DNA from: Bacteroidales bacterium
GTDB lineage: Bacteria; Bacteroidota; Bacteroidia; Bacteroidales; VadinHA17
Direction of reading: 5' to 3'
DNA length: 64,000 nt
Assembly (NCBI GenBank): GCA_036743455.1
Contig: DAINPM010000002.1
Location: 7,349 to 71,348, forward strand
The notes beneath the pieces were generated by a model. That model ran no database searches and was not told where the DNA came from. It saw only the letters and a program-made list of their open reading frames with translations. How positions within the stretch are numbered: position 1 is the stretch's first letter; every line of letters begins with the position of its first letter. This document shows, piece by piece, positions 1 to 64,000 of the stretch. A program made the position numbers and the translations under genes.

Positions 1-1
1 A

Positions 2-1336
2 GCCCCCAGAACATTACAGGCACTGGCAGCTGATTCTTCCTTCCCCTCAAAAAAAATAAACAAATGGTTGGCTCTGGGCAGAAAATCAGACAATGAGCCT
101 GCAAATGCAACCTTGGTAACCATAATTATTGCATTCGTATTTGTTGCTCTGGGAAATGTAAATGCCGTGGCAGAAATTATCTCTATGTTCTTTCTGGTAA
201 CATACGGCTCGCTCTGCCTTATCTCTTTCCTTAATCATTTTGGTTCTTCGCCCTCATACCGGCCTTCTTTCAGATCCAGATGGTATTTTTCTATTCTTGG
301 CTTTCTGGTAGCACTATGGGCCATGTTTAAAATAAATGCACCCTACGCCCTTATTTCACTTATCCTGATGACTTTTGTCTATACCTATATTAGTGCATAT
401 CATCGTGAAAGAGAAGGTCTGGAAGCCTTATTTGCCAATGCTCTCTTTCAGATTAACAGAAACATACAGGTTTACCTTCAGAGATCAGACAGTAAGAAAA
501 AAACAAAAGAATGGCGTCCGAGTGCTATCTGTATATCAAAGGATTCATTTCTAAGAGGCAGGGCTATCCAATTATTAAACTGGATATCATATAAATATGG
601 ATTTGGCACTTATCTTCACCGTATTGACGGATATTTTTCCAGAGCTACCAGGGAAAAAGCAGCTGAAGAATTATCAAAACTTATTGAAGTATACGATACC
701 GCAAATAATCATGTCTATGTCGATACTCTTATCTCTCCTTCTTACACCTCAGCACTGGCACAGGCTATCCAGGTACCCGGAATTTCCGGTATGGAAAATA
801 ACATGGTTATTTTTGAATACGACAAGGAACATCCTAATAATCTGAAAGATATAATAGAAAACACAGGCCTGATAAAAGCAGGTAATTTTGATATCTGTAT
901 ACTCGCAACCAGTAGTAAGGATATCAACTACAGTAACGGTATCCATGTATGGATCAATTCCCGTTATCCGGAAAACTCAAGCCTTTTAATCCTCTTAAGC
1001 TTTATTATATCTGACCATCCCGACTGGAGGAAATCAAGTATTAAAATATTTGAAACATGTAAACCGGAACAATATGATGAGGTAAAAGCTAATCTTACAG
1101 AACTGGTAAAATCAGGACGGCTGCCTATTACACAAAAAAATATAGAAATTATCAGAGAGACACCGGAAATGACTATCAAAAATCTGATAAATCAAAAATC
1201 CGCATCAGCCGGATTAACGATGATAGGCTTTGACACTCAAGTCCTTAAACATAACGGAGAATCGGTTCTCTGCGGATATGATGATATAGGAACAATACTG
1301 TTTGTAAACTCCCATACACAAAAAGAAATAGTCTGA
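2..1336 (+). CDS. APC-superfamily transporter resembling SLC12/cation-chloride cotransporters (annotated elsewhere as amino acid permease). It is 5'-truncated by the window edge.
   Basis: Frame 2 is open from base 2, and the TTG at 68 is only the ORF-track start. Hydrophobic helices (TLVTIIIAFVFVALG, FFLVTYGSLCLISFL, YFSILGFLVALWAMF, LISLILMTFVYTYI) are followed by a soluble tail of about 280 aa, as in bacterial CCC homologues. Confidence 0.6.
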   Translation, partial: APRTLQALAADSSFPSKKINKWLALGRKSDNEPANATLVTIIIAFVFVALGNVNAVAEIISMFFLVTYGSLCLISFLNHFGSSPSYRPSFRSRWYFSILGFLVALWAMFKINAPYALISLILMTFVYTYISAYHREREGLEALFANALFQINRNIQVYLQRSDSKKKTKEWRPSAICISKDSFLRGRAIQLLNWISYKYGFGTYLHRIDGYFSRATREKAAEELSKLIEVYDTANNHVYVDTLISPSYTSALAQAIQVPGISGMENNMVIFEYDKEHPNNLKDIIENTGLIKAGNFDICILATSSKDINYSNGIHVWINSRYPENSSLLILLSFIISDHPDWRKSSIKIFETCKPEQYDEVKANLTELVKSGRLPITQKNIEIIRETPEMTIKNLINQKSASAGLTMIGFDTQVLKHNGESVLCGYDDIGTILFVNSHTQKEIV

Positions 1337-1347
1337 TTATAAAACTG

Positions 1348-2694
1348 TTACATATCAACCGGACTACCTCTGGTCCTTCCCATCCACGAAAGATCAATAT
1401 CCGGCCCAAAATGATCTTTGAAGATCCTGTAATAAAATAACTCTTCTTTCGAATTTATTATTAACCCATTCGATAATTTCCGTTCCTTCCTGAATACATT
1501 GTCTGTAATTTGTGATTCAGCATAGTCTTTTAATATCTCTTCCACTCCTGCACCTTCCCAGAATTTTACTTTTGGCCTGTAAAGAATATTTTCGGGAAGC
1601 AATCCCTTCATGGCCTGTCTGAGTATCCATTTTTCTGTATTATTATAGATTTTATACTTTGCAGGAATGGTAAATGCATATCTGACAATATCGGGATTGG
1701 CAAAAACCAGATGAGCTACCAGCCCATGGGCAGAGGCACAACGATCAACTCTTTGAAATGCAGTATTATGGAGGCTGCCGGTAATTCTGAGCAATTCATT
1801 TTCAAGACCTGATTGTGGAATTGATTTAAGGTATCTATATCCTGCAAACAACTCATCTCCCCCTTCTCCGGAAAAGACTTCACTCACATAATCAGAAGCC
1901 AGTTTTGCAACAAGATAATTAGTAATACTCGACCTCACCAAAAGGGCATCAAATGATTCAAGATGATAAATAACATCCGGTAATTTCTTTATCAGATCAT
2001 TTATAGTGACGATCATTTCGTGATGTTCCGATTTAATGAACTGTGCCATTTCTTTTGCATACCGCAGATCAGGTGCACCTTTAAACCCCGATGCAAAAGT
2101 CTTTAATCGTCTTATCTTTTTTGTTGCCAAAGCACATATTGCACTTGAGTCGAGGCCTCCGGAAAGCCATGATCCTACATCATCCGATTTAATACAATCG
2201 GATACTGCCCGGTCAAGATGATCAAGTAAATCAGCAGCTATAATACCAGGATCATCTTCAACAGTCTGCAAACCCTTTAAACGGAAAAAGGAATTCAGGC
2301 CCTCATTATCCAGAAAATGACCAGGAGGTAACTCCTTTATTTCATTGGTGACCGGTAGCAGTGCTTTCACTTCTGAAGCGAAACATAGATTCCCGTCCTT
2401 ATCACTTGCATAATATAAAGGAGCAACACCCAATTCATCACGATACAGGATAATATCTTTTTCTCCGGGTTTAACAAAGGCAAAATGACCCGGACCATTG
2501 TTATATGCCACATTACCTTCAGAGATATGTTTTCTGATACCTTCTATTTCCGATTCGTTCCAGATGAGTCCTACAGTATTTCCATTTGCTTCAAATACTG
2601 AAATCCCCGATATTCCCCTGTAACGGATCCTGTCAAGCATAGCTTCAACCTCCACGTTTGCACCTCTTGTTGCTATTCCTGCAATTCCTGCCAT
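1348..2694 (-). CDS. Asparagine-synthetase-B-family ATP-dependent amide ligase with no glutaminase nucleophile (Ala2) and a shortened N-domain.
   Basis: The start codon is ATG at 2692-2694. It has the PP-loop SGGLDSS (res 178-184) and the SGEGGDELFAGY motif. The N-terminus is MAGIAG where class-II amidotransferases have MCGI; codon 2 is GCA at 2689-2691. Confidence 0.8.
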   Translation of the reverse strand: MAGIAGIATRGANVEVEAMLDRIRYRGISGISVFEANGNTVGLIWNESEIEGIRKHISEGNVAYNNGPGHFAFVKPGEKDIILYRDELGVAPLYYASDKDGNLCFASEVKALLPVTNEIKELPPGHFLDNEGLNSFFRLKGLQTVEDDPGIIAADLLDHLDRAVSDCIKSDDVGSWLSGGLDSSAICALATKKIRRLKTFASGFKGAPDLRYAKEMAQFIKSEHHEMIVTINDLIKKLPDVIYHLESFDALLVRSSITNYLVAKLASDYVSEVFSGEGGDELFAGYRYLKSIPQSGLENELLRITGSLHNTAFQRVDRCASAHGLVAHLVFANPDIVRYAFTIPAKYKIYNNTEKWILRQAMKGLLPENILYRPKVKFWEGAGVEEILKDYAESQITDNVFRKERKLSNGLIINSKEELFYYRIFKDHFGPDIDLSWMGRTRGSPVDM

Positions 2695-2806
2695 ATCTCA
2701 ATTCCTTTCTTTTGTATACTGTGACAGTTTTTCTTTTCCTGCGTATTTATACAGGCAGGATAAAAACCTTATAAAATGTCGCAGTATTTAATAATTTATA
2801 ATCGTT

Positions 2807-4438
2807 TCAAATCCCCTTAAGCTTTTTAATTCTTTCTTCTTCAGTTAATCTCCTTCCCGTATTCCTGTCTATAGCGTACCATGCACCGTCAATAAGGTTT
2901 GTGGTAATAGTTCCACACAGATGTGGGTTTCCCTGGAAATGAGGTGTATCAAATAATCCCGTTTTTATTGCTTCAGCTATAACTGCAGCATCCGACCAGG
3001 GATCATCGCTTTTGTCCTTACCTCTTCTTCTAAGTTCTTCCAACAGAATCCGGGCCTCATTTTTTAATTCTTCCTTTCTTTCTCTTACAATTGTGTTTCC
3101 CGTCATGTCGGGTAATCCGTAGAGAGTATTATGAAGGACACCGTGTATTATATTACAGCTCTGTATGAGTTCATCAGGAAAGATTGCATGATCGCCTTCG
3201 CTGAATCCAACCACATGAAGAATATGTGGTTTAAGAGCCAGACTGATGACAGCTGATGCAGCCAGCTGACCCTTTGCTATGGAAGGATCAGCTGATAAAT
3301 GTGCCAAACCTGCCCTGACCTGACGGAATACAGTGAAAGAATCGTCATCCAGTTCTCTTATCATTTCATCTTTCGCCAGCATCTTTGCAATATCCATTTC
3401 AGCTGATGTCCCGGGTGGATTATTAAACATATACTGTGATACATAGTGCCGGACTCCGGCTTTTTTTGCATTGTAAGCTGCCAGAAAGGCCATTGCCACT
3501 GCCAGAGGATCATGCGCATCTCTAAGACTCCACTGATGTGATTCGTTAACTTCAACAGGAATACCTTTAAGGGCATACCAGTGCATTACTTCCTGATTCT
3601 CTCTTATCGCTTCTTCCATTGGTCTTTTTGATCTTCCGTCAATGACATTATACCAACATAAGGGTATTGCACCCCATGCATTATTTATCGTCCTGACACT
3701 CATCTCCGCCCACTTCATAAGATCACGTGTTCCGGCATAACATCTGACCAGGGGGTAGTTTCCACATCTCGTACTATTGTATATGGCTTCAAGATCTTCT
3801 GCCTTTCTTAGAGGAACACCACCTGCTCCATCCTGAGTGGGATCCATATCGTCAGGATGAAAAAAATGCTCCTGCGCATTCTGATCAGGTCCAATACTTA
3901 GTACATCGAGCACACCGGCTTCTGATATTTTAATTACCCCCTCAAGGGTCTCTGCCATTGTAGGTCTGCCAAAATGATGACGCAGAAGAGGGTAAGGATA
4001 CTTTTGTTCTATTCTCCCAATAAGAGTATCAGATAATGAACCTTCAGCTGCCCTTATGTTTGTCCCTCTCAGATACTGTCTTATTGATTCAACAGACTCT
4101 GTACCGTTAAATACCTTTTCAAACAGTCCGGATTTTACTGCCCGTTCGGCTACCGGGGCTGTCCCTCCGAAAATCATTCTTGTCTTTTCTAATTCTGCTT
4201 TCTTTAATTCGGAACCAAGATCTGCAAACAGTTCTGCTGCTGCCTCAGGAGTCAGTCTGTAACTCAGAGCAGTTATATCTGGTTCTTCATCTCTTATTAA
4301 TCTGACAAGTCTTTCTACCGATACTGCAGGGCCAAAAGTAATAGTCCGATATCCTTCCATCTCTGCCAGCCTGAGAAAATGATGCAGCCCTGCAACATGC
4401 ACGCAACTGCCTATGGCAGCACCAATAATCTTTTTCAT
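2807..4438 (-). CDS. B12-binding-type Rossmann domain (N-terminal, about 120 aa) fused to a putative alpha/beta barrel of about 400 aa. It is mutase/aminomutase-like and its function is unknown.
   Basis: The motif series C12-V-H14-V-A-G17 ... S59 ... G91-G92 has the canonical DxHxxG/SxL/GG spacing. The C-terminal region (LLRHHFGRP..., NESHQW...) loosely recalls the glutamate mutase E / aminomutase barrel. The assignment rests on motifs only. Confidence 0.55.
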   Translation of the reverse strand: MKKIIGAAIGSCVHVAGLHHFLRLAEMEGYRTITFGPAVSVERLVRLIRDEEPDITALSYRLTPEAAAELFADLGSELKKAELEKTRMIFGGTAPVAERAVKSGLFEKVFNGTESVESIRQYLRGTNIRAAEGSLSDTLIGRIEQKYPYPLLRHHFGRPTMAETLEGVIKISEAGVLDVLSIGPDQNAQEHFFHPDDMDPTQDGAGGVPLRKAEDLEAIYNSTRCGNYPLVRCYAGTRDLMKWAEMSVRTINNAWGAIPLCWYNVIDGRSKRPMEEAIRENQEVMHWYALKGIPVEVNESHQWSLRDAHDPLAVAMAFLAAYNAKKAGVRHYVSQYMFNNPPGTSAEMDIAKMLAKDEMIRELDDDSFTVFRQVRAGLAHLSADPSIAKGQLAASAVISLALKPHILHVVGFSEGDHAIFPDELIQSCNIIHGVLHNTLYGLPDMTGNTIVRERKEELKNEARILLEELRRRGKDKSDDPWSDAAVIAEAIKTGLFDTPHFQGNPHLCGTITTNLIDGAWYAIDRNTGRRLTEEERIKKLKGI

Positions 4439-4479
4439 AGCGCAATTGTTTCAGATTAAATAATATCAGCAGCTCTTCT

Positions 4480-5583
4480 CTATTTGACCTGCTCTCCTAT
4501 TGCAAGTAAGCGGAGATCCCTGACACTCATTCCGGCAATGCCCAGGTTCTCTACTGTTCTGCCGTCTGCCCAGTAATCAGTATTATTAATTACGCAACCC
4601 AGTTGAATGATTGAATTAATGGACGGAGTACTTACATTAAGCATCTTTCCGGTTGAGGCTATCGGGACAAGACTGAAAGGGATATCTTCGTTGAGATATC
4701 TTACATTTAAGGATCGGGGTGCCATTATACCTCTGTAACCTGTGTTTTTTCTCATGGCTTCAAAGAGGGTATTACCTGCAGATGAATATGCCATATACAA
4801 CCACTGCTGTGCTGAAATAACACGTATTCCTATGGCCTCTGCCACTTTTATCCGCTCTTCGTCAATCATTTCAAGAACTCTTGTTACTCCAGGAGTTGCC
4901 CCTTCATGATAGAACTGGAAATCAATATCGTGTTCTATCCACCCAGCATTGAGAATACACAATGCAGGGTGAAACACACTCCCTATGTTCTCAAAACTCG
5001 TTTTTATAACATTGTCTCCCGGGACAAACTGAGGATACAACAGACGCAGTTTACTTATGAGATCCGGGATCAGATGTGCTCTTATCGTTGCCACAGGAAT
5101 TGAATGTTTTACCCTGAATATATGTACCTGCGACGGGCCGGTGGCCCGGGAAGCATAAATAAATGTCTGAGCTTCTCCTATTATAACATTTGTGTTTGCT
5201 TTCTTTTTTAACAAGACCTGCTTGAATTCGATAGCTCCGAATGTCCTTCCCGGATGAAGTACGATTATCTGATTATCTGACAGAAAAGGCGCCATTTGTT
5301 CAGCCATCCAGCGATGGCCATAAGCCGGAACAACAACCATTATGAACTCAACATCTTCTATGGCCTCTTTTATTGAGTTGGTAGCCATATTAAGCTTTCC
5401 GAACCCTTCAATCTCTCCTGTAAGTTCTATTGTCCCTGAAGATTTTACTCCCCATAACCTTTCTTCCCCTCTGTTAAACAGATTCACTTTATGCCCCATA
5501 AGTGCGAGATGACCGGCCATAGCCAGACCGCCATGCCCTGCACCAAGAACAGCAACCTTACGTATATCTGCATTAGCTGACAT
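4480..5583 (-). CDS. NAD(P)-dependent opine dehydrogenase family protein (octopine/nopaline dehydrogenase-like).
   Basis: It has the N-terminal dinucleotide fold KVAVLGAGHGGLAMAGHL and a C-terminal block GSVFHPALCILNAGWIE. The length of 367 aa is typical of the family. Confidence 0.75.
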   Translation of the reverse strand: MSANADIRKVAVLGAGHGGLAMAGHLALMGHKVNLFNRGEERLWGVKSSGTIELTGEIEGFGKLNMATNSIKEAIEDVEFIMVVVPAYGHRWMAEQMAPFLSDNQIIVLHPGRTFGAIEFKQVLLKKKANTNVIIGEAQTFIYASRATGPSQVHIFRVKHSIPVATIRAHLIPDLISKLRLLYPQFVPGDNVIKTSFENIGSVFHPALCILNAGWIEHDIDFQFYHEGATPGVTRVLEMIDEERIKVAEAIGIRVISAQQWLYMAYSSAGNTLFEAMRKNTGYRGIMAPRSLNVRYLNEDIPFSLVPIASTGKMLNVSTPSINSIIQLGCVINNTDYWADGRTVENLGIAGMSVRDLRLLAIGEQVK

Positions 5584-5651
5584 TGTTTTATAAATATCTT
5601 ACATATATTAAAAAACCTCTGTCGTAAGGAATAAAATTATATGCCCTCTTA

Positions 5652-5659
5652 CAAATATA
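5652..5659 (-). promoter_or_regulatory. Candidate Bacteroidota -7 box (TATATTTG) for the 5583-1348 operon.
   Basis: The reverse complement of caaatata matches TAnnTTTG. It lies about 70 nt upstream of the ATG at 5583 and downstream of the terminator at 5741-5764. Confidence 0.3.
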
Positions 5660-5735
5660 ATGAAATCCCGGGATAAAACCCAGAATAAGGCAATCAATAA
5701 TCTGATTACCCGGCAAAAACATTAACAGCTAACCA

Positions 5736-5770
5736 GAAAAAAGGATGCCCATTTGAGCATCCTTCTAAAA
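5736..5770 (-). terminator. Intrinsic terminator downstream of the coiled-coil protein gene.
   Basis: A perfect 8-bp stem pairs aaggatgc (5741-5748) with gcatcctt (5757-5764) around an 8-nt loop. A U-run follows on the minus strand (A-run 5736-5742 on plus). Confidence 0.7.
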
Positions 5771-5798
5771 ACAAAGTATTAAAAACAAGAAAAAACAA

Positions 5799-6665
5799 TT
5801 ACTTAAGTCTTAATCTGCAATTCCCGATATTTTTATCATTGCATATTATTTCAATCTTATACTCTCCTTTGTCCAATTTTTCTTCAGCCAAATATGTAAG
5901 AGAAACTGTTCGCATCTGTTCTGCCTTTCCAGGCATAGATGAAAGAGAAGCAGTATAAGAATCCTTATCAGGTAATATATCCCAGCTAAGAGATGAATTA
6001 TCAGGTGTTATTGTTGTTCCTGAAGGAGTAGTGATCGTGAAACTTATTTCTTCTGACAGATCCTGTGGCACTTCAAATTGCACATTAAGCTTCTTTGTCA
6101 GGCATGACCAGAAAGAAAGCTTTTCTCTTTTCCTGCCTCTTGAACCATAGGCAAGAAAATTATCTGAAGAATACAGTGACATCTCCTGTAACTGGCTTTC
6201 AAGAGATTCTTTTTCTTCTTCTATAGCAACAAGGTTGTTTTGCATTGTTTCATTTTCAGCTGTCTTTTCTTCAAATTCGGTTTTCAGACGCGCATATTCA
6301 TTTTCCAGACCGTCTTTCTCTTCTTTTATCACTTCCAGTTCAGCATTATTTTCTTCTAATGTTTTTCTTGCCCGTGACAAAGAAGCTATTGTTCTGTCTT
6401 TTTGAGTAAGGGATGTCTGCATGTCTGCAATTTCCTTACTGCTTGCTTCATTTACCGCCTGAAGGGAAGCAAGATCGTTTTTAACCTTTTCAAGCTCCTG
6501 TTCAACCTGAACCCGTTCTGATAAAAGAGATTCCGACTTAAGCTTTTCAGCATTCAGATTACGTTTTGTTTTGGCATTCACAAAAAATGCGCCGATTGCC
6601 AGGAGCAGTAAAAGTACCAAGATCACTGCCCCGATAATTACCTTCCTGTCCTGTTCTGATTCCAT
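5799..6665 (-). CDS. Membrane-anchored coiled-coil protein with a C-terminal beta-rich domain (hypothetical).
   Basis: The ORF-track start at 6716 is a TTG. The ATG at 6663-6665 gives MESEQDRK followed by the TM helix VIIGAVILVLLLLLAIGAFFV. About 140 aa of heptad-like E/K/L-rich sequence follows. No family was recognised. Confidence 0.6.
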   Translation of the reverse strand: MESEQDRKVIIGAVILVLLLLLAIGAFFVNAKTKRNLNAEKLKSESLLSERVQVEQELEKVKNDLASLQAVNEASSKEIADMQTSLTQKDRTIASLSRARKTLEENNAELEVIKEEKDGLENEYARLKTEFEEKTAENETMQNNLVAIEEEKESLESQLQEMSLYSSDNFLAYGSRGRKREKLSFWSCLTKKLNVQFEVPQDLSEEISFTITTPSGTTITPDNSSLSWDILPDKDSYTASLSSMPGKAEQMRTVSLTYLAEEKLDKGEYKIEIICNDKNIGNCRLRLK

Positions 6666-6750
6666 TTTTTTTTTAGTTTTAGTGTTATATATACAATAAT
6701 ATAACAATTTATTCAATTAATGAAAAAAACCGTGAAGAAAACCCGATAAA

Positions 6751-9360
6751 TCACTTCAATAGTTTTTTAATATTGTATAATTTATTTAAAGCTTCTACCG
6801 GGGTCAGATTATTTATATCCAGATCCAGTATTTCATCACGTATTTGCTTCAGGACAGGATCATCAAGCTGAAATATACTTAGCTGTAATCCTTCTCTGTG
6901 ATCAGCCAGACCGGCAATTGGTTTAACCAGTTCCTGTTTTTCATGGCTTTGTTCAAGTTCTTTCAGTATTTCGTCAGCACGGTTTACAACACTTTTTGGC
7001 ATCCCTGCCATTTTAGCCACATGAATACCAAAACTATGTTCACTTCCTCCTCTTTTAAGTTTTCTCAGAAAGATAACCTTGTTGTTCATTTCTCTTATTG
7101 AAACATTGTAGTTCCTGACTCTTTGGAAGGAATTTTCCATTTCATTCAGCTCATGATAATGAGTTGCGAACAATGTTTTTGCCCTCATTTTGTTTTCGTG
7201 CAGGAACTCAACCATAGCCCAGGCAATTGAGATGCCATCGTAAGTACTTGTCCCCCGCCCTATCTCATCAAGAAGGATAAGGCTTCTCTCGGAAAGATTA
7301 TTCAGAATACTTGCCGTCTCATTCATCTCAACCATAAAAGTTGATTCACCCAGACTAATATTATCGCTTGCCCCTACTCTTGTAAATATTTTATCCACTA
7401 TCCCTATATTTGCCGCTCCGGCAGGCACAAAACACCCTACCTGAGCCATCAATACTATAAGGGCTGTCTGTCTCAAAAGAGCCGATTTTCCCGACATATT
7501 TGGTCCGGTTAATATGATTATCTGCTGATCTTCAGAATCGAGAAAAAGGTCATTTGGAACATATGATTCCCCGGGAGCTAACTGTTTCTCTATTACAGGA
7601 TGCCGTCCTTCTTTTATGTCAATAACTTTGGTATTGTCAAGAGCAGGCCTTTTATATCCGTTTTCAATAGATATAGCGGCAAATGAAAGGAGACAATCAA
7701 TACGGGCAACAAGCAGTGAATCAACCTGAATAACCGGAATATATTCAATGATGGATAATACAAGATCGTTGAATAATTTTGTTTCCAGCTCAAGAATCTT
7801 TTCTTCAGCACCGAGGATTTTACTTTCATATTCCTTCAGTTCTCCGGTAATATATCTTTCAGCACTCACAAGGGTCTGTTTGCGGATCCATTCAGACGGA
7901 ACCTTATTTTTGTGAGTATTCCTTACTTCTATATAATACCCGAAAACATTATTATACCCTACTTTCAAAGAACTTATCCCGGTTTTTTTACTCTCTCTGT
8001 CCTGTAAATCAGCCAGATAATCCTTGCTACTGTACAGGATAAGCCTTAGTTCATCCAGTTCGGCTGATACTCCTTCTGCAATTATGTTTCCCCTGTTTAT
8101 CTGAACAGGAGGATCATCATTCACGTTGCGTTCAATATTATCGGCAAGAGATCTGCAGTGATTAAGTTCTTTCCCGATTTTCACCAAAGGTTCACAGTCA
8201 CTTTTTTCACATAAATCCTTAAGACTCTCAATAGCTCTTAAGGCCTTTTTCAACTGCACAGCTTCTCTCGGATTTAACCTGTTGACAGCCACCTTGGAAG
8301 AAAGCCTTTCCAGATCACCAATCTGTTTCAGCAACCCGGATATCCTGTCTCTGAAAGGAGCATTTTCCAGAAAATACTGGACAATATCCAGTCTTTCATT
8401 TATCGGCTGCAAATCTTTAAGAGGAAGAGAGAGCCATCTTTTAAGCAAACGTCCACCCATTGGTGACACAGTATTGTCCATCACATCGATCAGAGTCCGG
8501 GCTCCTTCGTATGGCGATTGAAATATTTCCAGGTTTTTTATTGTAAACTTATCAAGCCAGACATATCTGTCTCCATCAATACGTGAAATATTTGTTATAT
8601 GTCCAAGTTGTTCATGCCTGGTGATATCAAGATAATAGAGAATTGCACCTGCTGCAATTATTCCAAGAGACAGCCCCTGAACACCAAAGCCTTTTAATGA
8701 ACTTGTTTCAAATTGTTTTAAAAGACGGTCGTTGGCTGCATCCGGAGTAAATATCCAGTCATCCAGCCTGTTCGTATAAAATCTGGTGCCGAAATATTCA
8801 TGAAAAAGATTTGTATTATCTTTTTCATGTAGTACCTCTTTAGGCTGAAAATTATTCAGCATCTGATCTATATAATCGATAGTACCCTCAGAAACGAGAA
8901 ATTCACCTGTTGATATGTCAAGGAATGCAACACCTCCTATTTTCTTGTCAATATGTACAGCAGCCAGGAAATTGTTTTCCTTATGCATCAATACATTATC
9001 ATTAAGGGACACCCCTGGAGTAATAAGTTCTGTAATGCCTCGTTTAACGATTTTTTTGGCCAGTTTGGGATCTTCCAGCTGCTCACATATAGCTACTCTT
9101 TGCCCTGCCCTTACAAGCCGCGGAAGATAAGTGTCCAGTGCATGGTATGGAAAACCTGCAAGTTCAACAAAAGAAGCTGATCCGTTGGCTCTCCGTGTCA
9201 GAGTTATACCGAGTATCTCCGAAGCACGGACTGCATCCTCTCCAAAGGTCTCATAAAAATCTCCTACCCTGAATAAAAGTATGGCATCAGGATGCTTGCC
9301 CTTGATGGCTGAATACTGTTTCATCAGTGGTGTTTGCGCATACTTCTTATTTTCCGGCAT
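6751..9360 (-). CDS. mutS: DNA mismatch repair protein MutS.
   Basis: Blocks seen are [15 protein letters not shown] at the N-terminus, the Walker A motif [20 protein letters not shown], and FATHYHEL. The protein is 869 aa. Confidence 0.97.
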
Positions 9361-9443
9361 ATGAATGCTAATGGCGAAGACAATTTTATACTGACTGCTA
9401 ACAAAGATACAATTTTATACTGATTCAATTCTCTCCAGACTCT

Positions 9444-9644
9444 TCATGCAGCATGCAAATTATTGTGGTAAAAATAATCTTCATTACCCATGCCTGTATA
9501 TTCAATTGGTATAAACCCCGGAGCAAGCTCTGGATTCCATAATTTACTATACCGTTTTTTTACCATGTTTTCAGAGACTATTCTGTGTTTCCAATAACAA
9601 ACCATTACATCGGGGCTTAGGTGAAATTTGCTAATGCCGCTCAT
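9444..9644 (-). CDS. Small hypothetical ORF (66 aa) upstream of mutS.
   Basis: It has an ATG start at 9642-9644 and is the only ORF in a 369-nt divergent intergenic region. It has no recognisable family and may be non-coding. Confidence 0.2.
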   Translation of the reverse strand: MSGISKFHLSPDVMVCYWKHRIVSENMVKKRYSKLWNPELAPGFIPIEYTGMGNEDYFYHNNLHAA

Positions 9645-9729
9645 TTTACTTATTTTTATCTATCTCACCAGTAATATAAATTACTGATAATGGAGAATAT
9701 TAATTTATTCCGGTGAAATATTTAATATT

Positions 9730-10401
9730 ATGAATGAAGGTTTTAATATTTCAGATTGTGCTCTCATTGCTATCGCAACAGGGGAAAAAGCACAAAACCT
9801 GAGAGAATTCAGGGATCATCTCAGGACAGTTCATCCGGGTTGTTTTTATTATCATTTCTGGGGTGGTCTTTTATACCCCCATTTTAATGACCCGGAATTC
9901 CAGAATGATTTTGCCGTATGGGCTTCACGTAATCTTCACGATCAGAAAATCTCCGAACAATTTGCTGTAATTGATCCGAATATTTATAGCGATATTGAAG
10001 ATCTCCGGCAGGAGATTATAGAAATAGTTGAAGAACGCCTTTATGAATCAGAACATGTTCCATGGGCCAAAAGAGGACAGGAATTTCATTTTATTCGTTC
10101 ACAGATAGTCATTTTCGAGACAGGGATAACATACACTGATCCCCGCGAACTGGTTGAAGCAATACCAAACATGTCTCTTGGAAGTATATTTTTCCATTTC
10201 ATTGACTCCCGGCGCCGAACTGAAGGACACAGAAATGATATATCTGTCTGGCTTGAAGGATTGGGAGATGAATATGAAGAATTAATAAAAGTACTTGATA
10301 AAATAGATCCCTATTTTACTACTCTGAGTGAACTACGAAATATCATTCACATCGCATTTAACAATTTTTTTAAGAAGATACCGAATGGGAAGCTTACTTG
10401 A
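9730..10401 (+). CDS. Conserved hypothetical protein. It resembles the family I recall as DUF5752, which is found upstream of TreT-like glycosyltransferases.
   Basis: The 223-aa ORF has an ATG start. Its last 17 nt overlap the treT ATG at 10385. No catalytic motif was recognised. Confidence 0.5.
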   Translation: MNEGFNISDCALIAIATGEKAQNLREFRDHLRTVHPGCFYYHFWGGLLYPHFNDPEFQNDFAVWASRNLHDQKISEQFAVIDPNIYSDIEDLRQEIIEIVEERLYESEHVPWAKRGQEFHFIRSQIVIFETGITYTDPRELVEAIPNMSLGSIFFHFIDSRRRTEGHRNDISVWLEGLGDEYEELIKVLDKIDPYFTTLSELRNIIHIAFNNFFKKIPNGKLT

Positions 10402-11635
10402 ACAATACGCCAGTGTTGCAGGACACGAAGTTATCGACCAGTTACAACAGCTGGCCAATCCGTTAAGAGGAATGAAGATCCTTCATATTAATTCCACTAA
10501 AGAAGGGGGTGGCGTTGCTGAAATTCTGAACCGCCTTATACCTCTGAAAAAGGAATTGGGAATAGATGCAGAATGGGAGATTATTACCGGTGAAAAAGAT
10601 TTTTATCTCTGCACTAAAAAAATGCATAATTCATTACAAGGCAACAGAGATGATATTCCAGACAATCTCCTGTCGGTATATGAAAAAACGAACAGGGAAA
10701 ATTACGAACGACTGAGAGAAAAACTTGAAACGGCAGACATAGTTTTTATTCATGACCCACAACCTGCAGCTCTGCTCAGCCATTGTAACAACAGAAAAGG
10801 CAAGTGGTTCTGGAGGTGCCACATAGATGTCAGTCACCCATACAGGCCCGTATGGAAATATCTACGGGAGTTTATTAAAGGATATGACGCAAGTATCTGG
10901 TCACTTTCGGAATTTGTTCAACCACTCAATCATCCACAATATCTTATACCTCCCAGTATTGATCCGCTGAGCGAAAAAAACAGAGAACTTCCAAAGAAAG
11001 AAATAACGGATTTACTTAATTCATGGGGGATAAAAAAGGACATCCCTCTTATCACCCAGGTTTCGCGCTTTGACAGGTTCAAGGATCCTGTAGGTGTAAT
11101 ACAAAGTTACAGGATGGTAAAAAAATATGTCCCCGTTCAGCTGGTATTGGCTGGTGGTGGTGCATCTGACGACCCTGAAGGCCAGGAAGTACTGGATGAA
11201 GTTAAAGCCTTTGCCGGCAATGATCCGGATATTCATGTACTGGAACTTCCACCCGATGCACACAGGCAAATCAATGCCCTTCAAAGTGGCTCTGACATCA
11301 TAATACAAAAATCGCTCAAAGAAGGATTCGGTTTAACCGTAACAGAAGGCTTATGGAAGGGGAAACCCGTTATTGCAGGTAATACCGGCGGTATCAAGCT
11401 GCAAATAATAGATCACTACACAGGGTTCAGAGTTACAACACCCGAAGGTGCTGCTATGAGGATAAGATATCTACTTAAACATCCCGGGACAAGAAAACGC
11501 ATGGGAGAAAATGCCCGGCAATTTGTTCTCAACAATTACCTCATAACCCGTCAGCTAAGAGAATACCTTACACTTGTGGTCGGTTTATTATTCGGATCTG
11601 AAGACAAAATAGAACTGAAATTACCTTCTCACTAA
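10385..11635 (+). CDS. treT: Trehalose glycosyltransferring synthase (TreT-type GT4 glycosyltransferase).
   Basis: The blocks NSTKEGGGVAEIL, HDPQPAAL, WRCHIDVS, PPSIDPLSEKN, ITQVSRFD, DDPEG and EGFGLTVTEGLWKGKPVI match my memory of Thermococcus/Pyrococcus TreT almost residue for residue. The ORF-track start at 10328 is a GTG extension. Confidence 0.85.
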   Translation: MGSLLEQYASVAGHEVIDQLQQLANPLRGMKILHINSTKEGGGVAEILNRLIPLKKELGIDAEWEIITGEKDFYLCTKKMHNSLQGNRDDIPDNLLSVYEKTNRENYERLREKLETADIVFIHDPQPAALLSHCNNRKGKWFWRCHIDVSHPYRPVWKYLREFIKGYDASIWSLSEFVQPLNHPQYLIPPSIDPLSEKNRELPKKEITDLLNSWGIKKDIPLITQVSRFDRFKDPVGVIQSYRMVKKYVPVQLVLAGGGASDDPEGQEVLDEVKAFAGNDPDIHVLELPPDAHRQINALQSGSDIIIQKSLKEGFGLTVTEGLWKGKPVIAGNTGGIKLQIIDHYTGFRVTTPEGAAMRIRYLLKHPGTRKRMGENARQFVLNNYLITRQLREYLTLVVGLLFGSEDKIELKLPSH

Positions 11636-11659
11636 AAAATACAGAACAGAAAAATAAGA

Positions 11660-13135
11660 ATGAAAGAAGCACTTAATATACTAATGACAGCTTCTGAATG
11701 TGTCCCTTTTGCCAAAACAGGAGGACTGGGGGATGTTGTTGGTACTTTACCCCGTTTTCTGAAAAAAGCTGGCCATAATGTTATCGTCATAACTCCATTG
11801 TATTCATTCATAAACAGAGAAGAACACAATCTTAAAGTTACTTTCGATAAAATTAGTGTAAGAATGGAATATGAAGAAATTGTCTTCTCTCTCCATGAAA
11901 GCACAATGAGAGGTGATGTGCCTGTATATTTCATTGATTATGAACCTTTTTTCAATAGATCAAATATATATCATGATGATAATTTTATTGATTATCAGGA
12001 TAATCCCAAACGTTTCTCATTTCTGTCAAAAGCAGCATTGGAAGTTTGCAAATTACTGAATTTCCCCCCTGACATTGCTCATGGGCATGACTGGCACACT
12101 GCTATTCTGCCGGCTTACCTGAAAAGATTGTATTCTCATGACAGCTTTTTTACAAATACGGCCAGCGTACTCACTATTCATAACATAGCCTACCAGGGAA
12201 GATATGATAAATATTATCATTATTATGCGGGGTTGAATGATGAGGATTTCACCCCCGATAAATTTGAATGTTTCAATGCTGTTAATTTCCTGAAAGGAGG
12301 TATTTATTTTGCTGATGCAGTAAATACAGTGAGTAAGGGATATGCATCAGAAATAAAAACTTCATCAGGCGGTCATGGTCTTGATCAGTTTATTAAGAGG
12401 AAGGGTGATAATTTTTTGGGCATTCTAAACGGAGCAGATTACGGAGAATGGGATCCTGCAAAAGATAAGCTTATCCCTTCCAATTATAATAGTACTAATC
12501 TTAATGGTAAAGATTTATGTAAAAAAGTATTGCAAAAGGAATTCAGGTTACAGGAGAATAATAAAATACCTGTTATTGGCATAATCAGCAGAATGGTTGA
12601 ACAAAAAGGTTTCTACCTGTTGCCAGGGTGTATTGATCAGATAATGGAGAGCCTGGATGTCCAGTTTGCTGTCCTTGGTTCAGGTGATAAATACCTTGAA
12701 GTCTTCTTTAGCGATCTGGAAAAGAGATTTCCGGGAAAAGTAGGGACGTACATTGGTTACAACAATCACCTGGCTCATCTGATAGAATCCGGCAGCGATC
12801 TCTTTCTGATGCCCTCATTATATGAACCATGCGGATTAAACCAGATTTATTCACTTAAATACGGAACTTTGCCGATAGTAAGAGCTACCGGAGGATTAAA
12901 AGACACTGTTGAAAATTATGATCCGGATACCGGTCTGGGTACAGGATTTGTCTTTTGGGAACCCTCATGCAATTCTATCTACAATACTATCAAATGGGCT
13001 GTCGAAACATTTTATAACAGAAAGCAGCATTTTCACGATCTAAGGAAAAGAGCCATGCTCAAAAATTTCTCCTGGGAGAAAAGTGTTGCAGAATATATTA
13101 AACTCTATAAAAAGGCTATGGGAGATAAGCCCTGA
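11660..13135 (+). CDS. glgA: Glycogen (starch) synthase GlgA.
   Basis: It has the N-terminal ASECVPFAKTGGLGDVVGTLP motif, the C-terminal PSLYEPCGLNQ and VRATGGLKDTV blocks, and a length of 491 aa. Confidence 0.9.
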   Translation: MKEALNILMTASECVPFAKTGGLGDVVGTLPRFLKKAGHNVIVITPLYSFINREEHNLKVTFDKISVRMEYEEIVFSLHESTMRGDVPVYFIDYEPFFNRSNIYHDDNFIDYQDNPKRFSFLSKAALEVCKLLNFPPDIAHGHDWHTAILPAYLKRLYSHDSFFTNTASVLTIHNIAYQGRYDKYYHYYAGLNDEDFTPDKFECFNAVNFLKGGIYFADAVNTVSKGYASEIKTSSGGHGLDQFIKRKGDNFLGILNGADYGEWDPAKDKLIPSNYNSTNLNGKDLCKKVLQKEFRLQENNKIPVIGIISRMVEQKGFYLLPGCIDQIMESLDVQFAVLGSGDKYLEVFFSDLEKRFPGKVGTYIGYNNHLAHLIESGSDLFLMPSLYEPCGLNQIYSLKYGTLPIVRATGGLKDTVENYDPDTGLGTGFVFWEPSCNSIYNTIKWAVETFYNRKQHFHDLRKRAMLKNFSWEKSVAEYIKLYKKAMGDKP

Positions 13136-13245
13136 TGAACCATGTCCTATAGGAAAGAATTGTGATCACGTCCGGAAATCATCCTTACTAACAGGGTCTG
13201 TAAAAAGTCGATACAATGCTCCCGGCCGATTCAATAATGATTTCT

Positions 13246-14616
13246 TCATTTTTCCGGCCATTCACTTTTCAGGAGATAATGGTAAGTACTGTTTACGGAG
13301 TTAGATCTGGCCTTTTGAATCATGATCTTATCATTCTGTAACAGACGGATCATCTCTGCACCGGCATATAGGACGGGGCCATAACCGTGTGTTGCAAAGA
13401 TACTGGCACCCCTGTTATAATAATACACATTATCATGGGCAAAAGTTGTAGCTTCGCAGGTTCCGTCCACTGCACCATTTAGCAGAACCCGGCTTTCAGT
13501 GGCATTCCAGCCAGTCAGTGCAACAGGTCCGTAAACATGGCTTATCCATCCCTCATTGATCCCCTTTGCAACAGCGAAGGTGATCATTGCCGTACAAGAT
13601 GTTTCAAGAAAAGTATCAGTTTTGTCAAGCATATTATGCCAAAAACCGGTTCCATCCTGAAGTCCGGCAAGGGTACGGATCATAGAACGATAAAGGTGAA
13701 GTATTTCCTCTCTCCCCCTGTAATCTTCAGGCAGAAGATCGAGTAATTCAGCCATAGCCATCAATGTCCAGCCATTGGCACGCCCCCAGTAAAATCGTGG
13801 GTCATAATCACCAGAAGTAACACTCCAGCCATGATCAAATAATTCTTTTTCGGGAATATAAAGTCTGTCAGCCATTTGCAGAACCTGTTTTACCGCATCA
13901 TCAAAATATTTATTTTCTTTTGTCAGTATACCCATATTTGCAAGAAAAGGGACACTCATATACATATCATCTGCCCATACCGACTGATATTGCGGGCGAT
14001 GCCTGGCCAGGGTTCCGTCATCCAGACGGAATTGCCCATTAGAAATATAATCGGCAATTTTGTTTATGAGATCCAGGTAATCATCGTTTTTGTCCTTTAA
14101 GTATGTCTTAATCATTGCTGCACCGATAGATCCACAATCATCCAGCGCCTCAAAATCAGGAGTTCTTCCCCAGCCTCCCCTTGCCTCACTGCCAAACTTT
14201 TTACGGTTTTCAATGAAATAAGGGAGTGTCTCTACAACAAAATCAAAGAACCGGGTATTATTGGCAAAAAAAGTCTGATCGCCTGTTACATCTCCTATAT
14301 ATCCAAATGCAGAAAGAACAACACCATGTGTATAGGACCATTCTCCTGCAAAACCATCGGAAACACGCGCATTCTTATTCAACTTTTCAAAATTGGTTAT
14401 TTCATTACCGGTTTCGGAATCAATAACTTTTAAAGTACTTGTGGATTCATAGTAAGAAAGAACCCTGTACAGAATTTCCTCTATTCCCTCAACTGTCGGA
14501 TAATCATAGGGAACAAGATAATCTGGTATCCTTTCCGGGCTTTCCTGCTGGGCCTGCAACATTATGCAGCTATGCAACAGTAGAATAATAATTAAAGAAG
14601 ATTTGATGTATTCCAT
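13246..14616 (-). CDS. Secreted glycoside hydrolase of the GH88/GH105 family (unsaturated glucuronyl/rhamnogalacturonyl hydrolase-like).
   Basis: A signal peptide MEYIKSSLIIILLLHSCIMLQAQ is present, together with the motifs VWADDMYMSVPFL and WGRANGW that are typical of Glyco_hydro_88. Confidence 0.7.
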   Translation of the reverse strand: MEYIKSSLIIILLLHSCIMLQAQQESPERIPDYLVPYDYPTVEGIEEILYRVLSYYESTSTLKVIDSETGNEITNFEKLNKNARVSDGFAGEWSYTHGVVLSAFGYIGDVTGDQTFFANNTRFFDFVVETLPYFIENRKKFGSEARGGWGRTPDFEALDDCGSIGAAMIKTYLKDKNDDYLDLINKIADYISNGQFRLDDGTLARHRPQYQSVWADDMYMSVPFLANMGILTKENKYFDDAVKQVLQMADRLYIPEKELFDHGWSVTSGDYDPRFYWGRANGWTLMAMAELLDLLPEDYRGREEILHLYRSMIRTLAGLQDGTGFWHNMLDKTDTFLETSCTAMITFAVAKGINEGWISHVYGPVALTGWNATESRVLLNGAVDGTCEATTFAHDNVYYYNRGASIFATHGYGPVLYAGAEMIRLLQNDKIMIQKARSNSVNSTYHYLLKSEWPEK

Positions 14617-14711
14617 TAGTATACTGATATAAATGAATTATTAAATCCATATCTATAGTCGTCTTAAACTATTCGTATTGTGCATAAAATATCGTTACAT
14701 ATTTTGAGATC

Positions 14712-17156
14712 TTATAACTGAAATATTTTTTTGTCGTTCGTCTCAAATAGGTATGTGGTACCATTTACTCCAATAGTGACAGGATTTGCCCATCCTTTAT
14801 CGAAGGTAATGGTTAAGGTTTTGTGATTAATATCCAGGTGGATCCAGTGTCCGCGGTACCGGAGATAAAACCTCATTTGCCTGATATCTTCAGGCAGTTG
14901 TGGATTGAACCATAACACGTCATCTCTAATCTCCAGACCTGTATAGCATCGTTGAATAATATCGAGCGTCCCGGCCATTGCACCCAGGTGTATTCCTTCA
15001 TGGGTTGTCCCTCCCTGTACGTCCTTAAAATCGCTCAAAAGGGCCTTGCGAAAACTTTTCCATGACTCATCTCTGTTCGACCGGGCAAATACCCATGCAT
15101 ATATCACCTGGCTTAGTGTTGAACCGTGGGCAGTGTGTCTGCTGTAATAATCAATGTTCTCAGGAATAGTGCCGGGCTTTAAAGTGTAACCAAGATTATT
15201 AAAAATACCGTCAAGTTCTTCTGCTGAAAAAAGGTAAAAAAGCATCAATACATCGGCCTGTTTACTTGCCTTGTAATTGTTGCAGCTATCGCCTTCGGCC
15301 TCCAGTACACGATCCAGACGAATAAACTGACCATACTCCCTGTGATAATAATCCCAATCCAGCTCCTTTAGCTTATCATAGCCATCAAACTGCATAATGA
15401 GGTCGTCTTTAAATGGAACATACATGTTTTTGGTAATTTTTTTCCATCTATCTATATCAATTTCTGAGAATCCAACTGTTTGTCTGAGATTTTTGCGCCA
15501 TTCATTATCCAGCAATTCAAGCAATTCAAGAGCACGTTCAATGACCCAGACAGCCATTACATTGGTATAGGCATTATTGTTAAGTCCCGGTTCGTCTTCT
15601 GCTGCTCCCGGGTAATGTGTATGGTATTCATCAGGGCCCATTACCTTTTTAATTTCATATTTCCCCATCTTTTCGTTCAAGGTGGCTTTGTCTGACCAAA
15701 ACAAAGCATTGGAAAGTATAATCTCAGCTCCGTGAGATAAGAGAAAATCTATATCTCCTGTACTCTGGTAATAATGCCACACGTTGTAGGGGACAGCGGC
15801 ATTTATATGGTATTGGAGGTGAGACACATCCGGAAGCCATCGGCCTGAACGGGGATTAAGATGAATTTTCTGAGTTTCTTCGCGTCCGTTGCTGCCGCTT
15901 TGCCATGGGAACATAGCACCGCGATATCCGGACTGAAAAGCTGCAAATCTTGCCTCGGGCAATCTGCGGTACCTGTACATGAGCAGAGAGCGCGACAACT
16001 GTGGAAAGTGAAGATCAATAAATGGCTTAATATACAATTCATCCCAGAAAATATGCCCACGATAGGCTTCACCATGCCATCCCCGTGCCGGTATACCAAT
16101 ATCGTAGTCGACACTGTTGAGAGAAACCGTTTGATAAAGATGGAGAATGTGCAGTCGTATTACCTTCTGATCAAGGGGTTCGCTTGTTTCTAACTCAATA
16201 TCGTTGTACTGCCAGATGTGTCTCCAGGCAGCAGTATGTTTCTCTTCCAGGGTTCCGAATGTATCAGCACGATCAATTGATTTCCTGGCTTCGGTCAGGG
16301 GGTCGGAGATAGCCATGTCGCGGGAGGAGAAAAATGACATGATCTTTTCTACCTGACAGGTCTCTCCTTCCTGGCAATTAAAAATAAAATCCATAGCTAC
16401 AAGACCATCCTCGTTCACTTCATTTATGAATGTTTCAGTACTTTTGCCCTTGAAGAAAATAGTGGTTTTTGCTGCCTGTGCTGTCAGTATTTTTGATTGT
16501 TTGCTTTGGCTGAGCATATAAATACTGCTATCGTTAAAATGCCCGGTATCGATAATATCAATATGATTCTGGTTCAAAGCACTGTATCGCTCTACATTAT
16601 TATTGATAATGTTTCCGTCAATTCCTGATCGCAGGGTTATTTTGCCCGACCAGTTGAGCGGTATAAGTTCCCATTGAATAGCAGCAGCATGGGGGTTACT
16701 CATGCTAACCAGGCGTCTTGATTTTAATTCGCTTACTCTCCCTTTCTTATCGCGAAAGGACAGTTTGCGTTCCAGTATCGCTTCCTTAAGGTGCAGATGT
16801 GTTTCGTAACTGATTATCTCCGTAGCATCCATATCAAACCAGTTGTCATCTTCAATCCTGAAAGTGAGATATAACCAGTTAGGCCAGTTAACCAGATCTT
16901 CATTTTCTATGATCTTATCCTGCACTTTTGATTTCATCCTGTTATAGCCACCTGCCAGATAAGTGCCCGGATAGTTCCAATACTTACCAGGGGACACTTT
17001 GTTTTTCCCAACAATGTTTTTTGGGTGTTGATTTTTTTCCATCTCAAGTGCTCCCCGTGTAGTAAAATATCCATTTCCAAGGGTGCATAGTGCTTCCTGC
17101 AAGGAGTGGTCTTTTGTATTAAAATCCTTGTATGTTATTGTCCAGTCTGATTTCAT
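14712..17156 (-). CDS. Glycoside hydrolase family 65 disaccharide phosphorylase (trehalose/kojibiose/maltose-phosphorylase-like). Its substrate is unknown.
   Basis: It has the N-terminal LCTLGNGYFTTRGA block, the central HIFWDELYI block and the GPDEYH general-acid block. The protein is 814 aa. Confidence 0.85.
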   Translation of the reverse strand: MKSDWTITYKDFNTKDHSLQEALCTLGNGYFTTRGALEMEKNQHPKNIVGKNKVSPGKYWNYPGTYLAGGYNRMKSKVQDKIIENEDLVNWPNWLYLTFRIEDDNWFDMDATEIISYETHLHLKEAILERKLSFRDKKGRVSELKSRRLVSMSNPHAAAIQWELIPLNWSGKITLRSGIDGNIINNNVERYSALNQNHIDIIDTGHFNDSSIYMLSQSKQSKILTAQAAKTTIFFKGKSTETFINEVNEDGLVAMDFIFNCQEGETCQVEKIMSFFSSRDMAISDPLTEARKSIDRADTFGTLEEKHTAAWRHIWQYNDIELETSEPLDQKVIRLHILHLYQTVSLNSVDYDIGIPARGWHGEAYRGHIFWDELYIKPFIDLHFPQLSRSLLMYRYRRLPEARFAAFQSGYRGAMFPWQSGSNGREETQKIHLNPRSGRWLPDVSHLQYHINAAVPYNVWHYYQSTGDIDFLLSHGAEIILSNALFWSDKATLNEKMGKYEIKKVMGPDEYHTHYPGAAEDEPGLNNNAYTNVMAVWVIERALELLELLDNEWRKNLRQTVGFSEIDIDRWKKITKNMYVPFKDDLIMQFDGYDKLKELDWDYYHREYGQFIRLDRVLEAEGDSCNNYKASKQADVLMLFYLFSAEELDGIFNNLGYTLKPGTIPENIDYYSRHTAHGSTLSQVIYAWVFARSNRDESWKSFRKALLSDFKDVQGGTTHEGIHLGAMAGTLDIIQRCYTGLEIRDDVLWFNPQLPEDIRQMRFYLRYRGHWIHLDINHKTLTITFDKGWANPVTIGVNGTTYLFETNDKKIFQL

Positions 17157-17168
17157 ATAAAAGTTCTT

Positions 17169-18740
17169 TTAATGTTTCTGTTCATGCAATTCAATGAGTT
17201 TTTTAAAAAACTCATTTACCTGAAAAACATTTTTCAGCGAATATCTTGCTGCCGTAGGCTGCCCATGGCTACCCACCAATATACCTAACCCGATATTTTT
17301 CAAAGCTTTAAAACCATCCTCATCAGTAATATCATCTCCAATAAAGACAGGAATAACATCTTTGTTCTGCGACAAATTAAGTGCATCGAGTATCCACAGC
17401 ACAGCTTTACCCTTATGCCAGTCAAGATCTGGTTTAATTTCGATTATCTTTTTCCCTTCACCTTTTTTATGACCGGGATGTTTTTCAAGTATTTCATCCA
17501 CCAGCTTTCTTACTACTTCTTCATCTTCCGGGCGTGCATTACGATAATGAATACCAATGGCATAACGTTTTCTATCCACCTGGGTGCCCCTGGTTTTTCC
17601 TTTTAGATATGAAACGACTTCTTTCTCTATAACATTGAGTCTGGGAATAATCTTTTCCGAATCGGGATGTTCCATAAACAATTCATTTGGTCCTGTTATG
17701 ATATATCCATGGCTCCCGGCGTAAATCATTTCATCGAGACCTACCAGTTTTTCGACATCTTCCTTGTCACGTCCGGTAACAATAGCTACGGTGTATATTC
17801 CGGCCAGTTTTTTAAGGGTTTTTCTCATTCCGGGGGAAAGAATTGCATTTTCAGGGCGGGGAACAATGGGTGAAAGTGTGCCATCATAATCCAGAAAAAT
17901 AACGGGTGTCTTTTGTGAAAGGATATCAAATATTTCAATATTTTCAGGAAAGATGGGTATTCCCTGGCGGGCAAAAAATTTTTCGTGCAAAGCCCTGTCG
18001 TGAAGATCAAAATCCCTGAAATCATCAATAGTGATATCGGCACCATTTTTCAGTAATGCTTTTGAGTTGCCGAAGCGGCTTATTCCAACTACCAGCCCGA
18101 AATATCCCCTTTGTCCGGCTTTTACTCCGGATGAAGCATCTTCAAAGACCACCGCATTTTCAACATTTATATTCAAACGTCGGGCTGCTTCTGTAAAAAT
18201 ATCCGGGTTGGGTTTCCCTTTCAGCCCAATCTCTTCCGATACCAATCCATCCACACAGGTATCAAAAAGATTGCTGATACCTGCCACTTGAATGATCTTT
18301 CTGCAATTTTTACTGGAAGACACAATGGCTGTTTTCATTCCCTGGCTGCGCCATACCTTTAATTTTTCCAGTGCATCATGATACACTTCAACGCCGTCTT
18401 TTTCCAGAAGATTGTTAAAAAGTACGTTTTTGCTGTTTCCCAGGGCACAGACAGTATCATATCCAGGATCATCATTTTTTGACCCATAAGGTATCTCGAC
18501 ACCCCTGGATGCCAAAAAACTCTTTACTCCCTGATAGCGGGGTTTCCCATCAATGTATTCCTGGTAATCGTATTCTGTCATGGAAGCCTGCCCCGGGCAA
18601 CGATCTTCAAAGAATTTGTCGAACATCACCTTCCATGCTTTTTTGTGTGTTGTACGGGTTTGTGTTATCACTCCGTCGAGATCAAAAATAAGAGCTTCGA
18701 TAGATTTAGTTTCTGATAAAGATTTTGTCTTATCGTTCAT
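17169..18740 (-). CDS. Fusion protein of a beta-phosphoglucomutase-like HAD domain and a trehalose-6-phosphate-phosphatase-like HAD domain.
   Basis: The N-terminal half carries LIFDLDGVITQT ... VVFEDASSGVKAG (beta-PGM type). The C-terminal half carries IFLDYDGTLSPIV ... VTGRD ... FIGDDITDEDGF (OtsB type). Its stop codon is 12 nt from the GH65 start. Confidence 0.8.
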   Translation of the reverse strand: MNDKTKSLSETKSIEALIFDLDGVITQTRTTHKKAWKVMFDKFFEDRCPGQASMTEYDYQEYIDGKPRYQGVKSFLASRGVEIPYGSKNDDPGYDTVCALGNSKNVLFNNLLEKDGVEVYHDALEKLKVWRSQGMKTAIVSSSKNCRKIIQVAGISNLFDTCVDGLVSEEIGLKGKPNPDIFTEAARRLNINVENAVVFEDASSGVKAGQRGYFGLVVGISRFGNSKALLKNGADITIDDFRDFDLHDRALHEKFFARQGIPIFPENIEIFDILSQKTPVIFLDYDGTLSPIVPRPENAILSPGMRKTLKKLAGIYTVAIVTGRDKEDVEKLVGLDEMIYAGSHGYIITGPNELFMEHPDSEKIIPRLNVIEKEVVSYLKGKTRGTQVDRKRYAIGIHYRNARPEDEEVVRKLVDEILEKHPGHKKGEGKKIIEIKPDLDWHKGKAVLWILDALNLSQNKDVIPVFIGDDITDEDGFKALKNIGLGILVGSHGQPTAARYSLKNVFQVNEFFKKLIELHEQKH

Positions 18741-18890
18741 AACATTTTCTGTTTGAATTTCTGTTTTTTCAGTTTAAGCATGTCGATCTTTGGTTAATAT
18801 ATTAATCTACAGCCACAATACAAAACTTTCAAGCCAGTTTTTATTGTGAAAAACGGAATTATATTATCTCAAGCCGACAGTTTTCTGCAT

Positions 18891-19661
18891 TCAGAACTTC
18901 TCAATAGCGCCCAGACCAAATAATGCAAAATCGTACCTGACAGGATCTTCTGAATCAAAGCTTCTCAGAATCGCATCCAGTTCTGTTACTGCCTTGGCAT
19001 CGTTTTGTTTTCTCTTCAACAGTCCAAGTTTTCTGGCAACATTACCTGAATGAACATCGAGGGGACATGACAGGATTGACGGTGATATCGTATCCCATAT
19101 ACCAAAATCCACACCTCTTTTATCTTTCCTGACCATCCATCGCAGGAACATGTTCATTCTCTTTGCAGCTGATCCCTTTAGCGGGTCGGAGATGTGTTTA
19201 CCTGCTCTTTTTTCATGAGGGAGTTCAAAAAATATATTTCTGAAATGGTGGATAGCCGTTTGTAATGAATCATTGGTTTTGAATTGTGAAAAAATACTCT
19301 CCGGGCCTTTGTAGCTGGTATAAATATGGCGTAGAGCTTTAATGAAATAAATAAAATCATCAGCATTGAAAGTACGGTGAATAACACAATGTATTCTCCT
19401 CAGATCATTACTGCTATGACCCATTACGAAATCGTAAGGTGCATTATCCATAAATGACATCATCAGACGTGCATTTCTGCATATCATCACACGATTACCC
19501 CACGCAATAGTGGCCGCGAGGAAACCGGATATTTCAATATCTTCTTTCAAGGTATATTGATGGGGAATACTTACAGGATCATGTGCAATGAAGTCGGGAC
19601 AATTATATTTATCAGCTTTTTCATCCAAAAATTCTTTAAGTTCTGTCAGTTTTAGTCTCAT
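18891..19661 (-). CDS. TIGR02757-family (DUF2400) conserved protein.
   Basis: The block DPVSIPHQY..EDIEISGFLAATIAWGNRVMI and the 256-aa length match my memory of this family, which is common in Bacteroidota. Confidence 0.65.
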   Translation of the reverse strand: MRLKLTELKEFLDEKADKYNCPDFIAHDPVSIPHQYTLKEDIEISGFLAATIAWGNRVMICRNARLMMSFMDNAPYDFVMGHSSNDLRRIHCVIHRTFNADDFIYFIKALRHIYTSYKGPESIFSQFKTNDSLQTAIHHFRNIFFELPHEKRAGKHISDPLKGSAAKRMNMFLRWMVRKDKRGVDFGIWDTISPSILSCPLDVHSGNVARKLGLLKRKQNDAKAVTELDAILRSFDSEDPVRYDFALFGLGAIEKF

Positions 19662-19794
19662 AAGCTTTTAAGATGTAAGCTGTAAAACTACGGATATAAA
19701 TTATTCTCCAGTCTGTCCAGGTGTTTTCCCACCAGCTGTTGGATCCGGTTTAAAAAGTGAATACCTGTCACATAAAAATAACAAACAGGCGTTA

Positions 19795-20445
19795 CTAAAA
19801 TATCAGCCCGTCTTTTATCTGCAATATTCTATCAGACATATTTGCCAGTTGTCTGTCATGTGTAACAATAACAATTGTTTGTCCGAATGTATCTCTTAAT
19901 CTGAAAAACAGTTTATGCAGCTCATCTTTGTTTTCACTGTCGAGATTTCCCGATGGTTCATCAGCCAGAATAACTGAAGGGTTGTTAATGAGAGCGCGGG
20001 CTACAGCTACTCGCTGTTGCTCTCCTCCGCTTAATTCTGAAGGTTTATGTTCAAGACGGTCTGTAAGATTCAAAAATCCCAACAATTCAGCCGCTCTTGA
20101 TTCAGCATCAGCCTTGCTTCTCCCCGCAATATAGGCAGGGATACAAACATTTTCCAGAGCAGTAAATTCAGGAAGTAGCTGGTGAAACTGAAAAACAAAA
20201 CCTATGTTGCTATTACGAAAAGCAGCCAGGGTTTTTCCTTTTAACTTACTGGTATCTGTTTTTTTATAATATATCTTACCGCTGTCCGGACGATCGAGTG
20301 TTCCTATTATCTGTAATAAAGTAGTTTTACCTGCTCCGCTTGCTCCCACGATAGATACAACTTCCTTTTCTCTGATCTCAAGATCTATTCCTTTAAGAAC
20401 TCTGAGATTTCCGAAAGCTTTTGTAATACCTGTTGTTTTAATCAT
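19795..20445 (-). CDS. ABC transporter ATP-binding protein, LolD/MacB-ATPase-like.
   Basis: It has the Walker A motif GASGAGKTT, the signature [14 protein letters not shown] and the Walker B motif [11 protein letters not shown]. The start is either the ATG at 20445 ([11 protein letters not shown]) or the ATG at 20460. Confidence 0.85.
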
Positions 20446-20554
20446 ACCGGGAAGTACCATTCTTTCTTAGAACACGAACCTGCCAGACCTGCTAACATTG
20501 TGACATTCTGCCACTTCATTACTAATTATATCCGGTAACGCAGGTCGGACAATA

Positions 20555-21037
20555 TTATTCTTCGGGATAATCGTATTTATAGTCATCAGGTACGTCATTA
20601 TCATCCGGTCCTGATGTTTTTTTCTTATCATTAGTATCTTTCTTCAGATTATCAGAAATTTCCTTTGTGTCCTTGTCAACTTCATCAGAAAAATCCTTCA
20701 CATTTTTCTCAATATTTCCGGAAATCTCATTCACATCTTTCTGAACGGATTCAGAGAAATCATCAAGATTACTTTTAATATTATCAGATACTTCATTAAC
20801 GTCTTTTGTAATATTTTCCGAAAGATCAGTTACATCTTTCCTGATAGTATTAGTAACGTCATCAATATCCTTCCTCAACTCGTTTGTATTGCTTTCTATT
20901 TCTCTTTTGATTTCATCTGTTGCTTTTCTGAAGTCACGCATACCTTTTCCGAATGTACGGGCAAATTCCGGCAGCTTATCAGCTCCGAACAGCAATAGTA
21001 TTACCACAATAATAACAAAAATTTCCTGTCCGCTCAT
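20555..21037 (-). CDS. tatA: Twin-arginine translocase subunit TatA/E with a long repetitive C-terminal tail.
   Basis: The ATG at 21035-21037 gives MSGQEIFVIIVVILLLFGADKLPEFARTFGKGMRDFRKA, which is the canonical TM helix followed by the FG hinge and an amphipathic helix. The ORF-track start at 21073 is a TTG. Confidence 0.85.
   Translation of the reverse strand: MSGQEIFVIIVVILLLFGADKLPEFARTFGKGMRDFRKATDEIKREIESNTNELRKDIDDVTNTIRKDVTDLSENITKDVNEVSDNIKSNLDDFSESVQKDVNEISGNIEKNVKDFSDEVDKDTKEISDNLKKDTNDKKKTSGPDDNDVPDDYKYDYPEE
20639..20869 (-). repeat. Seven tandem 11-residue (33-nt) repeats within the TatA tail.
   Basis: The repeats are DIDDVTNTIRK / DVTDLSENITK / DVNEVSDNIKS / NLDDFSESVQK / DVNEISGNIEK / NVKDFSDEVDK / DTKEISDNLKK, covering res 69-145 in ORF-track numbering. 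Confidence 0.85.
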
Positions 21038-21188
21038 AAAACCCCTGTTTTGAGATTTCTTTTCAAAATTCAAAGTTACTAAAGATTCATCATATACTCT
21101 CTTAACATGATCTGTAAAAAAACCGGAACATTCATTTCAATAGCACTTTTTCAGTCTGAAGTCCCGGCAATTTTATTTGTTTTTATCA

Positions 21189-24155
21189 TCAGATCTTTAT
21201 GCCCTTCTTTTTCGTTGTGTCATAAACAAGTGAGCTGGCTATAAATATAGAAGAATAGGTTCCGACAATGATACCAATAATCATTGCGAACAGGAATCCT
21301 CTGATTGTTTCGCCGCCGAAGAAGAACATGATGAGCAACACCAGCAGGGAAGTGATCCCCGTATTCAGAGTACGGGTAAGTGTACTGTTCATTGCAAGGT
21401 TAATAACCTCATTGAACGGCCGTTTCCTGTGCAGGGGCAAGTATTCTCTCAGCCTGTCATAAACAACCACTGTATCATTTATGGAATAACCTATTACAGT
21501 CAGTATTGCTGCAATAAAGGATTGGTCTATTTCCATGGAAAAAGGCATTATTCCCCATAACAGAGAATAGATACCCATAACTATCATTGCGTCATGGGCT
21601 ACTGCAGCCATAGCGCCCAGTCCGTACTGCCAGTTTTTAAATCGTATAAAGATATATATAAACATTATAGCCAGGGAGAAGAAAACAGCAAAGACAGCAT
21701 TTCGCTTTGTATCACTTGCTATAGCAGGACCGACTGTCTCAGAGCTCTGTCGGTAATCAGACAGGAACTCTTCTTCTGTCACATCCGGTCCCAGCAGTTC
21801 TTTTAAACCCTGGTATAACTGTGATTCCACTTCGCTGTCAGCACCACTTTCATCAACTCTGTATTTGGTCATTATGCGAACCTGATTATCGCTACCGTAT
21901 GTAACCACCTGAGGTGTTTCACCAAAAACATTTGTCAACTTTTCAGCTACCTCTGCGGTGTTTACACTTTCGTCAAACCTGACAACATAGGTTCTTCCAC
22001 CTGTAAATTCGATACCCTGATTTAACCCTTTTACAAATAGAGAAGCTATACCGAGAAGGATCAATCCTATTGATATTGAATAGAAGAGTTTTCTTTTTCC
22101 AATAAAATCAACTTTGGCATTTTTAAGGATATTAGCTGTTATTTTTATTGAAAATGAGAGACTGGCATTTCTTTTCAGAAGCCATTCATAGATCAGTCTG
22201 GTTATAAAGATTGCACTGAACAATGAAGTGAAAATACCAATTACGAGAATTGTAGCAAAACCTTTGATCGGTCCTGTTCCAAAAATATACAGGATAATAC
22301 CTGTCAACAGTGTTGTAATGTTTGAATCGAGAATAGCAGACAGAGCTCCTTTATAACCATCAGCGATGGCCAGTTTATTACCTTTTCCCGCTCTCAGCTC
22401 CTCACGTATCCGCTCATATATCAGCACATTTGCGTCGACCGACATTCCCATAGTCAACACTATACCTGCTATACCCGGTAAAGTAAGGACTGCTCCCAGG
22501 GATGTTGTCACACCCATGATCAGGAAAATATTTGCAAGAAGGGCTATGTCGGATATAGTACCGGCGCTCTTACTATAATAGAATACCATATATACAAGAA
22601 CCAGAATAAATGACAGTACAAATGATTTAAGTCCGGCATTTATTGCTTCCTTACCCAGGGTAGGACCAATAACTGTATCAGAGATGATTCTGGCAGGAGC
22701 CGGCATTTTTCCCGATTTTAGGATATTGGCCAGGTCATTGGCTTCATCCAGAGTAAAATCGCCTGTTATCTGAGTGCTGCCACCTGATATCTCGTTTTCA
22801 ACCCTGGGGTATGAGCGTACATAACCGTCAAGTACAACTGCTATACAGCGGCCAATGTTTTCACGAGTCATTCTCTGCCATGTTTTAGCCCCTTCGGTAT
22901 TCATATTGAAATTGACCTGGACTTCCGATCCTGTAACGCCTGAACTTGGTCGTGCTGAAGTGATAACATCTCCTCCCAAGGGAGCTCTCCCGTCACGGGT
23001 TGTAATCTTAATAGCATGGAGTTCATACATTGTTTGTGCAGGATCGTATTTATACGGATTCTGGCTCCAGTAAAATTTCAGATCACGGGGAAACAAGGCC
23101 TTTATCTGATTCATATTCAGATATCTGTTCACCCTGGCTGTATCTACTCCAAGGGCAAGACCCACCATACATGATGGCAATGGTTCACCCTGTGCGGTCA
23201 CTCTGGGTGTAAGTATGCCGAAAAGGGGATTCTGGCGATTGAAGTCTTCTCTGGTTGCAGGTTCACTTATAGCGGTGGTATCCGACTCTATCAGATCGAG
23301 AAGAGCATCATCGCCTGTTCTGGTTGTATCAGTTAGTAAGGAATCTGTTTCTGTCTGAACGGGAAGTTCCGAAGTACTACCAACAATATCTCTCAGAAGA
23401 TTATTCGCTTCAGACAGATAACCTAATATTTCAGCATTTTCATAAGTTTCCCAGAATTCCAGACTGGCTGTTCCCTGGAGAAGCTCCCGAACTCTTTGAT
23501 AATCTGTTTGTCCCGGAAGCTGGATAAGTATACGCCCCTTGGTTCCCATCTGGGTGATGCTGGGCTGGACAACACCAAACCTGTCAATCCTGGAAGATAG
23601 AATATTAAATGCATTTGATATCGCTCCGTCGATTTCTTCTTCAAGCACTTCTAGGACCTCTTCATTGGTGGAATTGAAATTCACTCTGTTCCTGAGATCA
23701 ACTGTATTGAATATGGCAGCAAGTTTTGCATTCGGGTCTATTTCCTCAAAGGCTCTGCCAAAAAGAGTCAGGTAATCCGACTGACTCTGTATCTGTAATT
23801 CATTTGCCCTTGACAGGGCTTCAGCAAAGACTGGATCGGTATTATAATTTGAAAGAGCCCTCAGGATATCTTCCACAGACACTTCAAGTATCACATTCAT
23901 CCCTCCTTTTAGGTCAAGGCCCAGATTGATCTCTTTTTTCTGGACTTCTTTAAAAGTGAAACCAAGATAGTTCCATTGATCTTTCGGAAGGGACGCTATT
24001 GAATCAATATATTGATTTTGTTTGACGAGGTCTCCGTCTGCATATTCTTTAGCATCCTTTTTAACTTTTGCGGTTGCAGCCGTAAAGGAAAGTTCATAGA
24101 TTGATACTAATGCTAATGCAATTGCTAGAATGATAATAGCTGCTTTGTTCTGCAT
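21189..24155 (-). CDS. secDF: Protein translocase subunit SecDF (fused).
   Basis: The 988-aa protein has an N-terminal TM helix, a large periplasmic domain and two 6-TM bundles with SecD/SecF blocks (GLDLKGG, IGPTLG, YERIREE, FTGGR, VVYDRLRE). Confidence 0.95.
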   Translation of the reverse strand: MQNKAAIIILAIALALVSIYELSFTAATAKVKKDAKEYADGDLVKQNQYIDSIASLPKDQWNYLGFTFKEVQKKEINLGLDLKGGMNVILEVSVEDILRALSNYNTDPVFAEALSRANELQIQSQSDYLTLFGRAFEEIDPNAKLAAIFNTVDLRNRVNFNSTNEEVLEVLEEEIDGAISNAFNILSSRIDRFGVVQPSITQMGTKGRILIQLPGQTDYQRVRELLQGTASLEFWETYENAEILGYLSEANNLLRDIVGSTSELPVQTETDSLLTDTTRTGDDALLDLIESDTTAISEPATREDFNRQNPLFGILTPRVTAQGEPLPSCMVGLALGVDTARVNRYLNMNQIKALFPRDLKFYWSQNPYKYDPAQTMYELHAIKITTRDGRAPLGGDVITSARPSSGVTGSEVQVNFNMNTEGAKTWQRMTRENIGRCIAVVLDGYVRSYPRVENEISGGSTQITGDFTLDEANDLANILKSGKMPAPARIISDTVIGPTLGKEAINAGLKSFVLSFILVLVYMVFYYSKSAGTISDIALLANIFLIMGVTTSLGAVLTLPGIAGIVLTMGMSVDANVLIYERIREELRAGKGNKLAIADGYKGALSAILDSNITTLLTGIILYIFGTGPIKGFATILVIGIFTSLFSAIFITRLIYEWLLKRNASLSFSIKITANILKNAKVDFIGKRKLFYSISIGLILLGIASLFVKGLNQGIEFTGGRTYVVRFDESVNTAEVAEKLTNVFGETPQVVTYGSDNQVRIMTKYRVDESGADSEVESQLYQGLKELLGPDVTEEEFLSDYRQSSETVGPAIASDTKRNAVFAVFFSLAIMFIYIFIRFKNWQYGLGAMAAVAHDAMIVMGIYSLLWGIMPFSMEIDQSFIAAILTVIGYSINDTVVVYDRLREYLPLHRKRPFNEVINLAMNSTLTRTLNTGITSLLVLLIMFFFGGETIRGFLFAMIIGIIVGTYSSIFIASSLVYDTTKKKGIKI

Positions 24156-24227
24156 CTCCGTATAATATTACTCTGTAATTATTTATGATCCTTTATTATC
24201 GAGGCGCAAATATATTAAATTTTTTAC

Positions 24228-24260
24228 AAAAAAAAGGCTGAATTATAAATCATCCAGCCC
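24228..24260 (-). terminator. Intrinsic terminator after the TolC-family gene.
   Basis: On the minus strand a 7-bp stem (ggctg 24236-40 pairs with cagcc 24255-59, plus one G.U and one A-U pair) closes a 10-nt loop. A run of 8 U follows (A-run 24228-24235 on plus). Confidence 0.6.
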
Positions 24261-24285
24261 ATATAACAGTAAACCTGTGTTAATT

Positions 24286-25785
24286 TTATTCAAGCAGCAA
24301 GTCGTAATCTGTCTCGAGAGGCTTTCTGCTTACGAAATCGAAAAGTGCAAGGCTTCGAATATTATAATAATAGTTCCAGTAGTTTTGTAAGGCCTGAACA
24401 TAAGCTCTTCTGTTAGAGTCTTTCTTTGTGTCAGCATTATTCAGTTCCAGTACTGATATCTTACCTATTCTGAATCGTTCGTAAGCCACTTCAAACATTC
24501 TCTGGGCGACTGTATCAGATTTGGCAGCGGTATAAACCTGTTCTGCCTGAAGATTGAATTGTTCCACATCCAGAATGAGGTTTGCATCAAAATCCGATCT
24601 TTCCTGTTGGGATGTTACCTGAGCTAACTGAAGGCTCGATCGTGCCATCTGATATCTTCCCCTTCCCAGCCCCCAGTCAAGAATGGGTATAGTAATGCCG
24701 AGCCGTATTGTTTGCTGCTGGTTTGCATCATTATAAGCCTGACGGAAAATAGGATCCTGATCGCGGGTACCGAATGACGCAGTTAAATTTGCATTTAATC
24801 CTTTTTCAGCTTTCGCCTGGGCGACACTACTCTGGGCATTAAGCAGAGTGAGCTGTTGGGAAATCATTTCTGGATTGTTAGTATGAGCCAGTTCCAGAAC
24901 CTCCTGTGGATCAACCTGCAAATCAGGTATCTCATTCGGAAGGATGAGTTCTATCTTAACATTCTCATTAAATCCAAGGAAAGAACGCAACCTGATTTCC
25001 CTGTCACGCAGATTCATATCTGCTTCTTTTCTGGCTATCTCGGTGTTGAGCCAGGAAAGCTGCATTTCCAGCATTTCATCTTCAGCTATTGTCCCAAGAT
25101 TATATCGCCCCTGAGACATCTTCCATAAAGTATCTGCATTGTTATAATTCAGTTCGGCAATCTGTTTGTTTATCTGCGCCAGGGCAAGAGAAAAAAAGTA
25201 CTGGACTGCCTGAAGATGCACGTTTTCAATACTCATCAGATAGTTTTTCTTTGCTTCCTCATATTCCAGCGGGGCTATTCTCTTTTCCCACTTGAGCGAA
25301 TTATATCTGAAAAGTGGCTGAACAAAACGTATACTAATTGGAGCAGTAATGTAATTATTCGTATTGTCTTCAAAATCATTTTCCAGAGTCAGATCCGATT
25401 GGAGTGAAATTGTTCCTCCAGTAAACCCAATATTTTGTGTAAGTGACAATGATCCAATATTTTGCAATACGTTTGTAGATATATATCGCCACTGATTGGT
25501 ACCTGAATCCCAGACCCTGGTATAAGCAGTGGTATAATCAGGAGTTGTTCCTGTGAGGGTAAGAGATGGACGGTATTGAGCTACAAATGTCCTGTACTGC
25601 CAGTAACTGGCTCTGAACCTGTGTCTGGCCATAAGAGCATTTGGCGACTGCTCTTCAGACAATCTTATAACATCATCAAGAGTAAGTCGTTTTAATTCCT
25701 GAGCCGATGTTATCTGTACTGTAAAAAGAAATGTCAGAACTATTGAAAAGACAATTAATTTCTTCATTTTTAATGTTTTATTCAT
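24286..25785 (-). CDS. TolC-family outer-membrane efflux protein.
   Basis: It has a signal peptide and two internally repeated halves rich in coiled-coil and beta segments. The protein is 499 aa. Its ATG overlaps the upstream permease stop by 8 nt (ATGAATAA). Confidence 0.8.
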   Translation of the reverse strand: MNKTLKMKKLIVFSIVLTFLFTVQITSAQELKRLTLDDVIRLSEEQSPNALMARHRFRASYWQYRTFVAQYRPSLTLTGTTPDYTTAYTRVWDSGTNQWRYISTNVLQNIGSLSLTQNIGFTGGTISLQSDLTLENDFEDNTNNYITAPISIRFVQPLFRYNSLKWEKRIAPLEYEEAKKNYLMSIENVHLQAVQYFFSLALAQINKQIAELNYNNADTLWKMSQGRYNLGTIAEDEMLEMQLSWLNTEIARKEADMNLRDREIRLRSFLGFNENVKIELILPNEIPDLQVDPQEVLELAHTNNPEMISQQLTLLNAQSSVAQAKAEKGLNANLTASFGTRDQDPIFRQAYNDANQQQTIRLGITIPILDWGLGRGRYQMARSSLQLAQVTSQQERSDFDANLILDVEQFNLQAEQVYTAAKSDTVAQRMFEVAYERFRIGKISVLELNNADTKKDSNRRAYVQALQNYWNYYYNIRSLALFDFVSRKPLETDYDLLLE

Positions 25786-27166
25786 ATCTTAATGATTCTA
25801 TAGGATCTTTTTCTGATGCTCGTTTGGCGGGTGAATAACCAAAAATAACTCCAACTGCAGCCGATACTCCGAATGAAATAAAGACGGAAAAAAATGAAAC
25901 AACAGTCATTATTCCTGCAATCTGTTCAATCAGTTTAGCCATTATTACCCCGAGAAATATTCCGATAAAGCCTCCCGAAAGACTTATCAGCACGGCCTCG
26001 GAAAGGAATTGAACAACAATGTCCATCTTTTTTGCACCGATAGCCATTCTTGTCCCAATTTCTTTTATTCGCTCCATTACAGAGGCAAACATAATATTCA
26101 TGATACCTATACCTCCGACAATAAGAGATATACTTGCAATAGCTCCGAGAACAATATTAAAAATATCTTTTGTTCTCTGTTGTTGTTTCAACAGTAATTC
26201 CGGGACAGTGATTTCAAAATCTTTGACATTGGAATGGCGTCTTGCCAACATACGGCTCAGCACTTCAGTTGAAGAGTTGATTTGTTCTGTCTCGTCAACC
26301 TGAACAACGATTCTGTCGAGCTGATTATAATTCGTTTCTACATCAGAGCTGGCATCAGAACTACTGACAATGATACGTCCTCTTGCTCCCGGGCCTCCAC
26401 CTCCCATAAACATCAGATTTGCCGAAGCTTCAGATACAAGTTTTGTATTCACAAGAGCTCTGTTCTGATACCTTGAAAGCATTGTCTGTATAGGTATATA
26501 AATATTGTCATTATATACATTAACGCCCTTTTCCTCAAAACCGGTAAGACTAACTGTTGTCTTCTGGAGAACTCCGATAACTTTCAGCCATATCCCGTCA
26601 AATTTTATATACTGACCAATAGGATCAACTTTGCTAAAGAATTTCGCTCTTATATTTGCTCCGATAATACATACAGGTATTCCGTTCTCGGCCTGATAAT
26701 CGTTGAAGAATGCACCTGATACCAAAGGCAGATTATAAAGATGGAAATAATCATTTGCAACACCCACCAGCTTGGCAGAATATCTTACTCCATTCATCAT
26801 AGCTGTTGAATTAAAAGATATTTCGGGGCTTATTCTTTTTACTGAAGGGAGGGTTTCCCTGATTGCTTCCACATCAAGCATACTTAACCCCCGGGAAAAT
26901 TTTTTCTGTTGCTTCTCTCCCGAATCTTCAGCGGATGATCCTTCTTCCTGAATAATGGGATTAATAAGAATATTATTCACTCCCACCATCTCCATCTGCT
27001 CCATAATCTCCTGTTTGGCTCCTTTCCCAATGGCAAGCATAGCTATTACAGCTGCGACTCCGAAAATGATACCAAGAGCTGTAAGCATCGATTTCAGTTT
27101 GTTGGAAATGATTGATTCCACAGCAATCTCAATATCGTGAAAATATCTGAAGATAAATTTGAACAT
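25778..27166 (-). CDS. ABC transporter permease, MacB/FtsX-type with a periplasmic domain.
   Basis: The N-terminal TM helix LKSMLTALGIIFGVAAVIAMLAIG is followed by a periplasmic domain of about 270 aa and a C-terminal FtsX 3-TM bundle (GGIGIMNIM ... ERIKEIGTRMAIGA). Confidence 0.85.
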   Translation of the reverse strand: MFKFIFRYFHDIEIAVESIISNKLKSMLTALGIIFGVAAVIAMLAIGKGAKQEIMEQMEMVGVNNILINPIIQEEGSSAEDSGEKQQKKFSRGLSMLDVEAIRETLPSVKRISPEISFNSTAMMNGVRYSAKLVGVANDYFHLYNLPLVSGAFFNDYQAENGIPVCIIGANIRAKFFSKVDPIGQYIKFDGIWLKVIGVLQKTTVSLTGFEEKGVNVYNDNIYIPIQTMLSRYQNRALVNTKLVSEASANLMFMGGGGPGARGRIIVSSSDASSDVETNYNQLDRIVVQVDETEQINSSTEVLSRMLARRHSNVKDFEITVPELLLKQQQRTKDIFNIVLGAIASISLIVGGIGIMNIMFASVMERIKEIGTRMAIGAKKMDIVVQFLSEAVLISLSGGFIGIFLGVIMAKLIEQIAGIMTVVSFFSVFISFGVSAAVGVIFGYSPAKRASEKDPIESLRYE

Positions 27167-27214
27167 GATATTCTTTATTTAATTTCTAAATTTCTAACCA
27201 CTATTTATAAAATA

Positions 27215-28768
27215 CTACTGTGGCCTTTGCGTTTGTGGAACTCTATTCTGAGTTCGTATAGCAGAAGTATCGGGGATAGGCATTTGTCCCTGTGGCATAT
27301 TAGCTCTCATTTCCATGAATCTTCTCATAGCAGCAGAATCCATTGTTCCTCCGGGGGCTCCTCCCGGGAAATTTCCTCTCATACCTCCGCCGCCACCCAT
27401 TCCGGGAGGCATTCCGGTCATCCCGCCTGCTGCACCCCTGAAGTTTCTCTCTACAGCTTCATTTGCTCTCTTTTCTGCCTCTTTCTTTATTCTCTCTTTT
27501 TCTCTTATCTCAGCAATAAGGTCTTCGCCTGACAGTTTAGTAAATTTCTCGGGTTCTTCAGGAGTATTTAAATACATCTTGTCTCCGGGTTCCAGTCCTT
27601 TCTCTATAACAACATTGTTTTCATTGGATTCTCCAAGCATAACAATCTGTCTTGTGCCGTTTTTCATATAAACGAATGGAATAGTATCAGGAGTGTTGTG
27701 AACACATTCCAGTGGAATGTATGTCACATCATTAATAGTCTTGGTTATGATCTTGTTGCCTGTTGTCATGGAAGGTCTGAGAATCTCGTCCGATTCATTC
27801 AGTTTAACGATAACCTCGAACACTTTGGCATCAGCATTTGGAAGTTGCTCTCCTATATTGGCAACACTTAATACTGTTCCATCGTATTTTTTATCCGGGA
27901 AAGCATCTACCATGACTTCCACCTTCTGTCCGGCAGCAACCTTACTGACATCAATCTCATTAACATATGTTTTTGATATCATGCTCGACATGTCAGGCAG
28001 GGTAGCTACCACATTATCCCATGGACTGATGGATGAACCAATTTTTCTTTTGGCATTGGTCCTGTCTCTGTAATAAATAACCATACCATTTGCAGGAGCA
28101 TAAATATCAAATTGTTCAAGCAATGTCTGCAAATCATTAACCTGTTGACGCTGTTCAGCCAGTTGGTTTTTAATAGTTCGCATATCCGATTTGGCCTGTT
28201 CCACTCTTAGTTCATAACTCCTTTCTGCCTGTTCAAGTGAACGTATAGCTTTCTCAAGCGAAATCTCTGCCTGGCGCTGTGTTGTAGGAGGTTCATATTT
28301 TGATTCCTGAACTGTAATCCTTGCTTCTTCAACACTGAACTTCAAATTCTTAATATTATCCCTCAGATTACTCAGAGTAACAGCTGTATCAAGCATCCTG
28401 ACTTCCAGATTATTTTCAAGAGTCTCCAGATTCTCAAGCTCGTCTTTGAGTGAATTATCAAACGTTGTCTTGTCAAGCGATCCGATATAATCTCCCTTCT
28501 TAACTTCTGTACCTTCCGGGACCAAATCAATGATATTAATATCCATAGCTCTTATTCGCCTGTTCATCATGAATTCCGGCCCTGTAATATCTATTGAATT
28601 CTCAGCCTGTAATTCTCCCGTAGTTGTAACAATTATATCAAATGTGCCTTTTTGTGCTTCAACATACAGATTTGCCATATCTTTTCTCGCAGATATGCTT
28701 CCGATCACAATCAGTGCAATAATAAGAACAACGGCTGCGCTGGCTGCAATAATAATTGTCTTTTTCAT
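27215..28768 (-). CDS. Periplasmic adaptor (membrane fusion protein, HlyD/MacA-like) with a Met/Gly/Pro-rich C-terminal tail.
   Basis: It has an N-terminal TM anchor, a coiled-coil hairpin, and lipoyl/beta-barrel blocks (YAPANGMVIY, AGQKVEVMVDAFP). The last 74 aa are low-complexity. Confidence 0.85.
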   Translation of the reverse strand: MKKTIIIAASAAVVLIIALIVIGSISARKDMANLYVEAQKGTFDIIVTTTGELQAENSIDITGPEFMMNRRIRAMDINIIDLVPEGTEVKKGDYIGSLDKTTFDNSLKDELENLETLENNLEVRMLDTAVTLSNLRDNIKNLKFSVEEARITVQESKYEPPTTQRQAEISLEKAIRSLEQAERSYELRVEQAKSDMRTIKNQLAEQRQQVNDLQTLLEQFDIYAPANGMVIYYRDRTNAKRKIGSSISPWDNVVATLPDMSSMISKTYVNEIDVSKVAAGQKVEVMVDAFPDKKYDGTVLSVANIGEQLPNADAKVFEVIVKLNESDEILRPSMTTGNKIITKTINDVTYIPLECVHNTPDTIPFVYMKNGTRQIVMLGESNENNVVIEKGLEPGDKMYLNTPEEPEKFTKLSGEDLIAEIREKERIKKEAEKRANEAVERNFRGAAGGMTGMPPGMGGGGGMRGNFPGGAPGGTMDSAAMRRFMEMRANMPQGQMPIPDTSAIRTQNRVPQTQRPQ

Positions 28769-29004
28769 CAGATAAATATTTAAATTTTATTGAGTATCCG
28801 GAGCCTTCCGGTATGAACCTGCTGTTTTAAAAACTTAATGATTCACGCCCTGAAGTCCCTCTTCTCCTATTGTTTTTCAAATTAAGCAATAAAAGTATTT
28901 AAAAGCGTTTCTTCTCTTATTCGCATTAACAATATTTAACAGAGAAGTTTTTATGCCTTTTTGAACTAAAGACAGTCACAGGTTTGTTTTTATTCCTGTA
29001 TTAC

Positions 29005-30396
29005 CTAAAAATAAGTATTTTTAACAATAGATATTGCCTTATCTGCCAGATTATCAGCCTCATTTTGTGTGCCAGCCTCAGCATATATTCTCATTATGGG
29101 TTCTGTATTTGATTTTCTTATCTGAAGCCATCCCTCAGGATATTCAATCCGCATCCCATCTCTCTCGTCTATCTTCCGGTCTTTAAACTCTTCCCTAAGA
29201 ATATCAAGTACTTTGTCGAAATCCGTATCTGGCCGCAGGGTGAGTTTTTTCTTGGCTATTACATAGTTTGGGTAACAGCGCCTGAGGGCTTTACATTTAA
29301 CAGAACTTTTTGCCAGATGTGAAAGGAACAATCCTATCCCCACAAGGGCATCCCGTCCATAGTGTAATTCAGGATAAATAATACCTCCATTACCTTCTCC
29401 GCCTATTACGGCCTTCTGTTTCTTCATTTCTGCAACTACATTAACCTCTCCCACAGGCGACGAAAAATAATTACATCCATATTTCTCCGTAATATCTTTC
29501 AAAGCCCTGGTAGATGATAAATTGGAAACGGTATTACCTGGTGTATGGCCAAGCACATAATCGGCAACTGATACAAGTGTGTATTCTTCTCCGAACATTG
29601 ATCCGTCTTCACAGATTATTGCCAGACGGTCAACATCCGGATCAACAACAAAGCCCAGATCTGCCTTTTCTTTTATTACCATATCTGATATATCTCTGAG
29701 GTTTTCAGGCAAAGGCTCAGGATTATGGGCAAAGTTGCCGTCAGGATTGGTGTTAAGCTCAAATACCGTCTCAACACCAAGTTGTTTGAGAAGTTCCGGT
29801 ATTATTATTCCACCCACGGAATTAACACAATCCACAGCCACTTTGAAACGGGATTTTTTTATAGCTTCTACATCAACCAGTTCAAGCTTTAGAACCGAAT
29901 CAATATGTTTTTGATTCCATGTATCGTCACAGCTAAGAAAGCCGGCCGAATCAAATCCTGCAAAATTAAAATCCTCTTTTTCAGCAAGAAATAATATTCC
30001 CCTGCCATCATCATCAGAAAGGAATTCTCCTTTTTCATTCAATAACTTAAGGGCATTCCATTGTGCAGGATTATGACTTGCTGTAATAATTATTCCTCCG
30101 TGAGATCCCGTTCCGGTTACAGCTATTTCTACTGTGGGTGTTGTTGCCAGCCCGAGATCTGTTATACTAATACCCATACTTCGCAATGTACTGTTAACCA
30201 ACGAACTAACCAGAGGTCCTGACACTCTTGCATCACGACCTGTCACAATTTTTATCCCATCATTTTTCCCTGACTTGTTCTTTATCCATGTCCCGTAAGC
30301 TGCACTGAACTTAACTATATCAACAGGTGTAAGACTTTCTCCGGGCCGGCCACCAATAGTGCCTCTGATCCCGGAAATAGATTTAATCAATGCCAT
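29005..30396 (-). CDS. glmM: Phosphoglucosamine mutase (alpha-D-phosphohexomutase family).
   Basis: Blocks seen are MALIKSISGIRGTIGG, the active-site sequence TASHNP, DPDVDR and GGEGNGG. The protein is 463 aa. Confidence 0.85.
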   Translation of the reverse strand: MALIKSISGIRGTIGGRPGESLTPVDIVKFSAAYGTWIKNKSGKNDGIKIVTGRDARVSGPLVSSLVNSTLRSMGISITDLGLATTPTVEIAVTGTGSHGGIIITASHNPAQWNALKLLNEKGEFLSDDDGRGILFLAEKEDFNFAGFDSAGFLSCDDTWNQKHIDSVLKLELVDVEAIKKSRFKVAVDCVNSVGGIIIPELLKQLGVETVFELNTNPDGNFAHNPEPLPENLRDISDMVIKEKADLGFVVDPDVDRLAIICEDGSMFGEEYTLVSVADYVLGHTPGNTVSNLSSTRALKDITEKYGCNYFSSPVGEVNVVAEMKKQKAVIGGEGNGGIIYPELHYGRDALVGIGLFLSHLAKSSVKCKALRRCYPNYVIAKKKLTLRPDTDFDKVLDILREEFKDRKIDERDGMRIEYPEGWLQIRKSNTEPIMRIYAEAGTQNEADNLADKAISIVKNTYF

Positions 30397-30468
30397 TGTA
30401 AAGAGTATTAGTTATCAAGCACACAAAGGTGCAAAAAAATCATTAAACAGTAAATCATCAAATAATCG

Positions 30469-30476
30469 TACCTTTG
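30469..30476 (+). promoter_or_regulatory. Candidate -7 box (TACCTTTG) for the pseudouridine synthase-era-der operon.
   Basis: It matches TAnnTTTG and ends 19 nt before the ATG at 30496. A mirrored copy on the other strand (30423-30430) faces glmM. Confidence 0.35.
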
Positions 30477-30495
30477 TTGCCATTATTTATTCCAC

Positions 30496-31338
30496 ATGGA
30501 TAAGAATAAAATTTCGGAAAGACACTCAGGGAAACAGAAAAAACGGGATACGGGTAAAAATTCCGGTAGAGGGTTACGAGAAAAAGAAAACAGAAAAAAC
30601 AGCAAAAGCGTAAAAAAAGGTCCGGATACTATTCGTCTTAACAGATTTATTTCCGTCAGCGGCTTATGTTCTAGGCGTGAGGCAGATGAAATTATCAAGA
30701 AAGGTTTTATTTCTGTTAACGGGAAAAAGGTAACTACATTGGGGACGGTAGTCTCTTCAAAGGATGATGTCAGATACAAAGGGAAAAAACTTTCAGCAGA
30801 AAAAAAGGTTTATATTTTATTGAATAAACCAAAAGGGTATGTAACCACAATGCATGATCCACACGCCGAAAAAACAGTCATTGAACTCCTTGGGAGTGCT
30901 CTGCCTGAAAGGGTCTATCCTGTAGGACGCCTTGATAAAGAAACCACAGGAGTCCTTCTCCTCACCAATGACGGCGATCTTGCAGGGCGACTGACACATC
31001 CGCGCTATGACAGGAAAAAAATTTACCATGCAGGTCTTGATAAACCTGTAACCAAAGAGGATATGTATCGTCTGGCTAATGGTATAGATCTGGAAGGTGA
31101 TGTAATCATGGCAGACTCAGTGGCATATACCGATCCTGTTGATAAAAGTAACATCGGGATAGAGCTTCATTCCGGTAAAAACAGAGTTGTGAGAAAGATG
31201 TTTGAGGCTCTGGGCTACAGGGTGAAAAAGCTTGACAGAGTATATTTTGCAGGTCTTACAAAGAAAAATGTCCCACGGGGAAAATGGAGATTTCTTACAA
31301 TAAAGGAAATTAATATGCTTAAGCGTGGAATTTTTTAG
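30496..31338 (+). CDS. RsuA/RluB-family pseudouridine synthase with an S4 domain and an N-terminal basic extension.
   Basis: It has the S4 block IRLNRFISVSGLCSRREADEIIKKG and the catalytic block GRLDKETTGVLLLTNDG. The first 45 or so residues are rich in Lys/Arg. Confidence 0.85.
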   Translation: MDKNKISERHSGKQKKRDTGKNSGRGLREKENRKNSKSVKKGPDTIRLNRFISVSGLCSRREADEIIKKGFISVNGKKVTTLGTVVSSKDDVRYKGKKLSAEKKVYILLNKPKGYVTTMHDPHAEKTVIELLGSALPERVYPVGRLDKETTGVLLLTNDGDLAGRLTHPRYDRKKIYHAGLDKPVTKEDMYRLANGIDLEGDVIMADSVAYTDPVDKSNIGIELHSGKNRVVRKMFEALGYRVKKLDRVYFAGLTKKNVPRGKWRFLTIKEINMLKRGIF

Positions 31339-31347
31339 AAGACAATA

Positions 31348-32226
31348 ATGGATCACAAAGCAGGTTTTGTTAACATTCTTGGGAATCCCAATGTCGGAAA
31401 ATCGACCATCATGAATGCTTTGGTAGGTAAAAAACTATCCATAGTAACCTCAAAAGCACAGACCACCCGGCACAGGATCATAGGAATTGTCAATGGAGAC
31501 AATTTTCAGATTATCTATTCTGATACACCAGGCATCCTGAAGCCGGGATATAAACTTCAGGAAGCCATGATGTCATTTGTAAATATGGCACTGAAAGATG
31601 CCGACATTTTTCTCTATGTTACAGATGTGACTGAAAAACCCCTCGATGAAAACATAATTACCAGGAAAATCAAGTCATCAGGAATACCAATTATTCTTGT
31701 TATCAATAAAATTGATCTTTCAAACCAGGATGATCTTGGCAGACTGGTTGAAGCATGGAGTAATATTTTCCCCGGATCTCCTGTAATATCTCTGTCAGCG
31801 GCTTATGGTTTTAATATGAATGTTCTCCTTGATACCATACTAGCCAAATTACCTGATAATCCTCCCTGGTTTCCGAAAGATCAGCTTACCGACAAATATG
31901 AAAGATTTTTTGCTTCAGAAATTTTACGTGAGAAAATTCTCCTCAACTATAAGAAAGAAGTGCCATATTCCGTTGAGGCAGAAATAGAAAGCTTTCATGA
32001 AGAAAAAGATATTATCCGAATACGGGCTCTCATTCATGTTGAGCGGGATAGCCAGAAAGGTATAATAATAGGACACAGGGGACAAACATTAAAAAAAGTC
32101 GGGACTGAAGCAAGACTCGAAATGGAAGATTTTTTTGGGAAGAAAGTCTTTCTTGAGTTGTTCGTAAAAGTATCAAAAGAGTGGCGCGAAAAACCAATGA
32201 TGCTGAAGCGGTTTGGATATCAGTAG
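31348..32226 (+). CDS. era: GTPase Era.
   Basis: The G-motifs are GNPNVGKST, DTPG and NKID. A C-terminal KH domain is present (VERDSQKGIIIGHRGQTLKKVG). Confidence 0.95.
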   Translation: MDHKAGFVNILGNPNVGKSTIMNALVGKKLSIVTSKAQTTRHRIIGIVNGDNFQIIYSDTPGILKPGYKLQEAMMSFVNMALKDADIFLYVTDVTEKPLDENIITRKIKSSGIPIILVINKIDLSNQDDLGRLVEAWSNIFPGSPVISLSAAYGFNMNVLLDTILAKLPDNPPWFPKDQLTDKYERFFASEILREKILLNYKKEVPYSVEAEIESFHEEKDIIRIRALIHVERDSQKGIIIGHRGQTLKKVGTEARLEMEDFFGKKVFLELFVKVSKEWREKPMMLKRFGYQ

Positions 32227-32244
32227 AGAGAACAGTCAGGTAAT

Positions 32245-33549
32245 ATGGGAAAAATTGTAGCTATAGTAGGCAGGCCAAATGTGGGTAAATCAACACTCTT
32301 CAACAGGCTGACAGGATCAAGGGATGCCATTGTTGATGAGATGAGTGGTGTGACACGTGATCGCATATATGGTATCTGTAACTGGAACGGGGTCGATTTC
32401 TCTGTAATTGACACAGGAGGATATGTTGAGATATCTGATGATATATTTGAGGAAGAGATTAATAAACAGGTCCTTCTGGCTATCAGTGAATCTGATCTGA
32501 TCCTCTTTATGGTTGATGTAACTACCGGCATTCATCAGCTCGATACTTCCGTAGCCAGAATGCTGAGAAAAACAGAAAAAAAAGTATTTCTGGTAGTCAA
32601 CAAGGTCGATAACAATCAGAGGCTTTTTGATGCAAACGAATTTTATGCTCTTGGACTGGGAGATTATTACCCTTTAAGCTCCGTTAGCGGCAGCGGTACA
32701 GGGGATCTTCTCGATGCTATTGTAAAGAACCTTCCAAAACTCGAAGATAAACCTTTGCCTGAACTTCCCAGAATAGCTATCACAGGCCGGCCAAATTCAG
32801 GAAAATCATCTCTTTTCAATTCTCTGCTGGGAGAAGAAAGGAATATCGTAACACCCATCCCGGGAACTACCCGTGATTCAATTTTTATCCATTACAATAA
32901 ATATCAGCACAACTTTTTTCTGGTTGATACTGCAGGACTGAGGAAAAAAAACAAAGTCAGTGAAGACATTGAGTTCTATTCAGTGATCAGAGCCATCAGA
33001 ACAATTGAGAATGCAGATATCTGCCTCCTGATGATTGATGGCACCAGAGGGATTGAAGCCCAGGACCTTAATATAATGTCATTAATTTTTAAAAACAATA
33101 AGGGACTGATTGTTCTGGTCAACAAATGGGATATTGTACCAAAAGAGAATAATACAACCCGCGATTTTGAAAAAATAATCAGGAGTAAAACAGCTCCTTT
33201 CGTCGATTACGATATCCTTTTCATTTCTGCACTTAATAAACAAAGAATACACAAAATACTTGATCTTATTAAAGATGTTAATACTAACAGAACCAGACGT
33301 ATATCCACATCAGAACTAAATGATGTAATGCTTAATATTGTGAATAAGAACCCTCCTCCGGCCCTGAAAGGAAAACAAATAAAAATTAAGTATATAACAC
33401 AATTACCTTCACATACACCAACCTTTGCTTTCTTTTGTAATCTGCCTCAGTATGTTAAAGAGCCCTATAAAAGATTTCTTGAAAACAGAATGAGAGAACA
33501 CTTCAATTTTACCGGTGTTCCTATCAGAATATTTTTCAGAAAAAAATAA
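32245..33549 (+). CDS. der: Ribosome-biogenesis GTPase Der (EngA).
   Basis: Two tandem GTPase domains are present ([20 protein letters not shown] and [20 protein letters not shown]), followed by a KH-like C-terminus. Confidence 0.95.
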
Positions 33550-33596
33550 TGTAATTTGGTGTGGTTTTTGATGAAAATATTTTAACACGGCCTGTT

Positions 33597-34124
33597 ATGA
33601 AAAAATTCAAATATCTACTGTTCTGCGTTTTCTTTCTTTCCGTTTTTTTCTCATGCGGGAGAATTGAGCAGTTACCTCCCGAACCTTATATTGATTTCAC
33701 AAGTTTTACTGTTTTCGACACTACCGATATTCTCGGGAATGATTGTAAGGGTGGGCGACTGAAGTTTTATTTCGAAGACGGGGACGGAGATATGGGTCTT
33801 GATCCGCCGGAGAATGAGGATGATACGGATACTACAAATCTCTTCTTCACTGCATACAGAAAAACCGGCGGGATAATGGTGAAAATGATAAAGGATGATG
33901 TGCTGTATCCCTCCAACTACAGGATTCCGTATATGGAAAGGTTGGGGCAGAACAAGCTTCTTAAAGGGACCATCGCAGTTTCTTTTTTATACCTCTTTTA
34001 TGATGTTGCTGATGATGACACATTAATGTACGATTTTTTTATCAAAGACAGAGCAGGCAATATAAGCAATACAGAATCCACGACAGAGATCTCTCTGTCG
34101 CATAACGACATATACCAGGAATAA
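33597..34124 (+). CDS. Hypothetical lipoprotein.
   Basis: The ATG at 33597 gives MKKFKYLLFCVFFLSVFFSC with a lipobox Cys. The ORF-track start at 33561 is a GTG. An acidic DGDGDMG segment is present. No family was recognised. Confidence 0.55.
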   Translation: MKKFKYLLFCVFFLSVFFSCGRIEQLPPEPYIDFTSFTVFDTTDILGNDCKGGRLKFYFEDGDGDMGLDPPENEDDTDTTNLFFTAYRKTGGIMVKMIKDDVLYPSNYRIPYMERLGQNKLLKGTIAVSFLYLFYDVADDDTLMYDFFIKDRAGNISNTESTTEISLSHNDIYQE

Positions 34125-34127
34125 CTC

Positions 34128-37100
34128 TTAAAACCTTACTCCGATCAGAAGGATATCATCCACCTGGTCATAAGTACCTTTCCATTCCTTATAAAAGCTT
34201 ACTATCCTGTCTTTCTGTTCAGACATCGGCAGATTAGTCCCCTCTTCTATCAGACTCTTCAGTCTGGCTATTTTCATTTTCTTGCCGTCAGGCCCTCCAA
34301 ACTGATCCGGCAACCCGTCAGAGAAAAGATAAATAGTGTCTCCTTCATCCAGAAAATATTCCTGATCATCAAAGAATTTTTCATTTACTGATTCCCCTCC
34401 TATAGAGCATCTGTTGCCTTTTATATAAAGTGATTCTCCCTGAGTGACCAGTATAACAGGACGCATTGCAGAGGCAAAACGAATATGGCGGGTCTTCATG
34501 TCGATCTCACATATCGTCATATCCATTCCATCATTTGACACACCCATTTCAAGGTTCTGATTAAGAGTTGAAAATATCTGGTCATCAAGAACTTTCAGGA
34601 TTTTTGAAGGTTTACTTATATGTTGACGGAGAATTATATCCTGTAACAACGTTGAACCTATCATTGACATGAACGCCCCAGGCACTCCATGACCGGTAGA
34701 ATCAGCACATACCAGAATAAACTTTTCTTCATTCAGCTTGTCAAACCAATAGAAATCACCACTCACTATATCACGGGGGTAAAAAATAATAAACGCATCT
34801 TTTACTGTCTCCTTCAGCTTGTTGAAATCAGGCAATATGCTGGTTTGTATCCTTTTAGCATAATTAATACTATCTGTTATTTCAATATTCTGCATCTCAA
34901 TTTTATCCTTTTGCCTCATCACTTCACTAGTTCTGGCATCCAGCTCTTTTTTAAGATATTGTTCGAGCTTCTTCTGCGCTTTCTCCCTCTCTCTTACAAT
35001 GATGATAACAACCAGGGTGACAACCGCAAGAGATAAAAGATAAAACCATAATGTCCTCCAGAATGGCTTTTTTATTGTCAGATTAAAAGATAAAGGATCA
35101 CTGGTCATTTCATCTTCACTGACGGAAAGCATTTCAAATCTGTACTTACCGTCACGCGGTGCCAGAATCACTTCTCTGTCGGTAGTCCATCCCGACCAAT
35201 CACTATCCCAGTTATCTAAACGCGTCTGATAAAATACTTTTTCCGGATCTCTCAGACTAATACCCACATAATTTACTTTAATAGTGTATTTCTTCCTGTA
35301 GGGCAAAGTAAATGAAGACTGATAAGGATACTCTATATCGTTAATTGTTATGTAGTTAATATTATTAAAAGGTGGAACATCAACAGGTCTGTCCTTATCC
35401 CTGTCATAAATTATCAATCCTTCTGTTGTACCAAGGAAAATATCTCCTTCAGATGACTCATACATCCCCTGGGGATTACATTTCCCTCCCAGAGCAAAGT
35501 CTGTCTCATAAGATTTTATCACACCGGTTTCCCTGTCATACAGGGAGAATCCTCTCTCATGACCAATCCATATCCTGTTCTGTGAATCAGAAAGAACGCT
35601 GTAACAGTAATCTGACATTAACATGTCGGATCTGCTGTATGATCTGACTGAATCACCGAATAATTCATATAATCCATACCCTTCTGTGGCTGCCCAAATA
35701 TGACCATCCATACTCTGGCTGAAAGCTGTAATGGAATTCATTGTTCCGGGCATGACAGCTTCCCCTGAAAAAACACCTTTTTCCGGATCAATCTGATACA
35801 ATCTGTCAGTTTTGGTTGCAATTGCTGCCAATCCTTCATCTCCAATGAAAACCTGAGCTATACTGTTATGCGGAAGTCCATTTGTTATATTATATTCTGC
35901 GATAAGGACGCCGGTATTACGATCCAGAAGGCTAACTCCATTGAGAGATCCCAGCCATATATACTGATCATCTATTGTAATATCTTTAATGTAATCCTTT
36001 CCGGAATCTCCGGACAGATAAACTCTTCTTACCTTTTCTGTTCTGTCTCTGACAAACAATCCGCTGCCTGCAGTGCCAAACCATATACCTTCTTTCTGAT
36101 CAACACAATATGAAGATATATCATCTCCTCCGGTATCCTTTCTGAGATCAGTGAATGATTCATAAATGTCATTATCCGGATCATAATAATAGAATCCGGC
36201 CGGTGTCCCAAGAAATAACCTGTCCGCACTTTCCGTAACATATATTATATTGTTTGTCTCCGGGTCTGTCCCCGGAATATAAAATCTAAAAGCAAGAGAA
36301 TTAAGCATTGACAGGCCGTCTCCAAATAAGGCAAACCACAGATTCCCTTCAACATCCTGAAAAACACTCCGTGCATTGTTCCCCGGCAAACCGGAATCAC
36401 GGTCAAATATTTTCCAGGATTTTACTGACACATCCTGTTCTGAAAGATCCATATAAATAAATCCCAAATCATTTGTCGATATCCATAACGATCCGTCAGA
36501 ATCTTCATAAATTGAACTTACATTCAGGCTTTCAAATACTTCAAGATCACTTAAAGGTGTCAGAATGTTGGTATCATCATCAATTTCCAGTTTGAAAAGA
36601 GTATTGCCATTGGTTCCTGCTATATACATATTATCCCCGGTGTTCAGTTTATGTAAAGCTGTAACGTTAGAATAATCAAATCCTTCAACAGAATTAATCT
36701 GCATAAGTGTATCTTCTTCAACACCCATCATTAAAATGTTTTCCTGTGTTCCCAGAAGAATATTTCCTTCGGTAGTTATTGAAGCAGAGAAAAGAGCAAG
36801 GTTACTTTCAATTTTGTAGGTCTTTATCTTTTCCCTGTCAGAAAGATCAACCCTGAAAAGAGCCTCTCCCTGAGGAACTATCCAGACAGAACCGTCGGGA
36901 CCTTCAAGTATCTCTTCAATAAACCGGGTATTTGTCAATGGCAGTTTCTCAAGAACACCTTTTTCATAATAATATACAGAACCATTATTGCATCCGAACC
37001 AGAGAGTTCCTTTACTATCTTTTATGTTAGCCGTAGGGTAATGACCGCTCAGTGAATCGGGATATGGAATATGATGAAAAGTAAAACCGTCAAACTTTGA

Positions 37101-37295
37101 TAAACCGTTTCCAGTGCCTACCCAAAGGTAACCGTTGTCATCCTGTTCGAGAGTATAGATAAAAGTATTTGGTATTCCGCTTTCAATTCCAAAGTTCTTA
37201 AATCTGTAAGTCTGACCGTTAAGAATATGTGATATTAATAATAAGCACAATAAAATGATTATTTGGGGGTTTCTTCTTTCTATACTGAATTTCAT
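34128..37295 (-). CDS. Membrane receptor-type PP2C (SpoIIE-family) phosphatase with periplasmic two-component-regulator propeller repeats and a Y_Y_Y-like domain.
   Basis: After the signal sequence come about 600 aa of repeated WFGT/WIGT...GL propeller blades. A TM helix (LWFYLLSLAVVTLVVIIIV) and a coiled coil follow. The C-terminus carries the PP2C blocks SGDFYWF, CADSTGHGVPGAFMS and DGMDM. Confidence 0.8.
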   Translation of the reverse strand: MKFSIERRNPQIIILLCLLLISHILNGQTYRFKNFGIESGIPNTFIYTLEQDDNGYLWVGTGNGLSKFDGFTFHHIPYPDSLSGHYPTANIKDSKGTLWFGCNNGSVYYYEKGVLEKLPLTNTRFIEEILEGPDGSVWIVPQGEALFRVDLSDREKIKTYKIESNLALFSASITTEGNILLGTQENILMMGVEEDTLMQINSVEGFDYSNVTALHKLNTGDNMYIAGTNGNTLFKLEIDDDTNILTPLSDLEVFESLNVSSIYEDSDGSLWISTNDLGFIYMDLSEQDVSVKSWKIFDRDSGLPGNNARSVFQDVEGNLWFALFGDGLSMLNSLAFRFYIPGTDPETNNIIYVTESADRLFLGTPAGFYYYDPDNDIYESFTDLRKDTGGDDISSYCVDQKEGIWFGTAGSGLFVRDRTEKVRRVYLSGDSGKDYIKDITIDDQYIWLGSLNGVSLLDRNTGVLIAEYNITNGLPHNSIAQVFIGDEGLAAIATKTDRLYQIDPEKGVFSGEAVMPGTMNSITAFSQSMDGHIWAATEGYGLYELFGDSVRSYSRSDMLMSDYCYSVLSDSQNRIWIGHERGFSLYDRETGVIKSYETDFALGGKCNPQGMYESSEGDIFLGTTEGLIIYDRDKDRPVDVPPFNNINYITINDIEYPYQSSFTLPYRKKYTIKVNYVGISLRDPEKVFYQTRLDNWDSDWSGWTTDREVILAPRDGKYRFEMLSVSEDEMTSDPLSFNLTIKKPFWRTLWFYLLSLAVVTLVVIIIVREREKAQKKLEQYLKKELDARTSEVMRQKDKIEMQNIEITDSINYAKRIQTSILPDFNKLKETVKDAFIIFYPRDIVSGDFYWFDKLNEEKFILVCADSTGHGVPGAFMSMIGSTLLQDIILRQHISKPSKILKVLDDQIFSTLNQNLEMGVSNDGMDMTICEIDMKTRHIRFASAMRPVILVTQGESLYIKGNRCSIGGESVNEKFFDDQEYFLDEGDTIYLFSDGLPDQFGGPDGKKMKIARLKSLIEEGTNLPMSEQKDRIVSFYKEWKGTYDQVDDILLIGVRF

Positions 37296-37312
37296 AACAG
37301 CCCTGGAATTGA

Positions 37313-38317
37313 TTATTTAGGCCTTTTAAGCGGTGTAATTTTTACTTTCGGCTGGTAAACGGGTACACCTCCGATAGGAGAGCTGAAAAAAGGTAAAGCA
37401 TCTCCTCTCTGGCTTTCAAGTGTTATTACTACATTATTGTTTTTGACCAGTTCGCCCTGCTTTTTATGGAACTGAAAATCTAGAGAAGAATTGACTTCCT
37501 GTGCTTCTATGGGAATTCTGGATTCCTGCCAGTTATCTTCACCTGATATGGGGATTTCAATTCCCTGTTTATACCTTGAAACGACCAGAACATTACCATC
37601 TTCATCCCAGTCAAAATTTCGTTGTCGGATATACACTACTCCGGTATCAACATAAGGATAGATATGTGCAACACTCTTGAAGTTGTTCCACATCCTGAAA
37701 GTGTATTCATAAGTAAAAGCGTTCCCTCCTTCTACCGTCTGGTTAATATCCGGTTCACGACTTAGAAAATAACGGTACAGGTTGCCATCATCTCCACTAA
37801 CACCCTCACAGATCACTTTAAACAGATATGAATTCCATTTAGTGCTGAATTCACCTGCAGTCGGATTGAAAGGTCCAAAGGTAAACCAACCGTTGTCATA
37901 TCTTGCCTCTCCCCCGAATGCCCTTGATGCCAACAAGTTACCTCCCTTATAATTCAGTCCGTCAATGAGACCTCTCGATTCTTCATTTCTGTCAGGATCC
38001 ACTCCTCGTCCCCCATAGATTGAAAAAAGGCATCTGGTATTGAATTCTCCCTGTATTTCATCATTTTCTCCTCCGGTATCAGGATCAAACACCCGTATAT
38101 AAAATGGTTGTGTATATTCCTGGGGTATGGAAAAGAACCAGACTGAATAAAAATCATCATCACCCCAGGATGTCATTCCGTCTTTTCCAAATGTTACAAG
38201 AAAAGGTATATTTTCGTCACTTCCCGGCACTTCCTGTCCCGAAAGTGAATTGACAGATAAGACCAGACAAAATGTAAAAATTAAAAATATTGAATATAAA
38301 TGCCTTATAAGTGTCAT
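37313..38317 (-). CDS. Hypothetical secreted beta-rich protein.
   Basis: It has an ATG start and the signal peptide LIFTFCLVLSVNSLSGQ. It sits 17 nt upstream of the PP2C gene and 34 nt downstream of the PD40/PKD gene. No family was recognised. Confidence 0.55.
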   Translation of the reverse strand: MTLIRHLYSIFLIFTFCLVLSVNSLSGQEVPGSDENIPFLVTFGKDGMTSWGDDDFYSVWFFSIPQEYTQPFYIRVFDPDTGGENDEIQGEFNTRCLFSIYGGRGVDPDRNEESRGLIDGLNYKGGNLLASRAFGGEARYDNGWFTFGPFNPTAGEFSTKWNSYLFKVICEGVSGDDGNLYRYFLSREPDINQTVEGGNAFTYEYTFRMWNNFKSVAHIYPYVDTGVVYIRQRNFDWDEDGNVLVVSRYKQGIEIPISGEDNWQESRIPIEAQEVNSSLDFQFHKKQGELVKNNNVVITLESQRGDALPFFSSPIGGVPVYQPKVKITPLKRPK

Positions 38318-38351
38318 TAAATTTATAATTTATGTATTCTCATTTCCAGCA

Positions 38352-39782
38352 TCAGGGTGTTACTATAATGTTTTTGCAGACACAAGTCTCCCTGACAACA
38401 CCACTCTTATCCGGGGCAGAAGTGACTATCAGTTGAATATTATAAGTACCGGGGTTCGCAAACACTTTATCAACTTCCCTGCCAATTGCTATTGTTTCAT
38501 CACCAAAATTCCAGTAATACCTTGCGATATTCCACCCGGGCAGATTTGTTTTACTGGCATCAAACTTTATGTTACTTCCGGCAACACATTCTTCCGGGCC
38601 TGTAATATACGGCTGCTCCGCATCAGAGATTTCAAGGTTATACGTCTTCTGGTTGAACATTGTTTCTCCTGTAATAAGATTTACGACATCCAGTTGTACC
38701 AGATATACTCCCGGTCCCGGATAACAATGTTCCACTATTGAACCAACCGCTGTATCACCATCTCCCAATCTCCATTCATAACGGAAAGGTATGGTATCGT
38801 ATTTAACAGCGTTTTCCTCAATGAGTTGAAAACAATAATTATTTTCGATGAGTGTATCACAATCAGCTTTTCTGATGATGGTAGATACAAAATGATATAT
38901 GTCGTCACTTCTTCCGCGGTTGGATGAAAAATAACCCGATTGGAATGTTTGGTCAGCCACAAATGCAAAATCGTCAGATTCCGAATTAATAGGTTCCGTC
39001 ATTATAACCGGTTCTTCCCATTCACCAAAAGACAGAAAGGTATAGTAAACATCGAGATCGCCATAACCTCCCGGACGGTCAGATGAAAAATAGAGTCGTC
39101 CCGACGGGTGCATAAAAGGATAACTCTCATTTGAAGATGAATTAACAATTGGTCCCAGATTACGGGGGGTACTCCATTCCCCATTGACCATCTCACATAA
39201 ATAAATATCAGCTCCTCCCTGTCCTCCCGGCATATCAGAGGAGAAAAACAGATATCTTCCATCTCTGCTGACAGCCGGCTGCGCAATATTATAATTGCTG
39301 CTGTTAAAAGCAAAAGGACGTAAAGAAACAAGCTCACTTCCTTCCAACTCTGCAACAAAAATACCGCTTGAGTTTTTATAATTTCTTCTTCTTGTGATCT
39401 TACCTGTTTCTGTTTCACTGGTAAAATACACTGTTTTTCCATCCGGATCAATACACAAAGGTCCGTTATTAAAAAGAAAACTCCTCTCACTAATCACCTC
39501 CCTCGGTTTCAGCCATTCAGTAGAATCTTTTTTCTCCGCAAAATAGATATTGAAGAGCCGTCTTCCTTCAAAAGTAGTACGGTCAACAATACTACTGAAT
39601 CTCCTGTCAGAACAAAACAACACTCCATCCTGCACTATCACAGGAGATATATCATTAAAGATACCCGTGCTGAACGGCATCCTTGTCACTTTATACAATT
39701 CCGGATCCTCCTGTGCTGTCGCCCATGAGGGCAACAGTACTGCGATCAAAAAAAAGATATTATAGAGAAGCCTTTTATACAT
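38352..39782 (-). CDS. Secreted protein with TolB-like PD40 beta-propeller repeats and two C-terminal PKD-like domains.
   Basis: The ATG at 39780-39782 is used; the ORF-track start is a TTG one codon upstream. Repeated blocks include P.vS.DG..l.FsSdR.GG.G..DiY. The PKD-type blocks are WRLGDGD...PGVYLVQL and WNFGDET...PGTYNIQL. Confidence 0.7.
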   Translation of the reverse strand: MYKRLLYNIFFLIAVLLPSWATAQEDPELYKVTRMPFSTGIFNDISPVIVQDGVLFCSDRRFSSIVDRTTFEGRRLFNIYFAEKKDSTEWLKPREVISERSFLFNNGPLCIDPDGKTVYFTSETETGKITRRRNYKNSSGIFVAELEGSELVSLRPFAFNSSNYNIAQPAVSRDGRYLFFSSDMPGGQGGADIYLCEMVNGEWSTPRNLGPIVNSSSNESYPFMHPSGRLYFSSDRPGGYGDLDVYYTFLSFGEWEEPVIMTEPINSESDDFAFVADQTFQSGYFSSNRGRSDDIYHFVSTIIRKADCDTLIENNYCFQLIEENAVKYDTIPFRYEWRLGDGDTAVGSIVEHCYPGPGVYLVQLDVVNLITGETMFNQKTYNLEISDAEQPYITGPEECVAGSNIKFDASKTNLPGWNIARYYWNFGDETIAIGREVDKVFANPGTYNIQLIVTSAPDKSGVVRETCVCKNIIVTP

Positions 39783-39785
39783 CAA

Positions 39786-40748
39786 TTAAAAATATCTTGG
39801 ATTAGCAGCACTCACTTTTGATCCGAACTCATATCTCAGTATAAACTCTGTGGACCCTTTCGAATAAGAATTCATCCTTCCTGCAGGATAATCATACGAA
39901 AAGCCAGCCATCATTTGCGGAGTAATCTGAAACTGCAAAAGCCCTACAAACACCTGTTCTGTAATACGGTAAGAACATCCTGCCCACACGATATCGGCAA
40001 TTATTATGTTACCGTTTATATCAAACTGATTGAGTTTCTTCGTTTCCTGCAAAGAATAATTTATCAGCACTGATGGCTTAAACCTGAACAGAGGTGATAT
40101 ATTTATTAGTCCGCCTGCATTGAAAATAAATTCGTATTCCATGAAATCGTGATAGGCCTGTACATTCCCGTTACCTGAATTTCTGTAGGATAAAAAAGAA
40201 GGAATTGATATTCCTGCAAATAATCTGTCATTAAAATAGTAAAGTCCAAATCCTGTATTGGGCAATATATATTTTTTTCCATCTTCAGGAAAGACAGGAT
40301 CAGGCCTGGAAATTCCAAGTAATCCTGAATAATCAGTATTTGAAATATCTGCTCCGGCTTTTAGTCCAAAAGACAGTTTCCCTCCTGCCATTCTTATATG
40401 GTAGGCATAAACTCCAAAAATACTTGCCGACCTTGTAACTCCATATTGCATAAAACGGGCTTTCATACCAAGAGCCACCCTGTCATTCTTCATGGGTGTA
40501 TGAAGTGATAATGTCTGTAAGACGGGAGCTCCTTTGGTTCCCATCCACTGTACCCGGTATGACAATGCTGTGCTTAAAGCACTTCTGGATCCCGCATAAG
40601 CCGGATTTATCATCAGTCCGTTATGAAGATACTGACTATAGACCGGATATCCTAAGGTGATTCGTGATGAATCATTAAAACCCTGGCCCGACAATACCAA
40701 TGGAAAAAATAACAAAAAAAATGTCAATATCTTAATGCCTCTGTACAT
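39786..40748 (-). CDS. PorP/SprF-family type IX secretion system membrane protein.
   Basis: It has a signal peptide, the family signature YSQYLHNGLMINPAYAGS, a beta-barrel-like alternating pattern and a length of 320 aa. It lies directly downstream of a type-B-CTD cargo gene. Confidence 0.85.
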   Translation of the reverse strand: MYRGIKILTFFLLFFPLVLSGQGFNDSSRITLGYPVYSQYLHNGLMINPAYAGSRSALSTALSYRVQWMGTKGAPVLQTLSLHTPMKNDRVALGMKARFMQYGVTRSASIFGVYAYHIRMAGGKLSFGLKAGADISNTDYSGLLGISRPDPVFPEDGKKYILPNTGFGLYYFNDRLFAGISIPSFLSYRNSGNGNVQAYHDFMEYEFIFNAGGLINISPLFRFKPSVLINYSLQETKKLNQFDINGNIIIADIVWAGCSYRITEQVFVGLLQFQITPQMMAGFSYDYPAGRMNSYSKGSTEFILRYEFGSKVSAANPRYF

Positions 40749-40791
40749 TTATTTGCTGTAATTCATAACAGTATTCAAATCATTCTTTGTT

Positions 40792-43700
40792 TTATCTTCT
40801 TTTCAAGATAATAAATCCGCTATTCGGAATTACCGATCCGGTTTTTTCTGAAATTATCTTAAGTAAATAGTAATAAGTACCTTCAGGCAATTCTATCCCC
40901 TGTGAACTTCTGCCATTCCAGTTTTCCCAAACATTGTTGTTTTGATTTGATGTTGAGAACACTATAGTACCGGCTCCATTAACTATTGTCAGTTCTGCTT
41001 TCTGATTAACAGGGTCGAATCCGGTAATAATAAGTTCATCATTGATATTATCCCCGTTAGGTGAAATAGCTTCCGGAATAACTGCCGAAGTAACTTCCAT
41101 ATTGACCACATCCTTTAGCTGACATGGCCCATTTGTCACTGTCCATTCATAAGTATTCAGTCCGGCAGATATGTTCCGGACATCAGTATCATTCTTCGTG
41201 TCATCATCAAAATCACCTGTTCCGTTAACAACACTCCATTTCCCTGATTCAAAAGACTGGAGCGGATAAGCATTCAGTTTTACCAGATAATCAAAAGACA
41301 TGAATGCTGAATCGGCTCCTGCACTTATTGTATCTATAGGGTTAAAGAAGGTTATAGTAACTGAATCTCTGCTGACACATTGCCAGTTTATTTCCTCCCA
41401 GTAAAATTTATATGATACACTTGCCGTGTTGAATGATGAATCAATCCATACTGTTGCTGTGGGGTCACCGGCAACAGATGATACCACCTGGGGAGGGAAA
41501 GACCACAAACCTGTACCTACACTTGGAACTGCAGCCAACTGATATTCAAAACCACACACCTGGTTATCAGGTCCGGCGTCAGCAACAGGTACATTATATA
41601 CATTAGCCTTTCTGCTTCCACTGAGTGATGTTGCAGCACAGCCATTATTATCAGTCAGTGAAACCAGGGAGTAATTAAATACCGACATGCTTCCAGTGGG
41701 CACAGGGGTCATTGACAGTACTGTATCTGAAGCTGTTATGCCACTGATAACTTTTGCTGTGGAATTTTCATTATATGTCAGAGTCCATTCCGGGGATCCT
41801 GTGAGCCGGACTCTTAACTTAACCTGTCCTCCGTTACAAATACTGGTATCAGAAACTGAAGTAATAATGCCGGTGGGCAGAGGATCAATATCAATTTCAA
41901 ATTCATTTGATATGCTGTAACAACAATTCTCAGGACCAGAAAAGATTATTCTTCTGTACCATCTCTTTGTAGTCAGAGGCGGCGGAGAATAATTCTGTTG
42001 ATCATTGGTACCGGCGGCAGGTGTCCAGTCAATACCGTCTGTACTTTCTTCCCATACCCATTCCGGAGTGTCGTTGGCACCTCCTGTCAGCGCCGTTCCT
42101 GTAAGCGGAGCAGGTATCTGATTATAACATACCGATGTCTTAGCAGAAGTGATAACATTATTTGTAATTGGTGGCAACACGGTTATTTTTATACTGTTAC
42201 TTTCAGATGAACAGGTTCCTGAAATGACTCTTCTCCTGAACCATGTTGTGACAGTTAGTTCACCGGGCTGATAATCCCTGAGGGTTCCTGATTCGGTTAT
42301 ATCAGTGAATTCATTATTATCTGTTGAATAAGACCACTGATATGCATAATCGCCTTCAATATCTGTTCCGCCTGAGGGTATACTTCCCCTGATCATATTG
42401 GGAACTGATCCGCTGCAAATGGTTGTGTCGGTAGCTGCTCCTGACAAAAGAGCTGCAATATTATTTAATATCGGTTTATGAACATTAACCACAACAATAT
42501 TACTTATGTCCATACACTTTGATGAGCTGACGACTCTTCTGTACCATGTTGAATCAGTAAGTTCAGGAGGCGAATAATCTTTAAGGCTGTTAGAACCTGA
42601 AGCTTCTGATTCCCATGCCAATCCATCATCACTCTGCTCCCATGAATATGAGTATGTCCCGTCACCTCCTGTTGGAACAGTACCTTCAAGAGGAAGAGGT
42701 ACTGAACCTGAACAGATAGTTGTATCAGAGGCAATTTCATTATTTTGTATGCTGAAATATCTTATCAGTTCTATCGGCAGGCTGGAACTCTTACACACAT
42801 TGTCAGGGCCGGAATATACTATTCTCCTGTAATATCTGTTCTGTGATGATGTAAACTGAGATGTGTCGACGTTGTATGTGGGGTTTGTATTAACACCCGG
42901 AGCTGCCTGCCATGATCCGGCAGCTGTACTGTCCTGCCATTCATAGATATAGCTTCCTGACCCTTCTTCTGGATCTGAAGCACTCAGTACAGGGAAAAGA
43001 GAACCCTGGCATATCACCGAATCCGGACGTGCGGTAACATTCCCTGTAATTAACGGGAGCACAGTAACAGTAACTGTAGGGCTGTAACTGACACAGCGGC
43101 CTGATGTAACATATCTTTTATACCAGGTGGTAGTTGTGAGGGCTGCCGGGTCATAATCTTCAGAAGCAGACGATCCTGGAGCATTAACAGTCCAGGTAGT
43201 GTTATCGGTGTTGGCAAGCCATTGATACTGATAATAGCCGTTTCCATTGGAAGGGCCGGAGTTAAGCGGGATAAGGCTCAAAGGATCCTGTCCGTAACAG
43301 ATTGTTGTATCACTGCCTACCAGATTGCCTGTAATAGCCTGATGAACTATAACCTTAACAGCTTTACTGATATCAGTAACAGGAGTGGAACCCGCATCTG
43401 TGACGACTCTTCTGAACCATGTATCCTGTGTAAGCAGGAAACTTTCCGGAGGGGTATAATTGATCTGGTTGTTTACACCCGGCACTGGAGAAAAACCATC
43501 ATTTTCAGATGTTGTACTGTATTCCCACAAATATGAATAAGGTGTTGTTCCTCCTATAGGTATTGTGCCGGTAAATCCTGGGAATGGTGTATCAGAACAT
43601 ATTGAATCAACCTGTGTCCCGGTTATCAGTGATCTGACCGAGTTAAAGAGGAAACCGTTAAGGACAGGGGTAAAATCAGAGATAGTATCTCCTGCCTGTC

Positions 43701-45033
43701 CGGGTTGACCTGTTATACCCGGGGCCCGTGTTCCTCCCATTCCTCCTTCTACAGTGAATGATCCGTTTGCCGGAAGAGGAGTATTATTGGTTGTAATAAG
43801 GCCACCGCCACCACCTCCTCCTTCGCCAAAAGAAGAAATGGTATTTCCTCCTTTACCTCCTTTGGAGGATAAAATAATACCTGAAGTAAGAGGATCAACA
43901 GAATAACTCTGCAGATACAGACCTATTGTTCCTCCTCCACCACCGCCGCCGGCTCCGGCATCTCCTGAAGCCTCCAAAGAAGGAGAAGCCCCTTCGGCAA
44001 GTATGCTGTATCCGTTACCTTTCAGGGTATCGCATACAAGAATGACTATTCCTCCTCCGTTACCTCCATCAGTTGCCGTATTCACAGTAAGGTATGTTGA
44101 AGATCCTCCTCCTCCTCCCAGTAACATACTTTTGAGAGTGGTACCCAGATAAGTACTTTTCACCTGCAGACCTCCAAGACCTCCGGTAAAATTAAAACCA
44201 CATTCCTGTTCTTCTTTCCCTCCCAGGCCTCCGGCTCCGTAATTACCACCACCGCCACCGCCGGAGAATCGTCCGTCACCACCACCTCCACCTGTCAGAC
44301 TGGGTCCTTTCCCTTTGGCAAAAAAAGGATATAAGGGGTATATCGAATCTGCAGTTATCCAACCTTGTGAAACAGGACCTTCTCCCTTAAAACCGGCACT
44401 ATCAGATAAACCTGAATATGCATACTCATACATACGGTCAGTCTCTGCACAGATCCCAAGTCCCTGAGAAGCTTTACCTCCTGCAAAACCTTTACCAGTT
44501 ACGTCAATATCAGCCTTAAGGGAGAGAGTATTTCCGACAATAGCAGCCAGGACACCGCCGGTCTTTGATATACTGTCCCATGGCTGACAGCTGAGAGTCG
44601 CATCAACCTCGGCATAATTATACGAAGGAACCTTTACTATCTGAATATCACCCTGAACACTGAAATCTGAATCGACAATATTGTTTTTAAAAGTAATGGT
44701 ATTAGTAGCATCATTGACTGATTCAACTATCAGAAACTCATGTTGGCCCGGTAAACCATAATTATATTCAATAAACCCGTAAGACCCCTCCTCTCTGACC
44801 AGGATCCTTACCCCTTTCATCTGGATCAACAGCACTGTATCGCCTTCTGAAAACTGTCCAAACTGTGCCTCATCATCAACCTGTACCAGATCAGCACCCA
44901 TGGAGTTCACTCTGGCATATTTATTTACGATACCACTAATTTTCTTCTGTGAAAATACAGTAACACTATATCCTGTAAGTAAAATAAGACACAGAATAAA
45001 AAATCTCACGTGGTCTGATAGTTTTCCGGTCAT
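40792..45033 (-). CDS. Large T9SS type-B-CTD cell-surface cargo protein with a glycine-rich domain, six Cys-anchored repeats and a C-terminal sorting domain.
   Basis: The ATG is at 45031-45033; the ORF-track start at 45039 is a TTG. The signal peptide is FFILCLILLTGYSVTVFSQ. The C-terminus AISPNGDNINDELIITG...GTYYYLLKI...GFIILKRR matches the gliding-motility C-terminal (type B) domain. Confidence 0.85.
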   Translation of the reverse strand: MTGKLSDHVRFFILCLILLTGYSVTVFSQKKISGIVNKYARVNSMGADLVQVDDEAQFGQFSEGDTVLLIQMKGVRILVREEGSYGFIEYNYGLPGQHEFLIVESVNDATNTITFKNNIVDSDFSVQGDIQIVKVPSYNYAEVDATLSCQPWDSISKTGGVLAAIVGNTLSLKADIDVTGKGFAGGKASQGLGICAETDRMYEYAYSGLSDSAGFKGEGPVSQGWITADSIYPLYPFFAKGKGPSLTGGGGGDGRFSGGGGGGNYGAGGLGGKEEQECGFNFTGGLGGLQVKSTYLGTTLKSMLLGGGGGSSTYLTVNTATDGGNGGGIVILVCDTLKGNGYSILAEGASPSLEASGDAGAGGGGGGGTIGLYLQSYSVDPLTSGIILSSKGGKGGNTISSFGEGGGGGGGLITTNNTPLPANGSFTVEGGMGGTRAPGITGQPGQAGDTISDFTPVLNGFLFNSVRSLITGTQVDSICSDTPFPGFTGTIPIGGTTPYSYLWEYSTTSENDGFSPVPGVNNQINYTPPESFLLTQDTWFRRVVTDAGSTPVTDISKAVKVIVHQAITGNLVGSDTTICYGQDPLSLIPLNSGPSNGNGYYQYQWLANTDNTTWTVNAPGSSASEDYDPAALTTTTWYKRYVTSGRCVSYSPTVTVTVLPLITGNVTARPDSVICQGSLFPVLSASDPEEGSGSYIYEWQDSTAAGSWQAAPGVNTNPTYNVDTSQFTSSQNRYYRRIVYSGPDNVCKSSSLPIELIRYFSIQNNEIASDTTICSGSVPLPLEGTVPTGGDGTYSYSWEQSDDGLAWESEASGSNSLKDYSPPELTDSTWYRRVVSSSKCMDISNIVVVNVHKPILNNIAALLSGAATDTTICSGSVPNMIRGSIPSGGTDIEGDYAYQWSYSTDNNEFTDITESGTLRDYQPGELTVTTWFRRRVISGTCSSESNSIKITVLPPITNNVITSAKTSVCYNQIPAPLTGTALTGGANDTPEWVWEESTDGIDWTPAAGTNDQQNYSPPPLTTKRWYRRIIFSGPENCCYSISNEFEIDIDPLPTGIITSVSDTSICNGGQVKLRVRLTGSPEWTLTYNENSTAKVISGITASDTVLSMTPVPTGSMSVFNYSLVSLTDNNGCAATSLSGSRKANVYNVPVADAGPDNQVCGFEYQLAAVPSVGTGLWSFPPQVVSSVAGDPTATVWIDSSFNTASVSYKFYWEEINWQCVSRDSVTITFFNPIDTISAGADSAFMSFDYLVKLNAYPLQSFESGKWSVVNGTGDFDDDTKNDTDVRNISAGLNTYEWTVTNGPCQLKDVVNMEVTSAVIPEAISPNGDNINDELIITGFDPVNQKAELTIVNGAGTIVFSTSNQNNNVWENWNGRSSQGIELPEGTYYYLLKIISEKTGSVIPNSGFIILKRR
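40795..41082 (-). other. T9SS type-B C-terminal sorting domain.
   Basis: The last 95 aa or so carry PNGDNIND, W.NWNGR and EGTYYY, ending in a basic residue. Confidence 0.8.
41875..43644 (-). repeat. Six tandem repeats of about 96-100 aa each, anchored on conserved Cys residues.
   Basis: The anchor Cys residues are at 481, 581, 677, 776, 875 and 971, with a degenerate seventh at 1068. The consensus is D(T/S)xIC.G..P..L.G..P.GG.G.Y.Y.W..S.D...W....G......Y.P..LT..TW(Y/F)RR.V.SG.C. Confidence 0.85.
43705..44487 (-). other. Glycine-rich domain with multiple G5-G7 runs inside the cargo protein.
   Basis: Residues 185 to 445 (approximate) contain TGGGGGDGRFSGGGGGGNYGAGGLGG, LLGGGGGSS, GGNGGG, GAGGGGGGGTIGLY, GGKGGN, GEGGGGGGGLI and GGMGG, separated by short beta-like segments. 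Confidence 0.8.
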
Positions 45034-45087
45034 CAACAACCTGTAATGAAATGCTAATATACTAATAATTGTTAAAACAAAACTGAA

Positions 45088-48000
45088 TCAGTCTGCCATG
45101 TCTTTTCCTGCTTCCCCGACAACAGACTTCAACGGAAATTCCACGAAAAAAGTTGTCCCTTCATCAGTCTTTGATTCAAACCATATCTTTCCATTTGCAG
45201 CTTCAACATATTTTTTAACAATTGATAAGCCCAGACCTGTTCCCGAAGATTTTGTGGTAAAATTGGGGGTAAACATTCTTCCTCGAAGATTTTCCGGTAT
45301 TCCAGACCCGTTATCTGCAACCGACACCTTAACTCTGGCACCTTTAATTTCAGCAGATACACTTACACACCCTTTCCTTCCCTGTGGTATTGCCTGTATG
45401 CTGTTTTTTATCAGGTTAGAGAAAATGCCGTTAACCTGTTCTTTGTCGGCACATATAAGCACATCATTTTCCGAAGGCCAGTTTAATATAAATGTTATAT
45501 TTTCTGTATTACGGAAAAGTTCAAGAGTGGTGTTAATCTGTTCTTTCAAACTCATTACTACGGGATTTGAGCCGGGCATCTTGGCAAAAGAAGAAAAAGC
45601 TGAAGCAATAAGTGATAGATTATCAATATATTCAATCTGATTTCTGACAAAAATCTGTAGCTTCTCCCCAAAACCGGAAGGATTATCCCTCCACGATTTA
45701 AGTAGTTGCTGAACATTCAGCTTCATTGGAGTAAGAGGGTTTTTTATCTCATGAGCTACCTGCTTGGCCATTTCTCTCCAGGCATATTCACGTTCTGTGG
45801 AGGCAAGCTTATGAGTGCTCTCTTCAAGTTCATCAACCATTCTGTTATATTGTCTGACCATATCTCCTATTTCATCCTTCCCACTGTAATACAGGTGTTC
45901 ACTTTTTTCTCCAAGCCTCACAGAAGCGAGTCCTTTGCTTAACATTGTAAGCGGTGAAGTGAGAGTTCCACTTATAATAACGGCAAGTCCCATAGTGATT
46001 AAAATAAGAAGCAAAGTGAAATTTATTATGGCAACAATCAAATTTGATATCTCTGTAGCCAACGCACTCTGCATCCTGAAATAAGGCAGGTTAAGAAATG
46101 CCTGTATTTTGTAATCAGCACTGTATAAAGGCATATAAACCGATATATATTTCATGTTTCCCATCTGTTCTGTCTGGAAAAACTCTGTTCTGGTAAAATC
46201 GGAAACATTTTTGAAAGCCATCATATCCATCCTGCGGCTGGTAAGATTACGATAGTATATTTCCGGACGGGATGTGGCTGTAAGAAAACCGTTAAGATTA
46301 TATATATTAATGTCGGTGTTGAAAATATTTGAAAGATCGACGAGAAGTTCATTTAGTTGCTGACTGGTACCTGAACCGTTATTGGGAGTAAGCAACATTT
46401 CTTCCGATAGTTTGTTTTCCAGTTCAATATTTATCGAATTAAGTTTTTCTTTAATATTTTCATAGTGTTTCGATTTGTATTCATTAACAGTAAAAAGAGC
46501 GACCATTACTCCTATAAGAATGAATGAGAATAACAGGATTCCGATATAAGACAACTGAAGTTTTTGACGGAAATTAAGGCTCAGACTTCTTTTTATTGAG
46601 GGTCTGTTTACAAGAAGGACAAAAATATTACCAAGAAGCAAAAGGAAAGTGAAAAGATAGGCAAATGATATTAAGAGATTACCTGTATTAAGTGCTTGTC
46701 TGCTTATTACAACTGTAGTATTGCCGTTTTTGTATGCAACATGTTTATATTTTTCCGATTCAAATATCCTGTAATCAGTATTCTCTTCAACATATTCATC
46801 ATCTGTCTTATTGTAAGCAAAATCTCCTGAATTCAATACTACAAGGCCATTTATATATTTGGCAAATGAGTAATCTTTCAGACCTGAAAAGTCATCGAAT
46901 TTTTTATCTATAAGAAGCTCTGAATATCCGGGCTGAAAGACATTAATGTCGCTGTATAATTCTATAAATAAACCATGTATTGTGTCCAGGTCTTTACTGA
47001 AATTCAAAACACCTATATAGTATGATCTCCCACCCAGATTATCAATAAAGTAAAAGTTTGTACCAGTCAGCCTGTGCCCGTATTTAGTTGTCCGTCCGTT
47101 GAAAAAATCGAAACAATTATCCCAATCAGCTTCTCCGGAACCAATCCTCAATAACTGATTTTCGCGGCAGAGAACAAAATTGATATTATAATTAGCCCAG
47201 TACCCTGAAAAATACTTTGAAGTAAGGTAGTCGGTTATCTTATTGACGTCATCCTGGCTCCGGTTGAAATCTTCAGCAACCATCATGTTATACAGTACTG
47301 TATCACTTGTCATTAAAGGCCACATATCCAGCAACAGATGCTCAGCTGAAGGATCATTTTCAGTCGACAGCGAAAGAGCCTGCACTTTTATGTTTTCATT
47401 TGTCTTTTTTTCAGAGTTTATTGCTATTACATACAGTGAATACAATCCAAAGAGAAATGAAAATAATACTGTAGAATTAAAAATATTTATCTTCCTCTTT
47501 CCCATAAACCACCTTAATGAAATAAGGCCTGAAAACAAAAGGGCTACTATCAGAAATGAAGCTATGCTATTACCGCAAAAGAGGATAATAATCAGAAAAG
47601 AAGGAATAACAGATATTACTGTTGTTTTCAGTTTTACATCACCGGTATTCCTGAATATTTTAAGAATTATAAACAAAGGGACTAATAACAATAGAAAAAC
47701 AGATACATATCCGACAATACTCAATGCACTTATTTCCAATATTTTATAGGTCTCGAAATTAATATTTGAATCAAGGACCAACTGAGTAAAGATACGATGC
47801 ATCACACTCATGAAGAGGGCACCCATAATGAATAATACTACCCTCTGGGTGAATATTTTTGCCTGACTGTCAGTCTGTTTTACTGGTAGTGGAAAGCAAA
47901 CATAAAAAATATAGGAAAGAACTGAGCAAAAAATGCTAAACAGCAACAGATGTCCCAGTGACGGGATGAAATTGTTAAGTGAAAAAACATATGGTGAAAA

Positions 48001-48834
48001 TAATTCTGTCCGTAAAAAGACCTCCGGTACTTTAAAATAGAGAACCACCATATAAACAACTGAAGAGAGCAATGCGGAAGTCACTAATGTCTTCACCCCT
48101 TTCCATGATCTTTGCGGTCCTTTTGTCTGCGACAACATTAACATAATAATTGAGACCAGTACCAATGCCCATAGGATAAGAGGCACTATCATGAGAAGAG
48201 TATTGCTTTTTGTTTCCGGAAAATCAAGAGAGAAAAGAAAAACACCTGCATTATTGTACACCTTGTATTCTTCTTCACCAGGATGTATGTTCAGCTTAAC
48301 ACTTTCAGGCACCCTGAAATCTTTCACGAAGCCACTTCTTACAATGTCATTCTCATAACTGTAATCGTTTCTAATCCTTACAAGGCCAATCAGTTCGTGG
48401 TTCCCCGTTTTTATTCTGTCATGAATAAACCATCCGTTTTGAATAAAAACTACAGGATTGCTGAATAATGAATCTTCTGGTAATCCGGGAACATCAAAAT
48501 CGTTGTCAGACCAATAAACAAGATTCTGATCAATATATTCAAGTATTGTTATTCCTTCTTTCGCAGTTAATGAAGATATAATGCTGCCGGATATTGGCCC
48601 GGGAGTTTTTTCCTGAGCAGGTACAGTTTGTAATTTTTCGAGACAATCCTTCATTATTCTTTCCTTATCCTGCAGTATCCTGTTGAATCTTTTAGTCATC
48701 AACCGGTATTCGAAGTTGCTGAAATAGAAGGATTCAGCTCCCAATGAAGCCAGGATAAGGAATACTGTAAGTATAAAAAGTAATAATCCGGAGCGTCTCT
48801 CTCTGCTCATTGAGTGGATATTAGTTTTAATCAT
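45088..48834 (-). CDS. Very large multi-pass sensor histidine kinase with extracytoplasmic domains, about 8 TM helices, HAMP, HisKA and HATPase_c domains.
   Basis: The H-box is AHEIKNPLTPM. The N, G1 and G2 boxes are NLIKNSIQA, DNGSGIP and GTGLGLSIV. The start is uncertain: the ORF-track 48888 is a TTG, and ATGs occur at 48834 (8-nt overlap with the rlmH stop) and 48810. No response regulator is adjacent. Confidence 0.8.
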   Translation of the reverse strand: MIKTNIHSMSRERRSGLLLFILTVFLILASLGAESFYFSNFEYRLMTKRFNRILQDKERIMKDCLEKLQTVPAQEKTPGPISGSIISSLTAKEGITILEYIDQNLVYWSDNDFDVPGLPEDSLFSNPVVFIQNGWFIHDRIKTGNHELIGLVRIRNDYSYENDIVRSGFVKDFRVPESVKLNIHPGEEEYKVYNNAGVFLFSLDFPETKSNTLLMIVPLILWALVLVSIIMLMLSQTKGPQRSWKGVKTLVTSALLSSVVYMVVLYFKVPEVFLRTELFSPYVFSLNNFIPSLGHLLLFSIFCSVLSYIFYVCFPLPVKQTDSQAKIFTQRVVLFIMGALFMSVMHRIFTQLVLDSNINFETYKILEISALSIVGYVSVFLLLLVPLFIILKIFRNTGDVKLKTTVISVIPSFLIIILFCGNSIASFLIVALLFSGLISLRWFMGKRKINIFNSTVLFSFLFGLYSLYVIAINSEKKTNENIKVQALSLSTENDPSAEHLLLDMWPLMTSDTVLYNMMVAEDFNRSQDDVNKITDYLTSKYFSGYWANYNINFVLCRENQLLRIGSGEADWDNCFDFFNGRTTKYGHRLTGTNFYFIDNLGGRSYYIGVLNFSKDLDTIHGLFIELYSDINVFQPGYSELLIDKKFDDFSGLKDYSFAKYINGLVVLNSGDFAYNKTDDEYVEENTDYRIFESEKYKHVAYKNGNTTVVISRQALNTGNLLISFAYLFTFLLLLGNIFVLLVNRPSIKRSLSLNFRQKLQLSYIGILLFSFILIGVMVALFTVNEYKSKHYENIKEKLNSINIELENKLSEEMLLTPNNGSGTSQQLNELLVDLSNIFNTDINIYNLNGFLTATSRPEIYYRNLTSRRMDMMAFKNVSDFTRTEFFQTEQMGNMKYISVYMPLYSADYKIQAFLNLPYFRMQSALATEISNLIVAIINFTLLLILITMGLAVIISGTLTSPLTMLSKGLASVRLGEKSEHLYYSGKDEIGDMVRQYNRMVDELEESTHKLASTEREYAWREMAKQVAHEIKNPLTPMKLNVQQLLKSWRDNPSGFGEKLQIFVRNQIEYIDNLSLIASAFSSFAKMPGSNPVVMSLKEQINTTLELFRNTENITFILNWPSENDVLICADKEQVNGIFSNLIKNSIQAIPQGRKGCVSVSAEIKGARVKVSVADNGSGIPENLRGRMFTPNFTTKSSGTGLGLSIVKKYVEAANGKIWFESKTDEGTTFFVEFPLKSVVGEAGKDMAD

Positions 48835-49300
48835 GGTGATAGGGTTCACCCTTAATGATTGTAAATGCCCTGTAAAGTTGTTCAGCAAACAATAACCGTA
48901 CCATCTGGTGCGAAAAAGTCATCTTAGACAGCGATAATTTCATATCAGAGATCTTATAGACATCTTCTGCAAAACCCCAGGGACCACCTATAACAAATAA
49001 AATTCTTCTTGTCTGATACATCATCTGCTTTTCCAGCCATACAGCAAATTCAGCAGTATTCATTTGTGTACCTCCTTCATCAAGCAGTACAATATAATCA
49101 TTCTTTCCGGCTGATTCAATTATCTTTCTTCCTTCTTTTTCCTTTTGCTCCACTACCGGCATATTCCGGTTATTCCTGATTGCCGGAAGAGTGATTATCT
49201 CAAATGCAGCATATCTTTTAACCCTTTGTGAATATTTATCTACGCCTGAAACAATATACTGTTCCGTTGTCTTACCTGTTTGCAATAATGCAATTTTCAT
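48827..49300 (-). CDS. rlmH: 23S rRNA (pseudouridine1915-N3)-methyltransferase RlmH.
   Basis: The 157-aa protein is SPOUT-family, with the blocks VLLDEGG, FVIGGPWG and LSLSKMTFSHQMVRL. Confidence 0.9.
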   Translation of the reverse strand: MKIALLQTGKTTEQYIVSGVDKYSQRVKRYAAFEIITLPAIRNNRNMPVVEQKEKEGRKIIESAGKNDYIVLLDEGGTQMNTAEFAVWLEKQMMYQTRRILFVIGGPWGFAEDVYKISDMKLSLSKMTFSHQMVRLLFAEQLYRAFTIIKGEPYHHD

Positions 49301-49347
49301 AAATTATGGCGCGACTTTTGTAAGTACTTTTATGCTTATACTATCTG

Positions 49348-49355
49348 CAAAAATA
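49348..49355 (-). promoter_or_regulatory. Candidate -7 box (TATTTTTG) upstream of rlmH.
   Basis: The reverse complement of caaaaata matches TAnnTTTG. It lies about 47 nt upstream of the ATG at 49300. Confidence 0.3.
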
Positions 49356-49431
49356 TAATTAAAAATGTGCTCATACAATTATAAATATACCGGTTGGGAT
49401 GAAGATTATCCCTTTATTATGGGAAAATAGT

Positions 49432-49439
49432 TAAATTTG
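49432..49439 (+). promoter_or_regulatory. Candidate -7 box (TAAATTTG) upstream of the DUF4783-like/nadC pair.
   Basis: It matches TAnnTTTG and lies 39 nt upstream of the ATG at 49479. Confidence 0.3.
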
Positions 49440-49478
49440 TATTGTAGAGAATATGAAAGTCCCCAAAAAACTTAAATA

Positions 49479-49883
49479 ATGAGATTAAAAAGTATTTTTC
49501 CTGTAATTCTTCTGTTATTCAACTATTTTTTTCTTAATGCACAGGAAACACCCCGTATACCAGAGGGTATTTCGGTTGCTTTCAAAGCGGGCAATGCAGT
49601 TGAACTTACAAAGTATATGAATTCGACTGTTGAACTGTTGCTTCTTGAGAATGCTGACTTCTACAAAAGGAATGTTGCTGAGGCTGTCCTGAAAGATTTT
49701 TTTGCTGAGTACCCGGTGGAAGATTTCATCATACGTCATCAGGGAGCAAAAAATGATGCCCGGTATGCTATTGGTATACTTAAAACTGATAAAGGTGATT
49801 TCAGGATATATTTTCTTCTCAAGAAGGTAGAGGAGGATTTGCTTATTCATCTTATACGTATAGAACCGGAAAATGCAGACTGA
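49479..49883 (+). CDS. DUF4783-like small secreted protein.
   Basis: It has a signal peptide. The pattern FKAGNA..L.KYM...VEL...... and RYAIGILKT.KGDFRIYF matches my memory of the family usually found next to nadC in Bacteroidota. It overlaps the nadC start by 11 nt. Confidence 0.55.
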   Translation: MRLKSIFPVILLLFNYFFLNAQETPRIPEGISVAFKAGNAVELTKYMNSTVELLLLENADFYKRNVAEAVLKDFFAEYPVEDFIIRHQGAKNDARYAIGILKTDKGDFRIYFLLKKVEEDLLIHLIRIEPENAD

Positions 49884-50715
49884 CATTCTGCGGGATTTTA
49901 TCCTGAGAAGTATTAATGAAGATATCGGGGATGGAGACCATTCATCTCTGGCCTGTATCCCTCTGTATGCAGAAGGGAAAGCCAGTCTCCTAATAAAGGA
50001 TACCGGCATTTTGGCCGGGACTGAAATCGCCAAAGAAGTTTTTGATGTTGTCGATAAAGATCTTATTTGTGATATTCTTATCCATGACGGTGAAAAAATT
50101 GAACCCGGAAATATTGCATTGACTGTTACAGGCAGGCAACAGTCAATCCTTAAATCGGAAAGGCTGGTACTCAATATACTGCAGAGGATGAGCGGTATAG
50201 CTACTACAACCAATAAATATGCCACTCGTCTTCGTGGTCTTAAAACCAAAATTCTGGATACACGAAAGACAACTCCTGGTTTTAGGTTTCTTGAAAAAGA
50301 GGCCGTACGAATAGGTGGGGGGTATAATCACAGGATGGGACTTTTTGATATGATTATGTTAAAAGATAATCATATCTTATATGCAGGAGGAATAGAAAAA
50401 GCCATAAAAAAAACACAGGAATATCTGAAATCAAATAAAATAAATCTTAAAATAGAGATTGAAGCAAGGAATATTGATGACGTACAGACAATCCTTTCGA
50501 TCGGAGGGATAGACAGGATTATGCTTGATAATTTCAACCTTGAAGATACCCGGACAGCAATAAGGATGATAGACGGGAGATATGAAACAGAGTCTTCCGG
50601 AGGAATCACCCTTGATACCCTTAGGGATTATGCTGAATGCGGAGTTGATTTTATATCGGTTGGAGCTCTCACTCATCATATAAAAAGCCTGGATATGAGC
50701 TTAAATGCTGTTTAA
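49873..50715 (+). CDS. nadC: Nicotinate-nucleotide pyrophosphorylase (carboxylating), NadC.
   Basis: Blocks seen are EDIGDGDHSS, ERLVLNILQRMSGIAT, DTRKTTPG.R and MLDNF. The protein is 280 aa. Confidence 0.9.
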   Translation: MQTDILRDFILRSINEDIGDGDHSSLACIPLYAEGKASLLIKDTGILAGTEIAKEVFDVVDKDLICDILIHDGEKIEPGNIALTVTGRQQSILKSERLVLNILQRMSGIATTTNKYATRLRGLKTKILDTRKTTPGFRFLEKEAVRIGGGYNHRMGLFDMIMLKDNHILYAGGIEKAIKKTQEYLKSNKINLKIEIEARNIDDVQTILSIGGIDRIMLDNFNLEDTRTAIRMIDGRYETESSGGITLDTLRDYAECGVDFISVGALTHHIKSLDMSLNAV

Positions 50716-50820
50716 GAACAGTTATTTTTTAAAAGTCCTCCTGAGATCATTAAAATTTTAGTAATAATTTATATTATTATACCTCTGACATCTAATTAAA
50801 GTTATTTGTTATTTTTTTCA

Positions 50821-50828
50821 TATTTTTG
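50821..50828 (+). promoter_or_regulatory. Candidate -7 box (TATTTTTG) upstream of the lipoprotein gene.
   Basis: It matches TAnnTTTG and ends 20 nt before the ATG at 50849. Confidence 0.3.
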
Positions 50829-50848
50829 GTGCTGCAAAAAAACATTTA

Positions 50849-52159
50849 ATGAAAAAATTGATATTTTTTTCTATCATTTTGCTTCTTGCTGCCTGCAAGG
50901 AAAAAACTGAAAATACTTATTTTACTCCCGAAAAAGCGAAGCAGAATTTTGACAGAATTAAAGCTATATGTGAAGAGGATAATGGAGAATTATGGGGAAC
51001 CAATCTCTATGGCCCATTAATGTATGTCGACAGGGGAACCCGGAAAATTCTGGCCAATCAACCCGACCAGGAGGGCAATCTAAAAGAAAAAAACGGCATT
51101 TATACTGGTAATTATCCCAATGAATTAATTATCAATAATACGGCCAATACTTTTGGGGGCACCTTGTTTGCAATGTCGGCTCTCCCTTCAGAGGAAAATG
51201 AATTCAGGATTATCTCACGAGGTTTGCACAGTCTCTATCACCGGCATCAGAAAGCATCAGGCTATTTCACCACTTCCAACCATGAATGTAATTCTCCTTT
51301 TATGGAAGAAAGAAATGCCAGAATATGGACAAAACTTGAATGGAATGCTCTCAGAAAAGCTATCTCATCGGAAGGAAAGGAACAATTGCTATGCATACGG
51401 GATGCTCTTGTTTTCAGAGGAGCCCGACGGGAGTTTTATCAGGATTACAGCGCTTATTCTGACAGATTTGAAACATATGAGGGTCTGGCATTTTTTACTT
51501 CTTTACTTCTTGGAACAGAATCGCAGGAAGAATTTAATACACATTTGACGGAATACCTCGACAGAGTTTATTCCTTTGAATCATATTCCAGATCTTACGG
51601 AACAGTACAGGGAACCTTATATGCAACTCTTCTGTATATGAAGGGGTTTGATTTCACAACTATACAGTCGGAAAATGTTAATCTGGGAGAACTGGTAATG
51701 AATGTATACGACATCCAGTTGCCCGAACTGTGCCGTGATGTAGCCGGAAGTCTGGCTATCAATTATGATATTGATAAAATCCGTGAAGAAGAAAACCAGA
51801 GAGATGCAGATATAAAAGAGTATATTCACAAACAGATCAATACTTTCGTTGAAAAACCTGTCGTATATATCGAACTGGAAAGTCCATACTTCGACTTCAA
51901 TCCGGAAGATATTCAACCTCTGGGACCAAACGGCACCCTGTATCATAAAATTCGTATATCCGACAACTGGGGAAAACTGACAGTTACCAAAGGTGGTTGT
52001 CTTATCTCAAGTAATTTCACTTACCTTCGTGTCACAGCAAAAAATTACAAGGCTGGCAGAAACCATTATGAAGGAGAAGGTTGGGATCTGATGCTTAACA
52101 ATAACTGGGAAGTCATAGAAGTTGATGAGAATTATATCCTTAGAAAATTACAACCTTAA
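50849..52159 (+). CDS. Hypothetical lipoprotein (436 aa).
   Basis: It begins [16 protein letters not shown] with a lipobox Cys. No family was recognised. Confidence 0.6.
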
Positions 52160-54789
52160 GACATTCCAATCTCTTTAAGCCTGTTCTCAAGTGAACTGAT
52201 CTTCGTTTCAGCATCATTTTTCTTCTTCTTTTCCATGTCCAGTATTTTTTCCGGAGCATTCTTTACAAAATTTTCATTCCCAAGCTTCTTCTCTACATTA
52301 AGGAGAAAGCCCCTGTAATACTTCAGTTCATTACTTATTTTTTTTGCTTCAGCCTCAATATCCATTTTATCTCCTAAGGGAATAAAATATTCAACGGTCC
52401 CTATCATAAAAGAAGCTGCCTCCTCCTGTTTGCTGTCAACAAACTTAATATGATCAAGATTGCACAAGCGTGTAACAACAGGAAGAAATTCATGATCAGC
52501 ACTCTTTTCATCAGCTCTGATACAAAGAATGAGTTTATCTTTATTATTCAGATCTCTCTCCTTTCTTATGCTTCGGATTGCTGTTACCGTTTCTTTTATC
52601 AGTTCAAATCTTCCTGTAATATTTCTGTCATATTTTTTTATTTCAGGCAGTCTGCTAATCATAATACTTTCACCATCTTTACGCTCATCAAAAAGCTGCC
52701 ATATTTCCTCGGTAATAAAAGGCATAAATGGATGAATTATTTTAAGCAGTTTATCGAAAAAGCTTAGAGTTGCATCAAAGGTTTTCCTGTCTACAGGTTT
52801 CTTATATTCAGGTTTTATGATTTCAAGATACCATCCGGAAAATTCATCCCAGAATAATTTGTATACATTCATCAGAGCTTCTGATATTCTGAATTTCCTG
52901 AAATTGGAATCAACCTCTCCTATGCCTTTTGTAAGAATTTCTCCCATCCATCGTACAGCAGCAGATGAGGAAACAGGCTGTTCAGCAGTATCATCCACAT
53001 CCCAGCTTTTTACCAGCCTGAAAGCATTCCATATCTTATTTGCAAAATTTCTTCCCTGTTCAGGGAGAGTATCATCATAAAGAAGATCATTCCCTGCAGG
53101 TGAACATAGCAACATCCCCACTCTTACCCCGTCCGCACCATACTTTGCGATAAGATCAAGAGGCTCCGGCGAATTTCCAAGAGATTTCGACATTTTTCTC
53201 CTTTGCTGATCACGTACCAGACCTGTCAGATAAACGTTACGAAAAGGTTTGTCTCCCTTAAATTCATAACCGGCAATAATCATTCTGGCCACCCAGAAAA
53301 AGAGTATTTCAGGTGCAGTAATAAGATCATTCGTGGGATAATAATAATTAATATCCTTATTCCCGGGATTCATGATACCGTTAAAAGATGTAAGAGGCCA
53401 CAACCATGATGAAAACCAGGTATCAAGAACATCTTCATCCTGCCGTAAATCGCTTTCGCTAAGGGTTGTGTTGCCGCTCTTTTCCCTGGCTTTTTCAAGT
53501 GCATTCTGTAAATTCTCTGCCACAACTATTTCATTATTCCCATAATACCATGCAGGTATTCTGTGGCCCCACCATAACTGACGGCTTATACACCAATCAT
53601 GAACATTTTCCATCCAGTGACGATAAAGATTCCTGAATTTTGATGGATGAAGATGGACATCTCCGTTAAGGACAGCATTAAGAGCGGGTTTTGAAATATC
53701 CTCCATTTTCAGGAACCATTGGGTTGAAAGCCTGGGTTCAATAATAATATGTGTACGTTCTGAGCGCCCTACCTTGTTCCTGTAAAGGATGACTTTGACA
53801 AGATTGCCTGTCCTGCGTAATTCCTCTTCTGCCATGTCTTTGGCAGCAAACCTGTCAACCCCCGAAAACATAGGAGAATCATTTATTATTGTTCCATCAT
53901 CGTTGAAAATATCTATTGAGTCCAGATTATGCCTCATCCCTATCGCATAATCATTCACATCATGAGCGGGTGTTATCTTAAGACAGCCAGTACCAAACTC
54001 CATATCAACATAATCATCAAAAATAAAAGGAACTTCCCTGTTAGCCATTGGCACTATCACCTTCTTCCCTTTGAGATGTTCATATCTTGAATCGGCGGGA
54101 TTGGCACACAAGGCAGTATCTCCCAGAATTGTTTCGGGACGGGTTGTTGCAACAACCACATAATCATCTTCTCCTGCAATTCTGTATCTTACATAATAAA
54201 GCTTTGATTGTTCCTCAGTAAAGTACACTTCTTCATCAGATACAGCTGTGCGTGCCTGGGGATCCCAGTTTACCATCCTGACTCCTCTGTAAATAAGACC
54301 CTTATTATAAAGTTCTACAAATACCCTGATTACTGAATCGTATCTTTCCTGATCCATTGTGAAGATAGTCCTGTCCCAATCACATGAAGCACCAAGCTTC
54401 TTCAACTGTTCAAGTATAATACCCCCATGTTTATGAGTCCATTCCCAGGCATGATCAAGAAACTCTTTCCGCGAAATATCTCTTTTTTCAATACCTTCAC
54501 TCTTCAGCTTTGCCACTACTTTTGCTTCAGTTGCTATTGAAGCATGGTCAGTTCCCGGAACCCAGCAGGCATTCTTGCCAAGCATCCTTGCACGACGTAT
54601 CAGAACATCCTGTATGGTATTGTTGAGCATGTGACCCATGTGTAGTACCCCTGTGACATTTGGAGGAGGAATGACAATTGTGTAAGGCTCTCGCTCGTCA
54701 GGTATACTTCTGAAAAAACCATGCTTCATCCAGTAATCATACCATTTACTTTCAGTAGTAAGCGGATCATATTTCGTGGGTAAATTCAT
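52156..54789 (-). CDS. valS: Valine--tRNA ligase.
   Basis: It has the class-I HIGH motif ([12 protein letters not shown]) and the KMSKS motif, plus a C-terminal coiled coil. The protein is 877 aa. Confidence 0.97.
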
Positions 54790-55002
54790 ATCGGGGAAAA
54801 AATAATCTAAATTGAAATATTTCGATCTGCAAAAATAGAAATTATTTATTACTTCCTTCCCGGCTGCTTCATTTCATCAAAACCGGCACTTCTCACTATC
54901 CCTTCTCTTATTTCTTAAGCGTGTTGTATTATATTTTCAGATATAATAAGATATTATTATCCGAAATAAAAAGCAATTGTATCAATAATCATCCGATTTG
55001 TT

Positions 55003-55010
55003 TATTTTTG
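55003..55010 (+). promoter_or_regulatory. Candidate -7 box (TATTTTTG) upstream of the aminotransferase gene.
   Basis: It matches TAnnTTTG and lies 32 nt before the ATG at 55043. A TTG at 54977-54979 sits about 23 nt upstream. Confidence 0.35.
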
Positions 55011-55042
55011 TAGTTCTCAAATTAACTAACGACCATTTTATT

Positions 55043-56242
55043 ATGCCGTCAATATCTGAAAAAGGCAGAGCAATGCCGGCCTCCCCGATAAGGAAACTGG
55101 CTCCTTATGCCGAAGATGCGAAAAAAAGGGGCATAAAAGTCTATCATCTCAATATTGGACAACCAGATATCCCGACACCTGAAGTAGCACTCAATGCCGT
55201 ACGTAATATTGACCTTAAAGTTATTGAATACAGTCATTCTGCCGGTAATGAATCGTATCGCCGCAAACTGGCCTCTTTTTACAATAATCTGGGAATAGAT
55301 ATTGATTACACGGACATCCTGATCACTACAGGGGGATCGGAAGCTATCCTGTTTGCCATGATGGCATGCATCAATCCGGGAGAAGAGATAATCACATCAG
55401 AGCCTCTGTATGCCAATTACATTGGCTTTTCCACAGCCGCTGGTGTGAACATCGTTCCGGTTACTTCGCGTATTGAAAATGATTTTGCTCTGCCACCCAT
55501 TTTTGAGATAGAAAAAAAGATCACTCCAAAAACGAAAGGAATAATAATATGTAACCCGAATAATCCAACAGGATATCTTTATTCCCGGGAAGAATTGAAG
55601 CAAATAGCCGATATTGTCAAAAAGTATGATCTGTATCTCTTTTCTGATGAATCATACAGGGAATTCTGCTATGACGGAGCATCGTTTTTCTCATCAATGA
55701 ACCTGAAAGGCATTGAAGAGAACACAGTTGTGATCGATTCTGTCTCGAAGCGTTACAGTGAATGTGGTATAAGGATTGGTTCTCTTGTTTCGCGTAACCG
55801 TGAACTTATATCAACAGTTTTAAAATTTGCCCAGGCCAGGCTATCGCCTCCGGGTTTCGGACAAATTGCTGCTGAAGCCTCCATTGATGCTCCGGCATCT
55901 TATTTCACAGATATCAACAAAGAATATACTGCCCGTCGTGATTGTATGGTAGAAGCTCTTAACAATATTCCCGGTGTTTATTGTCCGAAACCAAAAGGTG
56001 CCTTTTATACCGTTGTAAAACTTCCGGTTGATAATGCTGATAAGTTTGCACAATGGATCCTTGAAAAATTCGAATACAAAAACCAGACTGTCATGCTGGC
56101 TCCGGCTTCAGGTTTTTATTCTACTCCCGGAATGGGGCTAAATGAGGTCCGCATAGCGTATGTATTAAACATTAACGATTTAAAAAACGCTATAGAAACT
56201 ATCTCTGAAGCTTTAAAAGTTTACCCGGGAACCATACGCTGA
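55043..56242 (+). CDS. Class I/II pyridoxal-phosphate-dependent aminotransferase (aspartate aminotransferase-like).
   Basis: The ATG at 55043 gives MPSISEKGRAMPASPIRKL. The blocks NPNNPTG and SVSKRYSECGIRIG (PLP lysine) are present. The ORF-track start at 54998 is a TTG. Confidence 0.85.
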   Translation: MPSISEKGRAMPASPIRKLAPYAEDAKKRGIKVYHLNIGQPDIPTPEVALNAVRNIDLKVIEYSHSAGNESYRRKLASFYNNLGIDIDYTDILITTGGSEAILFAMMACINPGEEIITSEPLYANYIGFSTAAGVNIVPVTSRIENDFALPPIFEIEKKITPKTKGIIICNPNNPTGYLYSREELKQIADIVKKYDLYLFSDESYREFCYDGASFFSSMNLKGIEENTVVIDSVSKRYSECGIRIGSLVSRNRELISTVLKFAQARLSPPGFGQIAAEASIDAPASYFTDINKEYTARRDCMVEALNNIPGVYCPKPKGAFYTVVKLPVDNADKFAQWILEKFEYKNQTVMLAPASGFYSTPGMGLNEVRIAYVLNINDLKNAIETISEALKVYPGTIR

Positions 56243-56286
56243 GTTTATACCGGAGTAATGAGTTACTAATGAGAATCGCAGTTTTG

Positions 56287-57456
56287 TTATTCTTTATATA
56301 AAAGATACTTAAGCCTGATTTTGCAGAATTGTTCCAGACCGTCTTCCCATGTTGCTTTAATCTGTGTTTCATTCATACCGCTGATAATTTGTTCTCTTAA
56401 AACAGGTCCTCCTGCCAAAACATCAAAATAAGCTGTAAAAAATTTATCCTTTTCAGGATAGTCATTGTAAGCATCCAGTAACCAGCTCAGATTCAATCGC
56501 GGAGAAGGAACAAATTTACGTTCGATTGCATCACGCAAATCAGTTCCATAACATTTTATCCCCAGCAGAGGAGGCTTTCCTGATCCCGGCATGCTTCGGG
56601 GAGTAAAACTGAAACCCTTATCAGGCAATAAAGGAGAACCATAAACCTGAAAAGGAAATGGAGTTCCTCTCCCCAAAGAAATACTTGTTCCCTCAAAGAA
56701 ACAGATGGATGGGTAAAGATAAACAGATGTCTGATTAGGAAGATTGGGAGATGGTCTTACCGGCAACTCATAAAAAGTATTATGATCATAATTCTCACAT
56801 TTCACTACTACCAGATCACAGGTATTACCATCTTTTAACCATTTTTCTCCATTGATCATCAATGCATATTCCCCAATCGTCATACCATGTACTACAGGAA
56901 CCGGATGCATTCCTACAAATGACCTGTGAGCGGTATCCGGAATATTACCGTCCACATAGAAACCGTTAGGATTCGGTCTGTCAAGAACAATACATCTGAC
57001 ATCATTTTCAGCACAAGCCTCCATAATATAATGCAGAGTGGAGATATATGTATAAAACCTCACTCCGACATCCTGTATGTCAAACAGCACTATATCAATT
57101 CCTTTCATTTGATCGGGAAGAGGTTTCCTGTACTTACCGTAAAGGCTAATAACCGGAAGTCCTGTAGTACAATCAGTCTTGTTCTCTATCAGCGCTCCAT
57201 CATCGGCCATATCCCTGAAACCGTGTTCAGGAGAAAAAATAAGCCTCACATCAATCCCGTTTTCCAAAAGGTAATCAACAAGGTGAAGCTTCCCGACAAT
57301 AGCAGTCTGGTTAGCAGCCACAGCTACCCTCCTGCCTTCAATAAGATGATAGTAGGCTTCCAGCCGCGAAGAACCTGGTACAGGGAGCTTCTGTACTGCC
57401 TGACAGGTATAATTCAACAAACAAAAAAATGACAGAACAGGAATAATACATTTCAT
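56287..57456 (-). CDS. DUF1343 / NamZ-family exo-beta-N-acetylmuramidase-like protein.
   Basis: The blocks FSPEHGF, LPVISLYG, DIVLFDIQDVGVRFYTYISTL, VLDRPNP and HGMTIGE closely follow my memory of B. subtilis NamZ (YbbC). Confidence 0.8.
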   Translation of the reverse strand: MKCIIPVLSFFCLLNYTCQAVQKLPVPGSSRLEAYYHLIEGRRVAVAANQTAIVGKLHLVDYLLENGIDVRLIFSPEHGFRDMADDGALIENKTDCTTGLPVISLYGKYRKPLPDQMKGIDIVLFDIQDVGVRFYTYISTLHYIMEACAENDVRCIVLDRPNPNGFYVDGNIPDTAHRSFVGMHPVPVVHGMTIGEYALMINGEKWLKDGNTCDLVVVKCENYDHNTFYELPVRPSPNLPNQTSVYLYPSICFFEGTSISLGRGTPFPFQVYGSPLLPDKGFSFTPRSMPGSGKPPLLGIKCYGTDLRDAIERKFVPSPRLNLSWLLDAYNDYPEKDKFFTAYFDVLAGGPVLREQIISGMNETQIKATWEDGLEQFCKIRLKYLLYKE

Positions 57457-57581
57457 AATATACCGGGATAAGCAAAAATAATTAATTATAATATCTGTCT
57501 AACTTCTTTTATAAAACTACAAAATACAATAAAACTTGCAATGAGTGAACATAAGACAATCAGGTTAAGTGCATATTTTAT

Positions 57582-57589
57582 TAAATTTG
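57582..57589 (+). promoter_or_regulatory. Candidate -7 box (TAAATTTG) upstream of the LolC/E-like gene.
   Basis: It matches TAnnTTTG and ends 16 nt before the ATG at 57606. Confidence 0.3.
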
Positions 57590-57605
57590 AACTGTAATAT
57601 ATCTT

Positions 57606-58850
57606 ATGAATTTACCCTGGTTCTTAGCACAACGGCTTATCAAAGGAAGAAAAGAAGGTACTTCTTTCTCGCAACCTATAAACGTGATAGCTATTATCGG
57701 CATCTCTCTCGGACTTGCTGTGATGATTCTGGCTGTAGCAATTCTTACAGGTTTTAAAAAAGAGATACGGGAAAAAGTGGTCGGTTTCGGATCCAATATT
57801 CAGATAGTTAATTTTGATTCAAATATTTCATTTGAAACCGTACCGATACATGAGGGGCAGGAATTTATCCCAAAAATCAAAAACCTTACCGGAGTAAAAC
57901 ATGTCCAGGTTTTCGCAACCAAGGCAGGGATAATAAAGACAGATGAAGATATTCAGGGTGTCGTTCTGAAAGGTGTCGGAAGCGATTTTGACTGGAAATA
58001 TTTCAGCAGCAATCTTGTTGATGGTGAAATATTTACGGTATCGGATACTGTCCGCTCCGATCAGGTAATAATCTCCCGGCAGATATCGGATATGCTGTTA
58101 TTACGTACAGGAGACTCTTTCGCAATGCATTTCATTCAGGATCCTCCGCGCATGAGGAAATTCACAGTAAGCGGCATATACGAAACAAGTCTTGAAGAAT
58201 TTGACAAGATGTATGTTTTTTGCGACATCCATCATATTAAACGGCTTAATGGATGGGATGATGACCAGATAAGTGGTTTTGAAATATATATAGAAAACTT
58301 TGACGAACTTGAAGAGATGACTGCTGCTGTAAGAGATGCAATTGGCTACCGTATACTACCAGATGAAGACAGGTTCAAGGTTACCAATATAAGGGAAAAA
58401 TATCCTCAGATCTTTGATTGGCTGGGCTTTCAGGACCTCAATGTGATAATAATAATAACTCTGATGCTTATTGTAGCCGGATTTAATATGATTTCAGGCC
58501 TGCTCATTCTTATACTGGAAAAAACAAATATGATAGGAATTCTAAAAGCCATCGGATCAGATGATACAACAATCCGGAGAGTATTTATCTATCAGGCTGC
58601 CTATCTTATTGGCAAAGGACTAATATGGGGTAACCTCATCGGGATAGGCCTTGCTCTGCTTCAGCTCAAAACAGGGCTTGTGAGCCTTGATCCTTCATCA
58701 TATTATATTAAAACAGTTCCTGTAAACCTTGAATTATTTCATATAATATTGTTAAATGCAGGTTCAATGACCGCGATAATCATCATGCTGCTTGTTCCCT
58801 CCAAACTCATCAGCAGGATAAGTCCTGTAAAGGCAATAAAATATGACTGA
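57606..58850 (+). CDS. Lipoprotein-releasing system permease, LolC/LolE-like (FtsX family).
   Basis: The N-terminus LAQRLIKGRK...VIAIIGISLGLAVMILAVAILTGF is followed by a periplasmic domain and a C-terminal FtsX bundle with EKTNMIGILKAIG. The protein is 414 aa. Confidence 0.75.
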   Translation: MNLPWFLAQRLIKGRKEGTSFSQPINVIAIIGISLGLAVMILAVAILTGFKKEIREKVVGFGSNIQIVNFDSNISFETVPIHEGQEFIPKIKNLTGVKHVQVFATKAGIIKTDEDIQGVVLKGVGSDFDWKYFSSNLVDGEIFTVSDTVRSDQVIISRQISDMLLLRTGDSFAMHFIQDPPRMRKFTVSGIYETSLEEFDKMYVFCDIHHIKRLNGWDDDQISGFEIYIENFDELEEMTAAVRDAIGYRILPDEDRFKVTNIREKYPQIFDWLGFQDLNVIIIITLMLIVAGFNMISGLLILILEKTNMIGILKAIGSDDTTIRRVFIYQAAYLIGKGLIWGNLIGIGLALLQLKTGLVSLDPSSYYIKTVPVNLELFHIILLNAGSMTAIIIMLLVPSKLISRISPVKAIKYD

Positions 58851-58860
58851 CAAGTAAGGA

Positions 58861-60363
58861 TTAATCTATAAATACCAACGAATCAATACTTACATAAGCT
58901 CTCCGGGAATTCCAGGTAAGGTTTAACTTCGGCTCTTCAGGGATAATGTTCTTATAATGCTCATATCTTTCCAGGACCTCACTCACATAATTCACTGTTT
59001 CCTTACCTTTAAAATAGCCACTTCTCACAACAGGATCTTTATAATACTGTGGTTCCGCTTTTTTCTGTATCCATACTTCCACGCTTCCATTCCATTTCTG
59101 CGGATCCATCCCGTTCTTCCCAGCCAGTCTTATGGCATCGAGAACATGTCCCTGTCCGGCATTATAAGAAGCAAGGATAAACTTAATTCTTTCGTTTTCA
59201 TCTGTCACTTTCGATTCATAAAGAGACTGCAGCCAGCGTATATATGATATTCCTGCCTTCACATTATTTTCAGTGGATGATGTTATATCAATGCCAAAAC
59301 GTTTTCCCGTTCCCGGCATTACCTGCATAAGACCATAGGCTCCGGCACGTGATTCAACTCCGGGATTAAAACGCGACTCCTGATATATCAGTGAGGCCAG
59401 TAAACGCCAGTCCCATCCTATCTCAGCACTGGCAGATTTTATCAATTCATCATATTTTGATATCCTTCCTGTCATGAAGGTATAATAATCACTTTTTACA
59501 ATAATCCTTGACCGGGAATTTTTAAAATATTTGGCATACAGAAATGCATATGACTTGCTGCTACGATAGCCGTTAACCCATCTGTTAAACTCTTCAAGAA
59601 TGCGGTCTGAACCCTCTTTTCTGACACCCCATACAACATAGCGGGGAAAACTGACAGGAGTATTGATATCTATTCCATTGTAAAAGGTTGAATTTACATG
59701 AGCAACGTTTTCATTACTTACAGTGTATTCTATTATACCATCTGCCACATTCCTGATAAGCTCCTCTGAATCGTACGGAACCTCAATTATACTGACAGAA
59801 TCCCCTATCTCCCGGGCAAGTGACCGCATACGATCTGCATGAGAAGAGTATTCCTGAACATATACGGTTTTCCCGGCCAGATCAAGCTGATTCCTTATCA
59901 GGTGTCTGTCAAGAGCTTCTGCTGTCATGGACCGCCAGTTGTCAGGTTTACGCTGAACTAACATCTGTCGTGTCTCATAAATAGGTTCGGTGAACTGAAT
60001 GGCTTCTCCGGCAGAAGAATTGACTGTAAACCCCAGAGCCAACAGATCTGCCTTTCCTGAATTCAATAACTGAACAGCTTTCTCAGGATTATTTTCCCTG
60101 ATAATTTCCAGGTCCACTCCTATGTGTTCTGTGAACTGCTTAAGCATCTCATAATGAAAACCCATAGGTTCCCCTTTATATACAAAATAATTCGTGGAAT
60201 TAAAATCTGACACTGCAATAAGTCTGCCCCTTTTTACAATGGAGTCAAGATCAATTGATATAGTTAAATTATTTTTGGGGATTACAGGGATTTCAGTCTT
60301 CTCAGTACACGAAAACAATACTGATAACAGTATAAAAAATAAAATAATATGCCTCTTCACCAA
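58861..60363 (-). CDS. Lipoprotein fusing a solute-binding (SBP family 3) domain to a soluble lytic transglycosylase domain (MltF-like).
   Basis: It has the lipobox LLSVLFSC and an SBP-like N-terminal half. The SLT motifs IYQESRFNP, GAYGLMQVMPGT and AYNAG are present. Confidence 0.8.
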   Translation of the reverse strand: MVKRHIILFFILLSVLFSCTEKTEIPVIPKNNLTISIDLDSIVKRGRLIAVSDFNSTNYFVYKGEPMGFHYEMLKQFTEHIGVDLEIIRENNPEKAVQLLNSGKADLLALGFTVNSSAGEAIQFTEPIYETRQMLVQRKPDNWRSMTAEALDRHLIRNQLDLAGKTVYVQEYSSHADRMRSLAREIGDSVSIIEVPYDSEELIRNVADGIIEYTVSNENVAHVNSTFYNGIDINTPVSFPRYVVWGVRKEGSDRILEEFNRWVNGYRSSKSYAFLYAKYFKNSRSRIIVKSDYYTFMTGRISKYDELIKSASAEIGWDWRLLASLIYQESRFNPGVESRAGAYGLMQVMPGTGKRFGIDITSSTENNVKAGISYIRWLQSLYESKVTDENERIKFILASYNAGQGHVLDAIRLAGKNGMDPQKWNGSVEVWIQKKAEPQYYKDPVVRSGYFKGKETVNYVSEVLERYEHYKNIIPEEPKLNLTWNSRRAYVSIDSLVFID

Positions 60364-60422
60364 ATCTCATCATATTAGTTAAAAATCGCCTTCAAAAAAG
60401 AGGTGCAAAGATAATTATTTTT

Positions 60423-62342
60423 TTAATTATAAAAAGTCCAGGCTAATCCATATCTTATCATTCTGATATTCATTGGATATGAAGGAGTCATAAAATAATC
60501 ATAACCCATGTATCCCGAATTAAGATGATCAACCATTACAAATATCCTGGTCCGTTTAAGTTTTACATTTAGAAAAACATTGATGAAAGGATAATTGCCT
60601 GCCTCAACCTCATCCTGTCTGAAAAACTTCCCTGTAGATGGCATATAGGAATAGGGATGATATAAGGTATGGTAGAGAACTTCTACTCCCAACTGTGTGT
60701 CAAGTCTGCCGTTTGTCTTTTTAAACCTGAGTATATGTTCAAAGAAAAATGATGAACGGGTGGAAAATAAAGGGAGATCAAGTATTGCAGAATTACTGCT
60801 CTTTTGAAGAAGTATATCGGAATTAATATGGAATTTCCATGCTTTTATCTCTTTCTGAATATTCAGGGATGCAACAGATAAACCTCCCTGATGTTGAGAA
60901 GGAAGGGCAAGATTGTTGAAATCGGTATAATTATCAATTATGGCATAATTGAATTCCATCTTGGTTTTTTTCTCAGGATATGACAAGGCTGTGCCTACAT
61001 TGATCCGGAATTCTTTTTTCATGCTGTTATTCCATTCAATGTTATTACTTCCCCATCTTTCATACCAGAATGATGGCTGCATATTAACGATACCCCCTGT
61101 TATGTCCCATTTCAAATCGCCCTTGTCAAACTGAAAAACTTTGGTAATTTCTCCGTTAAGATTAAAATCTCCTGCCCTGTAGCCTGTAATAAAAAATTCT
61201 CCATAGGCTATCCACCTGAACTTATCTCCTATATTGTTGAACAACTTACCGGTAAGCACATTATTATGCTTCTTCCATGAAGCTGTATCAGAATTGGTTG
61301 TGTCATGTGTGGGAATAATCTGACTATACCTTAAGAGCTCATTGCGTAATCCTGCTCCCCCTCCCAACCTGAATTTACGGGATTCATCAGTAGTAAAATC
61401 AAAACGGATAGTGTTTTTAAGGTTTCGAAAATAAAGAGAGTCACAGGTAAAGGAATCACTGATAAATGCAGTATCGTAAAACCCCGATCGCGGGGCATTA
61501 TCAAAATACCTTCTGTTGTTGTTCTCCCAGACGAAGATATGTGACAGAGTGCCGCTGAGGCCTGATAGTCCTGATTTTCTGCTCTTCGAAGTGTCTTGTT
61601 CCTGAGCCTGGCCTCCTATTTTGTACCTTTGAACAAGTAAAATATTTCTGTTTTTGAGAATACTCTTTGATAAATTGAGGGCTCCCATATTGACAGGAAC
61701 TTCACGGGTTTCATATATTTCAAGATCTTCCTTATCAATTATTCCCCCGTTTTCGTAAGATGTTAAATTATTTACACCTGTAGAAAAATAAGCCTTGTAT
61801 TTCTGTGCTGTATATGATCCGAAAAAAGTAAAAGCCTTATCGTCAGCTTTCTGGTAATTATACTGTCCCAAATTATATATAACATCAAAAATAAGTCCGA
61901 AATTCAGAAAGCGGTTCACGTTCTGGGAATGACGCACCCTGAATGTTTGTTCTGATGTCTCCCTGGGAGCTCCGTATGTCCAAACCATTTCTGAAAACGG
62001 AACCTGGGTATTCATAAAAACAGCATTATCGGGATGGTACATAAAAGGGTAAAGGAATGAATAAAGGAACTTATCCGGATCCCTAATCCTGTCAAAAAAG
62101 TTTATCTGATAAAAAGGCAGACCATAACTTCCCAGTGTTGCATTCATATTTGAATACCTGTCAGCTAACCTGTATTGATGAAATAAAGAGAATACTGTAT
62201 CAAAAGGAATTATTTGTTCTTCAGTGAAATCACGCGACAAATTCCATTGTTTAATAATTCTGGAATCAGAAGTTTTTTCATCCTGAGCTGATAATCCCCG
62301 GAATATAAACAGGATAATTAATATCAACAAACATCTTCTCAT
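60423..62342 (-). CDS. Outer-membrane beta-barrel protein (putative-porin-like).
   Basis: It has the signal peptide LLILIILFIFRGLSAQ and an alternating aromatic/polar strand pattern throughout its 639 aa. The family assignment is tentative. Confidence 0.45.
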   Translation of the reverse strand: MRRCLLILIILFIFRGLSAQDEKTSDSRIIKQWNLSRDFTEEQIIPFDTVFSLFHQYRLADRYSNMNATLGSYGLPFYQINFFDRIRDPDKFLYSFLYPFMYHPDNAVFMNTQVPFSEMVWTYGAPRETSEQTFRVRHSQNVNRFLNFGLIFDVIYNLGQYNYQKADDKAFTFFGSYTAQKYKAYFSTGVNNLTSYENGGIIDKEDLEIYETREVPVNMGALNLSKSILKNRNILLVQRYKIGGQAQEQDTSKSRKSGLSGLSGTLSHIFVWENNNRRYFDNAPRSGFYDTAFISDSFTCDSLYFRNLKNTIRFDFTTDESRKFRLGGGAGLRNELLRYSQIIPTHDTTNSDTASWKKHNNVLTGKLFNNIGDKFRWIAYGEFFITGYRAGDFNLNGEITKVFQFDKGDLKWDITGGIVNMQPSFWYERWGSNNIEWNNSMKKEFRINVGTALSYPEKKTKMEFNYAIIDNYTDFNNLALPSQHQGGLSVASLNIQKEIKAWKFHINSDILLQKSSNSAILDLPLFSTRSSFFFEHILRFKKTNGRLDTQLGVEVLYHTLYHPYSYMPSTGKFFRQDEVEAGNYPFINVFLNVKLKRTRIFVMVDHLNSGYMGYDYFMTPSYPMNIRMIRYGLAWTFYN

Positions 62343-62459
62343 CAGCGCAAATATAGGAAATAATGGGAAGAGTGATTCTCTTTGCAGGCTGCAGGTGCAG
62401 GGAGTTATTACAGAGCAGTTTCAGAGACAGGTACTGAGCAAAACCAGTCTCTCGTCTGC

Positions 62460-63944
62460 TCAGTCCACGTTATCATTAAGATAGGCATTGTTTTCTCTCA
62501 GTACCGGACCGTCATCATCGTCAGAGGTGAGAGTAAAACGGGATAATTTACTTTCAGATGTTTTCTCCGGTTGACCAAGTGACATATTCCGTCTTATATA
62601 GGCTGGCACATCCTCGAAAGAATCAATGTTTTCCTTGATTGTTTTATTGGAGAGCCCTTCTTTTTTCAGTATATTCTGCATGTGTTTAACCTTTTTTAAT
62701 GTAGCCTGAGGTTTTTCCTGCCCGTTATTGTCGTCATCCTCCTCTTCTCTCCTAATCTTCACTCTCTGGTCTTCATTATACAGGTTAAAATCTATAACAC
62801 CCTGATATTCTTCTTCATAATCGGTAACTATCGATTTATGGCCTTTTTTATGCACTGTAAAACATTCGTTTTTCTTATCTCTGACCAATGCTTCGGGAAC
62901 AGCATTTCCCTCCTGAAGCAGTTCAACCCTTGAGGATTTTTTCGGACGGTAAGGCTGAAAGATGGAATTAGCTTCGAAGCCTGTTGCAATAACAATCACA
63001 TTTATATTTTCGCCCAGTGATTCATCCTGTGAGAGACCCCTTATTATCAGGGCATCGTCGGAAGCAGCGTCATAAACATAGTCTGTTATTTCACCCAGTT
63101 CATCCATTGTCAGTTCATGTTCACCTTTCCCTGAAGAGATATTTATAAGGATACTTTTAGCTCCGGTGATGTCATTTGAGTTAAGAAGAGGAGAAGCCAG
63201 CGCATTTTCTATTGCATTGACAGCTCTGTTTTCTCCTTTGGCCATCCCCATTCCCAGGAGGGCCACACCAGAATCTTTCATCACTGTTTCCACATCAGCA
63301 AAATCAACATTGATATATCCTGTCACTGTGATAATTTCGGCAATACCTTTCACTGCAGTAGTGAGTATATCATCAGCTTTTGAGAAAGCAGTTGAAACAC
63401 CCTGGTTACCATAGATTTCCCTTAGTTTTTCGTTGTTTATCACAAGGAGGGAATCAACATTGTCTTTTAGTTCTGATATCCCGTCGATAGCATATCGTAT
63501 CCGCATTTTACCTTCCGACTTAAAAGGGATAGTAACTACTGCAATAGTGAGAAGACCTGCCTCTTTACAGGCTTTCGCAATAACAGGGATAGCACCTGTC
63601 CCTGTTCCTCCCCCCATTCCTGTTGTTATGAAAACCATTCTGGTATTTCCTGCCAGGGCTTCCATTACTGAATCCAGATTCTCCATAGCAGCCTTCATTC
63701 CCTTTTCCGGCTGGCTGCCTGCACCCATACCCTCAGTAAGCGACTCTCCGATCTGAACCTTGATAGGAACAGGACTCTTGGCCAGGGATTGATGGTCGGT
63801 ATTACAGACAATGAAGTTCACATCAGTAATACCTTTCTCAAACATGTGATTGACGGCATTGGTGCCTCCGCCTCCTATCCCGAGGACTTTTATTATTGAT
63901 GACCTTTCTACAGGCAGATCAAAGTTCATTATATCGTCAGGCAT
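62460..63944 (-). CDS. ftsZ: Cell division protein FtsZ with a long linker and a tail after the conserved C-terminal peptide.
   Basis: Blocks seen are IKVLGIGGGGTNAVNHM, the tubulin signature GGGTGTG, NVDFADV and a DVPAYIRR CTC-like peptide. The protein is 494 aa. Confidence 0.97.
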   Translation of the reverse strand: MPDDIMNFDLPVERSSIIKVLGIGGGGTNAVNHMFEKGITDVNFIVCNTDHQSLAKSPVPIKVQIGESLTEGMGAGSQPEKGMKAAMENLDSVMEALAGNTRMVFITTGMGGGTGTGAIPVIAKACKEAGLLTIAVVTIPFKSEGKMRIRYAIDGISELKDNVDSLLVINNEKLREIYGNQGVSTAFSKADDILTTAVKGIAEIITVTGYINVDFADVETVMKDSGVALLGMGMAKGENRAVNAIENALASPLLNSNDITGAKSILINISSGKGEHELTMDELGEITDYVYDAASDDALIIRGLSQDESLGENINVIVIATGFEANSIFQPYRPKKSSRVELLQEGNAVPEALVRDKKNECFTVHKKGHKSIVTDYEEEYQGVIDFNLYNEDQRVKIRREEEDDDNNGQEKPQATLKKVKHMQNILKKEGLSNKTIKENIDSFEDVPAYIRRNMSLGQPEKTSESKLSRFTLTSDDDDGPVLRENNAYLNDNVD

Positions 63945-64000
63945 TGTATTAAATTTTTTGTTATCACATTATTAATAAAAACAGTAAAAAAACCATATCT

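Follow-up and report, generated by a model that had tools for sequence, protein, structure and literature searches.

A three-gene block in the genome of an uncultured anaerobic Bacteroidales bacterium encodes an opine dehydrogenase, a B12-domain/barrel mutase and an AsnB-type ligase that lacks Cys1. On balance, the operon appears to direct the biosynthesis of a small amino-acid derivative of high polarity, namely a branched acidic amino acid that is amidated and carries an N-(1-carboxyethyl) group. A sequence-only reading had singled out the block as a candidate for an undescribed small-molecule pathway, and this interpretation is supported. The genes recur as neighbours in other genomes, the barrel protein is related to AdoCbl mutases, and searches of Pfam, NCBIfam and the PDB assign no characterised pathway to any of the three proteins. 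In the literature, no paper describing the combination of dehydrogenase, B12 mutase and AsnB-like ligase was found, in agreement with the earlier claim. The enzyme classes, their key residues and the conserved linkage of the genes are directly established.

The operon and its surroundings

The window, the whole 64-kb stretch of DNA that was analysed, carries the block on its minus strand. The dehydrogenase gene (4480..5583, 367 aa) is followed by the mutase gene (2807..4438, 543 aa) and the ligase gene (1348..2694, 448 aa). The co-directional genes are separated by gaps of 41 nt (4439-4479) and 112 nt (2695-2806), and 11 nt lie between the stop of the ligase and that of a convergent transporter ORF (68-1336, plus strand); the ORF list reproduces the original description exactly. 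The dehydrogenase-first gene order gives no support to mutase-first chemistry.

The transporter ORF is the 3′ part of an APC/SLC12-type, K-Cl-cotransporter-like gene (NCBIfam TIGR00930, 9e-39), the full-length orthologue of which in locus L001 matches AA_permease (5e-44). It is kept next to the operon in 13 of 43 loci, only in the MutS-syntenic Bacteroidales lineage, and is genomic context only.

The terminator previously described upstream of the block was recovered by a terminator scan as an intrinsic-terminator-like hairpin on the minus strand (5739..5766), with a stem of 12 pairs, five of them GC, that is closed by a loop of 4 nt and followed by a T-run. It lies directly 3′ of the upstream gene (5799-6716) and is the intrinsic-terminator-like end of the transcript of that gene. 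The block had also been credited with its own TAnnTTTG box. The sequence TATATTTG, similar to the Bacteroidetes -7 element, is indeed present on the minus strand at 5652..5659, 69 nt 5′ of the dehydrogenase ATG, and as a candidate promoter element it is compatible with a Bacteroidetes promoter. However, TAnnTTTG is no commoner in the window than chance predicts (62 occurrences against 64.7 expected), so the box alone is no evidence for a promoter.

The three enzymes

The three family assignments made earlier were all upheld. The dehydrogenase matches Pfam Octopine_DH (8e-43) and, over residues 8-358, PDB 1bg6 (CENDH/ArODH, 1.8e-69). Its GxGxxG motif spans G14-G19, and the catalytic His, Arg and Asp of ArODH (202, 292 and 297) are conserved as H205, R295 and D300. 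The specificity positions ArODH-111 and ArODH-198 are occupied by R113 and G201, and the same Arg and Gly are present in 44 of 44 mutase-linked dehydrogenases. Double mutants have been reported to show that these two residues turn the specificity towards acidic amino acids, and it has been reported that metagenomic mODHs condense acidic L-amino acids with pyruvate in vitro (Telek et al. 2024, PMC10787698). Identity to mODH-43/44/45/47/48 is 44-53%. The dehydrogenase is also 52% identical to an Anaerolinea thermophila enzyme, itself 92% identical to the transcribed sequence of the characterised mODH-45. By these residues and identities it is assigned to the ‘mODH’ clade of opine dehydrogenases/synthases, with a predicted preference for acidic amino acids; the acidic L-amino acid and pyruvate specificity of the clade is carried over from the published orthologues. 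Arg at position 35 predicts NADPH use, and NADPH is probably the cofactor.

With pyruvate, the mODHs accept L-Asp, cysteate and L-Glu, mostly with NADPH as cofactor (PMC10787698). In four of the six enzymes the conversion of L-Asp was clearly above that of L-Glu, in one case 76% against 2%, while mODH-582 converted both about equally and mODH-55 preferred L-Glu (PMC10787698). Turnover is slow (kcat about 1 per second) and the KM is in the mM range, which suggests that the native substrate is another Asp analogue; 3-methylaspartate was outside the substrate panel (PMC10787698). This published in vitro work narrows the chemistry of the operon to acidic amino acids and pyruvate.

The mutase begins with a cobalamin-binding Rossmann domain (residues ~1-125; 4064..4438, minus strand), matched by Pfam B12-binding at residues 3-98 (2e-08); no Pfam match was found in the mutase beyond them. 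The domain is equivalent to subunit S of glutamate mutase (hhalign probability 82% against E. coli GlmS), with C12-x-H14-x-x-G17 aligned to D14-x-H16-x-x-G19, and it contains S59-x-L and G91-G92 motifs. The His-on motif of the family is C/DxHxxG. The D-to-C swap in this mutase is unusual.

Residues ~141-543 (2807..4018, minus strand) form a TIM barrel and a C-terminal helical domain according to the AF2 model (pLDDT 89.7), Foldseek and hhalign. The top Foldseek match is glutamate mutase E (1cb7_B; E 3e-16, TM 0.66, 428 columns), ahead of lysine-5,6-aminomutase, ornithine-4,5-aminomutase and methylmalonyl-CoA mutase, which bears out the proposed relation of the barrel to AdoCbl mutases. Comparison of the family with GlmE profiles gave hhalign probabilities of 94% and 87%, and six of 24 family members match Pfam Met_asp_mut_E. 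A conserved E414 aligns with E330, the adenosyl-ribose ligand of GlmE, and the GTxD motif is also conserved. Distant members are fused to the GlmL/‘MutL’ domain (PF13941), a domain of the AdoCbl-enzyme reactivase type that the glutamate mutase operon of E. coli also encodes. The layout had been likened to carbon-skeleton mutases and aminomutases alike. No Lys of the B12 domain is invariant or nearly so, and in lacking a conserved PLP lysine the protein is more like a carbon-skeleton mutase than an aminomutase.

The likeness to glutamate mutase E is distant, and the B12 domain and barrel of this mutase form a single chain. The three glutamate-binding arginines of GlmE (R66, R100 and R149) and E171 are invariant in that enzyme (57/57), whereas in the mutase family all four are replaced, the aligned residues here being H155, Q189, Y234 and A254 or P259. 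The family has invariant residues of its own: R153, R269, D267, E296 and D310. The replacement of the glutamate-binding residues marks the 543-aa protein as a distinct, uncharacterised mutase family, and since the pocket differs from that of true glutamate mutase, the substrate is probably other than plain L-glutamate. Judged from the model and alignments, it would be a new type of B12 radical mutase related to glutamate mutase.

The ligase matches Pfam Asn_synthase (4e-62) and scores 330 bits for NCBIfam AsnB, for which the cut-off is 499. Its N-terminus is MAGIAG, without Cys1; of 29 orthologues, 26 have Ala as residue 2, and the family conserves the PP-loop S178-GGLDS. The protein is predicted to be an AsnB-type adenylating amide synthetase with a dead glutaminase domain, Ala replacing Cys1. 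In AsnB, the GVEARVPFLD motif recognises free aspartate. This motif is not conserved in the ligase, which makes a plain asparagine synthetase unlikely.

Gene linkage across genomes

The dehydrogenase gene adjoins the mutase gene in 35 of 35 related loci with enough flank; these span several phyla and include either gene order. Taken with the presence of the ligase in 29 of 38 loci, such adjacency far exceeds what chance would give. Carriers of the pair are Bacteroidales, Lentimicrobiaceae, Ignavibacteria/Melioribacteraceae, a ‘Deltaproteobacteria’ MAG, a Syntrophomonadaceae MAG and Anaerolinea. In A. thermophila the order is reversed, with the mutase (45% identity) preceding the dehydrogenase (52%). 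The pair is also found with distant mutase subfamilies of 30-41% identity (L044, L050, L052 and L067).

The linkage of the ligase is weaker. In 29 of 38 loci, from several phyla, the ligase gene comes directly after the pair and in the same orientation; the nine loci without it include close relatives of ligase-bearing ones. The trio had been taken as a unit, which holds for the conserved dehydrogenase-mutase core, but the AsnB-like ligase is a frequent, dispensable third member. In the distant clusters L044, L050 and L045 the third position is held by an ATP-grasp ligase, which L044 and L050, but not L045, combine with a GATase/Peptidase_C26 gene. This replacement suggests that the third step, ‘carboxylate activation’, is conserved.

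Among the neighbours that recur across independent arrangements are MscS, a trehalose-6-P synthase/phosphatase fusion, a GT2-HAD fusion, a ClC channel, a K-Cl-cotransporter-like permease and MarC, and MscS lies between the mutase and the ligase in the high-GC locus L067. These neighbours count in favour of an osmotic role, although the osmotic genes are lineage-restricted. Neighbourhoods that speak for other roles comprise a polysaccharide cluster (L045), a Mur ligase with FemAB (L052) and Bac_transf (Anaerolinea).

Proposed pathway and alternatives

Most likely, the mutase would use AdoCbl radical chemistry to convert a glutamate-like acidic substrate to a branched, aspartate-like isomer of the beta-methylaspartate type, this type of product being an extrapolation from fold alone. 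The dehydrogenase would join the amino group of the mutase product to pyruvate with NADPH, giving an N-(1-D-carboxyethyl) ‘opine’. Where present, the ligase may adenylate one carboxylate and amidate it with free ammonia as an optional tailoring step. The substrate and product of the mutase, the order of the steps, ammonia as nucleophile and the physiological role are what we infer.

Another order of steps is rather unlikely, though it has several points in its favour. The dehydrogenase would make N-(1-carboxyethyl)-glutamate or -aspartate, the mutase would rearrange this opine, and the ligase would amidate the new beta-carboxylate. The gene order dehydrogenase, mutase, ligase in 35 loci agrees with this, as does the loss from the ligase of the motif reading free aspartate. 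The mutase lacks the three arginine ‘claws’ and Glu171, which in GlmE binds the free amino group, and its new invariant residues are expected for a bulkier tricarboxylate. L-Glu is accepted by some mODHs, with conversion of up to 96% (PMC10787698). However, the preference for L-Asp in four of six mODHs agrees with a native substrate resembling Asp in most of these enzymes, the low kcat/KM with Asp and Glu suggests that neither is native, and in Anaerolinea the mutase precedes the dehydrogenase.

It is unlikely that the AsnB-like gene is independent of the pair and only often its neighbour, encoding for instance an ammonia-dependent amidotransferase of general function. Its absence from nine of 38 loci and the occurrence of Cys-less homologues of ~50% identity in unrelated contexts without the pair (L061-L066, L068) would fit. 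The position and direction of the gene in 29 loci of several phyla argue against it, as do its recurrence beside a 30%-identical mutase in L067, the filling of its slot by other ATP-dependent carboxylate ligases and the loss of the aspartate-recognition motif.

Improbable, too, is an envelope building block, in which the ligase would couple the product to an amino group of a peptidoglycan or polysaccharide polymer or precursor. Carboxyethyl amino acids are present in some O-antigens. A distant paralogue (P0174) is encoded in a polysaccharide cluster that also contains glycosyltransferase, Bac_transf, DegT, FdtA-like, ATP-grasp and Octopine_DH genes; a Mur ligase and FemAB are near L052, the Anaerolinea pair follows a Bac_transf gene, the ATP-grasp of L050 is D-Ala-D-Ala-ligase-like, and a MurD-like ligase adjoins Cys-less ASN-like genes in L065 and L066. 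These contexts, however, belong to distant paralogues; no envelope-biosynthesis genes lie beside the operon in the window and the 40 closest loci, and the pair often occurs without any ligase.

An opine-type metallophore similar to staphylopine or pseudopaline, with the dehydrogenase acting last, is very unlikely. CntM-type metallophore synthases are members of the Octopine_DH family, the product proposed here would be an aminopolycarboxylate, and a MarC-family membrane protein that could be an exporter follows the ligase in six loci. Against this, no CntL-like (nicotianamine synthase) or CntK (racemase) gene, TonB-dependent receptor or ABC importer lies beside the operon in any locus examined, the dehydrogenase is nearest to CENDH and the mODHs rather than CntM, and amidation would take away a metal ligand.

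It had been suggested that the ligase could amidate or cyclise, and amidation is favoured over lactam closure by its AsnB-type catalytic Glu: E277, from the SGEGSDE motif of AsnB, is invariant in the family where CarA, the only enzyme compared at this residue, has Tyr. Closure of a lactam on the opine secondary amine, as by beta-lactam synthetase on N2-(2-carboxyethyl)arginine, is hardly to be expected, since the Cys-less architecture common to the ligase, beta-lactam synthetase and CarA and the chemical analogy of an N-carboxyalkyl amino acid with a beta-carboxylate are set against a similarity to AsnB (PDB 1ct9, 2e-48) far above that to CarA (7e-21) or beta-lactam synthetase (6e-13), and a chromosomal, housekeeping-like distribution that gives no hint of an antibiotic. 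Oxidative cleavage of an environmental opine, with the mutase passing the amino acid to fermentation, is equally far-fetched: opine dehydrogenases work in both directions, the source of CENDH is a soil bacterium that uses opines, and clostridia employ glutamate mutase in catabolism, but no methylaspartase, mesaconase, other downstream gene or uptake system is conserved beside the pair, the linked ligase consumes ATP, and the NADPH use predicted by Arg35 is typical of biosynthesis.

Biosynthesis of an amidated N-carboxyethyl amino acid is the reading preferred here. The three-enzyme cluster matches no described pathway, and its product, an acidic amino-acid derivative, is probably undescribed; possibly it serves as a cytoplasmic anionic or zwitterionic solute for osmotic or ionic adaptation.

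Gene arrangement and linkage across genomes

The operon consists of three minus-strand genes, encoding an opine dehydrogenase of 367 aa (5583-4480), a mutase of 543 aa (4438-2807) and an AsnB-like ligase of 448 aa (2694-1348). The ORF list bears out the sequence-only reading of these as three co-directional genes with gaps of 41 and 112 nt. A convergent transporter ORF stops 11 nt away from the end of the ligase gene. This ORF (68-1336, plus strand) is cut by the start of the window and encodes a K-Cl-cotransporter-like permease. The terminator described upstream of the block is also present, as a hairpin with a 12-bp stem and a T-run at 5766..5739 on the minus strand, directly past the upstream gene. 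The same reading gave the operon its own TAnnTTTG box. The motif does occur (TATATTTG, 5659..5652, minus strand, 69 nt before the first ATG), but as promoter evidence it is weak, since the window has no more such boxes than chance predicts (62 against 64.7 expected), and the same is true of sigma-70-like sites (20 against 22.9 expected). An Rfam search of the whole window, operon leader included, yielded neither a riboswitch nor a member of any other family; MicX was the one sub-threshold match (24 bits against 75). A search of plasmids gave no match.

The window is 100% identical to the metagenome contig Ga0116164_10002467 (L060) and, at the protein level, 94-99% identical to a ‘Bacteroidetes bacterium’ MAG contig (L001). 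The gene upstream of the operon (5799-6716, minus strand), which separates it from mutS, encodes 305 aa, with a long coiled coil and, at the N-terminus, a predicted transmembrane segment. This gene is confined to the closest relatives (L001, L002, L004). In the other MutS-syntenic loci it is absent and the dehydrogenase gene comes straight after mutS.

A scan of one genome per species yielded 43 loci, most of them in MAGs of Bacteroidales/Rikenellaceae and the remainder in Lentimicrobiaceae, Ignavibacteria, Melioribacteraceae, a ‘Deltaproteobacteria’ MAG and a Syntrophomonadaceae MAG. Conservation of the trio as neighbours, on which the idea of a common pathway had been made to depend, was confirmed. 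The dehydrogenase gene is immediately upstream of the mutase gene in all 35 loci with enough flank, at gaps of -47 to 153 nt, and the ligase gene is immediately downstream of the mutase gene in 29 of 38. The nine loci without a ligase include close relatives of ligase-bearing loci. Loci with more distant mutases show other arrangements. In L044, the dehydrogenase accompanies a mutase fused to an ATP-grasp domain, together with a GATase/Peptidase_C26 gene, in L050 the dehydrogenase and mutase are found with a Ddl-like ATP-grasp protein and GATase/C26, and in L052 the dehydrogenase accompanies a mutase fused to MutL. The dehydrogenase is absent beside the mutase in L048 and L053. Together, the linkage data indicate that the dehydrogenase and mutase form the functional core, and that the ligase is an accessory, replaceable third step.

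Two distant arrangements were also recorded. The first is a high-GC metagenome contig with seven co-directional genes (L067:180-9716), comprising the dehydrogenase, a mutase paralogue of 626 aa (30% identical), a 2'-5' RNA-ligase-like gene, a 235-aa ORF, MscS, the ligase and an alpha-amylase-family gene. Here the trio has recurred independently, in company with a mechanosensitive channel. The second (L045:146-12802) is a polysaccharide-type cluster of glycosyltransferases, Bac_transf, ATP-grasp, SDR, aldo-keto reductase, DegT and FdtA-like genes, which contains a distant mutase paralogue of 620 aa with no Pfam hit and an Octopine_DH protein of 418 aa that also has the residues Arg111 and Gly198 discussed below.

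The pair is also carried by Anaerolinea thermophila in reversed order, with the dehydrogenase gene directly downstream of a mutase gene whose product is 45% identical to that of the window. The Anaerolinea dehydrogenase is 92% identical to the transcribed sequence of mODH-45, one of the metagenomic opine dehydrogenases (mODHs) characterised in vitro, and at least one such enzyme therefore has a near-identical relative inside a pair of this kind. Genes for DUF2202 proteins (PF09968; L053:7827-8699 and L055:9320-10093) adjoin two unrelated distant mutases, the MutL-fused P0162 and that of the Anaerolinea pair. This neighbour may be a coincidence or an accessory protein.

No described pathway with these three enzymes was found in the literature, in line with the sequence-only reading. 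Searches on the enzyme combination, on ‘glutamate mutase-like’, on carboxyethyl-aspartate/glutamate and on opine plus osmolyte returned nothing relevant except the mODH paper.

The putative fused mutase

The first ~100 residues of the mutase match the Pfam B12-binding family (2e-08) and the remainder is without a Pfam family. Profile alignment relates the N-terminal domain to GlmS, the S subunit of glutamate mutase (probability 82%), placing His14 at the cobalt ligand His16, Gly17 at Gly19 and Cys12 at Asp14. The S59-x-L and G91-G92 motifs are present, and the Rossmann B12 domain, the aligned His, SxL and GG agree with glutamate mutase (1cb7, 1ccw, 1i9c), in contrast to the Asp of DxHxxG. The Asp position of the DxHxxG motif is occupied by Cys in 27 and Asp in 17 of 49 family representatives. 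Cys is typical of the dehydrogenase-linked core subfamily and Asp is retained by members of the distant subfamilies.

Searches of PDB sequences with the 543-aa protein or the family profile matched B12 domains only, with no match to the barrel. The relationship of the barrel was recognised from an AlphaFold2 model searched against the PDB with Foldseek. The model (24-sequence alignment, pLDDT 89.7) has a Rossmann domain, a disordered linker at 127-133, an eight-stranded barrel and a helical C-terminal part. The first-ranked structure is glutamate mutase subunit E (GlmE; 1cb7_B, E 3e-16, TM(target) 0.66, 428 columns), followed by lysine-5,6-aminomutase, ornithine-4,5-aminomutase, methylmalonyl-CoA mutase and 2-hydroxyisobutyryl-CoA mutase. 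The proposed kinship with B12-dependent mutases is thus upheld by the predicted structure, in which GlmE ranks above the aminomutases. Identity to GlmE is only 15-19%. A single-sequence hhalign comparison with E. coli GlmE was insignificant (probability 0.7%), broader profiles gave probabilities of 87-94% over residues 76-543, and Pfam Met_asp_mut_E was matched directly by six of 24 family members.

The substrate site was compared using the E. coli O157 glutamate mutase genes and 57 GlmE homologues. Arg66, Arg100, Arg149 and Glu171 of GlmE are invariant in all 57, and in the profile alignment (17-19% identity) these glutamate ligands are replaced by H155, Q189, Y234 and A254/P259, respectively. 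Tyr181, likewise invariant in GlmE, corresponds to G268 in the same alignment. The replacement residues are kept in 46-48 of 49 diverse members of the family. Of the adenosyl-ribose ligands, Glu330 is retained as E414 (45 of 49) and Lys326, another residue invariant in GlmE, becomes V410. The GTxD motif and the equivalents of Tyr177/Asn178 are conserved, and the family has invariant residues of its own at R153, D267, R269, E296, D310 and H408. As aligned, the protein lacks the substrate ligands that define glutamate mutase. It differs also in being a single fused chain with the S domain at the N-terminus, where glutamate mutase is an S2E2 heterotetramer, and in having no methylaspartase neighbour, its constant partner being the opine dehydrogenase.

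Some distant members are fused to a PF13941 ‘MutL’ domain of the GlmL family, which we take to be of the reactivase type; this argues for adenosylcobalamin radical chemistry in the mutase family. In the glutamate mutase operon of E. coli, the GlmL gene is flanked by those for S and E. From the alignments and the structural model, we conclude that the protein is a putative fused, glutamate-mutase-related AdoCbl carbon-skeleton mutase, with a predicted substrate other than glutamate.

2-Methyleneglutarate mutase carries its B12 domain at the C-terminus, unlike the mutase family here. A PLP-dependent aminomutase of the lysine-5,6- or ornithine-4,5-type was rejected because the B12 domain has no conserved Lys for PLP; none is invariant or nearly invariant in residues 1-125 of the 24-sequence alignment. 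The names ‘methylmalonyl-CoA mutase cobalamin-binding subunit’ and ‘methionine synthase’, under which the members P0004-P0065, P0033, P0053 and P0058 appear in databases, are not supported by the results, and a cluster look-up gave no informative names. The family comprises >7,000 sequences at E <1e-3 in a 90%-identity collection and 147 clusters at E <1e-30 in a 50%-identity library.

The dehydrogenase and ligase

The dehydrogenase matches Pfam Octopine_DH (PF02317, 8e-43) over residues 190-332 and, over residues 8-358, the N-(1-D-carboxyethyl)-L-norvaline dehydrogenase of Arthrobacter (ArODH, also CENDH; PDB 1bg6, 1.8e-69). The Rossmann GxGxxG motif is found as G14-A-G16-H-G-G19, and H205, R295 and D300 align with the ArODH catalytic residues His202, Arg292 and Asp297. 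All 44 mutase-linked dehydrogenases have the catalytic His. An apparent N-terminal truncation, with alignments starting from residue 32 in most loci in a first tblastn search, was most likely due to masking by the low-complexity filter; once the filter was off, in a search of other loci, the alignments of the closest relatives ran from end to end.

Six metagenomic enzymes of this type (mODH-45/47/48/49/55/582), ~40% identical to ArODH, unexpectedly favour acidic L-amino acids (L-Asp, cysteate and L-Glu) with pyruvate and mostly NADPH (Telek et al. 2024, PMC10787698). The specificity swap is brought about by a double exchange in ArODH, from Ala to Arg at 111 and from Asn to Gly at 198, and Arg35 is a mark of NADPH use (PMC10787698). 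The window enzyme has R113, G201 and R37 at these positions. Among the mutase-linked dehydrogenases, including the partners of very distant mutase paralogues, Arg111 and Gly198 are each found in 44 of 44 and Arg35 in 43 of 44. With the catalytic His/Arg/Asp also shared, the dehydrogenase is, judged by these residues, a member of this recently characterised subclass. The condensation of acidic L-amino acids with pyruvate was measured on these related enzymes alone; those with transcribed sequences are 44-53% identical to that of the window.

The reported kinetics on L-Asp are modest, with a kcat of ~1 per second and a KM of 0.5-25 mM, and most mODHs prefer side chains the size of aspartate, but with poor efficiency (PMC10787698). 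The native amino-acid substrate of the dehydrogenase is probably neither Asp nor Glu. In that study, 3-methylaspartate was not among the substrates tried, the UniProt entry closest to mODH-45 was given as E8MYZ6 (93%), and the enzymes were treated as biocatalysts with no mention of genomic context, B12 or physiological role (PMC10787698).

The ligase matches Pfam Asn_synthase (4e-62). Its PDB match to E. coli AsnB (1ct9, 2e-48) far exceeds those to carbapenam synthetase (CarA, 7e-21) and beta-lactam synthetase (6e-13), and with the NCBIfam AsnB model NF006949 it reaches 330 bits, below the cut-off of 499. Its description as an AsnB-like protein lacking Cys1 proved accurate, as the protein starts MAGIAG. 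Of 29 orthologues, 26 have Ala as residue 2, and the remaining three have Ser, Pro or Thr. As there is no Cys1 nucleophile, glutamine hydrolysis is impossible for the ligase; beta-lactam synthetase and CarA likewise have no N-terminal Cys nucleophile. The N-terminal Ntn domain is shortened, with the alignment beginning at AsnB residue ~117. The two-domain fold and the PP-loop (SGGLDS) for carboxylate adenylation are common to the ligase and AsnB, and the loop (S178-GGLDS) and E277 of the SGEGGDE motif are conserved at >=95% in the ligase family. The AsnB motif ExRxPFLD is not conserved, reading GLVAHLVFAN in the ligase and varying across the family.

On these motifs, the ligase is assigned as an AsnB-type adenylating enzyme that most likely forms an amide from free ammonia and a carboxylate, the acyl substrate being other than plain aspartate. 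Cyclisation of the beta-lactam-synthetase type is unlikely, given that the catalytic position aligned with CarA holds the AsnB-type Glu (SGEGGD) and not Tyr (TGYGSD). Lasso-peptide cyclase, NAGGN AsnO and PEP-CTERM amidotransferase all fall far under the NCBIfam cut-offs, with TIGR03104 (NAGGN AsnO) giving a weak match of 117 bits against 570.

A reverse search also found Cys-less AsnB-like proteins of ~50% identity that occur without the pair, and the ligase family is thus broader than the operon. In L065:4136-7103 and L066:4456-7401, a Cys-less ASN-like gene (N-terminus MSGIVG, ~48-49% identity to the window ligase) directly follows the gene of a MurD-like Mur ligase, in surroundings that contain neither the dehydrogenase nor the mutase. 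This context hints at a separate role within the ligase family, perhaps the amidation of peptidoglycan precursors. In an Ignavibacteria locus (L030:3369-4859), the gene after the mutase encodes an AsnB homologue that is longer (496 aa), 40% identical and begins with MCGIVA. As it has the Cys nucleophile, it may carry out the third step in a glutamine-dependent form.

Proposed pathway and physiological role

Glutamate mutase, which converts glutamate to 3-methylaspartate, is the only characterised close relative of the mutase fold. In the simplest scheme, the mutase would make a branched, aspartate-like acidic amino acid. From this and pyruvate, the dehydrogenase would form the corresponding N-(1-D-carboxyethyl) opine, using NADPH. 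The ligase would then amidate one carboxylate of the opine with ammonia. The main rival to this order is its reverse, with the opine formed at the outset and the mutase rearranging it afterwards. That order would account for the changes both in the mutase pocket and in the aspartate site of the ligase.

A partial parallel exists in the NAGGN osmolyte pathway (Ngg ATP-grasp/GNAT and AsnO), where an amino-acid-derived solute is completed by AsnB-family amidation. The analogy is one of logic only. AsnO is glutamine-dependent with Cys1 present, and we know of neither a mutase nor an opine dehydrogenase in NAGGN synthesis. The finishing amidation is the shared element, and an ATP-grasp alternative to it occurs in related clusters here.

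Several neighbours recur in independent arrangements, namely MscS, a trehalose-6-phosphate synthase/phosphatase fusion, a GT2-HAD fusion, a ClC channel, a CitMHS-family transporter, the MarC membrane protein and the K-Cl-cotransporter-like permease. These neighbours point to a solute of osmotic or ionic stress, which is the preferred guess for the product. The contexts are not uniform, however, and the product may instead be a cell-envelope building block or a chelator.

MarC (PF01914, 6e-33) is encoded co-directionally after the ligase in six loci of different lineages (L023, L025, L027, L029, L033, L035; e.g. L023:10965-11600), and may be a fourth member of the operon, possibly the product transporter. 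Seven loci have a gene for an OmpR-type response regulator close upstream of the dehydrogenase gene, on the same strand in L002, L004, L015, L017 and L033 and divergently in L023 and L028, and in six of them it is accompanied by one for a histidine kinase. These could regulate the operon; no such pair adjoins the operon in the window.

Each of the three enzymes comes from a known superfamily, and the novelty lies in an AdoCbl mutase family within an undescribed opine pathway. The full proposal is held tentatively, at somewhat short of an even chance. It states that the 543-aa protein founds a new family of AdoCbl amino-acid carbon-skeleton mutases, acting not on free L-glutamate but possibly on an N-carboxyethyl opine, and that with its obligate opine-synthase partner it yields a new class of branched opines, widespread as compatible solutes in anaerobic Bacteroidota, Ignavibacteriota and Chloroflexota. 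To our knowledge, no other non-CoA activity of a carbon-skeleton mutase has come to light since those of glutamate mutase and 2-methyleneglutarate mutase, and this one would be the first. Only about a dozen AdoCbl-dependent isomerase activities are known to us, and new ones are rare.

The mutase family is large, highly conserved and mis-annotated. Its invariable pairing with an opine synthase of known in-vitro specificity offers a concrete and cheap experimental entry point, and Anaerolinea thermophila is a cultured carrier of the pair. If the proposal is true, it would extend the known B12-dependent reactions by one, introduce a new class of metabolites and supply the missing physiological role for the biocatalytically interesting mODHs. 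It would also provide a reason for the B12 dependence of Bacteroidales that are abundant in anaerobic digesters and sediments.
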